Shown here: positions 1 to 64,000 of the stretch, piece by piece | Layout of the letters: every line of letters begins with the position of its first letter | Position numbering within the stretch: position 1 is the stretch's first letter | NCBI GenBank assembly: GCA_963833095.1 | Contig: CAWHWQ010000005.1 | Span: 256,001-320,000, forward strand | DNA: 64,000 nt | Direction: 5' to 3' | Source: Vulcanimicrobiota bacterium | Lineage (GTDB): Bacteria > Vulcanimicrobiota > Vulcanimicrobiia > Vulcanimicrobiales > Vulcanimicrobiaceae | The notes under the pieces: model-generated | The model's input: the letters and a program-made list of their open reading frames with translations, nothing else | Told to the model about the DNA's origin: nothing | Database searches by the model: none | Made by a program: the position numbers and the translations under genes

Positions 1-247
1 TCGCGCGCTTCGTATACGGTTGCAGCGACGCATCCGCGGGAGGCTTGCCGCTTGCGCCATAGCCTGGCAGATCGAAGGCGATAACCGTAAAGTGCCGCGC
101 GAGATCCGCGACAACGGCGTGCCAGCAGAGATGCGTCTGCGGGTACCCATGCAACAGCACCAGCGGCGGTCCCGAGCCACCGATTGCGGCGAAAAGGTTA
201 CCAAAAGGCACCCGGACAGTGCGTCTCTCAAAGCCCTCGAACAACAC
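1..247 (-). CDS. Alpha/beta hydrolase, haloacetate dehalogenase/epoxide hydrolase-like (5' part only; runs off the window)
   Basis: Manual translation from GTG at 247, with AAGGAG RBS upstream: MLFEGFERRTV...GGSGPPLVLLHGYPQTHLCWH...FDLPGYGASGKP. HGYP and DLPGYG motifs are typical of the family. Confidence 0.85.
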   Translation of the reverse strand, partial: MLFEGFERRTVRVPFGNLFAAIGGSGPPLVLLHGYPQTHLCWHAVVADLARHFTVIAFDLPGYGASGKPPADASLQPYTKRA

Positions 248-321
248 GATGTTCTCCTTTGCCAGGAAGCCCACGCGGATGTACGCAAACACGAAACGAC
301 GGAAGGGAGAGTACCGAATAT

Positions 322-696
322 ATGAGACACTTTGCACTAACAGTGTTGGCTTGCCTTTTCATCGTCGCAAGCACCAACGTTACTCTCGCCCAAACCCCCA
401 GGTACACGTTCACTGTTTTTAATTACACCAACGACGCCTGGGCCTGGGTAACGATATACACGAACGGCAGCAGTGGCATCGCCGAGCATTTTTGCGTAAA
501 TCCGGGGCAGCGGTGGAACGGTATGGTCACGAATGGCAAGCAGGCGAGGCAGCGCTTTGAGGTGACCGCGAACGCGGGCTGCCGCCATCCCGTGCTGGCC
601 GATTTTTGGAAAAACGCTGCGGATAGAGCCTGGATTTGCGGCAATCGAAAAAACGGCTACTCCATCATCCAACACGGCTCGAATTGTAATCGCTGA
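322..696 (+). CDS. Small secreted hypothetical protein (124 aa, signal peptide, four Cys in the mature part)
   Basis: ATG at 322 preceded by GGGAGAG. Hydrophobic N-terminus MRHFALTVLACLFIVASTNVTLA-Q resembles a Sec signal peptide. Confidence 0.7.
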   Translation: MRHFALTVLACLFIVASTNVTLAQTPRYTFTVFNYTNDAWAWVTIYTNGSSGIAEHFCVNPGQRWNGMVTNGKQARQRFEVTANAGCRHPVLADFWKNAADRAWICGNRKNGYSIIQHGSNCNR

Positions 697-720
697 CGTT
701 GACAGGGCGCCTATCGACGA

Positions 721-750
721 AAACGCTCCACCCGTAGGGGTGGAGCGTTT
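721..750. terminator. Bidirectional intrinsic terminator between the secreted-protein gene and tmRNA
   Basis: Inverted repeat AAACGCTCCACCC-gtag-GGGTGGAGCGTTT with A/T tails, between convergent genes. Confidence 0.8.
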
Positions 751-755
751 GTAAT

Positions 756-1109
756 TGGTGGAGCTGTCGGGGTACTGCCCCCCGAGTCCGAAAAGCCTAA
801 CCGGCGCATTCTCCAAGCTCAGCTTTGACTTTGACTTACTCGGACGGACGTCTCAAAGCGGGACTTACCGTACGCAGCAGATCCTTGATCTCGTACGTGC
901 GTCGAATCACGCGCATGTACCAGCCCGAGTTTATGGCCGGAGTGCAGAGCGGTTCGGGCCGACTCTCTGCGTCCGGTAGCTAACTTAGATTAAGCAGCTA
1001 GTGCGTATTCGTTGTTGGCAGTTAAGCCGTTGCGATCGTTTTAGGAGAGCTCGCAACTCCGCTTGCTAACGCCGACCACGGATCTCCTCGTCGAGCCTAG
1101 TTCAGCCCC
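756..1109 (-). ncRNA. ssrA: tmRNA (one-piece, 354 nt), tag peptide (A)ANNEYALAA
   Basis: 5' GGGGCTG pairs with 3' CAGCTCC-ACCA, including the G3.U wobble. Tag frame GCC AAC AAC GAA TAC GCA CTA GCT GCT TAA at 1019..990 is preceded by TTAACT. Confidence 0.96.
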
Positions 1110-1163
1110 TCGATTTCGGCCGTGACCGAACACCCACTATAACACAGCTGGCAAGAGGCTCGG

Positions 1164-1925
1164 TTACATGCTCTGGCGCAAGCGCGCGAGCGTGGCGTCG
1201 TCGGTCCGATCGATCGTGATCGGCGTGACGCTGGCGTAGCCATCGCGGAGGGCGGCCAAATCGCTGCCCTCTTCGATCTTGTCGGCGTTGTGGCTGCCCC
1301 AAATCCAGACGTAGGTCTCGCCGCGCGGATCGAGGCGGCGATCGGTGCGGTCGCGATAGCGCTTGCGCGCCTGCGAGGTGAACGTCACGCCGCGCAAGAG
1401 AGCCGGCTCGACGTTGGGCACATTGAGATTGAGCAGCGTGGTCGCGGGCAAGTTGAAGCTGTGCGCTTTTGCGGCGAGTTCGACGGCGCAGCGCGCGGCG
1501 GTCTGCCACTGCGGCTCGTCATCGGAAATCGGCCAAGAAATCGCCAGCGAAACCGCGATCGCCGGCACGCCGACGAGAAGCGACTCATTGGCTGCCGCGA
1601 TCGTTCCCGAATAGGTGATGTCGTCGCCCGCGTTGGCACCGCGGTTGATGCCACTCACCACCAAGTCCGGCAGCGTCTTGAAGATCTCGTAGGATCCGAC
1701 GACGACGCAATCCGCCGGCGTTCCGAAACAGACGTAGGTCGGCACGGGACGTCCGCGCAGCTCGCGCAGGCGCACCGGAGAATGGATCGACAGCGAATGC
1801 GCGACGCCGCTACGATCGCCGTCGGGTGCAACCACGACAACGTCGCCGAGCTCGCGCAGCGCCTGCGCGAGCACGGTGATGCCCGGGCTCTCAACGCCGT
1901 CGTCGTTGGTGACCAGAATGCGCAG
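1164..1925 (-). CDS. surE: 5'/3'-nucleotidase SurE
   Basis: LRILVTNDDG N-terminal motif (apparent CTG start at 1925), GTPADCV, SGINRGAN and YSGT motifs. Confidence 0.93.
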   Translation of the reverse strand: MRILVTNDDGVESPGITVLAQALRELGDVVVVAPDGDRSGVAHSLSIHSPVRLRELRGRPVPTYVCFGTPADCVVVGSYEIFKTLPDLVVSGINRGANAGDDITYSGTIAAANESLLVGVPAIAVSLAISWPISDDEPQWQTAARCAVELAAKAHSFNLPATTLLNLNVPNVEPALLRGVTFTSQARKRYRDRTDRRLDPRGETYVWIWGSHNADKIEEGSDLAALRDGYASVTPITIDRTDDATLARLRQSM

Positions 1926-1926
1926 T

Positions 1927-2289
1927 TTAGGCTTCCGAGCGAGTCAACGGTGCCGTAACGAAGATCGAGATCAGCATCATCACGAGCGAACCAACCAGCG
2001 TCGATTCCCATACCGGCCACGGCACACCGGTGGCTTTGAAGCCCGGCGAGAGCCAAACCGCAAGCGCAAAGAGCCCCCAGTTGATGACGATCGAGAATAG
2101 TCCGATCGTCAAGATGGTAATCGGCAACGAGATCAGTTTGAGGATCGGGCCGATGATCGCATTGACCAGGCCGAAGATGATCGCAGCAATTAAGGCATCG
2201 ACCCACGAGTTCATGTGAAAACCCGGGACGTACATCGCGACTGCCCATAGGGCGGCTGCGGTGATCAGAAAGCGAAGCAACCAGTGCAT
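1927..2289 (-). CDS. 4-TM 'phage holin superfamily IV'/YvlD-like membrane protein
   Basis: 120 aa, four hydrophobic segments, LVNAIIGPILKLISLPITILTIGLF signature. Confidence 0.85.
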   Translation of the reverse strand: MHWLLRFLITAAALWAVAMYVPGFHMNSWVDALIAAIIFGLVNAIIGPILKLISLPITILTIGLFSIVINWGLFALAVWLSPGFKATGVPWPVWESTLVGSLVMMLISIFVTAPLTRSEA

Positions 2290-4282
<1,993 letters not shown>

Positions 4283-4286
<4 letters not shown>

Positions 4287-4894
4287 CGTCTCCGCGCTGA
4301 CGCATGACAATCCAGACTACCACGATCGCCGCGACGAGGGCCAGCAGCAGCGACGATCAGTCCCGCCTTATGGATGAGCGGAAGATCACGTCGAGATGGT
4401 CGCCCGAGCGCTACGCCGAGCCACACGAGCCCGCCGCAGAAGACCACCGAGCCAAGCACGTCCAAAGGTAGAAATGCATCAGATTCATCTCGCGCCATAC
4501 CCGCCGGAATCGAGATGATCCCGCGGATCACCGGGACGAAGCGGCAGACAAAGATCGCGAAGCTGCCATAGCGTTCGAAGAACCCGTGCACGCGGTCGAG
4601 TTGCTCGTGCGTGAGATGCACGTACCGCCCGAACCGGTCGACCAACGGCCGTCCGCCGAAGCGCCCGACCGCGTAACCGATCGATTCCGCCGCCGAGTTC
4701 GCCCGCCACCGCGACCACAATAGTCGAGCCAGAGGTAGGGAAGATGCCCCGTTGCGGCCAGCGCACCAGCTAGCGGCATGAGCGATCTCGGCGCCGACCG
4801 GCGCTCCGATATTCCCCAGGACCATCACGATGAAGAGTCCGCAATACCCGTAGTGATCGATCAGCGAAATGGCGATCTGCTGAAAATGCTCCAC
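4283..4894 (-). CDS. dedA: DedA family membrane protein (frameshifted internally)
   Basis: [14 protein letters not shown]...[28 protein letters not shown]edA motifs. Confidence 0.85.
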
Positions 4895-4908
4895 AGGCTC
4901 TAGTGTAC

Positions 4909-5313
4909 CTAGCTACTCGCGGCGGAGTTTCGGACGCCGCTGCGCCGCAGAATCTCGGCGGCCAGGCTTCCGCCTTCGGCCCGGAGCGCTCGCAGCAGGT
5001 GCGACCGGCTCGACGTGCGGCGTCACCCGCATAGCCCTCGGCGAGGATAATGATTTTACGCACGCGCGGCGTCACCAGGATTCCTTCCCACAAGCGATCC
5101 TCGCCGGCGCCCAAGATGACGCCGCACGTCGGCGTGCAACTCGCGCACGTCGATACCATCGGCGTCAAGGTCGTGCGAGAATTGCGGGTCGCGTTCTTCG
5201 AGCAGCGCCACCATCAGGTGCTCGGCACCGACGTAATAATGGTTGTGGTTACGGCATTCTTGTTCGGCAACGCGCAAGACGCGTAGCGAGGCCTGACCGA
5301 ATCTCTCGAACAA
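4909..5313 (-). CDS. Stand-alone Clp N-terminal (Clp_N repeat) domain protein, frameshifted
   Basis: MFERF...AEQECRNHNHYYVGAEHLMVALL resembles the ClpC N-terminus. Second repeat TPRVRKIIILA. No ATPase domain follows. Confidence 0.75.
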
Positions 5314-5332
5314 CGCAAGACCTTAGTGGGAG

Positions 5333-5409
5333 TGGTCGGGGCGACTGGATTCGAACCAGCGACCTCTTCGTCCCGAACGAAGCGCTCTACCAAGCTGAGC
5401 CACGCCCCG
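5333..5409 (-). tRNA. tRNA-Pro (anticodon CGG)
   Basis: CGGGGCGTGGCTCAGCTTGGTAGAGCGCTTCGTTCGGGACGAAGAGGTCGCTGGTTCGAATCCAGTCGCCCCGACCA folds as a cloverleaf with encoded CCA. Confidence 0.97.
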
Positions 5410-5514
5410 ACAAAACTCCCGTCTATTCTTACCTTCGGCCGCCCCTCCTGCTTTGGCGAGCGGGCTCCCAATCAAGGGGAAAAGCCCGCCTCTTGGGAAC
5501 GCTCTTCCTCGTCC

Positions 5515-6184
5515 ATGCGATATCTCATCGTCGGGTGCGGACGCGTCGGCTCCGCACTTGCGAAACTCCTCGATGCCGACGGCCACGAAGTGATCGTCGT
5601 CGACGAGAACCCCACCGCCTTCAAACGTCTCGGAACCAATTTCCGCGGCCATGTCGTGGTCGGTACCGGTATCGACTACGACGTGCTCAAGCGAGCGGGC
5701 GCATCCACCGCGGACGGCTTCGTCGCGGTGACCGACGGCGACAACCGCAACATCATGGCCGCGCTCATCGCGCAGCGGATGTTCAAAATCGAGCGAGTCG
5801 TCTGCCGCATCTACGATCCGCCGCGCGGTCAGATGTACCGCGAGCTTGGCATCCAGACGGTCGTTCCGACCACAGTCGGCGCCAAGATGATTCGCGACAC
5901 CTTGATGCAAGCGCCGTGGGATCCGGTTCATACCTTTGACTTCGGCAAGGTCACCTCGCTCTCGGCAACGGTTCCGCCCGAGCGAAGCCGGTAAGAGCAT
6001 TGGCGAAATCGAACGGCCCGGACGCATTCGCGTCGCCGCGATCCGCCGCGAAAGTTCCGGCGTGATGGTCGCCTCAAACGATCTGGTACTCGAAGAGGGC
6101 GATCAGATCAACGCGATCGTCGCACCCGAAGCGATCAGCGAGTTTGCAAAAATGTTTGCCGGTTGTTCACGCCGAGGCAGTTAA
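5515..6184 (+). CDS. trkA: TrkA/KtrA-family K+ transport regulatory subunit (RCK_N + RCK_C; one frameshift near 5980)
   Basis: MRYLIVGCGRVG Rossmann motif and AVTDGDNRN. The C-terminal RCK_C part continues in ORF 5936..6184. Confidence 0.87.
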
Positions 6185-6190
6185 CGCATA

Positions 6191-6889
6191 GTGTTCATTC
6201 TCATCGTCGGCGGCGGCAAAGTCGGATCCTATCTGACCCGCGCGCTACTCCAGCAACATCACGAAGTCGTCGTCGTCGAAAAATACGACAAGAAAGCCAA
6301 ACAGCTCGACACGCTGGTCGATCGCCAAGTCACCATGCTCGGCGACGGATGCGATCCGATGGTGCTCGAAGCCGCCGGCGTCGCGCGCGCCGACGTCGTC
6401 GTCGCCGATACCGGTGATGACGAAGACAATTTGGTCGTCATCTTGCTGACCAAAAAGAAATCGAAGGCCCGCTGTATCGCGCGCGTCAACAACCCGCGTA
6501 ACAGGCAGATCTTCGAATCGCTCGATCCGGCCGATCCGGTGACCGTGATCTCCTCGACCGAGATCATCCTCGACGTGCTCAACGAACATGTCAACGCGTC
6601 GAGCTACACGGCGGCACTCGAGACGATGCACCTCTTTGGCAAAGGCAATCTGAGCCTGGTGCGCATCAGCGTGCCGGCCGGGTCACCGGTCGCCGACAAA
6701 CCGCTGTGCGATCTCAACCTGCCCCGTAACAGCGTGATCGTCGCGATCGAGCGCGACAACGACGAGAGCATCGTGATCCCCACCGGTGATACGCAGCTGC
6801 ACGCCGGCGATCGCATCGTCGCGGTCGTAAAGAACGGCGCCGCCGAGAAACTCCAAGCCGTCTTCAACGCCCCCGCAATAGCGAAGTAA
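6191..6889 (+). CDS. trkA: Second TrkA-family protein
   Basis: MFILIVGGGKVG, GDGCDP, ADTGDDEDN, ARVNNPRN and a C-terminal RCK_C (IPTGDTQLHAGD). Confidence 0.92.
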   Translation: MFILIVGGGKVGSYLTRALLQQHHEVVVVEKYDKKAKQLDTLVDRQVTMLGDGCDPMVLEAAGVARADVVVADTGDDEDNLVVILLTKKKSKARCIARVNNPRNRQIFESLDPADPVTVISSTEIILDVLNEHVNASSYTAALETMHLFGKGNLSLVRISVPAGSPVADKPLCDLNLPRNSVIVAIERDNDESIVIPTGDTQLHAGDRIVAVVKNGAAEKLQAVFNAPAIAK

Positions 6890-6904
6890 CGCTAAGGGTG
6901 ACAA

Positions 6905-7540
6905 TCAGATAAAGCCCTTGCGTAGTGCGACGACGGCGGCTTGGGTGCGGTCGGCGGCGGAGAGTTTCTCGAGAATGTCGCGGATGTGCCCCTTCACCGT
7001 ACCGAGACCGATGTTGAGGATCGAAGCGATCTCGGTGTTGGCTTTGCCCTCAGCGATAAGGCGCAGGACGTCCGATTCGCGTGGTGTAAGCGGCGAACTC
7101 TGATTGACCGTCGCCAGGCGCGGCGAGAAGCGCGCGAGCACGACATGCGCGATCTGTGGATCGAAATATGCCCCGCCTTCGCTTGCAATGCGGACCGCGT
7201 CGATGAGCGTCGACGCCGGTGACGACTTGAGGCAGTAAGCGTCCGCACCAGCGGCGAGCGCCGCGAGCACTTCATCCTCGACATCGATCATCGTCACGAT
7301 CACCACGTGCGTTCCGGGCACGTCAGCGCGAATGCGCTGCGTGAGTGCGATCCCGTCCATACCGGGAAGGCCGAGGTCGACCACGGCGACGTCGGGCCGA
7401 TCGCGCGCCACCAGTTCGTAACCGCTGACGCCGTCGGGTGCTTCGCCTACAACGTCGAATGCCGTTTGCAACGCCGTTTTCATGCCCTCTCGCGTGAGTG
7501 CATGATCCTCAACGATCGCGACCCGTATCCGCCCGCTCAC
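6905..7540 (-). CDS. NarL/LuxR-family response regulator
   Basis: Receiver domain (VEDH, VVDLGLPGMDG) plus LuxR HTH (LTPRESDVLRLIAEGKANTEIA...TVKGH). Confidence 0.93.
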   Translation of the reverse strand: MSGRIRVAIVEDHALTREGMKTALQTAFDVVGEAPDGVSGYELVARDRPDVAVVDLGLPGMDGIALTQRIRADVPGTHVVIVTMIDVEDEVLAALAAGADAYCLKSSPASTLIDAVRIASEGGAYFDPQIAHVVLARFSPRLATVNQSSPLTPRESDVLRLIAEGKANTEIASILNIGLGTVKGHIRDILEKLSAADRTQAAVVALRKGFI

Positions 7541-9111
7541 GTCGTGCTTCCGTGTTTTGCAAGTGGCAGCTCGACGAAGAAAAGGCTGCCGCGTTCGTCG
7601 CGCGGTTGATATCCGGCGCGGCCGCCGTATTTTTCCGCGATCCGTCTGACGATGTAGAGCCCAAGCCCCGTTCCACCGCCCGCCCGCACGCCGCCAAAGC
7701 GTTGAAAGAGCGCGTCGCGGCGCTCAAGGGGAACCCCGTAGCCGTCATCGATAACTGCGATCGTAAGCACGCCGTCGCGCACCGCAGCTTCAACCTTCAC
7801 GCGGCCCTCCGCCGGGGTTGCTTCGATCGCATTGGCAACCAGATTCGTGAGGGCACGGCCAATCTCGTCTTCGTCCGCGTCGATGGCCGCATCCGCTGGA
7901 ACTGATTGCACCGTCAGCACCACCCCCTTAGCCTGAGCGACCGGTTGCAACTCCGCCGTCACTCGTTGGATCAGCGGCGCGATCTCCTCGCGCCGGGATC
8001 GGTGCGAGTCCTCGCCCGACTCATATCGCGCTACCAACAACAGCGTCTCGACCAAACGGCGCAGACTCGCCGTCGACACGCGGGTCGTCTCAAGGATGTG
8101 TTTATAGCGCTCGGGGAGATCGCCATATGCGCCATCGAGGGCTTGACTCATAGTGACATCGGCTGCCACCAGCGGCGTCCGTAAATCGTGAGCGAGCGCA
8201 TACACGATGTCGCGAATAACGTCACTGCGATCTTGCAACTCGCTACGACCGCGCAGAATCTCCTCGTTCTGCTCCGCCAGTCGGATGAATAGGCGCCCCT
8301 GCTGAAGCGCGACAGCTAGGTTGTCGGCGAAATCTTGGACCGCCTCTTGTTCGTCCGGTGACGGTGTGCGCGGGCCCCAGCCGATGACCAGCGCCACGAG
8401 GCCATTGTCGAGTTCGACGGTCGCCGCCGTCACCGATCCGCGCAACATGCTGGCCAGCGGATCGTTGACGCCAACCGTTACCGCGCGGCCGCGCGAACGC
8501 GCATTTTCGATCACCGACGCGAGTTCTGGAGCGAGCGGCTCACGTTTGAGCGTCACGTCGCCGTCTACCGCTTCGTACAAATCGGGCACGTCGAGCGAGG
8601 TCGCTCGCGTCACTAAGAGCACGCTCGATGCCGCCGTGATGCGCTTGGCCTCACGCACCGCGTTGCGCATTACGACTTCGGTATTCAAACTCGCGCGCAC
8701 TTGCTCCATCGCGCGGCGCAGAGCGCGCTCACGTTCAAATTGGCGCTCGCGCTCGGCGCTTTCACCGGCGCGTCGCGCGCTCTGCTGGGCGCGCAGCGTC
8801 AACGTTCCGACGAGCAGAAAGCTTGCCGCCAGCAGCAAGCGATCGCCGACGGCGATCGTGTCCCAATGGTGCCCCGCGACAAGACCGTTGGTGTATCCCG
8901 CGACGATGTTCGCGATTTCCGCCAGCACCACGAGCCGAATCGTGAGCGAGGGACGCAATGCAAGCGCCGAAAGCGCAATCGGTCCGTTGAGCAAAATCGC
9001 TGCGACAAAAAGCTGCGGCGTGATGAGATCGATGACCCACGCAACCAGCAAGAGCGCGTAGCAGAGAGCGACCATTCCTATGCCGCTTCGCGCAGCGGGG
9101 ACCCCGTTCAT
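7537..9111 (-). CDS. Membrane sensor histidine kinase (about 4 TM, GAF-like, HisKA, HATPase)
   Basis: H-box AHDLRTPL, N-box NLVANAI, DDGYG and GGTGLGL. Start assigned to ATG 9111; the longer ORF overlaps the kdpD-like gene. Confidence 0.88.
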   Translation of the reverse strand: MNGVPAARSGIGMVALCYALLLVAWVIDLITPQLFVAAILLNGPIALSALALRPSLTIRLVVLAEIANIVAGYTNGLVAGHHWDTIAVGDRLLLAASFLLVGTLTLRAQQSARRAGESAERERQFERERALRRAMEQVRASLNTEVVMRNAVREAKRITAASSVLLVTRATSLDVPDLYEAVDGDVTLKREPLAPELASVIENARSRGRAVTVGVNDPLASMLRGSVTAATVELDNGLVALVIGWGPRTPSPDEQEAVQDFADNLAVALQQGRLFIRLAEQNEEILRGRSELQDRSDVIRDIVYALAHDLRTPLVAADVTMSQALDGAYGDLPERYKHILETTRVSTASLRRLVETLLLVARYESGEDSHRSRREEIAPLIQRVTAELQPVAQAKGVVLTVQSVPADAAIDADEDEIGRALTNLVANAIEATPAEGRVKVEAAVRDGVLTIAVIDDGYGVPLERRDALFQRFGGVRAGGGTGLGLYIVRRIAEKYGGRAGYQPRDERGSLFFVELPLAKHGSTT

Positions 9112-9132
9112 TTTGACGAACCGGCCCGGTCC

Positions 9133-11285
9133 ATGGATCACTCGGCAGACGAACGCGAAGCCGCGCGGCGCCGCTCGGCGGAAGAGCTTTTGCGGGAGTT
9201 TGGCGAGCGAGCGCGCCTCGTCGTCTACGTCGCCGCGGCGCCGGGCGCCGGAAAGACACGGCGATTGCTGACCGACGCGCGCCGCTTGCAAGCGACGGGA
9301 AAGCGCGTCGCAATCGGCTGGATCGAAACCAAGGGTCGTCCCGATCTCGAACGTCTTTGCGAGGGAATCCCGCGCATTCCTCCGCGCGATGTGACGTTCG
9401 GCGCCAACCACTTCAAGGAATTCGATCTCGATGCTGCGCTCGACGCTCACCCGGATGTCATCCTCATGGACGAGCTTGCGCACGACAACCTTGGTGACGC
9501 GCGCAACGGCAAACGCTGGCAAGATGCGCTCGACCTGCGCGCGGCCGGTATTTCCGTGCTGGGCGCATTCAATATCTCGCATCTGGAGACGGTCTCGGCG
9601 ACTGCCGAACGGCTGATCGGCTATCCCGTCCGCGAGATCGTTCCGCTTTCATTCTTGAAGACCGCAGACGAAGTGATCGCACTCGACGCATCGCCCGAGA
9701 TCCTTCGCGAACGCCTGCAAAGCGGGATGATTGTTCGCGACGGAGATATCGCGCGCGCGCAAAGCGGCCTTTATAAAGAATCGACGCTGATCATGATGCG
9801 CGAGCTGCTGCTACGCACGATCGATCAGTTGACGATTCCGACCGTTTCGGCCGCGGTAACCTCGAGTGCTTTGACGATCGTTCCAAACGGTGTCGACTGC
9901 GAGCAGTTCGTTCGGCGCTGCGCGCCGCTCGCTGCCGCGCTCGATTTGGCGCTTGAACTTCTTCCCGACCCGGCGTGCGATCAAGCCGAGGTGGCTCGCG
10001 TCGGGGCCGAATTCAACGCCGAAGTGCTGCCAGCCGCTGGGCCGGAAAGCGTCGACTTTTCGAGTTATCGCGCCTCGCTGTTCATCCTGCCGCGAGGAAA
10101 GCTGGCTGCGCGCCTCGTCAATTCGCCGGTCGAGCGCGATATCGCGATTTTGGACACCGAACAGTCGTACATCGAGCGCACTGCGCTCACGACGCCGCTT
10201 TCCGGTACGCTGGGCGATCGGATGGGTGTCGGTTACGGCAAGCTCACGGTCTATCTCGGCGCGGCCGCCGGCGCGGAAAAACGTACGCGATGCTCGATCG
10301 CGGGCACCAACTGCGCAGCGAAGGCGTCGACATCGTAATCGGCTAGGTCGAAACACACAAGCGCGTCGAAACCGAAGCAATGATCGGCGACCTTCCGATC
10401 ATTCCACGCAAGGCAGTCCAGGCGGACGGCATCACCTAACCGAAATGGATCGCGAGGCGATCCTGGCGCGCAAGCCCGCGTAGTGCTGGTCGACGAACTC
10501 GCGCATACCAACGAGCCCGGCTCCCTCGCCCCCAAACGCTTCCTCGACGTGCTCGCGTTTTTGCGCGCGGGCATCGACGTGATCACGACGCTCAACATTC
10601 AGCATTTGGAGGCGCTCGAGCGACGCGGTCTATCGTTTGACCGGAACGCTCGTACGTGAAACGTTGCCCGACGGCATCCTGCCGCTGGCCGACGAGGTGA
10701 TTCTCATCGACGTTTCGCCGGAGACGTTGCGCGAACGTCTGCGCGCCGGCAAGATCTATCCGCGAGAGCGCATCGAGCCGGCGCTGGCAAATTTCTTTCG
10801 CACCGAGAACCTCGCAGCGTTGCGCGAACTCGCGATTCGCGAAGTATTGCGCGCCGAGACGCGCGAGCGCATCGCTGCGCCGTTCGAGCGCATTTTGCTC
10901 TCGGTCGTCGGACGCCGCGAAGACTTGCTGCTGCTCGAAGGCGCGCGGATGGCTGCGCGTCTCGAAGTCGATTTCGCGGTCGCTCACATCGCCGAGCGCG
11001 TGACCGGGTCGAAGAAACGATCCTAGTGGAGTTCGAGCGCGCGACGCCGTGTGCTCAACGTCGATTGGATAGACGAGCGCAACGTGGATGACGCGGCGAC
11101 GCGCCTCCTCGCGGATCGCGCGCTCGCGCTCCCGAAACCGGATCGCGATCGGTGGCACGCATCGTAAGCCCCGCTGGCCGGCACGCAACTCCTTCGCGCG
11201 CCGTTTGCTCGATGCAGGCGCGCGCGAGCTGCTCGTGCTCGCGCGTCCGAAGGCGATCGTCGAAACCCCCGCCGAAGACGCCTAA
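9133..11285 (+). CDS. kdpD: Soluble KdpD-like protein with two KdpD sensor domains and Usp-like regions, no kinase domain (frameshifted, internal TAG at ~10344)
   Basis: First domain: [11 protein letters not shown]...GWIETKGR...DELAHDN...KRWQD. Second domain: YLGAAAG..GKTYAML...VETHKR...DELAHTN...NIQHLE...RETLPD...GKIYP...[15 protein letters not shown]. Confidence 0.85.
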
Positions 11286-11876
11286 TGCAGGCGTCGAGCG
11301 CCAGGTTGAGCTCGAGCACGTTGACACGGGGCTCGCCGAGAAACCCGAAGGTGCGCGACTCAACCAGGCGTGCAATCAACGCGTTCACGGTCGCGACTGG
11401 AATGTTGCGCGCCTTGGCGACCCGCGGGGCCTGATAGTATGCGCCCTCGGGCCTGATGTCGGGATCGATGCCGCTCGCGCTCGAGGTCACGAGGTCCATC
11501 GGAACGGCACCGTTTGCGTCGGGGTTGGCCTTCTTCAGCGCGGCGATCGTCGCTTTGGTCGCGTCGATCAGCTTCTTCGATGTCGGCCCGAGGTTGGGCC
11601 GCCGGTCGAGGTCGGATCGTAGCCTCTTCCCGGCGGCCGACGGCCGGCCCTGGAAGTACTGCGGTTTCGTCCAGAGTTGGCCGATGATCGCTGAGCCGAC
11701 TGACTTTCCCGTTGACGTGACCAACGAGCCGTTCGCCTGGTCGGGAAGAAGCTGCGCGATGCCGGTCATCACGAGCGGATAGATCGAGCCGAGCGCGATC
11801 ACGGTCACGATCGTGAAGATCACCGACGTGACGAGATGCTGAGCGTATTGTCTGTGATTTGCTATGCTTTTGCCAT
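11282..11876 (-). CDS. kdpC: K+-transporting ATPase subunit C (frameshifted at its ends)
   Basis: [37 protein letters not shown] and [15 protein letters not shown] motifs. Confidence 0.92.
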
Positions 11877-11887
11877 GATGCGTTACC

Positions 11888-13935
11888 TTACGTGAGATGG
11901 AGCGCCGCAGGATCATGTCGATGAGCTTGATGCCGATGAAGGGCACGATGATGCCGCCGACGCCGTAGATCAGCACGTTCTCCCGCAGGACCGCGTTCGC
12001 GCCGCGCGGCCGGTAGGCGACGCCGCGCAGGGCGAGCGGAATGAGCGCGATGATGATGAGCGCGTTGAAGATGACCGCCGAGAGGATCGCGCTCTGCGGC
12101 GTCGACGAGCCGCATGACGTTCAACGCGTTCATCGCCGGATAGGCGGTCGCGAACATCGCCGGGAGAATGGCGAAGTACTTCGCAACGTCGTTGGCGATC
12201 GAGAACGTCGTCAGCGCGCCGCGGGTCATCAGCAGCTGCTTGCCGATCTCGACGACCTCGATGAGCTTCGTCGGATCGGAATCGAGGTCGACCATGTTGC
12301 CGGCCTCTTTGGCCGCCTGCGTGCCGGAGTTCATCGCGACGCCGACGTCGGCTTGGGCGAGCGCCGGCGCGTCGTTCGTGCCGTCGCCGGTCATCGCGAC
12401 GAGCCGGCCCGAGGCCTGCTCGCGCTTGATGAGCGCCATCTTCGTCTCGGGCGTTGCCTCGGCGAGGAAGTCGTCGACGCCCGACTCGCCCGCGATCGCC
12501 GCCGCGGTCAGCGGATTGTCGCCGGTGATCATCACCGTGCGGATGCCCATCGCGCGCAAGCGGTCGAAGCGCACTTTCATGTTCGGCTTGAGGATGTCTT
12601 TGAGGTAGATGACGCCCAGGATTTGCGCGTTGCGCGCGAGCAGCAGCGGCGTGCCGCCGGCGCGCGCGATCCGTTCGACCTGCTGCGCAAGGCCGTCGAC
12701 AGGCTTGCCGCCTTGCTCGCGTACCCACGCCGGACCGCATCCGGTGCGCCTTTGCGGAATCTTGGCTCCGTCGGCGAGATCGAGCCCGCTCATGCGCGTG
12801 TACGCGCTGAACGGCACGAACGTCGCGCCGGCGGGCTCCGCGTCGTTGATACCGTTGGATTGCGCAAGCGTCACGATCGAGCGGCCCTCGGGCGTCTCGT
12901 CGGGCAGCGAGGGAGATAGGCGACGCTGTACGCGTCAAGCGACGCGACGCCGTCGGCGGCGATGAACTCGCTCGCTTGGCGGTTGCCGAGCGTGATCGTT
13001 CCGGTCTTGTCGAGCAGCAACGTATCGACATCGCCGGCGGCTTCGACCGCGCGGCCGCTCATCGCGAGCACGTTGCGTTGCATCACGCGGTCCATGCCGG
13101 CGATGCCGATCGCCGAGAGCAGTCCGCCGATCGTCGTCGGAATGAGACACACGAGCAGCGCGATCAGGACCGTAACGATGAGGTGTTGGCCCGCGTACAT
13201 GGAAAACGGCGAGAGTGTCGCCACGGCGATCAAGAAGATGATCGTCAAGCCGGCGAGCAGGATCGAGAGCGCGATTTCGTTGGGCGTCTTCTTCCGCGGC
13301 GCGCCCTCGACCAGGCCGATCATGCGATCGAGGAACGATTCGCCCGGGTTCGCCGTGATGCGAATGTCGATTTGATCCGAGAGCACGCGCGTACCGCCGG
13401 TGACCGCGCTGCGGTCGCCGCCGGCCTCGCGAATGACGGGCGCCGACTCGCCGGTGATCGCCGATTCGTCGACCATCGCGGCGCCATGCGACACGTCGCC
13501 GTCGCCCGGGATCAGCTCGCCGGCCGCTACGCGCACCACGTCGCCCTTGCGCAGATTGCTCGACGGGACGCTTTCGACGCCATCGCCGACGACCAGTTTG
13601 GCCAGCGTTTCGGTCCGCGTCTTGCGCAGCGCGTCGGCTTGCGCCTTGCCGCGCCCTTCGGCCACGGCTTCGGCGAAGTTTGCGAAGAGCACCGTGAACC
13701 ACAGCCAGATCGAAATCGCGAAATCGAATCCGGCCGGCCCGTGACTAGCAAGGTCGCGCACGAAGAAGAGCAGGGTGACGAGCGCGCCGACTTCGCAGAC
13801 GAACATGACCGGATTGCGAAACTGCCAGCGCGGATCGAGTTTCGTGAACGAGTCGACCACCGCTCGGCCGAGAATTTCTCCGTCGAACAGGGAGCGTGCT
13901 TTCGGGCGACGCTCGATCCGTCGTTGCGAGATCAT
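11888..13935 (-). CDS. kdpB: K+-transporting P-type ATPase subunit B (frameshifts near 12870-12930 and 12110)
   Basis: [54 protein letters not shown] and [12 protein letters not shown] motifs. Confidence 0.96.
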
Positions 13936-13936
13936 G

Positions 13937-15637
13937 TTAAAACGTTTTTCCTTGCAGATTGAGCAGATGTTCGACGATCGGTCCGAGCGCGTCGGCCGGG
14001 AAAAAGACTAGGGCTCCGACGATAAGGATCGTTCCGATCAGGAGTGCGACGAAGATCGGCGAATAGGTCGTAAACGTGCCTGCGGATTCCGCCACGGCTT
14101 TCTTTCCGGCGAGAATGCCCGCAAGAGCAAGCAGCGGCACAATTTCCGCATAACGCGAAAAGAACATATCGACACCCATCGTGAGGTTGTAGAACAAGTT
14201 GGGCCCGAGCCCGGCAAATGCGCTTCCGTTATTGCCGTTGGCGGACGAGAACGCGTACAGGATCTCGGAGAATCCATGCGGCCCCGCATTGCTCAGGGTC
14301 GCAAGACCAACCGGCGTAATCGCAGCAATAGCGGTCGGCACCAAGACCAGCACCGGTGTCACGATGATGAAGAGGATCGCGAGCTGCACTTCTTTGCGCT
14401 CGATTTTCTTGCCAAGGTATTCCGGCGTGCGGCCAACCATGAGCCCCGCAATAAACACGGTGATCACGACGAAGACCAGCTTGCCGTAGATACCGCTGCC
14501 GACACCGCCGAAGATAATCTCGCCAAGCTGCATGTTTACCATCGGAATGAGGCCACCCAGCGCCGTAAACGAGTCGTGCATGGCGTTGACCGCACCGCAC
14601 GACGTCGCCGTCGTCGACACGGCCCAGAGCGCGGAGGCCACGATGCCGAATCGCACCTCCTTGCCCTCCATGTTTCCGCCGAGCACGCCGAGCTGATGGA
14701 TGAGTGGATTTCCCGCAGCTTCGGCCCAGTAGGCGATCCACACTCCGCCGACCCACATGATCGACATCGCGACGAACAGCGCCCAGCCTTGACGTTGATC
14801 CTTGACCATCCGCCCGAACGTATACGTCAGCGCGGCGGCAATAATGATGAACAGCCACATCTCGAAGAGATCGCTCAACGGCGTGGGGTTCTCGTTCGGC
14901 GAGGACGAGTTCTGACCGACGAAGCCGCCGCCGTTGGTGCCGAGCTCTTTAATCGCTTCTTGCGAAGCCATCGGGCCGCCGGTGATCTGTTGCTTGAAGC
15001 CTTCCAGCGAGACGACGTTCTGGTAGGGGTGGAAATTCTGCGGCACACCGGTGTAGACGAGCACGAGACCCGCAACGATCGAGATCGGCAGGAGCACGTA
15101 GAGACACGCGCGTGTCAGGTCGGCCCAGAAGTTGCCCAGCGTCTTCGCACTCGTCCGCGCAAGTCCGCGAATAAAGGCGATCGCGACTGCGATGCCCAGA
15201 CCTGCGGAAATAAAGTTATGCCACGCAAGACCCATCATCTGTGAAAGGTAGCTCAGCGTGTTTTCGCCCGAATAGAACTGCCAGTTCGTGTTGGTAACGA
15301 AGCTGATCGCCGTATTGAACGCGAGATCGGGCGACATCGGACCGAAGCCTTGCGGATTGAGCGGTAGCCACTGTTGCGTGCGCAGTAAGATGTAAAGGTA
15401 CGCGAACCCGACGAAGGTGAACCCCAGCACCGCAAAGAGGTACGTATACCACGTCATCTCCGCGTTCGGGTCGATCCGGCACAGGCGATAAATCGCGTTC
15501 TCGACCGGGCCGAGGACCGGCGTAAGGAAGGTGCGCTCGCCCGCAAAGACCTTCGCCATGAATGCGCCAAGCGGCTTGACGCAGACGAGGACCAGGACAA
15601 AAAGGACAGCGATTTGCAGCCAACCGATGGCGGTCAT
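13937..15637 (-). CDS. kdpA: K+-transporting ATPase subunit A
   Basis: Intact 566 aa. [43 protein letters not shown] and NNGSAFAG motifs. Confidence 0.98.
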
Positions 15638-15646
15638 GATCTGCTC

Positions 15647-15736
15647 CTAAAACTTCTCTGGGCGAAGCATCGCATACGTGCAGTATACGAGGCCGGCAAG
15701 GGTCAAGATGAGGCCGAGGATATCGTCGAATTGCAT
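15647..15736 (-). CDS. kdpF: KdpF subunit (29 aa)
   Basis: Manual translation MQFDDILGLILTLAGLVYCTYAMLRPEKF, with the YAMLRPEKF KdpF signature, immediately upstream of kdpA. Confidence 0.92.
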   Translation of the reverse strand: MQFDDILGLILTLAGLVYCTYAMLRPEKF

Positions 15737-15740
15737 GATT

Positions 15741-15824
15741 CTATACCTTGTCGCAGCCTATGACGTATCGATCCATCAGTACAAAACACACGATCGACAG
15801 AATAACGATTGCCGCTTCCAACAT
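15741..15824 (-). CDS. 27-aa single-TM micropeptide upstream of kdpF
   Basis: Manual translation MLEAAIVILSIVCFVLMDRYVIGCDKV. Its ATG overlaps the porin stop (TGATG) and its stop lies 4 nt before kdpF. Confidence 0.75.
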   Translation of the reverse strand: MLEAAIVILSIVCFVLMDRYVIGCDKV

Positions 15825-16861
15825 CAGAATTGAACTCCAAGTTCGCCGAGAAACCGCGATTGATTAAACGAGCCGCTCATGAGCGAGTACTCGCCACGCG
15901 CGAAGAACGGTCCGGGGTGATATTCAGGCGTGATCGTCCAGGTCGTCGCGCGGCTTCCCGGCCCGTAGCCGACCAGATCCGCGTTGAGCGAGGTATCCGA
16001 CGCCGCACTGTGGTTGGCAAACGACTCGAAGCGCCCACCGAGTGAATAGACACCGTTAAAGGCGTAGTTGGCGAGCACGACAGCGCCTAGCGCGCTTTCG
16101 CTATTGCTGTACCCGAGCGTAGCTGATGCGGGCGATTGGATGTAGAGCACGTACGGCTCGAGCTGCAGTTTGCCAAACTCTTGCGTGAGCATAAAATCAA
16201 ACTCACGCTTGTTAGCCACAGCGGCGGTCACGTTCGGCGGCGTATTCGCACCCGGAACGATGAACGCGAACGACCAATTCGTATTAGAAGCCGGCGCCCA
16301 TCCGGCCAGACCCTCGACGGCGCGTCCGGTATCGCCAGAGTAATAGCCGTCGTCGTACTCCAGATCGCCCGAGATCTTGCCGTTGGTGTACGCCAAACGC
16401 GCGCCGCGGCTGTAGGTCGGCTCCGCGGCCCACACGAGCCCGCGTTGAATGTTGAAATTCTGGAACGTAAAGCCGTTCTCTTGACCGAGCAGCGTCGCAA
16501 GTTGACCCGCGCTGACCGTCACGTTGCCGTTTGGAACGTACGCGAGATCGTACGCCGGCACATATCCGTAAAGCGATGTGTTCGCGCTTTGCTGCGTCGT
16601 CGGCAGCAGCGTTTGACCGACCACCGGAAACGCATAGGGGCCGACCGTCACGCTGCCTTGCAACAGGCCGGTGTTCTTCGAAAACGTCAAAAGTGCATTA
16701 CTCAAATCGGTCGTACTCTTGAAGTCGCTATAGAGCGAGAAAGCGCCATGAAGTGAATAGAGCGGCGTGGGCGTCGGACGCGCTGTCGGTACTGGACTCG
16801 GGCTGACGCTAGGTGAGGGTGAGGCAGCGACGATCGTTGCCAGAACGAGGGCCTGGAACAT
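15824..16861 (-). CDS. Putative outer-membrane beta-barrel porin (BBP2/OmpL-like) heading the kdp operon
   Basis: Signal peptide, Pro/Ser/Thr linker, amphipathic beta strands and C-terminal ...GELGVQF. Confidence 0.75.
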   Translation of the reverse strand: MFQALVLATIVAASPSPSVSPSPVPTARPTPTPLYSLHGAFSLYSDFKSTTDLSNALLTFSKNTGLLQGSVTVGPYAFPVVGQTLLPTTQQSANTSLYGYVPAYDLAYVPNGNVTVSAGQLATLLGQENGFTFQNFNIQRGLVWAAEPTYSRGARLAYTNGKISGDLEYDDGYYSGDTGRAVEGLAGWAPASNTNWSFAFIVPGANTPPNVTAAVANKREFDFMLTQEFGKLQLEPYVLYIQSPASATLGYSNSESALGAVVLANYAFNGVYSLGGRFESFANHSAASDTSLNADLVGYGPGSRATTWTITPEYHPGPFFARGEYSLMSGSFNQSRFLGELGVQF

Positions 16862-16930
16862 CGCTGGTAGCGTATCGCAGGCGAGCGGACGTGCCCAGCC
16901 TCCGAACGGATAGTCCGTTCGGATGAACCG

Positions 16931-18025
16931 TTACCGCCGCGAGCGCGCGGCTCGGGCCACGACGGGCGGCACGGTAAGCCCCGATGAGATGATCGTCGCA
17001 AGCGCGACGGCGAACGTTGCGGCGATGATCGTTTCGCGCTGCGGCACTTCGGGAGGCAACGCTATTGCCAGCGCGAGCGAAAGCGCTCCGCGCATCCCGG
17101 CGACGCGGATGACGTCGAGCCATTCACGCGGGTAGCCCGAAGGCAGCAGCAGGCCGGCGACCGCAAAACGCGCCACCAGGACGCCGGCCAACGTCGCGAT
17201 CACGAAGGCCGGGTCGCGAGCAATGATCGCGACGTTCAACGCCGCTCCGACGAGAAAGAAGACCAGCGCGTTGGCGACCAAAGCGGCCACGTCCCAGAAC
17301 CGGTTGACGTCGTCGGCGACACGCAGACTAATCCAGCGCCGCTCGAACGAGCGCAGCGCGATGCCGCAAGCAATCGTGGCAAAGATGCCCGAACACTCGA
17401 GCCGGTCGGCCGCAAAGTAAGAAACGTACGCGCACAAACCCGTTGCGATAATCTGCAACGTGTCGTTGCTGCGGTTTCGAATGGCGGCCGCCGCGAGAAA
17501 CGCAACCGCGATGCCGATCGCGATACCGCCTCCGACGCCCAGGATCGCGCCGGCGCTGATTCTCGCCACGCCGGCGGCGTCGACGGATCCGGCGAGCACC
17601 GCGACCAGCACTGCGCGGTAGAGAGCCACGGCGACTGCGTCATTGAAAAGTGACTCGCATTCGACGATTGTGCTGAGCAACGCCGGTACGCGCATGCGGC
17701 GGAAGATCGCGACCACCGCGATCGGGTCGGTCGCCGAAAGGATCGCGCCGGCGAGCAAGCCGGTGCGCAGTGGAACCCCCACGACGGCGAGGGCTCCGGC
17801 GATGAGCAGCGCCGTCAACAGCACGCCTGGAACGGCGAGCACGGCAATGGCGCGCCATGCGCGGATCATCGCGCGATAGCGGAGATTCCACGCCGCCTCA
17901 AACAACAACGCCGGCAGCAAGACGTAGAGCGTCGCATGCCCGAACGCGTAGGTTAGTCGTCCGGGTTCAATCTCGCCATAAGCGACACCGGCCAGCACCA
18001 GTACGACGATATGCCAGAGCTTCAA
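16931..18025 (-). CDS. CPA1-family Na+(K+)/H+ antiporter
   Basis: LPALLFEAA, ILSATDPIAVVAIF, ESLFNDA and GMRGALSLALA motifs. Confidence 0.9.
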   Translation of the reverse strand: MKLWHIVVLVLAGVAYGEIEPGRLTYAFGHATLYVLLPALLFEAAWNLRYRAMIRAWRAIAVLAVPGVLLTALLIAGALAVVGVPLRTGLLAGAILSATDPIAVVAIFRRMRVPALLSTIVECESLFNDAVAVALYRAVLVAVLAGSVDAAGVARISAGAILGVGGGIAIGIAVAFLAAAAIRNRSNDTLQIIATGLCAYVSYFAADRLECSGIFATIACGIALRSFERRWISLRVADDVNRFWDVAALVANALVFFLVGAALNVAIIARDPAFVIATLAGVLVARFAVAGLLLPSGYPREWLDVIRVAGMRGALSLALAIALPPEVPQRETIIAATFAVALATIISSGLTVPPVVARAARSRR

Positions 18026-19230
18026 TGGGTGTGGGTAAAGTTGCCGACGGCAACGTGCAGATGCCGAATCATTCCGATTGTGGCGCGCATGCCGATCGCG
18101 TTATGCGGGCGACCCACCGTATCGAAATACCACTCGGGATCGATGTTGAGCGTGCGCGTCTGAATCATCGCGACCGGCGTTTGCGCGAGGAACGCCTGCA
18201 TTGCGCTAACCTCGTCCTCGTCGTCGGTGACGCCCGGGTGCGTGAGGAGGTTCAGACTGACACGCAAACCGCGCCGCACGGCTAGACGGATCGATTCGAA
18301 GACGTCGTCGAGCGTATACCCGATCGGGCGATAGTACGCAGCATAGACGTGCGGGCGAAACGAATTGAGGCTGATCCTCACCGCCGCAAGGCCCGCGTCG
18401 ATGCAGCGCTCGAGCGCGCTTGGCATACTGCCGTTCGTATTCAGATTGATCGTGCCGTTCGGAAGCGCCTCGCGTATCCGTTCGGTCGCCGAGGCAATCG
18501 CGATCGAGCGCAGCAGTGGTTCGCCTTCGCACCCTTGTCCGAATGAGACGATGCCGTCCTCTACCCGTTCCAAATGATGGATCGCGATGCGCGCAAGCTC
18601 ATCGGCAGTGGTTTCATAGCTAATCCGTGTCTGTGGCGAAGGAAGACCCGCATCCGGTTCCTGCTCGGATATGCAGCCGACGCAGCGCGCATTGCATTTG
18701 GGTGAAACCGGAAGCGCCGCTTCGCCCCGCTCGAGAAACACATTCTGCGCGGTGAAGCAACCGTATTCGCGCGAGCAGAGGGCGACTTGTGCGAGCACTT
18801 GATTGCCCGGATCGAGGCGCATGCGCCGCTCGAGAATCACCTCCAGTTCGCCCGGGCCGAATGTGCGCGGCTGCCAGTCCTCGCTCTCATCGGTTCGCAT
18901 CGCGGCAACGTAGAGTTCATCATCCACCACGCAGGCGAACGTGTAGCCGAAGAGCGGCAGCGTCGGCGCGTCTTCTTCTCTGTCGTATGCGGGAACGAGC
19001 AGACGCGTATACCCTGCCGGCAGCATCACGGCAAGCGCGTAGCGCCCGCGCGTTGCTCCCCAAGTGCTGCGCGCACGGCGGCCGGGAAGGATCATCTGGA
19101 CCGTTCCGGGAGGCGCGGGAATCAATTCATCCCTGTGCGCTTCGCGAATAAGACCGCCGTCGGCCAGCGGCGTCCGCGTTTCGTCGTAATAGATGCGTCC
19201 GGCACGATCGCAATAGGCGAGACCGATCAT
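18022..19230 (-). CDS. Radical SAM protein of unknown function
   Basis: CNARCVGC (CxxxCxxC), SFGQGCEGEP and NTNG. ATG at 19230 overlaps the dapF stop (ATGA). Confidence 0.88.
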   Translation of the reverse strand: MIGLAYCDRAGRIYYDETRTPLADGGLIREAHRDELIPAPPGTVQMILPGRRARSTWGATRGRYALAVMLPAGYTRLLVPAYDREEDAPTLPLFGYTFACVVDDELYVAAMRTDESEDWQPRTFGPGELEVILERRMRLDPGNQVLAQVALCSREYGCFTAQNVFLERGEAALPVSPKCNARCVGCISEQEPDAGLPSPQTRISYETTADELARIAIHHLERVEDGIVSFGQGCEGEPLLRSIAIASATERIREALPNGTINLNTNGSMPSALERCIDAGLAAVRISLNSFRPHVYAAYYRPIGYTLDDVFESIRLAVRRGLRVSLNLLTHPGVTDDEDEVSAMQAFLAQTPVAMIQTRTLNIDPEWYFDTVGRPHNAIGMRATIGMIRHLHVAVGNFTHTH

Positions 19231-19991
19231 ATCGTCGTGTCGAAAACGTGCACCGCCGGCCCGGTCATGAACGCGTGTCCGCTTCCATCCCATTCAATCG
19301 TCAATTCACCGCCCGGAACGCGCACCGTTACCGGGCTCGAAACATCACCACGGGTGATCGCGGCGACGGCACTCGCGACCGCGCCGGTTCCGCAGGCCAT
19401 CGTCAAGCCGGCACCACGTTCGTAGTGACGCACACGCAACGCCGAAGGGCCTTCGACCTCAGCCAAGTGCACGTTGATCCCATCCGGGTACCGGCGATCG
19501 CCTTTTGTTGCTTCACCGAGCGCCCACAGGTCGAAGCTATCGATCTCCTCGCGGAACAGCACCAAGTGCCGATTTCCGGTTTCGACGATTGCACTGTTTG
19601 GCTCGCTTTCGTTCACGCTGATGACGCGCGGCCGGCCCATATTGACTCGCACGCGATACACATCGCCACGCTCGATGACGTCAGTGTGAATGATTCCGGC
19701 GAGGGTATCGACGTCGAACTGCCCACCCTCTCCCCGTTCATCGAGGTAGCGGGCCACGCAGCGTACGCCATTACCGCACATCTCGGCTTCGCTGCCGTCC
19801 GAGTTGATCACACGCATCGAGACCGGCGCGCGGTCGGACGTGCCCAACACTAGGACACCGTCGGCGCCGATTCCAGAATGGCGGTCGCACCAGCGCAACG
19901 CAAATGCGCGAACGTTGTCGACGGGTTTCGTGCGCGCATCGAGGACGATGAAGTCGTTGCGCGCTCCGTGGTACTTATTGACCGTTCTCAT
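19227..19991 (-). CDS. dapF: Diaminopimelate epimerase
   Basis: [31 protein letters not shown] and [13 protein letters not shown] motifs. Confidence 0.95.
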
Positions 19992-20199
19992 TGAACGCGA
20001 CCGGCTCCGCGGGAGAAATCGTCGAGATCGCGTGCTTGTAAATCAAATGCGTCTTCCCCTCGTATTCCAACAGCACCGTAAAGGGGTCGAAGCCTTTGAC
20101 GGTTCCACGCAATTGAAATCCGTTCATGAGGTAAACGGTTACGGCGGTACTGCCGCGTCGGCATTCCGCGAGAAAGCCGTCTTGAAGACTGCCGGGCAT
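19975..20199 (-). CDS. hfq: RNA chaperone Hfq (74 aa)
   Basis: SLQDGFL...[19 protein letters not shown]...LIYKHAIST Sm1/Sm2 motifs, in the usual position downstream of miaA. Confidence 0.95.
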
Positions 20200-20204
20200 G
20201 ACTA

Positions 20205-20381
20205 GTAAGCCTCGCCGGATATTCCGCTGTTTATGTTGCACGCATCGTGTGCGCCGGCAAGGCGCGACGAGCGGCAAAAGCAGCGCTTTGCGAGCGAGGA
20301 GCAACGATCCCGGCGCACACGACACGGCAACCCGAAGGGCTGGGCCGAAGCATAAATAGTGGAATATCGGGCGAGGCTCAC
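20205..20381. ncRNA. Candidate structured RNA or palindromic element filling the miaA-hfq intergenic region
   Basis: Outer ~30-bp stem (AGCCTCGCCGGATATTCCGCTGTTTATGTT / AGCATAAATAGTGGAATATCGGGCGAGGCT) and perfect inner stem TCGTGTGCGCCGG / CCGGCGCACACGA. Confidence 0.55.
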
Positions 20382-20392
20382 TAATTTGCTGT

Positions 20393-21289
20393 TTACGACC
20401 AACCGAGCTTTTCCCTTGCCACGCCTTCAATGAGCGCGGGCGACACCCACGTGATGCCCGGCTCGGCGCGGAACCACGAACGCTGGCGCCGCGCATAGCG
20501 CCGCGTTGCGCGCACAAGCGACGCACGTAGCTCGCTGTGCGTGTTCCATCCACGCAGGAACGCAAGCGCTTGCGGATAGCCGACGGCATTTGCCGCGAGC
20601 GCCGCCACACCGATGCGCTCGGCTTCATCGAGCAGTCCGCCGGCGAGCATCGCGTCCGCGCGGCGCTCGATGCGCTCGTCGATCGTCGCCATTGGCACGT
20701 CGAGTGCAAGCTTGACAAAGGCAATATCGGCTGAGCGCAGCGTTACTCCAGAGGCGGCATCCGGCGCTCTCTCCGGCGCAAGCGCGATCTCGAGCGCGCG
20801 CAGCACGCGATAGCCGTCGTTCGGATCGAGAGCGGCTGCGCGCCGCGGGTCGCGTGTTGCTAGCCACTCCCACAACACCGGCGCGGGGTGCGCGCGCGAC
20901 TCGCGCACGAGCCGCTCACGTAACACGTCGTCCCGTTGCGGCGCAAGCGTTACGTCGCCGGTCAACGCGCGAAGATAGAACCCTGTTCCGCCCACCACGA
21001 TTGCTCGACGCCCGCGTGCGTGGATCGCTTCGATCGCGCGAACCGCATCATGCGCGTACCGCGCAGCCGAATACCGTTCGTGTGGGTCGAGAAACGCAAT
21101 AAGATGATGCGGTGCGGCCTCCAGCTGCGCTGGGGTCGGCGCCGCGGTGCCGATCGGCATACCGCGATAGATCTGTCGCGAATCGGCGCCGACGATCTCC
21201 GCATCGAAGCGCTGCGCAAGATCGATCGCCAGATCGGTCTTTCCCGACGCCGTCGCTCCGGCGAGAACAAGAACGCCGAGCGCACGCAT
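20393..21289 (-). CDS. miaA: tRNA dimethylallyltransferase
   Basis: [30 protein letters not shown] and [12 protein letters not shown] motifs. ATG overlaps the mutL stop. Confidence 0.96.
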
Positions 21290-22980
21290 CAGATCCGTTT
21301 GAACATCTTGGCGATGTCGCTCGAAGCCAGGCGCACCATCGTCGGGCGGCCGTGCGGACAGTGCATCGGATTGGCGCACACGGCGAGCCGTTCGACCAAA
21401 CTCGTCATCTCGTCGAAGTCCAAGCGCTCCCCAGCAACGGTGACCGAGTGGCATGCCAGCGACGCCCAGATCCGCTCGCGCACGCTGCGCTGTTTTGGCT
21501 CCTCCGAAAGGTCGTCGAGAAATCCGGCCAGATCGAAGGCACGCGCCCGGTACCCGGCCGGCGTGGCAGTGATGCGGTACGCGCGCTCGCCGAACGGCTC
21601 GATGTCGAGGCCACCCTCGCGAAGCGGTTCGAGTGTCCTATGAAGCGCGACGCTCTGCTGCGCGTCGAGTTCGACCACGATCGGCACGAGCAGCGGTTCG
21701 CTCGGCGCACGTTCGCGGGCACGCTCGACGATCGATTCGTAGGCGATGCGCTCGTGTGCCGCATGCTGATCGAGCAACAAGAGTCCTTCGCCGTCACTTG
21801 CAAGGATGTACGTGCGATGCACCTGCGCAAGGACACGCATGCGATGGCCGGGGACGTCGCTTGCATCGCCAAGCGGCGCTTCGAAGAGCGCCTGCAGGTG
21901 CGGCAACGAGGTATCGATACCCTGCGGCGCGACCGAGAACGGCGTGGCTCCCGTAGAGTCGGCGAAGCGCGCCGTGGCATGATGATGGAGTGTTGCCGCT
22001 ATCGCGCGGCGCACGGCATCGAAGACCTGCGCGCCGTAACGCAACCGAACGTCACTTTTTGTCGGATGCACGTTCGGATCAACGTGTTCGGGCGGAAGAT
22101 CGAGCATCAGCACGCCATACGGTTGACGGCCGATCATCGCAAACGTCGCGTAGCCCGCGGTCCACGCGCCGGCGAGCAGCGTGCTGCGCAGCAATCGTCC
22201 GTTGACAAAAAGCAACTGCATGCGCCGATCGCCGCGGTCGTTCCCCGGCGCGCTAATGAACCCGCGCAGGCTACCGTCGAGCATGCGCGCCGCTTCCGGC
22301 TCGAGCGGAATCAAACCAGCAGCCGCTTCGCGTCCGAAGACCATGGCCAAACGTTCGCGCGGATCGCCGGTCGCAGGCAGCACCCACACGTCTCGGCCGT
22401 CGTGCCGCAGGGTGAACGTGACGTTTGGATAGGCGAGCGCGAAGGTCGAAAGCCAGCTCGAAATACGGGTAAATTCGGCGCTGGCGCCTTTGAGATATTC
22501 GCGGCGAACCGGGACGTTGGCGAAGAGTTCCGTCACGACGGCTCGCGTGCCCGGCGCTGTCGCAACCGGCTCGACCGGCCCCGCAGCCTCGGCGTGCGCG
22601 ATGATACGCGAGCCGATCTGTTCGCCCGCTGTCCGAGAGTGCAACTCCAGATGCGCGACCGCCGCGATTGACGCGAGACCCTCGCCGCGAAACCCGAGCG
22701 TCGCAACCGATTCGAGATCCTCCGCGCGCGTCAGCTTGCTGGTCGCGTGACGACGCGCGGCGAGTTCAAGGTCGCCGGAGGCAATGCCGTTCCCGTCGTC
22801 GATCACCTCGATACGCTCGGTGCCCCCGCGCTCGAGCACGACGGTCACACGCGACGCGCCGGCGTCGACCGCGTTCTCGACCAACTCTTTGACGATCGAT
22901 TGTGGCCGTTCGATAACCTCGCCGGCCGCAATCTGTCCCACCGTCACGGGATCGAGAAGATGGATCGAGGTCGCGTGCAT
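21289..22980 (-). CDS. mutL: DNA mismatch repair protein MutL
   Basis: QIAAGEVIERP, KELVENAVDAG, TLGFRGEGLASI, DQHAAHERI and CPHGRP motifs. Confidence 0.97.
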   Translation of the reverse strand: MHATSIHLLDPVTVGQIAAGEVIERPQSIVKELVENAVDAGASRVTVVLERGGTERIEVIDDGNGIASGDLELAARRHATSKLTRAEDLESVATLGFRGEGLASIAAVAHLELHSRTAGEQIGSRIIAHAEAAGPVEPVATAPGTRAVVTELFANVPVRREYLKGASAEFTRISSWLSTFALAYPNVTFTLRHDGRDVWVLPATGDPRERLAMVFGREAAAGLIPLEPEAARMLDGSLRGFISAPGNDRGDRRMQLLFVNGRLLRSTLLAGAWTAGYATFAMIGRQPYGVLMLDLPPEHVDPNVHPTKSDVRLRYGAQVFDAVRRAIAATLHHHATARFADSTGATPFSVAPQGIDTSLPHLQALFEAPLGDASDVPGHRMRVLAQVHRTYILASDGEGLLLLDQHAAHERIAYESIVERARERAPSEPLLVPIVVELDAQQSVALHRTLEPLREGGLDIEPFGERAYRITATPAGYRARAFDLAGFLDDLSEEPKQRSVRERIWASLACHSVTVAGERLDFDEMTSLVERLAVCANPMHCPHGRPTMVRLASSDIAKMFKRI

Positions 22981-23022
22981 GCCGGGCGTATTCGCCCGGC
23001 ATGCCGATTTCCCGCGTGAGGC

Positions 23023-24183
23023 CTAGATCGGCCCGATCGGAAGCGGCAACCAGATCAGCCCATTCCACGTGGGCTTTTGCTGCTGGTTGAACGCTGCTTC
23101 CACGTAGATGAAGACAAAGCGCATGACGTGATAGGACGCGTCGATGTTGCCGATCTGCAGTTGATTACCCATGCCGTCATTAGTGAATTGCTTGCCGATC
23201 GAAAGCATGCCGCGCTGGCCGATGTTATCGTAGATTTCCAACGATGCGCCGTTGCTCGCGGCGGGCGGCGCACCGCTCCCGGGGTTGCCGTCGTAGGCCA
23301 TTTGATACGTCACCAAAACACCGGGGATATAATGGACCGGATCGCGCTCGACGTAAAGCGTGTTGCTGTAGTACTGATCGAAGCCGCCCTCGGCTAATGG
23401 CCAACTCCCACGTGTGCCGACGTACCCGGCTTCGAGCGGTTTTTTCGGATTCGCAAAAGCGACTTGATATTCCAGCGTCTTGTCGGTATCGCCGCTGTAG
23501 TCATTGAAGCCGGAGATATCGGCAGTCGATGTGAGATAGGCAACCTGACCGTAAAACGAGCCGCGGTCGTACACGAACTTCGAACCCCACCGGTTCGCGT
23601 CGAGTTGATAGGCGTGTTCGCCGACCGTCATCTCGGCTGGCGAGTTGATCGTAAGACCAGTCACGTCGAACCACTGGCTGTACTCCGAGGGCCCCGGTGA
23701 CTCGACTTTTCCGACGAAGAGGTGCCCCGAACGGCCGAGCAGATTGTGATATGCAACCCACGCCGTATCGAGCCCACCCGCCTGATTGCCCTCCCAGAGC
23801 CATTGTTGCACGTGGTAGCTCCAATTGGTAACACCCGGACCGATAGTTCCGTCGGCGTGAATGCCGAGATTGCCGCCTTGCCACTGCGCCGCGTTGGGCG
23901 TTTGTTCGGTATACGTCGTCGAATAGTCGACCCACAACGGGTACTCTTTTTTGAGCACGTGCGGATTGAGCGCAGCATAGCCGGTTCGCTGAATATACCG
24001 TCCGTACGCATTGAGCGCGGGTACTTGTGTGTGACAGACGGAACACTGTACGCCATACGCTTGCGCAAAATTTGGCATCGCCTGTGCCTTAGGCGTGAGC
24101 GCAACGAAAAGCACGGCCAGCGCTACGGCGGCTCGGACGACGAATCGCGCAAATCTATCCCGGAAGCGCAACGGCATATACAT
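23023..24183 (-). CDS. Cyc2-like fused monoheme cytochrome c / outer-membrane beta-barrel
   Basis: Signal peptide followed by AMPNFAQAYGVQCSVCHTQVPALNAYGRYIQRTGY and an aromatic-rich amphipathic beta region. GAGGAG RBS spacing favours the ATG at 24177. Confidence 0.75.
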   Translation of the reverse strand: MYMPLRFRDRFARFVVRAAVALAVLFVALTPKAQAMPNFAQAYGVQCSVCHTQVPALNAYGRYIQRTGYAALNPHVLKKEYPLWVDYSTTYTEQTPNAAQWQGGNLGIHADGTIGPGVTNWSYHVQQWLWEGNQAGGLDTAWVAYHNLLGRSGHLFVGKVESPGPSEYSQWFDVTGLTINSPAEMTVGEHAYQLDANRWGSKFVYDRGSFYGQVAYLTSTADISGFNDYSGDTDKTLEYQVAFANPKKPLEAGYVGTRGSWPLAEGGFDQYYSNTLYVERDPVHYIPGVLVTYQMAYDGNPGSGAPPAASNGASLEIYDNIGQRGMLSIGKQFTNDGMGNQLQIGNIDASYHVMRFVFIYVEAAFNQQQKPTWNGLIWLPLPIGPI

Positions 24184-24293
24184 CTCCTCGAACGTCTAGC
24201 GACCTAAAGCAAGCCTACCCGCGGCATCTTCCGCGAAGACGAAGAACTTGTGAACGATTGAAGAATACACTGGTACGAACTGAGGGTCACACG

Positions 24294-25313
24294 TTGAAAA
24301 GCCGCACCACACTGGTCGTACTCGCGGTCGGCATCTTCGCCGGCTTGACGCTCGCCAATTTTGGAACCAATGCCGCGCGAGGGCAAACCGACGGCAAGTC
24401 CGTCTATCTCGCCAAATGCTCCGCGTGCCATCAAGCAAGTGGTCAAGGCCTCGGTCCGTTTCCGCCCTTGGCCGGTAATCCCGACGTTACCAAAGCCGAC
24501 AGTTCCAATATCGTCGCGACCGTTCTGAACGGACGCACGGGACCGATCACGGTCAACGGCAAGCAGTACGGCGGAAATATGCCGGCATGGCGCGGTCAAC
24601 TCTCCAATGCGCAGATTGCTTCCGTGCTCACCTACATTCGCTCCGCGTGGAGCAATAAAGCACCGGCCGTTTCCGAAGATCAAGTCGCCGCTGCGAGCGC
24701 GCCCAAAGCCTTGAGCGGTGCCGCGTTGTTCGCAACGAAATGCGCGACGTGCCATCAAGCCGCGGGTCAAGGAACCGACGCGTTTCCGCCGCTCGCGGGC
24801 AACCCCGTCGTTACCGCCGCCGACCCCAAGCCGATGATCGCCATTATCGTCAACGGCCGTTCGGGACCACTGACCGTCAACGGTAAGACGTTCAACGGAA
24901 AAATGCCGACCTGGAAGGGGCAGCTCACCAACGCCGACATCGCTGCGGTTGCAAGCTTCGTTCGCTCCGCGTGGGGCAACAACGCTTCGCCCGTGACCGA
25001 GCAAGAAGTCGCCACCGCGGGTGCGCCCGTTTCGCAGGAAGTCGGAGCGTCGGTTTATGCAACGCACTGTGCAACCTGCCATGATGCTAGCGGCAAAGGC
25101 GGCGCGGGCCCCGCGCTCGCAGGTGACACGTTCGTTACCGCATCCGACCCAGCCGTGCTGATCAAGACGATCGAACAAGGACGCAACCTCATGCCATCGT
25201 GGCGAGGCCAGCTCTCCGCAAGCGATATCGCGGCGGTCGCAACGTACATTCGATCGGCGTGGGGTAACAAAGCGAGTCCGGTAACACCGGATGACGTAAC
25301 CGCAATCAAGTAG
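24294..25313 (+). CDS. Periplasmic tri-heme cytochrome c (three tandem class I domains)
   Basis: Signal peptide; CSACH, CATCH and CATCH, each followed by MP[A/T/S]W and YIRSAW/FVRSAW repeats. TTG start at 24294 (ORF open from 24258). Confidence 0.92.
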   Translation: MKSRTTLVVLAVGIFAGLTLANFGTNAARGQTDGKSVYLAKCSACHQASGQGLGPFPPLAGNPDVTKADSSNIVATVLNGRTGPITVNGKQYGGNMPAWRGQLSNAQIASVLTYIRSAWSNKAPAVSEDQVAAASAPKALSGAALFATKCATCHQAAGQGTDAFPPLAGNPVVTAADPKPMIAIIVNGRSGPLTVNGKTFNGKMPTWKGQLTNADIAAVASFVRSAWGNNASPVTEQEVATAGAPVSQEVGASVYATHCATCHDASGKGGAGPALAGDTFVTASDPAVLIKTIEQGRNLMPSWRGQLSASDIAAVATYIRSAWGNKASPVTPDDVTAIK

Positions 25314-25413
25314 TCGGCTCATCCATGGAACCAACCGTAACACCGCGCCCGCCCCCGGCGATATCGTGCTTTCCGGGGATGAAACGGCGTTGGACGTCTC
25401 CGCGGTTCTCTAC

Positions 25414-27923
25414 TTATTCAAGGTTCAGGAAGGACAATTGCTCTTCTGCCTCGCCGGCGCGGGACAGTCGGCGCCGTAGCGGGGCGGTTTGTTCGACGTC
25501 GGGTTGGCCGGAGAGGGCATCCGCGATTTCCTGGGCCCGCTCGACGACTGCCGGCGGCAATCCGGCCATGCGCGCAACCTCGATACCGAAGGAACGCGAG
25601 GAGCTCCCCGGCTGAACGCGATGCGAGAAGACCGGGGCCCCGTCGCGCGCGGTGTTCTCGACCGCGGTAATATGGTAGTTGGCGACCAGCGGCCAGTGGT
25701 CGGCCAGCGCGCACAACTCGTGGAAGTGCGTGGCGAAGAGCGCCATCGGCGCTTGCGCGTCGAGCCCGAGCAAGATACTCGCAGATCGCCTGCGCGATCG
25801 CGAGGCCGTCGATCGTGCCGGTGCCGCGGCCGACCTCATCGATGAGCAGCAGCGAGCGGCGCGTGCTGCGGCGCAAGATGTTCGCCGCTTCGGCCATCTC
25901 CATATAGAAGGTCGATTGTCCCGAAGCCAGATCGTCGCCGGCGCCGATGCGCGTGAAGATGCGGTCGACGATGCCGAGCGCGCATCGCTTTTGCCGGGAC
26001 GTAACGAACCGATCTGCGCCATGATCGTCAGCAGGCCGGCCTGCCGCAGATACGTCGACTTGCCGCCCATGTTCGGGCCGGTCAGTAGAGATGAAGCGGT
26101 GGGTCGCCGGCTCGCAGACGCAAATCGTTGGGAACGAAGTGCGCATGCAGCAGCGCCTCCATGACCGGATGGCGGCCGTCTTCGATCGCGATGGTGCTTT
26201 CGTCGACGAACTGCGGGCGCACGTACCCGCGCTCGGCGGCGCATTGCGCGAGCGCGCCAAAGACATCGAGCTGGGCCACCGCGTCGGCGGCAGCGAGCAA
26301 ATCGTCAGCGCTGGCCGCGACGCGCTCGAGCAGCTCGGCGTAGAGTCGCTCTTCCAGTCGCTGTTGGCGCGACTGCGCGGTCGAGATCGCGGGTTCGAGT
26401 TCTTTGAGCTCCGGCGTGACGTAGCGTTCGCCGTTCGTCAGCGTCTGCTTGCGCACGTAGTCGGCGGGCACGTTAGCGGCCTGCGCTTTGCTGATCTCGA
26501 TCGCGTAGCCGAACGCGCTAGCGTACTTGATCTTGCAGGGACTTGATGCCGGTGCGCTCCCGCTCGCGCTCCTCGAGCTGCCGAGAGGCTCGAGCGCGCG
26601 TCGGTGCGCAAGCGCGACGCATTCGCGCAAGTTCGGCACGGCTTCGGGCCGAATGACGCCGCCGTCGGCGAGCTGCGCCGGCGGTTCGTCGACCAGCGTT
26701 CGCTGCGAGATCGTCATGCAGGTCGCGCAGAAGTCGCCGAGCGTTCGCGACGATCGCGGCGAGCGCCGGGGGCGCGACTTGCGCGCAGGGGACGCAGCAC
26801 GTCGAGCGTGCGCCGCAGCGACGCGAGATCGCGCGGCAGACGCGCGCCGGAAGCGCACCTTCTGTGCGATGCGTTCCAAATCGAAGCATCCGGCGAGCAA
26901 CTCGCGGATCGCTTCGCGACGCGCGTGCTCGTCGAGTAACGCTGCACCGCATCCTGTCGTCCGACGATCGTCGTCGCGATCGACCAGCGGTGCTGAGGAT
27001 CCAGCGCGCCGAGCATCCGCGAGCCCATCGACGTCGCGCAGCGGTCGAGCGTCGCGAGCAGCGTCGCGCGCGGATTCTGGCCTTGTGCCCTGGTCAGTTC
27101 GAGATGCTTGCGCGTCGCGGGATCGAGCGCCAGGAAGTTGCGATGACGATAAAACTGCGGCACCGCGCGCAGGCTCTCACCGTTACCGGCGATCGCCGTA
27201 CGCTTGACGAATCCGCCGAGCGCGTCGAGCGCGCGATGCATCGCCAGCGATTCGTCCGAGTGAGAAGCCGTCGACGACAATGCCGCTCGCGTGCATCCAC
27301 CAGGCCGAGCGGCGGCGCGGCAATGCGCGCGCCACTCGCTTCGAGCGCGCCGCGACATCGCGCGCGCACGCCCGCCGGCACGTCGGCGACGATCTCCGCC
27401 GGGCCGACGCGCGCGAGTTCGGCTAGCACTTCGTCGTACGCGTCCTCGGCCCGACATCGCGGTCGCGGCGCCGTGCCCGGTCGAAACGTCGGCGTAGGCC
27501 AAGGCGAACGCGTCATCGACCGCCGCGACGGCCGCCAGGTAGTTGTGTGCTTTGCCGTCGAGCAACTGCTCTTCGATCAAGCGTGCCGGGCGTGACGATG
27601 CGCACGACGTCGCGCCGCACCAACTTGTTCGGCATCGGGGCTTCGAGCTGTTCGGCGAGCGCGACGATAAAGCGCTGCGCGACGAGCTTGTGCAGGTAGC
27701 CCGCGAGCGCGTGATGCGGCACGCCGGCCATCGCGACGCGCTGGCCGCCGCCGGCTCCTTGCTGGTCAGCGCGATCTGCAGCGCCCGCGCGATCGTCTTC
27801 GGCGTCGTCGCCGTACGCTTCGTAAAAATCGCCGACGCGCGAGAGCAGGATCGCCTCGGGATGCTTAGTTTTCATCCCGAAGTACTGCTCGAGCATCGGC
27901 GAGTACTTGATTGTGTCGGTCAT
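25414..27923 (-). CDS. mutS: DNA mismatch repair protein MutS (many frameshifts)
   Basis: [73 protein letters not shown] and FATHFHEL motifs. Confidence 0.95.
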
Positions 27924-29359
27924 GCCAGGCGCGCTAGCCCGCTGACGAGATCGATCACCGGCGCGGCGACGGCCGTGCCCACATCGTCGAAACGCGCGGC
28001 GCGGCGCGACGATCGTGCCGGTGCAGCCCCACACGTGCGCGCGTCTCGATCGCGATATCGAGCCACGGCTCGCGCGCGTAGAGCGTCTCGTCGTAATCCG
28101 GCGGCATAGGGGCGATCACGGTCACGTTGTCGAGCGTTTTGGCGGCGAGTTTCGCGGGATCTTTTTTCGAGGGACCTTGGATCAGCGCGCGGACGCGTCG
28201 TGCCGATCTTGCGATCGTGATACGCGCGCGTCGCCGCATTCTGCGCGTCGAGCAACCGTGCGAAGCGCGCGCGCGGACACCTCGCCTGGCACTTGCTCCC
28301 AGTGCGCGGCCGGCGTGCCGCGCCGGATGGAATAGATGAACGTGAACGCATTGGCAAACACCTCGTTGGTAACGCAACTCGAGCGTTGCCTCGAAATCGG
28401 CGTCGGTCTCGCCCGGGAACCCGACGATGATATCGGTCGTGATCGCCCAGTCCGGAAGATAGCGCCGAAACAGTGCGAGCCTTTCTTCGAACTGCGCGCG
28501 GCGTGTACTTGCGGTTCATCCGGCGCAGCATCGCGTCGCTGCCCGATTGCAGCGGCAGATGCACGCGCGGATTGAGCTGCGGCACGTGGCGCCAGATCCG
28601 CGATGATCTTTTCGGTAAAATCCTTGGGATGCGGCGAGATGAACGTCAGGCGCTCGAGCCCCGGAATGCGGCGACCGGCTTGCAGAGATCGCCGAAATCG
28701 GCGCCGGTCGCGGGATCGCTCCAGGCGTTGACGGTCTGCCCGACCAGCATGACCTCGCGCGCGCCGCTCGCGATGTGTGTCGCGCACTTCGGCGACGATC
28801 TCGCGCATCGGGCGGTGATCGAAGCGGCCGCGCACGTGCGGCACGATGCAGAACGTGCAGTAGTACGAACAGCCGCGCTGCACGGTGACGAACGCGCGCA
28901 GATGCGAGAACGCGTCGACGACGCGCGTCGGCCGTGCCGCCGATGGCCCGAAACGACGCTTCAGCGCTTCGCATCGTCTTGTTCCGGCGCATCGGCGAAG
29001 TCCGGCTGCCACGCTGCGAGCTGATCGCCGAGCTGCACCAGTTCTTTGCGTGCCGAAGACCGCGTCGACGTGTGGCGCAAGCTTCTGCATGCGATCGCGA
29101 TCTTGTTCGGCCAGGCAGCCCATCACGACCAGGCGCACCGCGGATCGCGCGTCTTTGAGCACCTTGAAGTGCTCCATCCGCCCGTAGGCGCGCCGCTCGG
29201 CGTTGTCGCGCACGGTGCACGTGTTGAGCACGAGCACGTTGGCGTCTTCCGGCCTTGGTCGCGATCTCATAGCCGGCCGAGTTGCGCGCGGTCGGCGATG
29301 TACTGCGAGTCGGCCTCATTCATCTGACAGCCGAACGTTTCGATGTAGATCCTCGCCAT
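27920..29359 (-). CDS. miaB: tRNA methylthiotransferase MiaB (frameshifted)
   Basis: [42 protein letters not shown] and HLPLQSGSD motifs. Confidence 0.94.
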
Positions 29360-29438
29360 ATAGGACCGCGGGGTGGGTTCTAGGGGCGTTACTCCGAATC
29401 ATGGGCCAGTGCAAGAGACTCCGACCCCGGCGGGCACC

Positions 29439-30814
29439 ATGCTCCGCCCGGCAACCGTCGCCATCGTCGGCCGTCCGAACGTCGGAAAGAGCGCCCTCTT
29501 CAACCGCTTGATCGGCCAGCGCCTCGCGATCGTCGAGGACACGCCGGGCGTTACCCGCGACCGGCTTTACGCGCTGTGCGAGTGGCGCGGGCGCACCTTC
29601 AGCATGGTCGACACGGCCGGCATCGATCCGGACGCCGATGCCGCGCACGGCGAAGTCTTCGCCGAAGCAACGCGCCGCCAAGCCGAAGCCGCGGCGCCGA
29701 AGCCGACGTAATCGTGTTCGTCGTCGATGCGCAGGGCGGATTGCATCCGCTCGACGAAGACGTCGCGCAGATTTTGCGCGCAACGCGACGCCGAATCGTA
29801 TTGGTCGCAAATAAATCCGAGTCGCCGAGCGCGCTTGCCTCGGTGCACGGCGAATTTTCGCGTCTGGGATTCGGCGAGCCGGTCGCCGTTTCGGCGATCC
29901 ACGGCGAAGGCACCGGCGATCTGCTCGATCGCGTCGTCGACCTGCTTCCGCCCGACGCGCCGAACGCCGTGCTCGGCGAGCGAGCTCGCGCTCGCGATCA
30001 TCGGCCGTCCGAACGTCGGCAAGAGCTCGCTGCTCAACGCGCTGCTCGGTGAAGAGCGCGCGATCGTCTCCGAGGTTCCCGGAACGACGCGCGACGCGAT
30101 CGACACGCTGCTCCACTGGCAACGATCGCACGATCCGGCTGATCGACACCGCCGGCGTACGCAAGAAACCCGAAGCGCACGGCGCGATCGAATACTACGC
30201 GGCGCTGCGCTCGCTCAAAGCCATCTCGCGCTGCGACATCGCGCTGCTGGTCTTCGATTCGATGGTCGGCGTTACGGCGCAAGACCGTCGTCTCGCCGGC
30301 ATCGCGATCGAAGAGCGCAAAGGCCTGATCATCGTCGGAAACAAGTGGGATCTCGCGCGCGAGCAACAGGGCGAATTCAGCCAGAACGAACTCGCCGACG
30401 TCGATTCACGATCTGATTCCGTTCGCGCGATTCGCGCCGATCACGTTTCTTTCGGCCAAGACGCAAACGCCGCTTGGGCAGCCTGATGCCGCTCGTCGAA
30501 CCGCGTCGCAGAAAATCTCGACCGCCGCATTCCGACCGCGCAGTTGAACGCGTTGATCCGCGACGCGGTGCTCGCGCATCCGCGCGCCCGCGCTCAGCGG
30601 CAAGCTGTTCAAGGTATATTACGCGACCCAGCCGGCGACGCATCCGCCGCTCTTCGTCTTCTCCTGCAACGATCCCGAACTCGTGCAGCCGTCACTACAA
30701 GCGGTTCTTGGAAAACACGATTCGCCAACAGTTCGATTTCGAGGGCGTTCCGCTCACGCTCGAATTTCGGCCGCGACGCGGAGAAGACGAGGCGACGGAC
30801 GCGAGCTACTGTGA
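29439..30814 (+). CDS. der: Ribosome biogenesis GTPase Der/EngA (frameshifted; end approximate)
   Basis: Two G-domains ([12 protein letters not shown] and [12 protein letters not shown]), DTAG and NKWD, plus C-terminal [19 protein letters not shown]. Confidence 0.93.
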
Positions 30815-30827
30815 TTCTCGGCGCATC

Positions 30828-31445
30828 ATGCTGCCGATCGTCGCATTTTTGATTGGTTCGATTCCGTTCGGGTATCTGATCGGACGCTTCGTCTATCGCA
30901 CCGATATGCGCCAACACGGCTCCGGCAATATCGGTGCGATGAACGCGCTGCGCACGCTCGGCAAAAGCGGCGCCGTCGCGGTGCTGTTGCTCGATGCCGC
31001 CAAAGGCGTCGTCCGTCGCCGCGTGCGCGCATCGTACGCGGTATCACGTTCGGCGTCCACACCACGGATCTCTGCAAGCATCGCGGGTGCCTGTGCCGTG
31101 CTCGGACATTGCTTCTCACCTTGGCTGGGGTGGAAAGGCGGCAAGGGCGTTGCGACCGCGTTCGGCGCGATCTTCGCACTCTGTTGGCCGGCTGGGCTGG
31201 TCTGCGTCGGCGCCTGGCTGTTCGGCGCGCTTGTCGTTACACGCTACTCGTCGGTCGGGTCGATGCTCGCCATGATCGTCGCACCGTTCGCGCTGTACGG
31301 TTCTACACGCTCGCCGGCGCAGACGCTCTACGGCGCCTTCATTGCCCTGCTTATCCTGTTGACGCATCGCGAAAACATCGCTCGACTGCGCCCGGGGACC
31401 GAGGGGCCGATCGGCCTGTTTGAGCGCAAGGTCCCTCTCGCCTAG
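30828..31445 (+). CDS. plsY: Glycerol-3-phosphate acyltransferase PlsY (start approximate)
   Basis: LIGSIPFG, GSGNIGAMN, DAAKG, GHCF...GGKGVAT and HRENIARL motifs. Confidence 0.93.
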   Translation: MLPIVAFLIGSIPFGYLIGRFVYRTDMRQHGSGNIGAMNALRTLGKSGAVAVLLLDAAKGVVRRRVRASYAVSRSASTPRISASIAGACAVLGHCFSPWLGWKGGKGVATAFGAIFALCWPAGLVCVGAWLFGALVVTRYSSVGSMLAMIVAPFALYGSTRSPAQTLYGAFIALLILLTHRENIARLRPGTEGPIGLFERKVPLA

Positions 31446-31480
31446 GAACCCTATGCGCGGGACCCGTATAGACGCGGGTC

Positions 31481-32044
31481 ATGATTTCCTCGAACGAACT
31501 CCGCAACGGCGTCACCATCCTCGTCGACGGCAACCTTTGGACCGTCATCGAGTTCCTCCACGTCAAGCCGGGCAAAGGCGCGGCCTTCGTGCGCACGCGC
31601 CTAAAGAACGTGAAAACCGGCACGACCCTCGAGCGCACGTTCCGCGCAGGCGAAAAACTCGAGCGCGCCACCGTGGACAACCGCCAGATGCAGATGCTCT
31701 ACAACGATGCCGACGGATTCCATTTCATGGATCAGGAGTCGTTCGAGAACATCACGATCCAGCGCGAACTGATCGGCGACCCGGCGGATTTCCTCAAAGA
31801 CGGGATGGTCGTCGACGTGCAGCATCACGACGGCGTGCCGATCGGCGTCGATCTTCCGCCGCACGTCGAACTGCGGGTCGTCGAAACCGATCCCGGGTTC
31901 AAAGGGGACACGGCGACCAACACGGGCAAGCCGGCCAAGCTCGAGACCGGCGCGACGGTCAACGTGCCGCTGTTCGTGAATCAGGACGACGTCATTAAGA
32001 TCGACACACGCGATCGCCGCTATATCGGCCGCGTGAACTCGTAG
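31481..32044 (+). CDS. efp: Elongation factor P
   Basis: HVKPGKGAAFVRTRLKN and PGFKGDTA...KPAKLETG motifs. Confidence 0.98.
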   Translation: MISSNELRNGVTILVDGNLWTVIEFLHVKPGKGAAFVRTRLKNVKTGTTLERTFRAGEKLERATVDNRQMQMLYNDADGFHFMDQESFENITIQRELIGDPADFLKDGMVVDVQHHDGVPIGVDLPPHVELRVVETDPGFKGDTATNTGKPAKLETGATVNVPLFVNQDDVIKIDTRDRRYIGRVNS

Positions 32045-32061
32045 TTATCTAAGGAGGCGCC

Positions 32062-34010
32062 ATGTCCGCTCGCGTGAAGTCGCTACTCATCGCCCTACTT
32101 CTCGGCATGGTAGCGAGTGCGATCGCGTTGACGCTCCTCCTCGTCAAGAAGGACGATATCCCGCTCTTCCATCGCGTCACCGATTTGCGGTCGCATTACG
32201 CGGCGCTCAATGCGCGCCCCAACTCGGCTTCGGTACCCCTTGGTATGACCGCAGCGACGACAAAAACAGCAAGATCGTCATCATACCGATCGACGAAGTG
32301 ACCTTCGGCAGCAACGTTCCCGAGCTTCATCAGTATCCGCTGCCGCGGCATATCTACGGAACGATGCTCAAGCATCTTGCGGCAGCCGGAGCAAAAGTCG
32401 TCGCGTTCGATATCGATTTCATCGAGCCTGCGGCCGACCCGACGCAGGATCAAGCCTTCGCGGCGGGCATGCGCGGCATGCCGACGATCCTGGCGTTTCC
32501 GATCGATACAACCAGCACCGGGCAACTCGGCATCGAATTGCCGTCCCCGACGCTGATGCCGTACGCCAAAGGCATCGGGTACTCTTCGGTCGATTTTCCC
32601 GGCAACGTGCTCATCGGCCAAGCGATGCAGATTCACACCGCTTCAACCGGGCAGTACAGCAACCGCACGTTTTTGTCATTAGCCGCTGCCGGAACCGAAC
32701 AGCTCACCGGCCAAACGATCGATATCTCAAAGTTGCCCACCGACGAAGACGGTCGCTTCTTGCTGGTCGTGCCCCGCGTTGCGGTCAAGCAAGTCACGAC
32801 CGATCACGGTCAGCAGGTCGAAGAGCACACGCAGGACTTCGTCGCTAATCAGCTCTCGTTCTCGGACGCGTACTCACTGTCGATTCCGGATCTGCGTCAG
32901 TCGGTCAACGGCGCGCTCGTCTACATCGGCTACACCGCGCAAGCGCAAGGCGACTTCGCGCACACCGCGCGCTCCGCCGAATTTCCGGGCCTCTTCGCCA
33001 ACGCGCGCCTAGCCGACCAGCTCATGCGCCACATCTATATCACCGAGGCGCCGCTCTGGCTCGAGATTTTGCTGATCGTGTTGCTGCCGCTGGCGATCGC
33101 GCTTGCGTTCAACTTCATGCAGACGCCGATCGCCATCGTCATGTCGCTCGGCGCAACCGTCGTGTATGCCTACGTCAACGAGTCGCTCTTCGTCAAGCGG
33201 CTCTACTGGCTCGACCTCATTCACGTCGTGATTGCGATGGTGACGGCCACGATCTTTGTCGGCATCTATCGCGTGCTTTACGAAGGCGCGCAGCGGCGCA
33301 TGGTCACCAACCTCTTCGGCATGCACGTCAGCCCGGCAATCGTCAGCGACATCCTCTCGCACGAGGATCCGCGCAATGCGCTTGCGCTCAAGGGCAAGAA
33401 GTGCAAGGCCACGATCTTCTACAGCGATATTCGCGGTTTCACCGCGATGTCGGAGAACATGACGCCCGAGGAAATCTACAATCAACTCAACGAGTACTTC
33501 GAAGAGATGTGCGCGATCATCTTCCAGTATGGCGGCTACGTCGATAAGTTCATCGGCGACTGCGTGATGGCGGTCTTCTCGGCGCCGTATCAGACGCCCG
33601 ATGATGCCGCGAACGCGGTGCGCGCGGCGGTCGCGCAGCAGAAAAAGATCCTCGAACTCGCCGAGAAGTGGAAGGCGAGGGCAAGCGCGAGTTCACCGTG
33701 GGCATGGGCGTAAATACCGGCGACGTCGTGATGGGCAATCTCGGTGCGAGCTCAGCGCATGAACTACACCGTCATCGGCGACAACGTCAACCTGGCCGCG
33801 CGGCTCTACAATGTTGCCAAGGCCGGCGAAATCATCATCAGCGACTACACCTATCAGGAAGTCAAAGACTTCGTCGTAGCCGACGAACTCGAACCGGTGA
33901 CCGTCAAAGGCAAGAAGGACCCAATCCGCATCTACAACATCCGCGACGTCAAAGACGCACCGGTACCTGCGACCAATGGTGCGGCAATCACCCAGCCCAC
34001 TCCGGCATAA
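32062..34010 (+). CDS. CHASE2-domain membrane adenylate/guanylate cyclase (frameshifts near 32260, 33680 and 33750)
   Basis: YPLPR...LAAAGAKVVAFDIDF (CHASE2), three TM helices, SDIRGFT, DKFIGDCVMA, GMGVNTG and YTVIGDNVNLAARL. Confidence 0.92.
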
Positions 34011-34018
34011 TCTGGGGT

Positions 34019-34792
34019 ATGCCCCCGAGTGTAGAACTCTTCGCCGCTGCGTTCATCGCAAGCGTCTGCGGATCGATGGTGGGTCTGGGCGGCGGCTTCA
34101 TTCTCGTTCCGTTGCTGCGCCTGGTCTTTGCCCTTCCTCCGGCGGAAGCCGCCGGCACGTCGCTGGTGCTCGTTACCGCGAATAGCGCCGCCGGCGCCTT
34201 CACCTATTTCTTGCAGCGCCAAGTCAACGTGCGCCTCGGGCTGATCTTCGCGTGCGGTGGGCTTCCCGGGAGCATTGCCGGCGCGATCGTAACCAAGTAC
34301 ATCTCGGGGCCCGCATTCGATTGGATTTTCAGCGGGTTCTTGCTGTTGATCGCTGCCGACATGATCTTCAACGCGAAACTGCGCGTCGCGGGGCGCGTCG
34401 AGCATCCGGCCGGCGGGTCGAAACCAATGTCGTATCGCGCGGCGGTCGGTCTCGGATTTTTGGTTGGGCTGGTCTCGAGCCTTTTCGGCATCGGCGGCGG
34501 CGTGGTCACCGTTCCCTCGATGCTCTACTTCTCAACGTTGCCTGCGCACGCCATTAGCGCGACTTCGCATTTCGTGCTGATCCTCACCTCGCCAACTGGG
34601 CTCGTCGTGCACGCGTTGCAGCATGACGTCAAAATTTCCGACGTGGTCCCGCTCGTCGCGGGCGGCCTCTTGGGAGGGCCGGTCGGTGCGCGCCTCTCGC
34701 TTCGCCTCAAATCACCGCAACTGCTCATGGTGGTCGGCATTGCTCTCGTGTTCGTGGCGGGCTCGCTCGCGCTGCGCCACCTGATTCACTAA
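34019..34792 (+). CDS. TSUP (TauE/SafE) family transporter
   Basis: GSMVGLGGGFILVP and SSLFGIGGGVVTVP repeats in a multi-TM protein. Confidence 0.9.
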   Translation: MPPSVELFAAAFIASVCGSMVGLGGGFILVPLLRLVFALPPAEAAGTSLVLVTANSAAGAFTYFLQRQVNVRLGLIFACGGLPGSIAGAIVTKYISGPAFDWIFSGFLLLIAADMIFNAKLRVAGRVEHPAGGSKPMSYRAAVGLGFLVGLVSSLFGIGGGVVTVPSMLYFSTLPAHAISATSHFVLILTSPTGLVVHALQHDVKISDVVPLVAGGLLGGPVGARLSLRLKSPQLLMVVGIALVFVAGSLALRHLIH

Positions 34793-35382
34793 TGGTGCCG
34801 CAACTGCTCGTTTACACGTTGCCTTATTCCCTGGCTTTCTGGACCGTCTTCATCTGCGTTTTTGCGCCGGAATCTGCCATCGCCGCCCGAGGGCGTGAAC
34901 CGTCGGCGACGCCGCAAGATGCGCACTCAAAGAGTATCCTTGTGAGCGGTCAGTTCATCGCGATGGTAACGGGGTTTGCCGTTGCGTTTCTCGCGCGGTC
35001 GGGGTCGCTCGCGCACCCGGTTCGGTGGTTCTGGCTCGGGGTAGCAACCATGGTCGCAGGTAGTCTCGTGCGTTACCATTGCCGGCGGATGCTCGGCTCG
35101 AGTTTCACCGGAGCGGTGATCGTGCGTGACGGTCACGAGGTAATCGAACGCGGGGCGTACCGCTACGTTCGGCACCCGTCGTACACGGCCGCAGCCCTCA
35201 TCTATCTCGGCATCGGATTGGCGCTGGGGAACTGGATCGCGGTGCTGATCATCATGGCAGGCGTCGCGCTCGCCTTCGGTTATCGCGTGAGGGTCGAAGA
35301 ACGCGCTCTGCTGTCGGTCATCGGCGAGCCGTATCGCGACTACATGGCGCGCACGAAACGGTTCGTACCGTTCCTTTGGTAA
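34792..35382 (+). CDS. Isoprenylcysteine carboxyl methyltransferase family protein
   Basis: GAYRYVRHPSY, EE and YRDYMARTKRFVP motifs. Confidence 0.9.
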   Translation: MVPQLLVYTLPYSLAFWTVFICVFAPESAIAARGREPSATPQDAHSKSILVSGQFIAMVTGFAVAFLARSGSLAHPVRWFWLGVATMVAGSLVRYHCRRMLGSSFTGAVIVRDGHEVIERGAYRYVRHPSYTAAALIYLGIGLALGNWIAVLIIMAGVALAFGYRVRVEERALLSVIGEPYRDYMARTKRFVPFLW

Positions 35383-35392
35383 TGCGTCCTAG

Positions 35393-36856
35393 CTAAGGAA
35401 TACCGCTCCAGACCGGCGGACGGCGTTCGCGCCACGGCTGCGCGCGCTCGAGTTGCCCGGCCAACCGGAAGAGCGTCGCTTCGTCGTCAAAACGCCCGGC
35501 GAACTGTACGCCGACCGGAAGCCCCTCGTCGCTCCAGTGCAGCGGCGCCGACATCGCGGGCGCGCCGGTGAGATTGAAGATCGGCGTGTACGGCAGCCAG
35601 TCGAACATCGGTGCCGAGATATCGCGCGCAGCTTTGCGAATGAGCGCAGGCATCCGCAATCGCGCGAGGACTTCGCATTGGATGATTTCAGCGCGCGTCA
35701 AGGCTAGCTCCCCGATGCGCACCGGCGGTGCCGCCAGCGTCGGCGTAAGGATGATGTCGTAGCGCTCCATAAACGCATCGTAGGCGGCGCGCAGCTTCCG
35801 TTGGGTCACGACCGCGCCGGTTAGTTCGTCGAGCGCCAGCACTTGCGCGATCGTGAGCATCGCAAGCGTCGCCGGCTCGATGTCACCGCGTTTGAGCCGA
35901 TGCTGCGGCGTCGGGTTGCCCGACCCGAGATGCCATCCGATTTGACTTGCAAAGATCAGCAGCAGCGCATAGCTCACATCCCGGTAATCGATGCCTACGG
36001 GCTCGGCCTCGACGACGGTGTGCCCGAGCGACTCGCACAGCGCGGCAACGCGATCGACGGCAGCTCGCGATTGCGCTGAGATTCCGTGCCCGAGGCCCGG
36101 CCCGCGCATGAGCGCAATACGCAGGCGCACGGGATCGCGCTGAGTTTCGTCAAGAAAGCGCGGCCCGGCGTCACTGCGCACGGCATCGAGAAACGCCGCG
36201 CTGTCGCGTACGGTGCGGGAAAGTGCGTGATCGACATTGGCCGAACCAATGATGCCCCCGGTGGTCGGCGCGCGTCCGCGACTGGGTTTGAGTCCAAACA
36301 ATCCCGTGCAACTCGCCGGTATGCGAATCGAACCACCCATGTCGTTGCCGTGCGCGACGGGCACCACACCTGCCGCGCAAAGCGCCGCACTCCCGCCGCT
36401 GGACCCGCCGGGCGTCCGCGCGAGATCCCATGGATTGCGCGTCGGGCCAAATAACGCACTTTCCGTGTAGGGGAGAAGGCCGAACTCCGGCGCCGTCGTC
36501 TTTGCAAAGAGCACGGTTCCGGCGCTCTTCAAGCGCGTTAAGAATTCGTGATCTGCCTGGGGCACATACGAGGCAAAATACCTACTGCCCATCGTCATCG
36601 GCACGCCGGCAAGCGGCGGCCCGAGGTCCTTGACCAGCACGGGCACTCCGGCTAATGGGCCGTCCGCCGCAACGGTCCGCGCGCTCTCGCGCGCGCGTTC
36701 GTAATCGCGAGCGGCAAGCGCATTCAGGCGTGGATTTACCCGGTCCGCTCGCGCAATCGCCTCGTCGAGCACTTCGCTAGGCGTAACCTCACGCGCGCGC
36801 ACCGCGCGAGCGATCTCGATCGCGTCGCTGCGATCGTAAAAATCGCGCAAACTCAT
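35393..36856 (-). CDS. Amidase-signature family amidase
   Basis: [18 protein letters not shown] and [25 protein letters not shown] motifs. Confidence 0.93.
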
Positions 36857-36902
36857 GTGTCGCACTTGCAAGATAACGATACACTTCCCTGCATTAGGAC
36901 AC

Positions 36903-36930
36903 TAAGGATCGCTCGCTAGGTAGCCGAAGC
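36903..36930 (+). promoter_or_regulatory. Possible sigma-28 (FliA/SigD)-type promoter for the PilZ pair
   Basis: TAAG-N16-GCCGAAGC, compared with the consensus TAAA-N15/16-GCCGATAA, about 50 nt upstream of the ATG. Confidence 0.4.
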
Positions 36931-36982
36931 ATTTTATAGTACCGTTGTCCCTTTTTGTTTTGCCTTTCGAAGGTGGTATGAC

Positions 36983-37645
36983 ATGTCGGATCCGGAGACG
37001 ACGCTGGCGTCGTTAGAGGCTCCTTCGATGATCCGTGTCGACGGCTCGGCACCGGTGATGGCGATCATCGAACACGTGAGCGCGCATGAATGCCGCCTGC
37101 GCGCAGTCAGCGTTTTTGAAATCGGTCAGCGCCTGGACTTTACTGTTTCCGTACACGGCGCACCGACGATCGCGCTCTCCGGCAAAGTCGTCACACGGAA
37201 AGAGAACGGCGCTCGCCACGCTTATGTCCTCGCCCTCGCGACCACGCTCGTGCAGAACGAGGCAATCGCAAAGGCCAACGACGCCGCTCGCCATCGCGCG
37301 AAACACGCCCCGGACGTTCGCACCGAAAACGGCCTCACCCGCGCGGCATTGCGCATCGCCGTCGATTTCGACCTCTTCTACACGCTCTCAGGCGCGACGG
37401 CACGGTCGGCGCGCGCCACCAATATTTCAATCGGCGGCGTATTGATGAACACGACTGCCGAACTTCCGGTCGGCGCGTCCATTGAGATGAAGTTTCCGCT
37501 CGGCGACGAACGCGTCGCCGTTACAGGGCGCATCGTGGCTCACCAGGAGATGAGCCCCAACTACAACGTCGCGTTCTACGAAATGAGCGACGAGGCGCGC
37601 GAGAGTATCAGGCGCTTCATCGAGTATCACAGCAAAGCCGCTTAG
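36983..37645 (+). CDS. PilZ-domain protein (degenerate N-terminal barrel plus C-terminal PilZ)
   Basis: RAALR (RxxxR) followed by NISIGG ([D/N]xSxxG). Confidence 0.8.
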   Translation: MSDPETTLASLEAPSMIRVDGSAPVMAIIEHVSAHECRLRAVSVFEIGQRLDFTVSVHGAPTIALSGKVVTRKENGARHAYVLALATTLVQNEAIAKANDAARHRAKHAPDVRTENGLTRAALRIAVDFDLFYTLSGATARSARATNISIGGVLMNTTAELPVGASIEMKFPLGDERVAVTGRIVAHQEMSPNYNVAFYEMSDEARESIRRFIEYHSKAA

Positions 37646-37700
37646 GGATTACTGTCAGGCGGCTTCCCTGTCTTCGCTTGTCTTCTGAAGGTGGAAAGAC

Positions 37701-38368
37701 TTGCCCGATCCTCAATCAGCCGCGCCGGCATCGCTGGAGGCGCCCACGATGGTAAGCGTCGACGGCAACGCGCCCGTCATGGCGATCATCGAATATGCTT
37801 CTCAGAGCGAGTGCCGCATGCGATCGATGAACGTCTTCAATGTGGGCGACCGGCTCGAATTCCCGCTTTCCATTCACGGAACACCGACGATTGCGCTGTC
37901 GGGCACGGTCGTCAATCGCAGGCAAATCGGCCCGCGCTATGCCTACGTGCTCGCGCTGCTGCCGGCGCCCACGCAAGCGGAAGCAATCGTGAAGGCCACC
38001 CAGACCGCGCCGGGGCGGACCCGGCCCATACTCCCGACGTGCATACCGGGGACGGGCTCACGCGCGCAAGCGTTCGCGTTCCCATCGACGCCGAAGTGCG
38101 CTATACGCATTCGGGTTCGCCGTCGCGCGTCGCTCGGGCGACGAACATTTCGACCGGCGGCGTGCTGATGAAGAGCACCGACGAGCTGTCGGTCGGCGCA
38201 TCGATCGAGCTGCAGATTCCCCTTAGTGCCGAACATGTCAGCGTGCACGGACGTATCGTCGCGCACCAGCGGCAGAGTGACAGCTATAACGTCGCCTTCT
38301 ACCACGTGACAAACGAAGCGCACGATATTATCGCGCGCTTCGTTGATTCTCATACTCAGACTGAATAG
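37701..38368 (+). CDS. Paralogous PilZ-domain protein (one frameshift near 38010-38040)
   Basis: [22 protein letters not shown] matches the upstream paralogue. RASVR and NISTGG lie in the second frame. Confidence 0.8.
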
Positions 38369-38418
38369 CAACTGATTTTGTTCGAACGAGGCTGACGAAG
38401 AGCCGGCGGAATCAGTGG

Positions 38419-39862
38419 CTACTTCGGGTAGGTCATCTCTTTCGGAACGACGAACTTGTCGTATTCGTTCGGAGGTGACGTGGCCGAGCTCGAGCGCGGC
38501 TTCTTTGAGCGTGCTCTTCCTGTGATGCGCGTGCTTGGCGATCTCGGCAGCTTTGTCGTAGCCGATGTGCGGCGACAAGCGCCGTCACGACCATCAGCGA
38601 TTCGTCGAGGTACTTCTTGATGACCGTCTTCGTTGGCTTGCGAGCCCTTCGACCGCGTGCTCGCGGAACATCGTGCATCGCGTCGCGCAGCAGCGTCGTC
38701 GAGTGCAGGAAGTTGTAGATCATCACCGGGTTAAAGACGTTGAGTTCGAAGTTGCCCTGCGACGCGCCGAAGCTGATCGCGAGGTCGTTGCCGTACACTT
38801 GCGCGACGACCATCGTCATCGCTTCGGACTGCGTCGGGTTCACCTTGCCCGGCATGATCGAGCTGCCCGGCTCGTTTTCCGGAAGCATGAGCTCGCCGAT
38901 ACCGGCACGCGGGCCCGAGGCGAGCCAGCGAATGTCGTTGGCAATTTTCATCAGCGCGGCAGCCGAGCGTCTTGAGCGCGCCCGAGGCGAAGACGAAATC
39001 GTCGTGCGACGCGAGCGCGGTGAACTTGTTCGGATGCGAACGGAACGGCAGGCCGGTGAGTTCGGCGAGTTTCTTGGCCGTGCGCTCGGCCGAACTCGGG
39101 ATGCGCGTTGAGACCGGTGCCGACGGCGGTGCCGCCGATCGCGAGGTCGTAGAGGTGGTGCAGCGATTCTTTGATCGCGACCATCGCGCGATCGAGCTGC
39201 GTCACGTAGCCGGAGAACTCTTGTCCGAGCGTGAGCGGCGTCGCATCTTGCAAGATGCGTGCGGCCGACTTTGACGATGTGATTCCACTGCTTGGCTTTG
39301 ACGTCGAGCGCGTCGCGCAGCTTCTCGACCGCGGGCAGCATGTCGACCATCGCTTCGGCGGCGGCCATGTGCATCGCGGTCGGGAACGTGTCGTTCGACG
39401 ACTGCGACATGTTCACGTGATCGTTCGGGTGGACCGGCTTCTTCGAACCCATCTCGCCGCCGGCGATCTCGATCGCGCGGTTCGAGATCACTTCGTTGAC
39501 GTTCATGTTGGTCTGCGTGCCCGAGCCGGTCTGCCACACGCGCAGCGGGAAGTGCGCGTCGAGTTTGCCGGCGATGACTTCGTCGGCAGCCTTGCACGAT
39601 CAAGATCGGTCTTCTCTTCGTCGAGTTTGCCGAGATCGTGATTGACGAGCGCGGCGGCCTTTTTCAAGGTCGCCATCGCTTTGATGACTTGCTTCGGCAT
39701 GACGTCGCGCGGCCACGTGCCGTCGCCGATGTCGAAGTGGATGAGCGAACGCGCCGATTGCGCGCCGTAGTACTTGTCGGCCGGGACGTCGATCTTGCCC
39801 ATCGAGTCGGACTCGACGCGCGTTTTGGCCGCCCCGTTGGTGGTGCTGTTTACAGTCGTCAT
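38419..39862 (-). CDS. fumC: Class II fumarate hydratase (frameshifted)
   Basis: [43 protein letters not shown] and [13 protein letters not shown] motifs. Confidence 0.96.
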
Positions 39863-39953
39863 TGCAACACCTATCTTCACCCTTTTTAGGGATTTCCGGC
39901 CTGGACTTAGGTCGGGGAAGGAACCCCTCTTTGCCAAGCTAACGGACGGTTTG

Positions 39954-41747
39954 ATGCGCTGGAGATTGGTTTCCCTGTCCCTGCTCTCGCTGTCGGTCAC
40001 CCTTTTCGTGACCGCCACGCTCTTCGGCATCGGGGGGCGCCCGTGGTTCGGCTGGTGGGACTCCAATGCGCTCCGCGCTGCACCCTACACCGTGCGAATC
40101 GTCGAGCCCCGTCCGGGCGGCGCGACCGAGCGCGCAGGAATTCGCGGCGGCGACCTCATCGATTTACGCGAGCAGTCGCTCGGATCGCGCATTGCCGTCG
40201 TGTCCCAACTTAGCGCCACGCGTCCGACGATCGTAACCGTCGAGCGGGGCGGCAACCGCTCGATTCATAGCGTCATCGGAAGCACATCGTGGGAAGGTGC
40301 CGCGCAGTGGAAGCTGCCGCCCCAAATCCTCACGTCGATTGCCGCGCTCTGGTTCGGCATTTGCGCCCTCGTGCTGGCGTTGCGCCAATGGTCGCGTCCC
40401 GATGCAAGGCTGCTAATCCTGACGCTCCTGTGCTTCTCGACGCTACTACTGGACCCACGCTACTTCGTTCCGCCTTCAGCGACACTCCAGCTCGTGCTAT
40501 TCATCCTCACGCATGCATGCTTGGCAATTGCTCCGCTGCTGCTGTTGCGTCTTTCGTTTCGCACCGGCCAACCATCGCGCCAGCGTACGATCGTGACATG
40601 CGCGGCGATCACCGTGGTCGGTATCGGTTTTCTCGCCGACGTTGCGGCTGCGACCGGCATTGCAACGCTCTGGTTCGATCCACTGCCGTTTATCTACCGG
40701 GTATCGCCCTTACGCCTCTCGATCGACGTCGTCACGTACGCCTTGGTGGCTCTGGCGGCATTTGCCGCGGTCCGTGCAACACCGGCCGACGAACGGCCGC
40801 GCGCAGCATGGCTGCTACTGCCGCTGCCGATAGCGTTCGTTGCCCACGCCTTCACGCAGACAATCGCCGTCTTTATTACCTCCTGGTTTGTCAACGTCGC
40901 TATCATCAGCGCATCCAACAGTATCTACCTGCTGAGCGCGGGACTCGTCACCTACGCGCTGCTCAAGCGCCGCGTGCTCGACTTCGAATTCGTGCTCAGC
41001 CGCACCGTTGTGGTAGCGACGATTTCGGCGATCGTTGTCGCGTCGTTCATCTTACTCGAATTTGTGCTGAATACGGTGCTCACGGGGGTAAGCCACGCGA
41101 CCGGTCTTGTCGCCAACGCTGCGCTTGCGCTACTGCTCGGGCTCACGCTCAACCCGTTGCACAAACGCGTCGACCAAACCGTCGAGCGCGTGCTCTTTCA
41201 TAAGCGCCACGAGGATGAACGCGCGCTCGTCGAGTTCGGACACGAAGCGGTCTTTGTGACGAATTCAGACGCGCTGCTCGACCGCGCGATCGAGAATCTT
41301 CGCGAGCACACCGACGCGCGCAGCGCCGCGATTTTCGTCGACGGCACCGGGCATTTCGCGGCAGCGCGTTCGTTCGGCGAGGGCGTTCAATCAGCAATCG
41401 ACGAGAATGACGCTGCGGTGCTTGCGCTCAAAGCCCACCACGCGCCGATCGACCCACATCGCTACACGAGCGCGTTGCATGGTGCGCTCGCACTTCCTAT
41501 GCTCGCGCGTGGGCGGTTGCTGGGCGTCGTGCTTTTGGGCGAGCGCTCCGGTGGCGAAGCCTATGCACCGGATGAAATTGCAGCACTCGCGTCGATGTCG
41601 CAGGGTGTCAGCAGCGCCCTTGACGTGCTTGCGGTTGACGATGCGGCGTCTCACACGGCAATCGCCGACGCCATGCGCTCTGAGCTCGCGCCGCTCCGCA
41701 CGCAGCTCGACGCGATCGCTAAGGCGCTGCGCGCCGGGCCGCCTTGA
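39954..41747 (+). CDS. Multi-TM membrane protein with a PDZ-like loop and C-terminal GAF-like domain
   Basis: [16 protein letters not shown] (PDZ-like), about 8 TM segments, and [29 protein letters not shown] (GAF-like). Confidence 0.7.
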
Positions 41748-42267
41748 GTCCCTGGACCGTGTCCCCCACCGCGTCCATCCCGGTGATCTCGTAGATCGTC
41801 AGCGGGAACCTGGGATTGAAGCGGCGCCGATCGCAACGCGGGCAACTCGCCGGTTTGCCGGGCCGTTTGCGGCGCAAGACCTCAAACGCGCATTCTTCAC
41901 ACCGCAGGATGTAGCGTTTGCTCGACTCGTTGAGCGGCCGGACATTACCTAGGTCATGATAGATCGAGGTGATCCCGCATTCGCGCATCTTCTTCTTAAA
42001 GCGTGGCCCGTGGCCGGTATCGCGAAAGTGCGTATAGCACCACGCATGAACCATCTCGTGCAGCAGCGTTTCTTCGAGCGCTTGGGGGTACTTGCGAAAA
42101 TGCTTGGGCGAAAGCTCGATCAACAGCGGATGGCCGTAGGTGATGCGGCCGGCCGAATTGGAAAAGCGCGCGTTGTAACGGATGCGACAGTCTGGGATTT
42201 CGCCGTTGAAATGCTGGTAGTTGAGGCGGGCGAACAAGAGTTGGAGATCGGCTTCTAGGGGGAACAC
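41719..42267 (-). CDS. SprT-like zinc metalloprotease domain protein
   Basis: TLLHEMVH, HGPRF, and a C-terminal CxxC...CxxC zinc ribbon. Confidence 0.87.
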   Translation of the reverse strand: MFPLEADLQLLFARLNYQHFNGEIPDCRIRYNARFSNSAGRITYGHPLLIELSPKHFRKYPQALEETLLHEMVHAWCYTHFRDTGHGPRFKKKMRECGITSIYHDLGNVRPLNESSKRYILRCEECAFEVLRRKRPGKPASCPRCDRRRFNPRFPLTIYEITGMDAVGDTVQGLKAARRAAP

Positions 42268-42286
42268 GGATGATTGTTTTCGTCTT

Positions 42287-42730
42287 ATGTCCAAACGATT
42301 CTTCGTGCCAGAGCAGAGCGAGCGTGGCCTCCCCCCGCGCATCTACCTTCCGATCGTCGCCGCGATCGCCGTCCTCTTCCTTGGATTGATGGGCTATTTG
42401 GTCGCCATCGGCTTCGGCGTGACCGGCTCGGTCTTCGGTAAAAGCGGCAACGGCGCCGTCGGCAGTTCGGCAGGCTCAGCGACGAGCGTCCAAGGCGGTG
42501 GACCGCCGGCCGCTGTGATGGAGCAGCTCTCGACGCTGCGCGCGCGCATCGCCGCGCATCCGAACGACGACGTCGCCATCACCCAGCTCGGCGACGAATA
42601 TCTTGCGGCCGGGAAATTCGCCCAGGCGATTCCCTTCTATCGGCGCGCGCTTGCGATCAACCCGAAGAACGTCGCCGCGCAGACCGGCCTTGCGGAAGCG
42701 CGTGAAAGCGCCCGCGAGGCGCAGCAGTGA
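42287..42730 (+). CDS. Membrane-anchored TPR protein
   Basis: One TM helix and a TPR (LGDEYLAAGKFAQAIPFYRRALAINP). Confidence 0.75.
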   Translation: MSKRFFVPEQSERGLPPRIYLPIVAAIAVLFLGLMGYLVAIGFGVTGSVFGKSGNGAVGSSAGSATSVQGGGPPAAVMEQLSTLRARIAAHPNDDVAITQLGDEYLAAGKFAQAIPFYRRALAINPKNVAAQTGLAEARESAREAQQ

Positions 42731-43560
42731 GAATCTATATCAGCGCCGATATGGAAGGCACGGCAGGCGTCGTATCGTGGGCGCAGGTCGATCCCTCGAA
42801 CACGCACGAGTATCCCGTCTACCGGCGCTACATGACGCGCGAGGTTGCCGCCGCAATCGAAGGCGCGCGCGTGTCCGGGGGACGCGAGTTCCTCATAAAC
42901 GACGCGCACTGGAACATGCGCAACCTCCTGTGGGACGAGCTGCCGGAGGACGCGCGCATGATCTCGGGTGCGCGCAAACCGCTTTCGATGGCCCAAGGTG
43001 CGGAGCAACGCTTTGACGCCGCGTTTTTCACTGGTTATCACGCCAAGATCGGCGAGGCAAACGCCGTGCTCTCGCACACTTACAGCGATGCGACGCTGTA
43101 CGACGTGCACGTAAACGGCATCGCGTGCACCGAAGCGTTGCTCAACGCGGCGCTGCTCGGGCTCTACGGCACGCCGGTCGTTCTGGTTACCGGCGATCGC
43201 ACGACGATCGAGAGTGTCGCAAAAACGCTGCCCTGGATCGTCGGCGTCGTGGTCAAGGACGCCATCGGCTATTATAGCGCGAACACGCTTACACCGGCGA
43301 CGGCGTGCGCGGCGATTCGCGAAGGCGCGCGCGAAGCGCTGGTCACGCTCTCACACGCTAAGCCCTTCACGTTCGACGCACCGATCGAGTTGATCATCGA
43401 AACGGTCAAAACTGAACAGGCCGATTTCATGGAACTCCTGCCGCAGGTCGAGCGCATCGGCGGACGTGCGGTTCGCTTTCGCCACAGCGACTACTTCATG
43501 GTCTTTCGCGCGTTCCTGGCCGCAATGCGCCTGGGTGGCGCGGCGAATCTGCCGGCATGA
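42727..43560 (+). CDS. dppA: M55 family D-aminopeptidase (DppA-like)
   Basis: MRIYISADMEG, NDAH, GYHA, SHT and VTGD motifs. Confidence 0.92.
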   Translation: MRIYISADMEGTAGVVSWAQVDPSNTHEYPVYRRYMTREVAAAIEGARVSGGREFLINDAHWNMRNLLWDELPEDARMISGARKPLSMAQGAEQRFDAAFFTGYHAKIGEANAVLSHTYSDATLYDVHVNGIACTEALLNAALLGLYGTPVVLVTGDRTTIESVAKTLPWIVGVVVKDAIGYYSANTLTPATACAAIREGAREALVTLSHAKPFTFDAPIELIIETVKTEQADFMELLPQVERIGGRAVRFRHSDYFMVFRAFLAAMRLGGAANLPA

Positions 43561-44381
43561 AGCTCTACTGTTCTACCGACATGGAGGGCGTCGCCGGCGT
43601 CAGCGGCTGGGAGCAGGTCGACGCCAGAACGCCGCATCCCGAGTACGCGATCTATCGACGATATTACACGCTGGAGGTCGCTGCGGCGATCGAGGGTGCG
43701 CGACGCGCCGGCGCGCGTGACGTGCTGGTCAACGACTCGCACGGCCCGATGCGCAACCTACTCTTCGACGATCTCCCCAGTGACATCCGCGTGGTCTTCG
43801 GCAATCGTAAGCCCTACTCGATGGTGCAAGACGCCGACGCGAGCTTCGGTGGTGCGTTCTTCATCGGCTATCACGGCGCCATCGGCGATCGTAACGCGGT
43901 GCTCTGTCACACCTACACACCCTCGGTCATCTACGAACTGCGCCTCAACGGCCTGGTTTGCGGCGAAGCCACGCTCAACGCCGCGCTGCTCGGTTCGTAT
44001 GGCGTACCGCTGTTGATGATTACCGGCGACCGCACGACGGTTGAAGGCGTTCAAGCGCAGATGCCGTGGGTACACGGAGTGATCGTCAAGGAATCGATCG
44101 GTACGTTGAGTGCCGACTCGATGTCGCCGGCCGCCGCGCAGCGCGCCATCGCGGAAGGCGCCGCACAGGCCGTTGCGAACGCGGCGAAGGCGACGCCCTT
44201 CGTGCTCGAACCGCCGATCGAAATGCACGTCACGCTCGCTAAGACCGAGCAAGCCGATTACGTCGAACTGATCCCGGGGTTCGAGCGCTCGGGGCCGCGT
44301 GAAGTGCGGTTCGCCGATCCAGATATTCGTACGGTTTTCAAGGCCTTCGTCGCGACGTTCCGTCTGGGAGCGCTCGCTTAA
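43557..44381 (+). CDS. dppA: Second M55 family D-aminopeptidase
   Basis: MKLYCSTDMEG, NDSHG, GYHG, CHT and ITGD motifs. ATGA overlap with the previous gene. Confidence 0.92.
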   Translation: MKLYCSTDMEGVAGVSGWEQVDARTPHPEYAIYRRYYTLEVAAAIEGARRAGARDVLVNDSHGPMRNLLFDDLPSDIRVVFGNRKPYSMVQDADASFGGAFFIGYHGAIGDRNAVLCHTYTPSVIYELRLNGLVCGEATLNAALLGSYGVPLLMITGDRTTVEGVQAQMPWVHGVIVKESIGTLSADSMSPAAAQRAIAEGAAQAVANAAKATPFVLEPPIEMHVTLAKTEQADYVELIPGFERSGPREVRFADPDIRTVFKAFVATFRLGALA

Positions 44382-44436
44382 CGCGAGATTTCTAACTTCA
44401 TGCCATGCTGAAGTGTCGATGCGGTATCATGGTGAC

Positions 44437-45144
44437 ATGGCCACGAAACGGAACGTACGCACTGCCGAACCCCATATTGCCGAAGTTGCGGCGCTGATCG
44501 GTGACCCAGGCCGAGCCGCGATGCTGCTTGCGCTCTTCGACGGGCGCGAACTGACCGCGTCGGACCTCGCGCTGCGAGCGGGGATGACGCCGCAAGCCGC
44601 GACCGCACATCTCAAGAAATTGGTCGCCGCCGGACTGCTCACCGGACGCGCGCAAGGCCGCAATCGCTTCTTTGGCCTCACCTCTGCCGATGTCGCGCAC
44701 GCGATCGAAGCGCTGACCGCCATCGCCAGGCCGGCCCGCATCGTTGCCCTCGATCAGAGCACATCCTTCGAGCGCATGCGTTTGGCCCGTTCGTGTTACG
44801 ACCACTTGGCCGGGCGCTTGGGCGTCGGTGTCACCGATCGTTTGATCGAACGCGGCGCGATCTCGCAACGTGGAAAAGATTTTGCGCTCGGAGCGCGTGC
44901 GAACGCGGTCTTTTCCGAGTTGGGAGTCGACCTTGCAGGAGCCGGCGCACAACGGCGATCTTTCGCGCGCGTCTGCACCGATTGGACCGAGCGGCGTCCG
45001 CATATCGCGGGCAGTCTCGGCGCAGCGGTACTCAAACTGTTTCTCCATAACCGCTGGGTTACGCGCAATGCGAAAGATCGCGCCCTGCACATTACGCCCG
45101 AAGGTGCAAGTGCGTTGCGCGCGAGGTTCGACCTCGCATGGTAA
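44437..45144 (+). CDS. ArsR-family winged-helix regulator (long type)
   Basis: IGDPGRAAML HTH, with C-terminal RSCYDHLAG and CTDWTERRPH motifs. Confidence 0.88.
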   Translation: MATKRNVRTAEPHIAEVAALIGDPGRAAMLLALFDGRELTASDLALRAGMTPQAATAHLKKLVAAGLLTGRAQGRNRFFGLTSADVAHAIEALTAIARPARIVALDQSTSFERMRLARSCYDHLAGRLGVGVTDRLIERGAISQRGKDFALGARANAVFSELGVDLAGAGAQRRSFARVCTDWTERRPHIAGSLGAAVLKLFLHNRWVTRNAKDRALHITPEGASALRARFDLAW

Positions 45145-46178
45145 CGCTCACGCCGACCACGGCGGTGACTGCCGAGGACCCATATCCGTACTACGCAGGC
45201 CTAGCCGTCGAGCATCCGCTGCACTTCGATGGCGACTTGAACTGTTGGGTTGCCGCGAGCACCCACGCAGTTGAGGAAGTGCTCAACAACGCGGCATTCC
45301 ACGTTCGGCCCGTCAACGAGGTGGTACCGCCGGCAATGCGCGGCAGCGCACTTGGCGAACTCTTCTCCGGCATGGTACGCATGACCGATGGACCAATGCA
45401 CGCGTCGCGCCGGCGCAGCGCCGAGCAGTTGCTCGAAAGCATCAACGTCGCGGGGATCGCCTCAGCACTGCCCGATTTGCGCGCGGCGCCACTTGATACA
45501 TTGATGTTCGCTTTCCCATCGCGCGCGATCGCTACGCTGCTGGGCATTGCTCCAAGCGACGTCGACGGCATCGAGGTGCATGCCCGCGCGTTAGCGCGCG
45601 CCATCGCGCCGGGGGCGCAACCGGAAACCGCGGCACCCGCATCGCGAGCTGTCGAAGCGCTCAGTGCGATCTTTGCTGAGCGTTTTTCTGACGAGCAGCA
45701 GCGATATGCCGCGATCGGCTTGCTCTTCCAAACCTATGACGGGACCGCCGGCTTGATCGGTAACACGCTCCACCACCTTGCGATCGCCCAGCCCGTGATT
45801 GCGGCGCGCATCGTGCAGGACGCGCCGACACTTGCGGGCTTCGTGGGCGAAGTCGCGAGGCTCGACCCACCGGTCCACAACACGCGTCGCTTTGCCGCCG
45901 CCGACATCACCATCGACGACGCGCTACTCCGCGAAAACGAAAGTGTGCTCGTCCTCCTCGCGGCCGCCAACTGCGACCCGGCCGCTGCGGGCCGTACGCT
46001 TACGTTTGGTGCCGGCATCCATGCGTGCATCGCGTCGCGCTTGGCCATCACGATCGCGAGCGTCGCGATCAAGGCACTCGTTGCTACCGGCATCGACCTC
46101 GCGACGATCGAACGGAACGGCTTCTACCCGTCCCTCAACGTGCGCGTGCCGCGTCTGCTCTACGCGCGCTTGCGCTGA
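45138..46178 (+). CDS. Cytochrome P450-like protein (346 aa)
   Basis: DPYPYY, EVAR (ExxR), AANCDP and the heme motif FGAGIHAC. Confidence 0.82.
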   Translation: MVTLTPTTAVTAEDPYPYYAGLAVEHPLHFDGDLNCWVAASTHAVEEVLNNAAFHVRPVNEVVPPAMRGSALGELFSGMVRMTDGPMHASRRRSAEQLLESINVAGIASALPDLRAAPLDTLMFAFPSRAIATLLGIAPSDVDGIEVHARALARAIAPGAQPETAAPASRAVEALSAIFAERFSDEQQRYAAIGLLFQTYDGTAGLIGNTLHHLAIAQPVIAARIVQDAPTLAGFVGEVARLDPPVHNTRRFAAADITIDDALLRENESVLVLLAAANCDPAAAGRTLTFGAGIHACIASRLAITIASVAIKALVATGIDLATIERNGFYPSLNVRVPRLLYARLR

Positions 46179-47452
46179 TCGACCACTCGCACGGCTTTTC
46201 CTTGTGATCGCGGAATCGTGCCGGGCGAAACGATTTCCACGCGCATCGTCACGCCGGCGTAGCTCTTGATCGTCGCTGCGAGCGCGGCCGCGCAATCGTA
46301 GCGATCGCTCTCCGGCACCGCCGGATGCGTTTCGACGTGCAGCGCAACCTCGTCGAGTGCTCCCTCTCGCGTGAGATGAATCTGGTAGTGAAGCGTTAGC
46401 CGATCGTCACGCGCAATGAGCTCTTCTATCTGCGAGGGAAAGACGTTGACGCCGCGCACGATTAGCATATCGTCCGAACGACCCGTTATGCGCTGCAAGC
46501 GGCGCATCGGGCGTGCCGTCCCGGGCAACAGCCGCGTGAGGTCGCGCGTGCGGTAACGAATCGCCGGAAGCGCTTCTTTGGTCAACGTCGTCAGTACCAG
46601 CTCGCCGAACTCGCCTTCGGGTAGCACCGCGCCGGTTTCGGGATCGATGATTTCGGGATAGAAGTGATCCTCCCACAACGTGAGGCCATCTTTTGTCTCG
46701 ATGCATTCGACACCGACGCCCGGGCCCATGATTTCGGAGAGTCCGTAGATGTCGACGGCATCGATGCCGATCAGGCTTTCGATCTCGACGCGCATCTGCT
46801 CCGTCCACGGTTCGGCACCGAAGATGCCGATCTCCAAGCTGCACGCGCGCGGATCGAGGCCTTGGCGCACCATCTCCTCGGCGATCGCAAGCATGTAACT
46901 CGGCGTTACCATGATAATGCGCGGGCGCAAATCGGTGATGAGTTGCACCTGTTTTTCCGTTTGTCCGCCGGACATCGGAATCACCGTGCAACCGAGACGC
47001 TCAGCACCGTAGTGGGCGCCGAGCCCACCGGTAAAGAGCCCATAACCATAGGAGACGTGAACGATGTCACCAGGACGTCCGCCGGCTGCCCGAATCGAAC
47101 GCGCCATCAAGTTTGCCCAGGTATCGATGTCCCCTTGCGTGTAGCCGACGACCGTCGGCTTTCCGGTCGTGCCGCTCGAGGCGTGCAGACGAACCGTCTG
47201 CTCGCGCGGCACGGCAAAGAGTCCAAAGGGATACTGTTCGCGGAAGTGGCGCTTCTCCAAGAACGGAAAGCGCGCAAGGTCGGCGAGGTCGCGCACGTCC
47301 CTCGGATGCGCGCCGGCACGATCGAAGGCCTCGCGATAGAATGGCACACCGTCGTACGCGCGCAACAGCGCCGTCTGCAAGCGCGTGAGTTGGAGCGCCG
47401 CGAGCTCATCGCGGCTCGCGCGTTCGATTGAATCGAGCTGCGCCGTGCTCAC
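46160..47452 (-). CDS. paaK: Phenylacetate-CoA ligase
   Basis: HASSGTTGKPTVVGYT, YGYGLFTGGLGAHYG, DIYGLSE and RYRTRD motifs. Confidence 0.96.
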   Translation of the reverse strand: MSTAQLDSIERASRDELAALQLTRLQTALLRAYDGVPFYREAFDRAGAHPRDVRDLADLARFPFLEKRHFREQYPFGLFAVPREQTVRLHASSGTTGKPTVVGYTQGDIDTWANLMARSIRAAGGRPGDIVHVSYGYGLFTGGLGAHYGAERLGCTVIPMSGGQTEKQVQLITDLRPRIIMVTPSYMLAIAEEMVRQGLDPRACSLEIGIFGAEPWTEQMRVEIESLIGIDAVDIYGLSEIMGPGVGVECIETKDGLTLWEDHFYPEIIDPETGAVLPEGEFGELVLTTLTKEALPAIRYRTRDLTRLLPGTARPMRRLQRITGRSDDMLIVRGVNVFPSQIEELIARDDRLTLHYQIHLTREGALDEVALHVETHPAVPESDRYDCAAALAATIKSYAGVTMRVEIVSPGTIPRSQGKAVRVVDQRKRA

Positions 47453-48655
47453 ACCCGTTCCATCGCGAGCGCGATGCCCTGACCCACGCCGATGCACATC
47501 GTGCACAGCGCGCGCTTGCCGCCGCGCTCGATCAGCTCAATCGATGCCGTGAGCGCGAGCCGCGCGCCGCTCATGCCGAGCGGATGACCCAGCGCGATTG
47601 CGCCGCCGTTTGGATTGACCTGCGCGGCATCGTCGGGAAGTCCAAGTTCGCGCATCGTCGCGAGCGCCTGCGAGGCAAATGCCTCGTTGAGTTCGATCAC
47701 GTCGAAATCCGTTAGCACGAGGCCGGTACGCGCCAGCAGCTTGCGCGTTGCAAAGATCGGTCCGATGCCCATGATCCGTGGCGCGACGCCGGCCGTCGCC
47801 GTGGCAATCACCCGAGCGCGCGGCGTCAGTCCGAAGCGCTCAACCGCCTGCTCCGAAGCGACGATCAACGCGGCCGCGCCGTCGTTGACGCCCGACGAGT
47901 TCCCGGCGGTGACGGTGCCGTTGTTGCGGAACGGCGTCGGCAACGACGCGAGTTTTTCGAGCGAGGTCTCGCGCGGATGCTCGTCGCGATCGACGGTCGC
48001 CGTTGCTTTGCCGTTGCGCACCTCGACCGGTACGATCTCTTTGGCAAGCCGTCCCGAAGTGATCGCCGCCGAGGCGCGCTGTTGCGAACGCAGCGCGAAG
48101 GCATCTTGATCGTCACGGCTGACGTTGAATTCGGCGGCAACGTTTTCGCCCGTCTCCGGCATACTGTCGATGCCGTAGCGTTCCTTCATGCGTCGGATTG
48201 ACGAAGCGCCACCCGATGGTCGTATCGAACACAGCGTTCTCGCGGGAGAATGCCGCGCTAGGCTTGGGCATGACGAAGGGTGCGCGCGTCATGCTTTCGA
48301 CACCGCCGGCAATCGCGAGGTCGATGTCGCCTGCGGCGATCGCGCGTGCCGCGCTCGCCACCGCATCGAGCCCCGACCCGCAGAGACGATTGATCGTGGC
48401 GCCGGGGACACGTTCGGGCAGCCCCGCAAGTAACGCCGCCATGCGCGCGACGTTGCGATTATCCTCTCCCGCTTGGTTCGCGCATCCGTAGAAGACGTCG
48501 TCGATCGCGGAAGGATCGAGCAGAGGATTGCGCGCGAGCAGCGCGGCGATCGGAAGCGCTCCGAGATCGTCGGTTCGCACCGTGGCAAGACTGCCGCCGT
48601 AGCGCCCGATCGGCGTGCGCACCCCATCGCAAATAAAAGCCGCGTTCCCGTTCAC
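47449..48655 (-). CDS. paaJ: 3-oxoadipyl-CoA thiolase PaaJ/PcaF (single frameshift at ~48190)
   Basis: GCANQAGEDNRNVAR, NRLCGSG, NEAFA, GAIALGHPLG and CIGVGQG motifs. Confidence 0.93.
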
Positions 48656-49095
48656 CAAGGATCCTTTCCATCAAGTACATTGCCGCGCACGGCAGCCGAG
48701 TATCCGCGAAAAAGCGCGATGACGCGTCCGTCACCGCCGGTAACCGTCGCGTCGTAAATGCCAAAGCGCCCGGTCAAATTCGTTTCCCGGCACTCCACGA
48801 CCAACCGCTCACCCTCGCGGCCTGCCGTCACGTAGGTGATCGAGCAGTGCTGCGCCACCGAGGCGACATTGCGCGAGTTGCAGGCGAAGGCGAACGCGCT
48901 GTCGGCCAACGCAAAGATCGCGCCGCCGTGCGCCGTGTGATGACCGTTGATCATCTCGGGCAGCAAGGTCATCGAGAGCTTTGCGTATCCCGGCGCAACC
49001 GCGTCGATGGTCATCCCCGCCGTTTGCGAGGCGCGATCACGAGCGAACATCGCCTGGGCGCATCGCTCCGCGAGCGTTTGAGCTTCGTCTATCAT
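48652..49095 (-). CDS. paaI: Phenylacetyl-CoA thioesterase
   Basis: NGHHTAHGGAIFALADSAFAFACNS hot-dog fold motif. Confidence 0.94.
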   Translation of the reverse strand: MIDEAQTLAERCAQAMFARDRASQTAGMTIDAVAPGYAKLSMTLLPEMINGHHTAHGGAIFALADSAFAFACNSRNVASVAQHCSITYVTAGREGERLVVECRETNLTGRFGIYDATVTGGDGRVIALFRGYSAAVRGNVLDGKDPW

Positions 49096-49868
49096 CGACC
49101 CTCGAACTCGGGCTTGCGTTTGGCTGCAAACGCCTCGACGCCTTCGCGATAGTCACGAGTTGCGCCGAGCAAACGTTGTAATTCACGCTCGCGCTCGAGC
49201 GCTGCGTCGAGTGTCGAGACCGCGCTCGCGTCAAACGCCGCCTTGATCGCTCCAAGCGCTCGCGTCGGTGCTTGCGCGAGCGTGTGCGCGAGCGTATTGC
49301 ACGCGTCATCGAGCCCGTCGTCATCGACGACTTGCCAGATTGCTCCCCACATATGGGCTTGTTCGGCGCTAATGCGCTCGCCCAGCATCGCGATCCCGAC
49401 CGCGCGCGCGTGCCCGAACAGGCGCGGCAGCATCCACGTCCCGCCCGAATCCGGCAAGAGGCCGATGCGCGAGAACGATTCGATGAACGATGCGGAGCGC
49501 GCTGCGACGATAAAGTCGGCTGCAAAAGCCAGGTTCGCGCCCGCCCCCGCGGCAACGCCGTTAACGCGCGCCACGATCGGTTTGGGTAGCGCGCGCATCG
49601 CACGAATCAACGGATTGTAATACAGTTCGATCATCTCTCCGAGGTCACGCCCCGGCGCTACGGCAGGATCGGCCAGATCCTGTCCCGCGCAAAACGCGCG
49701 ACCGTTTCCGGTCAGCACCACGACACGTACGCCGTCGACTCCCGCCGCGTCTTCCAAGGCCTCGCGCGCCGCGCGCGCCAGCGCTCCGTCGATTGCGTTG
49801 AGTTTTTCGGGGCGATCGAGCGTGATGCGCAAAACGCCGGCGTCGCGCGTGACCAGCAGCCCGCTCAT
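49092..49868 (-). CDS. paaG: 2-(1,2-epoxy-1,2-dihydrophenyl)acetyl-CoA isomerase
   Basis: FCAGQDL, YNPLIR, GVAAGAGANLA and GLLPDSGGTW motifs. Confidence 0.93.
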   Translation of the reverse strand: MSGLLVTRDAGVLRITLDRPEKLNAIDGALARAAREALEDAAGVDGVRVVVLTGNGRAFCAGQDLADPAVAPGRDLGEMIELYYNPLIRAMRALPKPIVARVNGVAAGAGANLAFAADFIVAARSASFIESFSRIGLLPDSGGTWMLPRLFGHARAVGIAMLGERISAEQAHMWGAIWQVVDDDGLDDACNTLAHTLAQAPTRALGAIKAAFDASAVSTLDAALERERELQRLLGATRDYREGVEAFAAKRKPEFEGR

Positions 49869-50950
49869 ACCAGTTGCGCCGCAATCGCGTCGACGTCGAG
49901 CGCTAGGTCATCGCTGACCGGGTGGCTCTGGCACATGAGCACGACGCCGCTACGCACTTCGTAGTCCTCGAGGGCAAAATGCACGTCCATATCTACCTCT
50001 CCCGCCGTCAATTGCGCGCGGCAGGTCGAACAAACGCCGCCCTTGCACGAGAACGGCAGATCGATCCCTTGCCGCAGACCCGCTTCGAGCACCGACTCGG
50101 TGTCTTTGCGAATCTCGAACGTTCGTACGGTCCCGTCGAGGACGACGGTGGCGTGAGCGATGCGTTCCGGCTGGCTGCTCGCGCGTTCGCGCCGTTCGCG
50201 TGCGACACGCCCATCGGTGACAAAGCGTTCGATGACGGTTCGCTCCCGCGGAAACCCGCGATCGTCGAGTGCCGCCGCTACACCCTCCATCATCGATTCA
50301 GGGCCACAGATAAACGCATAGTCCGTGGCATCGAGGTCGATCCAGCCCTTGCACAATTCCAGCACGCGCTCGCGATCGATCCGGCCGTTGAAGGCATCGA
50401 TCTCCTGGCGCTCGCGACTGGTGACAAAGATCAAGGCGAGCCGCTCGAGGTGACGGTCCTTGAGATGCTGCAACTCCTCGCGGAACATCGTCGAAGAGGC
50501 CGAGCGGTTTCCGTAGACCAGCGTGAACGCGCTTCGGGGCTCGCGCTCGAGGGTCGTTTCGATCAATGAGAGCACGGGTGTAATTCCGCTCCCCGCTGCG
50601 AAGGCGAGATAGTTGCGCGCGCTGCTCGGATCGAGCGGCACGAAGAAGCGCCCCGCCGGCGAGCCGACCTCTAGTTCGTCGCCTTCGCGCAGCGATCCGT
50701 GCGCCCAACTCGAGAAGATGCCGTCGTCGACGCGCTTGATGGCGACACGCAAGCGTCCCGAGTGCGGGCTTGCGCAGATCGAATAGGACCGCCGCTGCTC
50801 TTCGCCGCCGATCGCCGCGCGCAGGGTGAGGTATTGCCCTTGCGTAAACGCAAACGCCTCGCGCAAATCTTCGGGAACGCCAAACTCGACGACCACGCTA
50901 TCGCGCGTGTCTTTGCGCACGTGACGAATCGGTAAACGATAAAAATCCAT
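49865..50950 (-). CDS. paaE: Phenylacetyl-CoA epoxidase reductase subunit
   Basis: RSYSIC, AGSGITP, ICGP and C-terminal 2Fe-2S SCKGGVCSTC. Confidence 0.95.
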   Translation of the reverse strand: MDFYRLPIRHVRKDTRDSVVVEFGVPEDLREAFAFTQGQYLTLRAAIGGEEQRRSYSICASPHSGRLRVAIKRVDDGIFSSWAHGSLREGDELEVGSPAGRFFVPLDPSSARNYLAFAAGSGITPVLSLIETTLEREPRSAFTLVYGNRSASSTMFREELQHLKDRHLERLALIFVTSRERQEIDAFNGRIDRERVLELCKGWIDLDATDYAFICGPESMMEGVAAALDDRGFPRERTVIERFVTDGRVARERRERASSQPERIAHATVVLDGTVRTFEIRKDTESVLEAGLRQGIDLPFSCKGGVCSTCRAQLTAGEVDMDVHFALEDYEVRSGVVLMCQSHPVSDDLALDVDAIAAQLV

Positions 50951-50951
50951 G

Positions 50952-51449
50952 CTAGTGCGGCTTCACGTAATCGAAGGGTTCGCGGCAGCTTTCGCAGCGG
51001 TAGAGCGCCTTGCATGGTGTCGAACCGAAGTGACTGATCTCTGTCGTATTTCCGGAGGAACAACGCGGGCATTGGATATGTCCTTCGACTTCGCTCGTTT
51101 CACTCGCTACAGTCAGGATGACAAGGCCGGAGCCAACGTCGTTTTTGGGGGGAGCAATGCCATGCTCGCTCAAGCGTGCTCGGCCGCGCGGCGTGATCCA
51201 ATCGGTCGTCCACGCGGGCGCGAGGCGTCGTTCGATGCGGACGTTTCGCACGCCATGATCGTGCAGCGCGCGCATAACGTCGGCTTCGATCACCGCGGTC
51301 GCGGGACAGCCCGAATAGGTCGGCGTCAGCGCGACAACCAACTCGTCGCCGTCCCAGCGCACGTCACGAACGATCCCGAGATCGGTAATTGAGATAGACG
51401 GCAGCTCAGGATCCGGAACTGCATCGAGCCATTTCCACTCTTGCGTCAC
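50952..51449 (-). CDS. paaD: Phenylacetyl-CoA epoxidase subunit D
   Basis: DPELP, TPTYSGCPA, PAWTTDWI, CPRC and FGSTPCKALYRC..C.EPFDY motifs. Confidence 0.95.
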   Translation of the reverse strand: MTQEWKWLDAVPDPELPSISITDLGIVRDVRWDGDELVVALTPTYSGCPATAVIEADVMRALHDHGVRNVRIERRLAPAWTTDWITPRGRARLSEHGIAPPKNDVGSGLVILTVASETSEVEGHIQCPRCSSGNTTEISHFGSTPCKALYRCESCREPFDYVKPH

Positions 51450-52195
51450 CATTGTGCGCCCGGATAGCTGCGAGGTAAGACCTGCATCTCGGCCAGCATG
51501 TAGCTTAGGGCTTCACTATGGCGCCCTTGTTTGCCGCCCCTTTGCATCCAGACGTCAGCCGGCAATGCGAGGGTCGCGGTCTTGAGCGCCGCTTCCACGC
51601 GCTCGAGGAACGGTTCGCGCAGCGTTGCCGGATCGACGCCGATGCCTAACGTGATCATTGCGACGTCGATCTCGTCGCCGAGAAAGAGCTCGCCCGTGAA
51701 GCGCCAGAGGTGGTCAATCGCGCGCTGCGCGCGTTCGCGGCTCAGCCCGGTACCGTCGCCCAAGCGCACGAGCCAGTCCTCACTGCGCCGAAGATGGTAC
51801 GCCGTCTCCTTCGCCGCCTTCGCGGCGATCGCGGCGATGCGCTCGTCGCTCGACTGCGAAAGCGCTGTAAGTTGCAAATGCATCCATACATCGTAGAAAT
51901 ATCCGCGCACGATCGTGTCGGCGAAATTGCCGTTCGCTTGCTCAACCAGCAAGACGTTGCGATACGCGTCCGCGTCGCGATGGAAAGCTAGCGCATCCGC
52001 ATCGCGGCCGGCGCCTTCGATCTCACCCGCGTAGTCCAGCCAGAGTTTGGCTTGCCCGAAGAGATCGAGCGCAATGTTGGCGAGCGCAACGTCTTCTTCC
52101 ATGATCGGTGCGTGCGCTACCCACGCGGCGGTGCGTTGCGCCAGTACGAGCGCCGAATCGCCCACGCGGAGCAGATATTCAGAGCGGTCGGTCAC
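51446..52195 (-). CDS. paaC: Phenylacetyl-CoA epoxidase subunit C
   Basis: EEDVALANIALD, KETAYH and GGKQGRHSE...EMQ motifs. Confidence 0.95.
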   Translation of the reverse strand: MTDRSEYLLRVGDSALVLAQRTAAWVAHAPIMEEDVALANIALDLFGQAKLWLDYAGEIEGAGRDADALAFHRDADAYRNVLLVEQANGNFADTIVRGYFYDVWMHLQLTALSQSSDERIAAIAAKAAKETAYHLRRSEDWLVRLGDGTGLSRERAQRAIDHLWRFTGELFLGDEIDVAMITLGIGVDPATLREPFLERVEAALKTATLALPADVWMQRGGKQGRHSEALSYMLAEMQVLPRSYPGAQW

Positions 52196-52476
52196 AGGTG
52201 CTTCACACCGTCGGGGACGTGATAGAACGTCGCATGCCGGTACCCTTTATCTTCCGAGGGTTCGAAAAGCGCTTCGCTCTGTGACGGATCGGTCGCGACG
52301 ATGTCGCTCGACTTGACGACCCAGATGCTCACTCCCTCGTTACGGCGCGTGTAGAGGTCGCGGGCATTTTGCACCGCCATCTCGGAATCGGCGGCGTGCA
52401 AGCTGCCCACGTGTTTGTGCGCAAGGCCGTTTTCGCTGCGCACGAAAATTTCCCAAAGCGGCCATGCTTTACTCAC
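52192..52476 (-). CDS. paaB: Phenylacetyl-CoA epoxidase subunit B
   Basis: [10 protein letters not shown]...HVGSLHAAD...[20 protein letters not shown] start overlaps the paaA stop. Confidence 0.95.
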
Positions 52477-53444
52477 GCGCGGCCCAGACATTTGCCGGCA
52501 TAGGCTAGGGCCGCATCGCGCACCCAGGCGCCGTCGTCCCACGCATCGATGCGCGCCTGCAGCCGCTCGCGATTGCACGGCCCATCGCCCTTGATGACGC
52601 GATAGAACTCGTCCCATTCGATCGCCCCGATGTCGTAGTGCTGCGTTGCTTCGTTCCAGCGCAGATCGGAATCCGGGATCGTTAGACCGAGTTGCTCAGC
52701 CTGCGGCACGGTTTGATCGATGAACTTCTGGCGTAATTCGTCGTTGGTAAAGAGCTTGATCTTCCAACGCATCGACTGCTCATTGTGCGGCGAAGCGGAA
52801 TCGGGCGGTCCGAACATCATCACCGAAGGCCACCACCAGCGGTCGAGCGCATCCTGCGCCATCGCATGCTGCTCGGGCATCCCGTGCGCGAGCTTCCACA
52901 TCACGTCGAAACCTTGGCGCTGATGGAAACTCTCTTCCTTACAAATGCGTACCATCGCGCGCGCGTACGGTCCGTAGGAGCAACGGGTCAGTGGAATCTG
53001 GTTGATGATCGCGGCGCCATCCACCAGCCAACCGATTGCGCCGACATCGGCCCAGGTCAACGTCGGATAGTTGAAGATGCTCGAATACTTGGCTTTGCCG
53101 CTCAAGAGCGCCTCGACCATCGCGTCGCGCGGCGTGCCCAGTGTCTCGGCCGCGCTATAGAGATACAGCCCATGGCCCGCCTCGTCTTGCACCTTGGCCA
53201 GTAAAATCAGCTTGCGCAACAAGGACGGCGCTCGCGTAATCCAGTTGCCCTCGGGCAACATACCGACGATCTCGGAGTGCGCGTGCTGCGAGATCTGACG
53301 CAGCAGCGTTTTGCGATACGGTTCGGGCATCCAATCGTTTGGCTCGACTTTCACCGAACGGTCGAGCCGCCCGTTGAACGCCGCCTCGCGCTCGTCGCCC
53401 GATCCCTGGCCGCCGACGATGCCGTCGCTAATTGACGTATACAT
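52473..53444 (-). CDS. paaA: Phenylacetyl-CoA epoxidase subunit A
   Basis: [29 protein letters not shown] and EESFHQRQG motifs. Confidence 0.97.
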
Positions 53445-55501
53445 TACACCGCCTCCAGCGCCGGCACGTGCGCGGCTGTTGCGTTCATCGTCAGCAGATC
53501 GTACGCCGCTGCGATTTCATCATTTTGATTGAAGACGGTGACGGACCACCGGACCTCACCGTACTCAGGCTTGCGCGGCGTCTTCTCTTTCACCGTGAGC
53601 CGCACATGAATCGCATCACCGGGATAGACCGGCTTGACGAAGCGCAGATTTTCGAGACCGTAGTTCGCCAGCACCGGGCCGAGCTGCGACCGCACGAAGA
53701 GTCCGGCGGCAAACGAGAGCACCAGATACCCGTGTGCGACACGACCTTCGAAGAAGGGGCTGACTTTGGCGGCCGCCTCATCCATGTGCGCGTAGAACGT
53801 ATCGCCGGTGAACTCCGCAAAGCGCTCGATATCCTCGATCGTGATTTCGCGCGACGCGGTGTAGAATGTCTCGCCGACGTGCAGCGCTTCAAAGGGCCGC
53901 TCGAACGGATGACTGGCGGTTTGCGTTTCGGCTGCACCGGGGTTCCACACGCCGCTCACGGTCGCAATGCGTTGCGGCGTCCCTTGCACGGCAGTGCGCT
54001 GCATATAGTGGAAGACACCGCGGATGCCGCCCATCTCTTCGCTTCCGCCGGCGCGGCCGGGACCCCCGTGCACGAGCGGGGCAAGCGGCGTGCCGTGGCC
54101 GGTTTGTTCCTTGGCGTCGTCGCGATCGACCACGAGCACTCGTCCGTGAAACGGCGCGATGCCCAGCACGAGGGCGTCGGCCGTCGCAGCGTCGTACGAA
54201 AAGACCGACGCGACGAGACTGCCTTCGCCGCGGTTGGCAATCTCGATCGCGTCGTCGATGGTGTCGTACGCCATAAGGGTCGTGACCGGACCGAATGCTT
54301 CGATGCTGTGAACGCTTACCGATTCCAAAGGCAAATCGCAACGAAGCACGACCGGCGCCATATACGCTCCAGCTCGCACGTCGCCGTCGGTGACACGTGG
54401 CGTCGCAGACGGATCGCCATAAACGATCCGCGCCTCTTTCGCAAGCTCCGCAACCGCAGCTAAGACGTCATCCCGTTGCCCTTGACTGACTAGCGCACCG
54501 ATCGTCACCCCCTCGCTGCGCGGATTGCCGAGGATCGCCCGATCCAAACGCGCGCTGAGCGCGCTTTGCACGCGATCCATCATCGCGCGCGGCACGATCG
54601 CGCGCCGAATGCAGGTGCAACGCTGGCCCGCTTTGGTCGTAATCTCGCGCGCCACTTCTTTGATGAAGAGCTCAAACTCCGGCGCATCGGCCTCGATGTC
54701 CGGGCCGAGAATTGCCGCGTTGAGCGAATCCTGTTCGGCGATGAAGCGCACGCTGTTCGCGAGGATGGCAGGCGTGCGCTGCAACTTGGCAGCGGTCTGC
54801 GCAGAGCCGGTGAATGACACGACGTCTTGCCCGGTCAAGCGATCCAGCAGATCGCCTACGCTGCCGGCAATGAGCTGCACGCTGCCCTCGGGTAAAATGC
54901 CCGACGCGACGATCTCCTCGAACACCGCATGCGCAACATACGCCGATTGCGTCGCGGGTTTGACGATCGCCGGCACGCCTGCGATGATCGCAGGCGCGAG
55001 TTTCTCGAGCATGCCCCAGGTCGGGAAATTATACGCGTTGATATGCACTGCGGCACCGCGCAGCGGGGTCATGATATGACGCGCGGCAAACGTCCCGCCT
55101 TTCGAGAGCGGTTCGAGCGCGCCATCAACGGCAACGCATGCGTCCGGCAACTCACGCCGCGCCTTTGACGCGAACGCAAAGAGCGTCATGATTCCGCCGT
55201 CGATGTCGACGAAGTTGTCTTTGCGCGTCGCGCCTGTTTCAAAAGCCAATTCGTAGAACCGCTCTTTGCGCGCATCGAGATGGAGGGCGAGGCGTTTGAC
55301 CAGGTCGGCGCGCTGATGAAAGGTTAGGGCGCGCAGCGCCGTTCCGCCCGGACCGCGCGCATGATCCAGGACGCGTTGAAAATCGACGCCTTTACTCGAA
55401 ACCAGCGCCACGCTCCGGCTGTCGACCGCCGAGAGGACCTCGGTGAACCCGTCCGGGGCCTCGTGCCACCCACCCGCGACATAGCTACGCAGTTTCATCA
55501 C
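53444..55501 (-). CDS. paaZ: Bifunctional oxepin-CoA hydrolase / aldehyde dehydrogenase
   Basis: INAYNFP, FTGS, KAGQRCT and EAFGPV (ALDH) plus a C-terminal MaoC domain ([17 protein letters not shown]). Confidence 0.96.
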
Positions 55502-55509
55502 GCCTCCGC

Positions 55510-55525
55510 CCTACCGAACGGTAGG
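55510..55525. promoter_or_regulatory. Putative PaaR (TetR) operator
   Basis: Perfect palindrome CCTACCG-AA-CGGTAGG between the paaZ promoter and its RBS. Confidence 0.65.
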
Positions 55526-55534
55526 TCAGCCTAA

Positions 55535-55563
55535 ATTCTACCTTGCCCCCGCCTCAAAATCAA
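55535..55563 (-). promoter_or_regulatory. Sigma-70-type promoter of the paa operon
   Basis: TTGATT-N17-TAGAAT on the minus strand upstream of paaZ. Confidence 0.65.
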
Positions 55564-55569
55564 CAGGAT

Positions 55570-56187
55570 TCAGCCTTCGGCTGAATCTGTGGCGTTTGGG
55601 CCTACGGCCCAATCCGCTCCGACGCCATGGAACGCTATGCGCTCGATCGCTTCAGCGATAACCGAGGCGGGCATGCGGCCGCCGGGACGATACCACTCCA
55701 CGACGGAGTTGGACATCCCGAATATCAGACGGACGACCAAGGGCGCCTCGACGTCGGCGCGGATCTCGCCCGAAGCCTGCGCCTCCCGGACGAGTTCGGC
55801 GACGCGCGCGTCAAATGTGCGCCGGCGTTCCATTGCCTCGCGCTCGGTCGTCGAGTTGCCGCGCACGCGGAAAAGGACGCTAACCTCGGCGCGCATCGAC
55901 ATCGTGATCTCTGCAACCCGGCGCACGATCGTCGCAAGGCGCTCGCGCGCACTTCCGGTGCGTGCCGCTGGTTCATCGAGCACCCCGAAGAGCGCGGTCA
56001 GCGCGCGTTCGAGCCCGCGCGCGAGCAACGCTTCCTTGCTCGGAACGTGGTGATAGATACTCGCCTTGGTGATTCCCGCGGCGCGCGCGACGTCTTCCAT
56101 CGAAGCGGCGTCGAAGCCGCGTTCGGCAAAGATGTGGAAGGCCACGTCGGTGACCGAGTCGATGTCGTAGGGGCGGCGCGCTTCCAT
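55570..56187 (-). CDS. paaR: TetR-family regulator of the paa genes (PaaR-like)
   Basis: FAERGFDAASMEDVARAAGITKASIYHHVPSKEALL HTH; C-terminal EWYRPGG; adjacent to paaZ. Confidence 0.85.
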   Translation of the reverse strand: MEARRPYDIDSVTDVAFHIFAERGFDAASMEDVARAAGITKASIYHHVPSKEALLARGLERALTALFGVLDEPAARTGSARERLATIVRRVAEITMSMRAEVSVLFRVRGNSTTEREAMERRRTFDARVAELVREAQASGEIRADVEAPLVVRLIFGMSNSVVEWYRPGGRMPASVIAEAIERIAFHGVGADWAVGPNATDSAEG

Positions 56188-56245
56188 CCCGCCCGTATGC
56201 GAACCGGAAGGGCCCCTCACCTCCGCCGTCGGAACGATTGGCGCT

Positions 56246-57229
56246 ATGCTCTCCAACGATCAGCTCGTCAAGATGCTCGAAAACATGCTCCTGCAGCGCG
56301 CGGTCGACACCCGCGGCTTCCAGCTGAACCGGCAAGGCAAAATCGGTATCGCGATGGGATCCGAAGGGCATGAGGCCGCGCAGGCGGGGGCCGGGATGGC
56401 CTTCGAACGCGGTAAGGATCTCCTGTATCCGTATTACCGCAACACCGGCATTACACTCGCATGCGGCTTTGCATTGGAAGACGTATTTCGCTCGCAATTC
56501 GCGCGCGCGACCGATACGACGGGCGGCAAGTCGATTATCAATCACGTGACCGACAAAGCCAAAGGCATTGCGACGATCTCCTCCATCCTCGCGGCACAGT
56601 GTCCCCATGCTGTCGGCGCGGCCTACGCGATCAAATATCGGGGCGAGCGCGATCGCATGGTGCTCTGTCAGTTCGGAGAAGGCTCGACCAGCGAAGGCGA
56701 GTGGCACGAGTCGATCAACTTCGCGGCGATCGCCAAAGTGCCGGTCGTTTTCCTATGCGAAAACAACCAATGGGCGATCTCGACCCCGATTTCTAAACAA
56801 ATGGGAAATCCCAGCGTCGCCTCGCGCGCCGAAGGCTATGGCATCGAGGGCGTGGTGGTCGATGGTTTCGATCCGGTCGCCGTGTACGACGCGGTTCATC
56901 GCGCGCGCGAGAAAGCGGTGAGCGGCGGCGGCCCGACCCTGGTCGAAGCCATGTGCTATCGCTTTCTTTCGCACACCACCGATGATGACGAACGTACCTA
57001 TCGCACGCGCGAAGAAGTTGCGGGGCAACGCGTCAACGATCCGGTCCCGCGCTTTGAGCAGCGGCTCATTAACGAAGGAATCTTAACGCCGGAGCGCATC
57101 GAGGAGATGCGCAAGGCCATCGCCGCGCGCGTCAACGCTACCACCGACGCCGTCGAAAACGAGCCGTCACCCGAGCCGTCGACCCTGTATGATCAGGTCT
57201 ACGCCGGCTCGCACGAAATGTGGGTGTAG
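56246..57229 (+). CDS. ThDP-dependent 2-oxoacid dehydrogenase E1 alpha subunit (branched-chain type)
   Basis: LNRQGKI, GHEAAQ, PYYR, GEGSTSEG...ENNQWAIS (ThDP motif) and YRFLSHTTDDD. Confidence 0.9.
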   Translation: MLSNDQLVKMLENMLLQRAVDTRGFQLNRQGKIGIAMGSEGHEAAQAGAGMAFERGKDLLYPYYRNTGITLACGFALEDVFRSQFARATDTTGGKSIINHVTDKAKGIATISSILAAQCPHAVGAAYAIKYRGERDRMVLCQFGEGSTSEGEWHESINFAAIAKVPVVFLCENNQWAISTPISKQMGNPSVASRAEGYGIEGVVVDGFDPVAVYDAVHRAREKAVSGGGPTLVEAMCYRFLSHTTDDDERTYRTREEVAGQRVNDPVPRFEQRLINEGILTPERIEEMRKAIAARVNATTDAVENEPSPEPSTLYDQVYAGSHEMWV

Positions 57230-57233
57230 CCAC

Positions 57234-57454
57234 CCTTGTTATCCCGAGCGTCGCCGCGAAGCAGCGAAGTCGAGGGATCGACGCAATGTGCGGCCTTCGA
57301 CGTTCGGTCGAACGGGTTAGCCGAGCGGTGAGCACCCTGACAATGTAGCCTTGTGCGAAACGCGAGGCGCTTAGTGAGGCCGAATGTCGAAGGCGGCGAC
57401 GTGAGTCGATCCCTCGACTTCGGCGCAATGCGCCGACGCTCGGGATGACAAAGG
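57234..57454. repeat. ~220-bp nested inverted-repeat element (REP/MITE-like or structured RNA)
   Basis: Arms TTGTTATCCCGAGCGTCG / CGACGCTCGGGATGACAA, GAAGTCGAGGGATCGAC / GTCGATCCCTCGACTTC and GCCTTCGACGTTCGGTC / GGCCGAATGTCGAAGGC. Confidence 0.75.
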
Positions 57455-57465
57455 CGATCGCGGTT

Positions 57466-58806
57466 TTAGAGATGTGGCAACTCGTCGCGCGGCGCTAAGC
57501 CCGCGTCGGTCGCCGCGCTCGATTGGGCTTCGCGCGAATAGACGCGCAATTCGGCGATGTCGCGCGGGAAAAGCATCTCAAGCGTCCAGTCGAAGGCCAC
57601 GCGCAGCTTGCGATCAAGCCCGGGCAAACGCGAGAGATAGTACGAGCGCCATAGGAACCACGCGAGGAATCCGGTGAGCACGTGTCCGCCAGGCAGTTGC
57701 GCCACCGCGCGCCTTGCACCCAGCGATGCCATCATGCCTAGGGCCGTGTAGTGAAACGGTTTTGTTGCTTTACCGCGCAACGTCGCCACGATATTGTCGG
57801 CCAAAGCCGGTCCCTCGCGAATCGCGTGCTGCGCGGTCAGCGGAAAGAAGCCGCCGGCGTCGTCAGGGATCGCTGCGCAATCGCCGAGCGCCCAGATATC
57901 ACGTAGGCCCTCGACGGCAAAGTCGCGTCCCACGACGATCGCACCCCGCTTGCTGCGCGGCAACGGAGAGCCGCCGATCGTCGGAGCCGGTGCAACGCCG
58001 GCACTCCACACGATCGTCGCCGTCTCGATACGCGCGCCGCTCTGCAACACGATACCGTCGTCGTCCGCGCTGGCGACGCCGTCGCCCGTGCGAATCTCGA
58101 CGCCGCGCTTGCGCAAGAAATCCGCCGAGTAGCTACCCATGCGTGGCGGAAGGCCAGGCAAGAGTACCGGACCGCCTTCGATCAACACGATGCGCACCAT
58201 CGCGCGGTCGATGCTCGGATAGAAGCGCAGAACGCTGTGGAACAGTTCCACGAACTCGCCCGTTGCCTCGACGCCGGTGAAGCCGCCGCCCACGACAACG
58301 ACGGTGAGATAGCGCCGGCGCAGTGTGTCATCGGCGGTCGTGTCGGCCAATTCGAGCAACCACACCAAGCGATTGCGCAGGATACCCGCGTCTTCGAGCG
58401 TCTTGAGCGCGAAGACGCGCTCGGCGACACCAGGCAACCCGAAGGTTGACGTCGATGAACCGAGCGCTATCACCAATTGATCGTAGGCGATACGTTCGCG
58501 GTCACCAGTGAGCGTATGCGTGATTTCAACCTCGCCCGTAGCGATGTTGAGCGCGCGAACGTCGGCCAGCACAAACTGCGTGCGACCCAGTTGCGAGCGA
58601 ATCGGCGTTACGACGTGACGAATGTCAAGCGCGCCCGAACTGACTTCGGGCAGCATCGGGGTGAATAGCGAAAAATTCTCACGGCTGATCAACGTGATCT
58701 CGCCCTCGCCGGGACGCAGCCTTCGTTCGAGACGCTGAGCAACCGCGATGCCGCCGAACCCGCCGCCGAGAATGACGATTCGCGCAGGACGTGACGAACG
58801 GTTCAT
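57466..58806 (-). CDS. ndh: Type II NADH dehydrogenase family FAD oxidoreductase
   Basis: ILGGGFGG, FTPMLPEV, VVGGGFTGVE, WALGDCA and AQHAIREG motifs. Confidence 0.9.
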   Translation of the reverse strand: MNRSSRPARIVILGGGFGGIAVAQRLERRLRPGEGEITLISRENFSLFTPMLPEVSSGALDIRHVVTPIRSQLGRTQFVLADVRALNIATGEVEITHTLTGDRERIAYDQLVIALGSSTSTFGLPGVAERVFALKTLEDAGILRNRLVWLLELADTTADDTLRRRYLTVVVVGGGFTGVEATGEFVELFHSVLRFYPSIDRAMVRIVLIEGGPVLLPGLPPRMGSYSADFLRKRGVEIRTGDGVASADDDGIVLQSGARIETATIVWSAGVAPAPTIGGSPLPRSKRGAIVVGRDFAVEGLRDIWALGDCAAIPDDAGGFFPLTAQHAIREGPALADNIVATLRGKATKPFHYTALGMMASLGARRAVAQLPGGHVLTGFLAWFLWRSYYLSRLPGLDRKLRVAFDWTLEMLFPRDIAELRVYSREAQSSAATDAGLAPRDELPHL

Positions 58807-58823
58807 CTGAATGCTCTTCTGCC

Positions 58824-59687
58824 ATGCACGACGAGCAACCCGTCGAGGGAGAGTACCAAGCCCCTGCCGTTCCGCCTGCGCCGGGCGCGCCGCAAAAGAA
58901 GGCTGGTCGCCGCGCGGGCGGGCTCGGCACGATCGCCGCGGGACTCGGCGTCCTCGCGCTAAAATTCAAAGCGCTGCTCGCCATCCTTTTGAACTTCAAA
59001 TTCGTGCTGATCGGCGCGAAGCTGTTTGCCGTGAGCTGGACGTTCATTCTCTCGCTGGCCTTCTATGTCGTGGCGTTCGGATGGCGGATCGGCGTCGTCT
59101 TGGTGCTATTGATCGCCGCGCATGAACTCGGTCACTACTTTGCCTACCGCGCCTACGGCTTGCCGGTGCGCGCGCCGGTCTTCGTTCCATTTCTCGGTGC
59201 CTATACGGCCGGCGCAATCGCACCCGATCTCGAAGCCGACGCGTACATCGCGCTTGCGGGGCCGCTCACCGGTTTCGTTCTCGCCGGCGCGTGCTTTGCG
59301 CTGGGATCGGCAACCAACGATCGCTTTTGGCTTGCCTGCGCCGACATCGGCGCCTTCTTGAACCTCTTCAACATGCTCCCGGTGTTGCCGTTCGACGGCG
59401 GACGCGTCATAGGCGCGATCTGGCCGCCGCTGTGGATCGGCGGCGTCGTGCTCTTTGTTGCGGCCGCCTTTTGGCTCGGCGTACCAATCATCTTTGTATT
59501 GCTCATCGGGCTGCTCGGATTGCCGGCGATGATTTCGGCACTCCGCGGGCATGCAGATCCGCGCGCCGCCGCGATGACGAACGCCGCCCGCGCGCGCGTC
59601 GGCGTTTGGTATCTTGCGACGATCATTGGTCTGATGTACATCGTCGGCCAATCGCACGGCGGCCTGACCCACCCGGGAGCGCTATGA
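58824..59687 (+). CDS. Site-2 protease (M50) family protein
   Basis: HELGH, ALAGP and FNMLPVLPFDGG motifs. Confidence 0.92.
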   Translation: MHDEQPVEGEYQAPAVPPAPGAPQKKAGRRAGGLGTIAAGLGVLALKFKALLAILLNFKFVLIGAKLFAVSWTFILSLAFYVVAFGWRIGVVLVLLIAAHELGHYFAYRAYGLPVRAPVFVPFLGAYTAGAIAPDLEADAYIALAGPLTGFVLAGACFALGSATNDRFWLACADIGAFLNLFNMLPVLPFDGGRVIGAIWPPLWIGGVVLFVAAAFWLGVPIIFVLLIGLLGLPAMISALRGHADPRAAAMTNAARARVGVWYLATIIGLMYIVGQSHGGLTHPGAL

Positions 59688-60241
59688 GCGAGCAACCGCC
59701 GGATTTTGCGATGCAGCGCGCAGTCGAGATTCTCGCGAGTATTTACGAGCGTCAGCATAAGCTGGACAACGCGCCGCCGCCTCCCTCCGACAAGCCGATT
59801 CTGATGTTCAGCGAAGGACTCGCGCTCGACGTGAATACCACGACACGCCCCGACGTCGAGCGTCAACTCGGCATCGCCTTTAGCTATCCCACGCGTGGAT
59901 GGCACACGTACGGTGTACGCGGCCGCGACGGCGCGCGTTTGCTCTTGAGCATCTTTTATTCGAAGCAGCGCCTTGCGTCGGCTGAACTCTATCTGCCCAA
60001 GGTCGATCGTGCGCCAAAACTCGAACCGCAGGACGCGCATTTCCGTCTGGTCCCCGGCGAGATCGAAGTCGGCATGCAATTCACGTCGCTACCCGAACAC
60101 TTCGGTCCCATGAATGGGATGCCGACGCGCATCGGTCCCTACGAAGCTATGTTCGAAGCGCGTTTTCCGGGCGGCGCAGCCTACGCGATGGGCAACGATG
60201 GCACCATCGAACGGCTGGCACTTTACACCCTGCAGGCATGA
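59684..60241 (+). CDS. Hypothetical protein
   Basis: ATGA overlaps on both sides (translational coupling); no motif recognised. Confidence 0.7.
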   Translation: MSEQPPDFAMQRAVEILASIYERQHKLDNAPPPPSDKPILMFSEGLALDVNTTTRPDVERQLGIAFSYPTRGWHTYGVRGRDGARLLLSIFYSKQRLASAELYLPKVDRAPKLEPQDAHFRLVPGEIEVGMQFTSLPEHFGPMNGMPTRIGPYEAMFEARFPGGAAYAMGNDGTIERLALYTLQA

Positions 60242-61641
60242 CGCCGCGCATCATCTGCGCAGCGCTGGCCGCGATCCTTATTGCCGTTGCGTTGCTCGCA
60301 CTTCGCCCTCCGGAGCGTGCGGGCGGATCGCTACGCGACTTCCAAGTCTATCGAGCCGCCGGCGCCGTTGCCGCGGACCGCGGGGATCCGTATTCTGCGG
60401 CGGTCGCGCGCTATGAACCGGCGTTGCCGCACGGAGCGATGATGCAGTTCGTAAGCACCCCGGCAACGCTCCCGTTTTGGCGATTCTTTGCGCGCCTTTC
60501 CGATCCGGCGGCGACCGCTTTGTGGAAACTGCTCCTGGCTTGCGCCCTCCTTGCGCTCTCACTCGGCACTGCGATGCTCGCTCGTGTACGATCGCCCTTC
60601 GAGCTCCTTTGCATCGCGCTTGGAACACTCGCCTTTGCGCCAAACACTACGGCGCTCGCGCTCGGACAGACGGCGATCGTCGGGGCAGCTGCCGCCGCCT
60701 TGGCTCTGGCGCTGCGCACGTCTGCGGCGCTCGCGACCGGATCCTTCATCGCGCTCGCGTTCCAACCCAATACGGCACTCGGCTTGCTGGCCGCACTGCG
60801 CCGCGGAGGTGTGTGGATCGGGCTTGCGATCGTTGCACTCTATGCGTGCGGTGGGATTGAAAGCGGCCCGCTCTGGCCGATCGCCTACGCGCATCTTCTC
60901 GTCGATCAATCGGCGGCAGAGGGCCGCTCCGTCATGCAGCTTACGCCCGGAGCGATCGCCTACGGATTCGGCGCCACGCCGGCGTCCGCCGGCACGGTCG
61001 CGATTCTAGCGGCGCTTGCGGCGCTCGTCGCGGCAGCTATCGCCGCGTGGCGAAGTCGCAACGAACGTCTTGCCTTCGCCGCAATTTCGTGCGCGCTCCC
61101 CTTTGTCTGCAGCTACTTCCACGCGCAAAATTTCACTGCGCTCTTCGCGCCCGCGATGATCGCGCTTCGTAGTGCGCCGGCGCGGGTCCAAGGCCTCGCG
61201 TTGTGCGCGACGATCGCGATCGGCGGGAACTGGCTTGACTTCGCTGCGTCGCCGCACGCGCTCGCGCAAGATCTCGTGCTGGGTTGCGGATTGATCGCGG
61301 CTTGTCTCGCGCTCTTTTCGGGCATCAGCGCGAAGCTCGTGCTTTATGCCCTCGGGAATGTCGCATTTCTCGCCATCGGCGCGTGGCTCGGCGCAATGCA
61401 TCCGATTCCGTTGTGGCCCGACGGCTTTCCGGGCATCGTCTTTCCCGCACACGCGGGGGCCACGCACCTATGGCACGACGAGCTTGCGGCCACGGGCCTG
61501 CTGATGCCCAATCCTGCGAGCGCGTTACTACGCATGCTCCCGCTCGCCGGCTCCGCGACACTTCTGATTCTACTATGCAAAATGGAAAGCTCTGATTTAG
61601 TTCGGATCGAGGAAGCGAAGCTGACGACAAGCCCGGACTAA
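60238..61641 (+). CDS. GT87/DUF2029-like membrane glycosyltransferase
   Basis: RDFQVYRAAG, DPY, FVSTP and LALGQ motifs in a multi-TM protein. Confidence 0.65.
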   Translation: MTPRIICAALAAILIAVALLALRPPERAGGSLRDFQVYRAAGAVAADRGDPYSAAVARYEPALPHGAMMQFVSTPATLPFWRFFARLSDPAATALWKLLLACALLALSLGTAMLARVRSPFELLCIALGTLAFAPNTTALALGQTAIVGAAAAALALALRTSAALATGSFIALAFQPNTALGLLAALRRGGVWIGLAIVALYACGGIESGPLWPIAYAHLLVDQSAAEGRSVMQLTPGAIAYGFGATPASAGTVAILAALAALVAAAIAAWRSRNERLAFAAISCALPFVCSYFHAQNFTALFAPAMIALRSAPARVQGLALCATIAIGGNWLDFAASPHALAQDLVLGCGLIAACLALFSGISAKLVLYALGNVAFLAIGAWLGAMHPIPLWPDGFPGIVFPAHAGATHLWHDELAATGLLMPNPASALLRMLPLAGSATLLILLCKMESSDLVRIEEAKLTTSPD

Positions 61642-61653
61642 ATCAGAGTTTTC

Positions 61654-63285
61654 CTAGATGTCGACGTTCATCATGTCGTCGAACGGCGTAACGCTGTTGG
61701 GGTGGAAGCCCTTTAAATCTTTGTTGTACACGTAGAGATCAGAAACGCTGTACAACACGATCTCGGGAAGATCTTTGGCCAACTGTTCCAAAACCACGCG
61801 ATCGTCGGTATTGCGCTGCGCCTGGTCATAGTGCCCGAAGATCGCCTGAATCGCGGCGTTGGCCGCGGGATTACACCAATGCACGTCGTTTTGGCCCTTT
61901 GGCGGAACCTGATTGCAGGCGAAGAGGGGTGAATAGTCTCCGATCGGATCGCCGATCCAATTGAACAAGATGACATCCCATTTCCCGTTGTAAAGGATGC
62001 CGCCGTCACCATAGGGTGCGAAGAGCATCGGCGCGGGATACTGGTGCACGTTGATACCGACGCCGATCTGTTGCCAGGTCGACCGGAAGAACTCGATCTC
62101 GTGATCAACGTTGACCGCCCCTGTCTGCTCGACCATCGTGAGGTTCAGCTTGACGCCGTTCTTCGCGCGAATGCCGTCCGCGCCACGTTTCCATCCGGCG
62201 GCGTCGAGCATGGCGTTGGCCTTAGCAATGTTGAAGGGAACGAGCGGAATATTCGAATCGTAATAAGGAGCGGCTTTCGAGGCCGGCGTTTCCTGCACTG
62301 TTTGAATGCCGTGCTGGAATTTTTGATTGAGTGCGACGCGATCGGTTGCGAGCTCGATCGCGCGGCGGACGACCGGATCCGAGACCCCCGGATGGGTGAG
62401 ATTGAAATCGAGATGACCCCAGGTGTAACTAGGCTGGTGCATCGCTGTGTAACCGTCGAGATTGCTCACGCGATCGAAGTACGCGCCGGGAACATTGGTC
62501 CACATGTCGAGCTCGTGTCCCTGGATCTGGGCCAGGACCGTGTCGCGACTGGGTACGATCTCGAAGTCGACTTCCGTGAGCTTGGGCTGCCCACGGAAAT
62601 AGTATGGGTTCGGAACCATCACAACTTTCTGCGCGCGAACCCACTCCTTATACTTGAACGGACCGGCGCCGACCGGCAGGGCGTTAAAAGCCACGCTGTT
62701 GATGTTGGGATACTGCGCAAGCAGATGTTTGGGCAGTATCGACGGGTTGCCGCCCGCGCTCGAGAAGAACGTGACGATGAACGGCGAGTAGGGCTTCCTC
62801 AGGTGGAAGGCAACGGTGTATTTGTCGGGCTCATCGACTTTGGTGATGAGATCCCAACCCGAACGGCTGGTGATATTGTTCGCCGGATTCATCACCTCAT
62901 GGTAGGTGAAGACCACGTCGTCGGCGTTGAGGGGGGCTCCGTCTGACCATTTCAGCCCTTTTCGAAGATGATAGGTGATCGTCAAGCCGTCTTGGCTGAT
63001 GCCGCCATTCGCCTTGCTCGGCACCTGCGTCGCAAGCTCGGGATACGGAAGATTGTGCGCGTCCCACTTGATCAAGTATGCCGCCGTCATCGACGACAGG
63101 TAACCCAGGGTGGCCTGCTGATTGAGCAGCGTATTGAGCGTGCTGATGTCTTCTGCGTTGGCGTACCGCAACGTATGCGGAATCGTCCAAGAGTTGGCCC
63201 GTCCACCTTCGCCGGTCTGCGCGGCTTTCGAACACGCACTCATTGCGAGTGCTCCCGCAAGCAACGTTACAGCTAAACGCTTCAT
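61654..63285 (-). CDS. Peptide ABC transporter substrate-binding lipoprotein (family 5)
   Basis: Lipobox MSAC, LKWSDGAPLNADDVVFT, PVGAGPF and VRRAI motifs. Confidence 0.92.
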   Translation of the reverse strand: MKRLAVTLLAGALAMSACSKAAQTGEGGRANSWTIPHTLRYANAEDISTLNTLLNQQATLGYLSSMTAAYLIKWDAHNLPYPELATQVPSKANGGISQDGLTITYHLRKGLKWSDGAPLNADDVVFTYHEVMNPANNITSRSGWDLITKVDEPDKYTVAFHLRKPYSPFIVTFFSSAGGNPSILPKHLLAQYPNINSVAFNALPVGAGPFKYKEWVRAQKVVMVPNPYYFRGQPKLTEVDFEIVPSRDTVLAQIQGHELDMWTNVPGAYFDRVSNLDGYTAMHQPSYTWGHLDFNLTHPGVSDPVVRRAIELATDRVALNQKFQHGIQTVQETPASKAAPYYDSNIPLVPFNIAKANAMLDAAGWKRGADGIRAKNGVKLNLTMVEQTGAVNVDHEIEFFRSTWQQIGVGINVHQYPAPMLFAPYGDGGILYNGKWDVILFNWIGDPIGDYSPLFACNQVPPKGQNDVHWCNPAANAAIQAIFGHYDQAQRNTDDRVVLEQLAKDLPEIVLYSVSDLYVYNKDLKGFHPNSVTPFDDMMNVDI

Positions 63286-64000
63286 ATCGAGTACTCCCAT
63301 GAATTCCAGAACGGCGAGATCACCGGCGAGGGGTCGAACCCTTGCAAGTCGGTGTTGTAAATGTACGGCATCTTGCGAAAACCGATTACGATGGTCGGCA
63401 CATCGAGCGCAAGTTGCTGTTGAAAGATCACATAGTCAGCTTTGCGACGCGACTGATCGATAGTGCTTAGCGCGTCGCCCAGCGCCTTGGTCGCTGCGCG
63501 GTTCACCCAGAAGAGTGAGTTCTGTCCGCGCGGGGCGAGATTATCAGCCGAATAGAGTGGATTCAAATCGGGGTCGGCAGCATTGGACCAGGCATAGATG
63601 GCGACGTCGTAGTGACCGCCGAGAAGTACCGAATCGGGGCCGTTGGCAAAGAACTGCGCGGCGGGGTAGTTCTTGACGTCGGCCTGAACGCCAACGTCGT
63701 GCCATTCTCGCTGTACGACCGCTTGAATCGCCTTATCCAGGGTTCCCTCCGTCGCCGAGCTCGAGATTGAATTCTAAACGGCGACCCGCTTTCAACCGCA
63801 CGCCGTCGGCCCCGACACGCCAACCGTCCGCGTCGAGCATGGCGCGCGCCTTGGCCGGATCGAACGGATAATGCGTCGTGTTCGCGGTGTAGCCCCATGA
63901 AAGCGCCGGATGCTCAGGACTGTCCGAGGGGGTATCCTCGCCGTGCATGATCTTGGCGATGATCTCCGGACGGTTGGTCGCGTAGATCAGCGCACGGCGC
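63282..64000 (-). CDS. Second peptide ABC substrate-binding protein (3' part only; frameshift near 63760)
   Basis: YPFDPAKARAMLDADGW...DGVRLK and C-terminal SPFWNSWEYSI. Stop overlaps the next ATG. Confidence 0.87.

Follow-up and report, generated by a model that had tools for sequence, protein, structure and literature searches.

The closest described fused cytochrome-porins are the Cyc2 proteins, which include Cyc2 of At. ferrooxidans, Cyc2PV-1 of M. ferrooxydans, Cyc2TAG1_1 of Ghiorsea and Cyt572 of Leptospirillum, and which fall into three clusters (PMC7029218, partial text). The motif AXPXFAR[Q/K][T/Y] upstream of CxxCH has been called unique to Cyc2 and was used as the filter for the reference tree; the same study states that distant Cyc2 homologues need verification and asks what role homologues play beyond the known iron oxidisers (PMC8406198). 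Since the potentials of characterised Cyc2 proteins span -130 to +560 mV (PMC13692758, partial text), homology does not fix the direction in which electrons move. In Acidithiobacillus, cyc2 heads the rus operon, cyc2-cyc1-cup-coxBACD-rus (PMC10654088, partial text). In the c552-ba3 branch known from Thermus thermophilus, cytochrome c552 donates electrons to the CuA of ba3 oxidase (PMC3141039, partial text). Eremiobacterota Cyc2-like genes were reported from mine drainage (PMC8357290, partial text) and tailings (PMC13594681, partial text), and these may represent the clade described here or another.

The cytochrome-porin and its tri-haem neighbour

In the window, the whole 64,000-nucleotide stretch of DNA analysed here, a reverse-strand ORF of 386 aa (23023..24183) encodes a Cyc2-like fused monohaem cytochrome-porin, in which a hydrophobic leader ending in AQA precedes a haem segment and an aromatic-rich beta region of ~300 residues. 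An earlier note on this DNA had given the limits of this ORF and the place of its neighbour, the exact haem segment and the beta-rich remainder, and all of these are borne out. A GAGGAG at 24189-24184, 6 nt before the second ATG (24177), favours that codon as the likelier start, giving 384 aa. The signal peptide (24079..24183, reverse strand) was recognised by inspection, by a model helix at residues 10-28 and by the conserved AxA site (A33 and A35, 86 and 83%), with predicted cleavage after AQA, after which the mature N-terminus would be Met36. A Met at this position is invariant among the homologues and is a candidate sixth haem ligand. The haem c mini-domain M36-Y69 (23977..24078, reverse strand), which is of low confidence in the structure model, holds MPxFAQAY, the only CxxCH of the protein (C47/C50/H51, at 24045-24031), PxL and GR. 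We found 495 homologues at E<=1e-3, with the Cys, the His and Pro-x-Leu (P55, L57) invariant in 68/68 of those aligned, so the haem motif is not a product of chance. The structure prediction proposed in the earlier note yielded a predicted 16-strand beta-barrel over residues 83-382 (23038..23937, reverse strand), modelled as an OprP-like channel fold, the template class of Cyc2. Four non-haem histidines of the barrel (His109, His124, His154 and His190) are invariant and many acids are conserved. The protein would presumably be loaded with haem and reside in the outer membrane.

With Cyc2 the porin shares the signal peptide, a single CxxCH near the N-terminus with PXL four residues after it, AxPxFA before it at equal spacing, a length above the threshold of at least 365 residues, the modelled 16-strand OprO/OprP-like barrel and full-length profile homology to canonical-motif proteins. 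It differs in reading AMPxFAQAY (AMPNFAQAY in the window) where Cyc2 has AxPxFAR[Q/K][T/Y]: among the 118 homologues with a scorable motif none has the published form, while FAQAY occurs in 107, with the spacing and A, P, F, A and Y retained. Unlike Cyc2, the clade also has the invariant Met at the mature N-terminus, ends in W-x-P-x-P rather than in a terminal aromatic, and occurs in hosts that mostly lack RuBisCO. It forms a separate long-branch clade (74 rows, SH-aLRT 100) in a quick tree in which long branches were flagged and the outgroup consisted of canonical-motif proteins only, without any named Cyc2. Pfam and NCBIfam contained no model matching the porin. The Cyc2 pattern that had been recognised is upheld as full-length homology to canonical-motif proteins, but the published diagnostic motif is absent.

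Two further, distant monohaem cytochrome-porin genes are present in the same genome. One (G000:C2:275749-276870; L002, L092) shares its run with two cupredoxin genes, one of them type-1, an SCO-like gene and a response regulator/kinase pair, and may be copper-related; the other (G000:C6:12781-13839; L003) has a YceI-like gene after it. Loci L058, L060, L068 and L072 have either two copies of the porin or two to three genes for CuA carriers.

On the forward strand, a secreted tri-haem cytochrome c is encoded at 24294..25313, in an ORF readable from 24258. GAGGG at 24282-24286 favours TTG 24294 as the likelier start, and the resulting 110 bp gap to the porin fits the ~110 bp given previously. 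The three CxxCH motifs (24417, 24741 and 25068) are followed by MPxW after 54, 54 and 41 residues, as the repeats had been described, and all three haem motifs, with their Met ligands, are invariant in 24/24 tri-haem proteins, in line with the proposed His/Met coordination. PF13442/PF00034 match in three stretches with the features of class I His/Met cytochromes c, and the profile matches Thermus c552 at E 2e-17, the c domain of a fused NirK scoring slightly better. We assign the protein, by its sequence, as three class I c552-like His/Met domains. A porin with a periplasmic multihaem cytochrome, sometimes joined by a HiPIP, is also found in MtoAB/PioABC; those systems, however, have a 26-strand barrel around a decahaem protein, whereas the porin here has 16 predicted strands and its own haem, and the tri-haem protein would remain periplasmic. 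Identity with MtoAB/PioAB was ruled out, as the locus has neither the 26-strand barrel nor the separate decahaem cytochrome.

The pair is placed between mutS (25414..28034, reverse strand, upstream, in several frames) and mutL (21289..22980, reverse strand, downstream), both of them context outside the module, and its G+C is 0.575 and 0.611 vs 0.68 and 0.654 for mutS and mutL. At the same site, relatives carry either the tri-haem gene (L004, L005, L008, L009, L012), with an additional HiPIP in L004 and L012, or a CuA gene (L007, L010, L013, L029), or neither (L011). L005 appears mosaic: its barrel is 82-100% like that of the window per block and its tri-haem protein 95-96% like that of another genus, so that at L005:4290-7016 the carrier cassette and the 5' end of the porin seem to stem from one genus, the barrel and the mutL surroundings from another, possibly through misassembly. 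An 820-aa secreted protein with no Pfam match lies between mutS and the module at L008:2232-4730, L009 and L010. The mutS and miaB genes of the window (25414-29270) are broken across several frames and are whole in relatives, so assembly indels are likely. Elsewhere in the window (12871-16861), a gene for a putative outer-membrane protein of 345 aa precedes kdpA/kdpB-like genes, all of them recognised from sequence.

The host genome is 81% complete, with many frameshifts. Searches of it found lpxC but not BamA, CcsA, ResB, CcmE or RuBisCO; among relatives, 25/25 have BamA and 40/40 a CcsA-type gene, the latter tally including the unpublished genome G117. A cultured member of the lineage possesses an outer membrane (PMC9758169, partial text). 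The genome also contains two tandem HiPIP-like genes adjoining a regulator/kinase pair (G000:C5:166842-167316) and a frameshifted run named by sequence recognition as Actinobacterial-style dihaem QcrC, CtaG, QcrB, Rieske and aa3 (G000:C5:47693-54600; L090).

Distribution, carriers and the ba3 oxidase

We sampled 200 evenly chosen genomes of the phylum plus the host genome. Porin matches at E<=1e-5 were obtained in 139/142 other class genomes, a tally that includes G117, and weakly in 4/58 outside the class. At the orthologue cut-off of E<=1e-66, set at a clear gap in the scores, the porin is present in 95/142 class genomes (host genome included; counts out of 95, 47 and 142 at this cut-off leave G117 out). 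The named homologues belong to Eremiobacterota/Vulcanimicrobiota, the closest (90%) being labelled Ca. Aquilonibacter, and the hosts are mostly non-autotrophic, which agrees with the non-proteobacterial heterotroph that had been suspected. By hand count, RuBisCO shows no association with the porin (11/95 porin genomes vs 8/47 other class genomes).

The tri-haem gene (E<=1e-60) was found in 49/201 genomes, and the porin in every one of these 49. A survey of gene linkage had been advised in the earlier note: tri-haem and porin lie within 1.5 kb in 43/49 genomes, and of 44 linked tri-haem genes 34 are divergent as in the window, 9 downstream and 1 upstream. The idea of a fixed two-gene module, in contrast, does not hold, since several carriers, the tri-haem protein among them, can take each other's place and the porin is more often partnered by a CuA protein. 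This secreted cupredoxin of 115-130 aa, with a full CuA ligand set, is encoded within 2 kb of the porin in 68/95 genomes, usually immediately upstream and co-directional. Both carriers are near the porin in 24/95 genomes, and at least one in 87/95. All six ligand positions of the CuA pattern (His ... Cys-x3-Cys-x3-His-x2-Met) are present in the carriers examined, PF13473 (cupredoxin) matches, and Thermus CuA matches at E 2e-5; the protein is thus a predicted CuA-motif domain on a cupredoxin fold. Carriers can also be fused to the porin: among 22 homologues scanned, picked for length or distance, cytochrome c domains stand at the C-terminus of 8, and 1 has a CuA domain.

The linkage to an oxidase, like the regulatory box described below, goes beyond the earlier note. 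Subunit I of this enzyme matches that of Thermus at E 2e-119 and retains the helix-VI cross-link tyrosine, and the operon includes a CuA subunit II and a IIa-like peptide, which identifies it, at the level of sequence, as a B-family (ba3) oxygen reductase, a high-affinity oxidase. It is present in 67/95 porin genomes vs 10/47 others, an enrichment that is overstated because kin are not independent. In 27/67 genomes it lies within 5 kb of the porin, and in family f3 within 1.2 kb in 10/11; in the host genome the distance is 144 kb. No ba3 match was found in 28/95 porin genomes, among them many of the 49 tri-haem genomes, and 10 genomes have ba3 and no porin.

The assemblage resembles the c552-ba3 branch of Thermus thermophilus in ba3 subunits I and II, the IIa-like peptide and c552-like donor domains, and differs in its donor, which is either a free CuA protein or a protein of three domains and whose gene adjoins that of an outer-membrane cytochrome. 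The rus operon likewise brings a monohaem porin of the outer membrane, haem and copper carriers of the periplasm and a haem-copper oxidase together in one neighbourhood. There, however, the oxidase is aa3 and the carriers are rusticyanin/Cup and a dihaem c4, whereas here we find a B-family ba3, a binuclear CuA-motif carrier and a tri-haem c552-like protein, with swappable parts and a box in common with fermentation and stress genes.

A direct-repeat box upstream of the porin

Between the divergent genes lies a direct-repeat box of 11-bp period (24235..24267, reverse strand; TTC at 24265, 24254 and 24243). TTC-N8-TTC was found upstream of the porin operon in 59/74 scorable regions, compared with a mean of 5.3 and a maximum of 11 in shuffled regions (200 shuffles) and with 13/435 control regions of the host genome. 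Using a matrix trained on 64 loci, from which the locus of the window and its mutS-mutL relatives were excluded, we found the phosphoketolase promoter to score highest in the genome and the window site second. We take 11-bp direct repeats to mark OmpR/PhoB-type sites, and the box is likely such an operator. Its position suggests that the tri-haem gene is co-regulated with the porin; on that gene's own strand the box was found in 1/25 cases only.

The neighbourhood was surveyed at 76 non-duplicate loci (22 homologue loci plus 60 hand-picked top matches, minus 6 duplicates). Recurring neighbours are an unknown 140-aa family (24), ba3 (20), a sensorless histidine kinase (20), response regulators (18), USP (17) and a PNPOx-like gene (7). 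Box scores of at least 12 precede 11/20 of the 140-aa genes, 3/4 of the PNPOx-like genes, 5/13 of the USP genes and 10/256 others. The box precedes 5-6/17 ba3 operons, and is absent directly upstream of that of the host genome (score -0.7).

The top-scoring copy lies in an island of the host genome (G000:C5:120500-137200; L091) that contains phosphoketolase (xfp), ALDH, two ADH genes, Nramp, an OmpR-type regulator, the ba3 operon, USP and three copies of the 140-aa family gene. Such gene sets are presumably low-oxygen regulons. Members of this 140-160 aa family (L021:7157-7573 and 23 other loci) have no Pfam match, a weak SRPBCC/CoxG likeness in ESM Atlas and usually a box ahead. The ~240-aa histidine kinase (L078:4222-4935 and 19 other loci) has no sensor or membrane domain and is coupled to an OmpR-type regulator, often near ba3.

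Direction of electron transfer and its meaning for the class

We lean, by a little, towards electrons entering the cell. A dissolved reduced donor outside the cell would enter the porin pore and reduce the porin haem, which would hand electrons directly to the tri-haem or CuA carrier and through it to the ba3-type oxidase and O2; the wire would be switched on at low oxygen. As RuBisCO is absent from most hosts, the energy gained would supplement a heterotroph rather than sustain lithoautotrophy. If electrons do enter, Fe(II) is the most likely donor; over all readings together, that Fe(II) is the donor is possible, although we would sooner expect otherwise. Several observations weaken this account: the diagnostic Cyc2 motif is absent, the hosts are mostly ordinary soil heterotrophs with no RuBisCO link, and BamA, CcsA, ResB and CcmE were not found in the incomplete host genome. 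The ba3 step in particular is weakened by the genomes that have porin or ba3 without the other, by the small share of ba3 operons with a box and by the distant ba3 of the host, which has no box directly upstream. CuA and c552 potentials lie at about +0.2 to +0.25 V, which is low for the oxidation of free Fe(II) at pH 4-5, so organically bound Fe(II) may be the required donor.

Co-regulation with fermentation genes suits electron export equally. Respiratory electrons would then leave the bcc complex at low oxygen, reach the haem of the porin by way of the carriers and end on soluble Fe(III) or humic quinones, with ba3 and the porin as alternative, co-induced sinks. Thermodynamics at soil pH permit such export, the box also heads phosphoketolase and other fermentation and stress genes, and the hosts are mostly heterotrophs. 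Moreover, a reverse route that reduces Fe(III) through Cyc2 and rusticyanin has been suggested for At. ferrooxidans, and micro-aerobic Fe(III) reduction is reported for acidophilic heterotrophs (PMC8790237, partial text). We nevertheless consider export unlikely, though a serious contender: no quinol dehydrogenase or bc gene recurs by the porin at the 76 loci, the oxidase is the porin's tightest link, the characterised Cyc2 proteins in the papers cited are all Fe(II) oxidases, and only dissolved substrates suit a haem that is single and buried.

A role in metal acquisition, in which the haem-plugged pore alters the redox state of entering copper or iron for the CuA/CuB sites of ba3 and for haem assembly, with the CuA-motif protein carrying or storing copper, seems improbable. 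It would account for the invariant histidines and conserved acids of the barrel, the tight coupling to a copper protein, the Nramp-family gene in the ba3/phosphoketolase island and the paralogue beside a type-1 cupredoxin and an SCO-like gene. However, the copper protein can be replaced by a tri-haem c, a mono-haem c, a HiPIP or a fused haem domain, whose common trait is electron transfer and not copper handling, and neither an FTR1/EfeU-type permease nor a TonB gene is among the recurring neighbours at the 76 loci. We would be more surprised still by a porin whose haem gates solutes or reports redox state, with carriers that serve only between bcc and ba3 and an adjacency due to a common regulator. 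Carrier-porin fusions in several lineages, the constant presence of the porin in tri-haem genomes, many without ba3, and the carrier that stays beside the porin when the pair leaves the island, as in the window, all speak against it, even if the OprP-like channel fold is suggestive and the common box and island structure could explain the clustering.

Regardless of direction, the clade offers a defined system for testing, made up of a single porin with its native carriers, a likely oxidase and a predicted operator. In the literature searched, which included few subscription journals, neither a class-wide clade nor a free CuA carrier was described, nor were the ba3 link and the box. The class is common in acid soils, peat and mine waste, and the porin occurs in most of its sampled genomes. 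If electrons flow inward, Fe(II) oxidation as an energy supplement would be far commoner in soils than marker surveys imply, because members of the clade do not pass the motif filter that has been published; if outward, the module would offer acid-soil heterotrophs a candidate route for Fe(III) reduction. A wider reading is rather doubtful when its parts and consequences are taken jointly: in it, most members of this globally abundant class of acid-soil heterotrophs would operate a regulated, modular electron wire in the outer membrane within a low-oxygen regulon. The wire would consist of a Cyc2 relative that breaks the motif and has Met as an N-terminal haem ligand, of either a CuA shuttle standing free or a swappable tri-haem protein, and of ba3. 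If true, the class would drive much of the redox cycling of soil iron (or humics) without having been recognised for it, and the soluble single-domain CuA carrier would have its first natural role.
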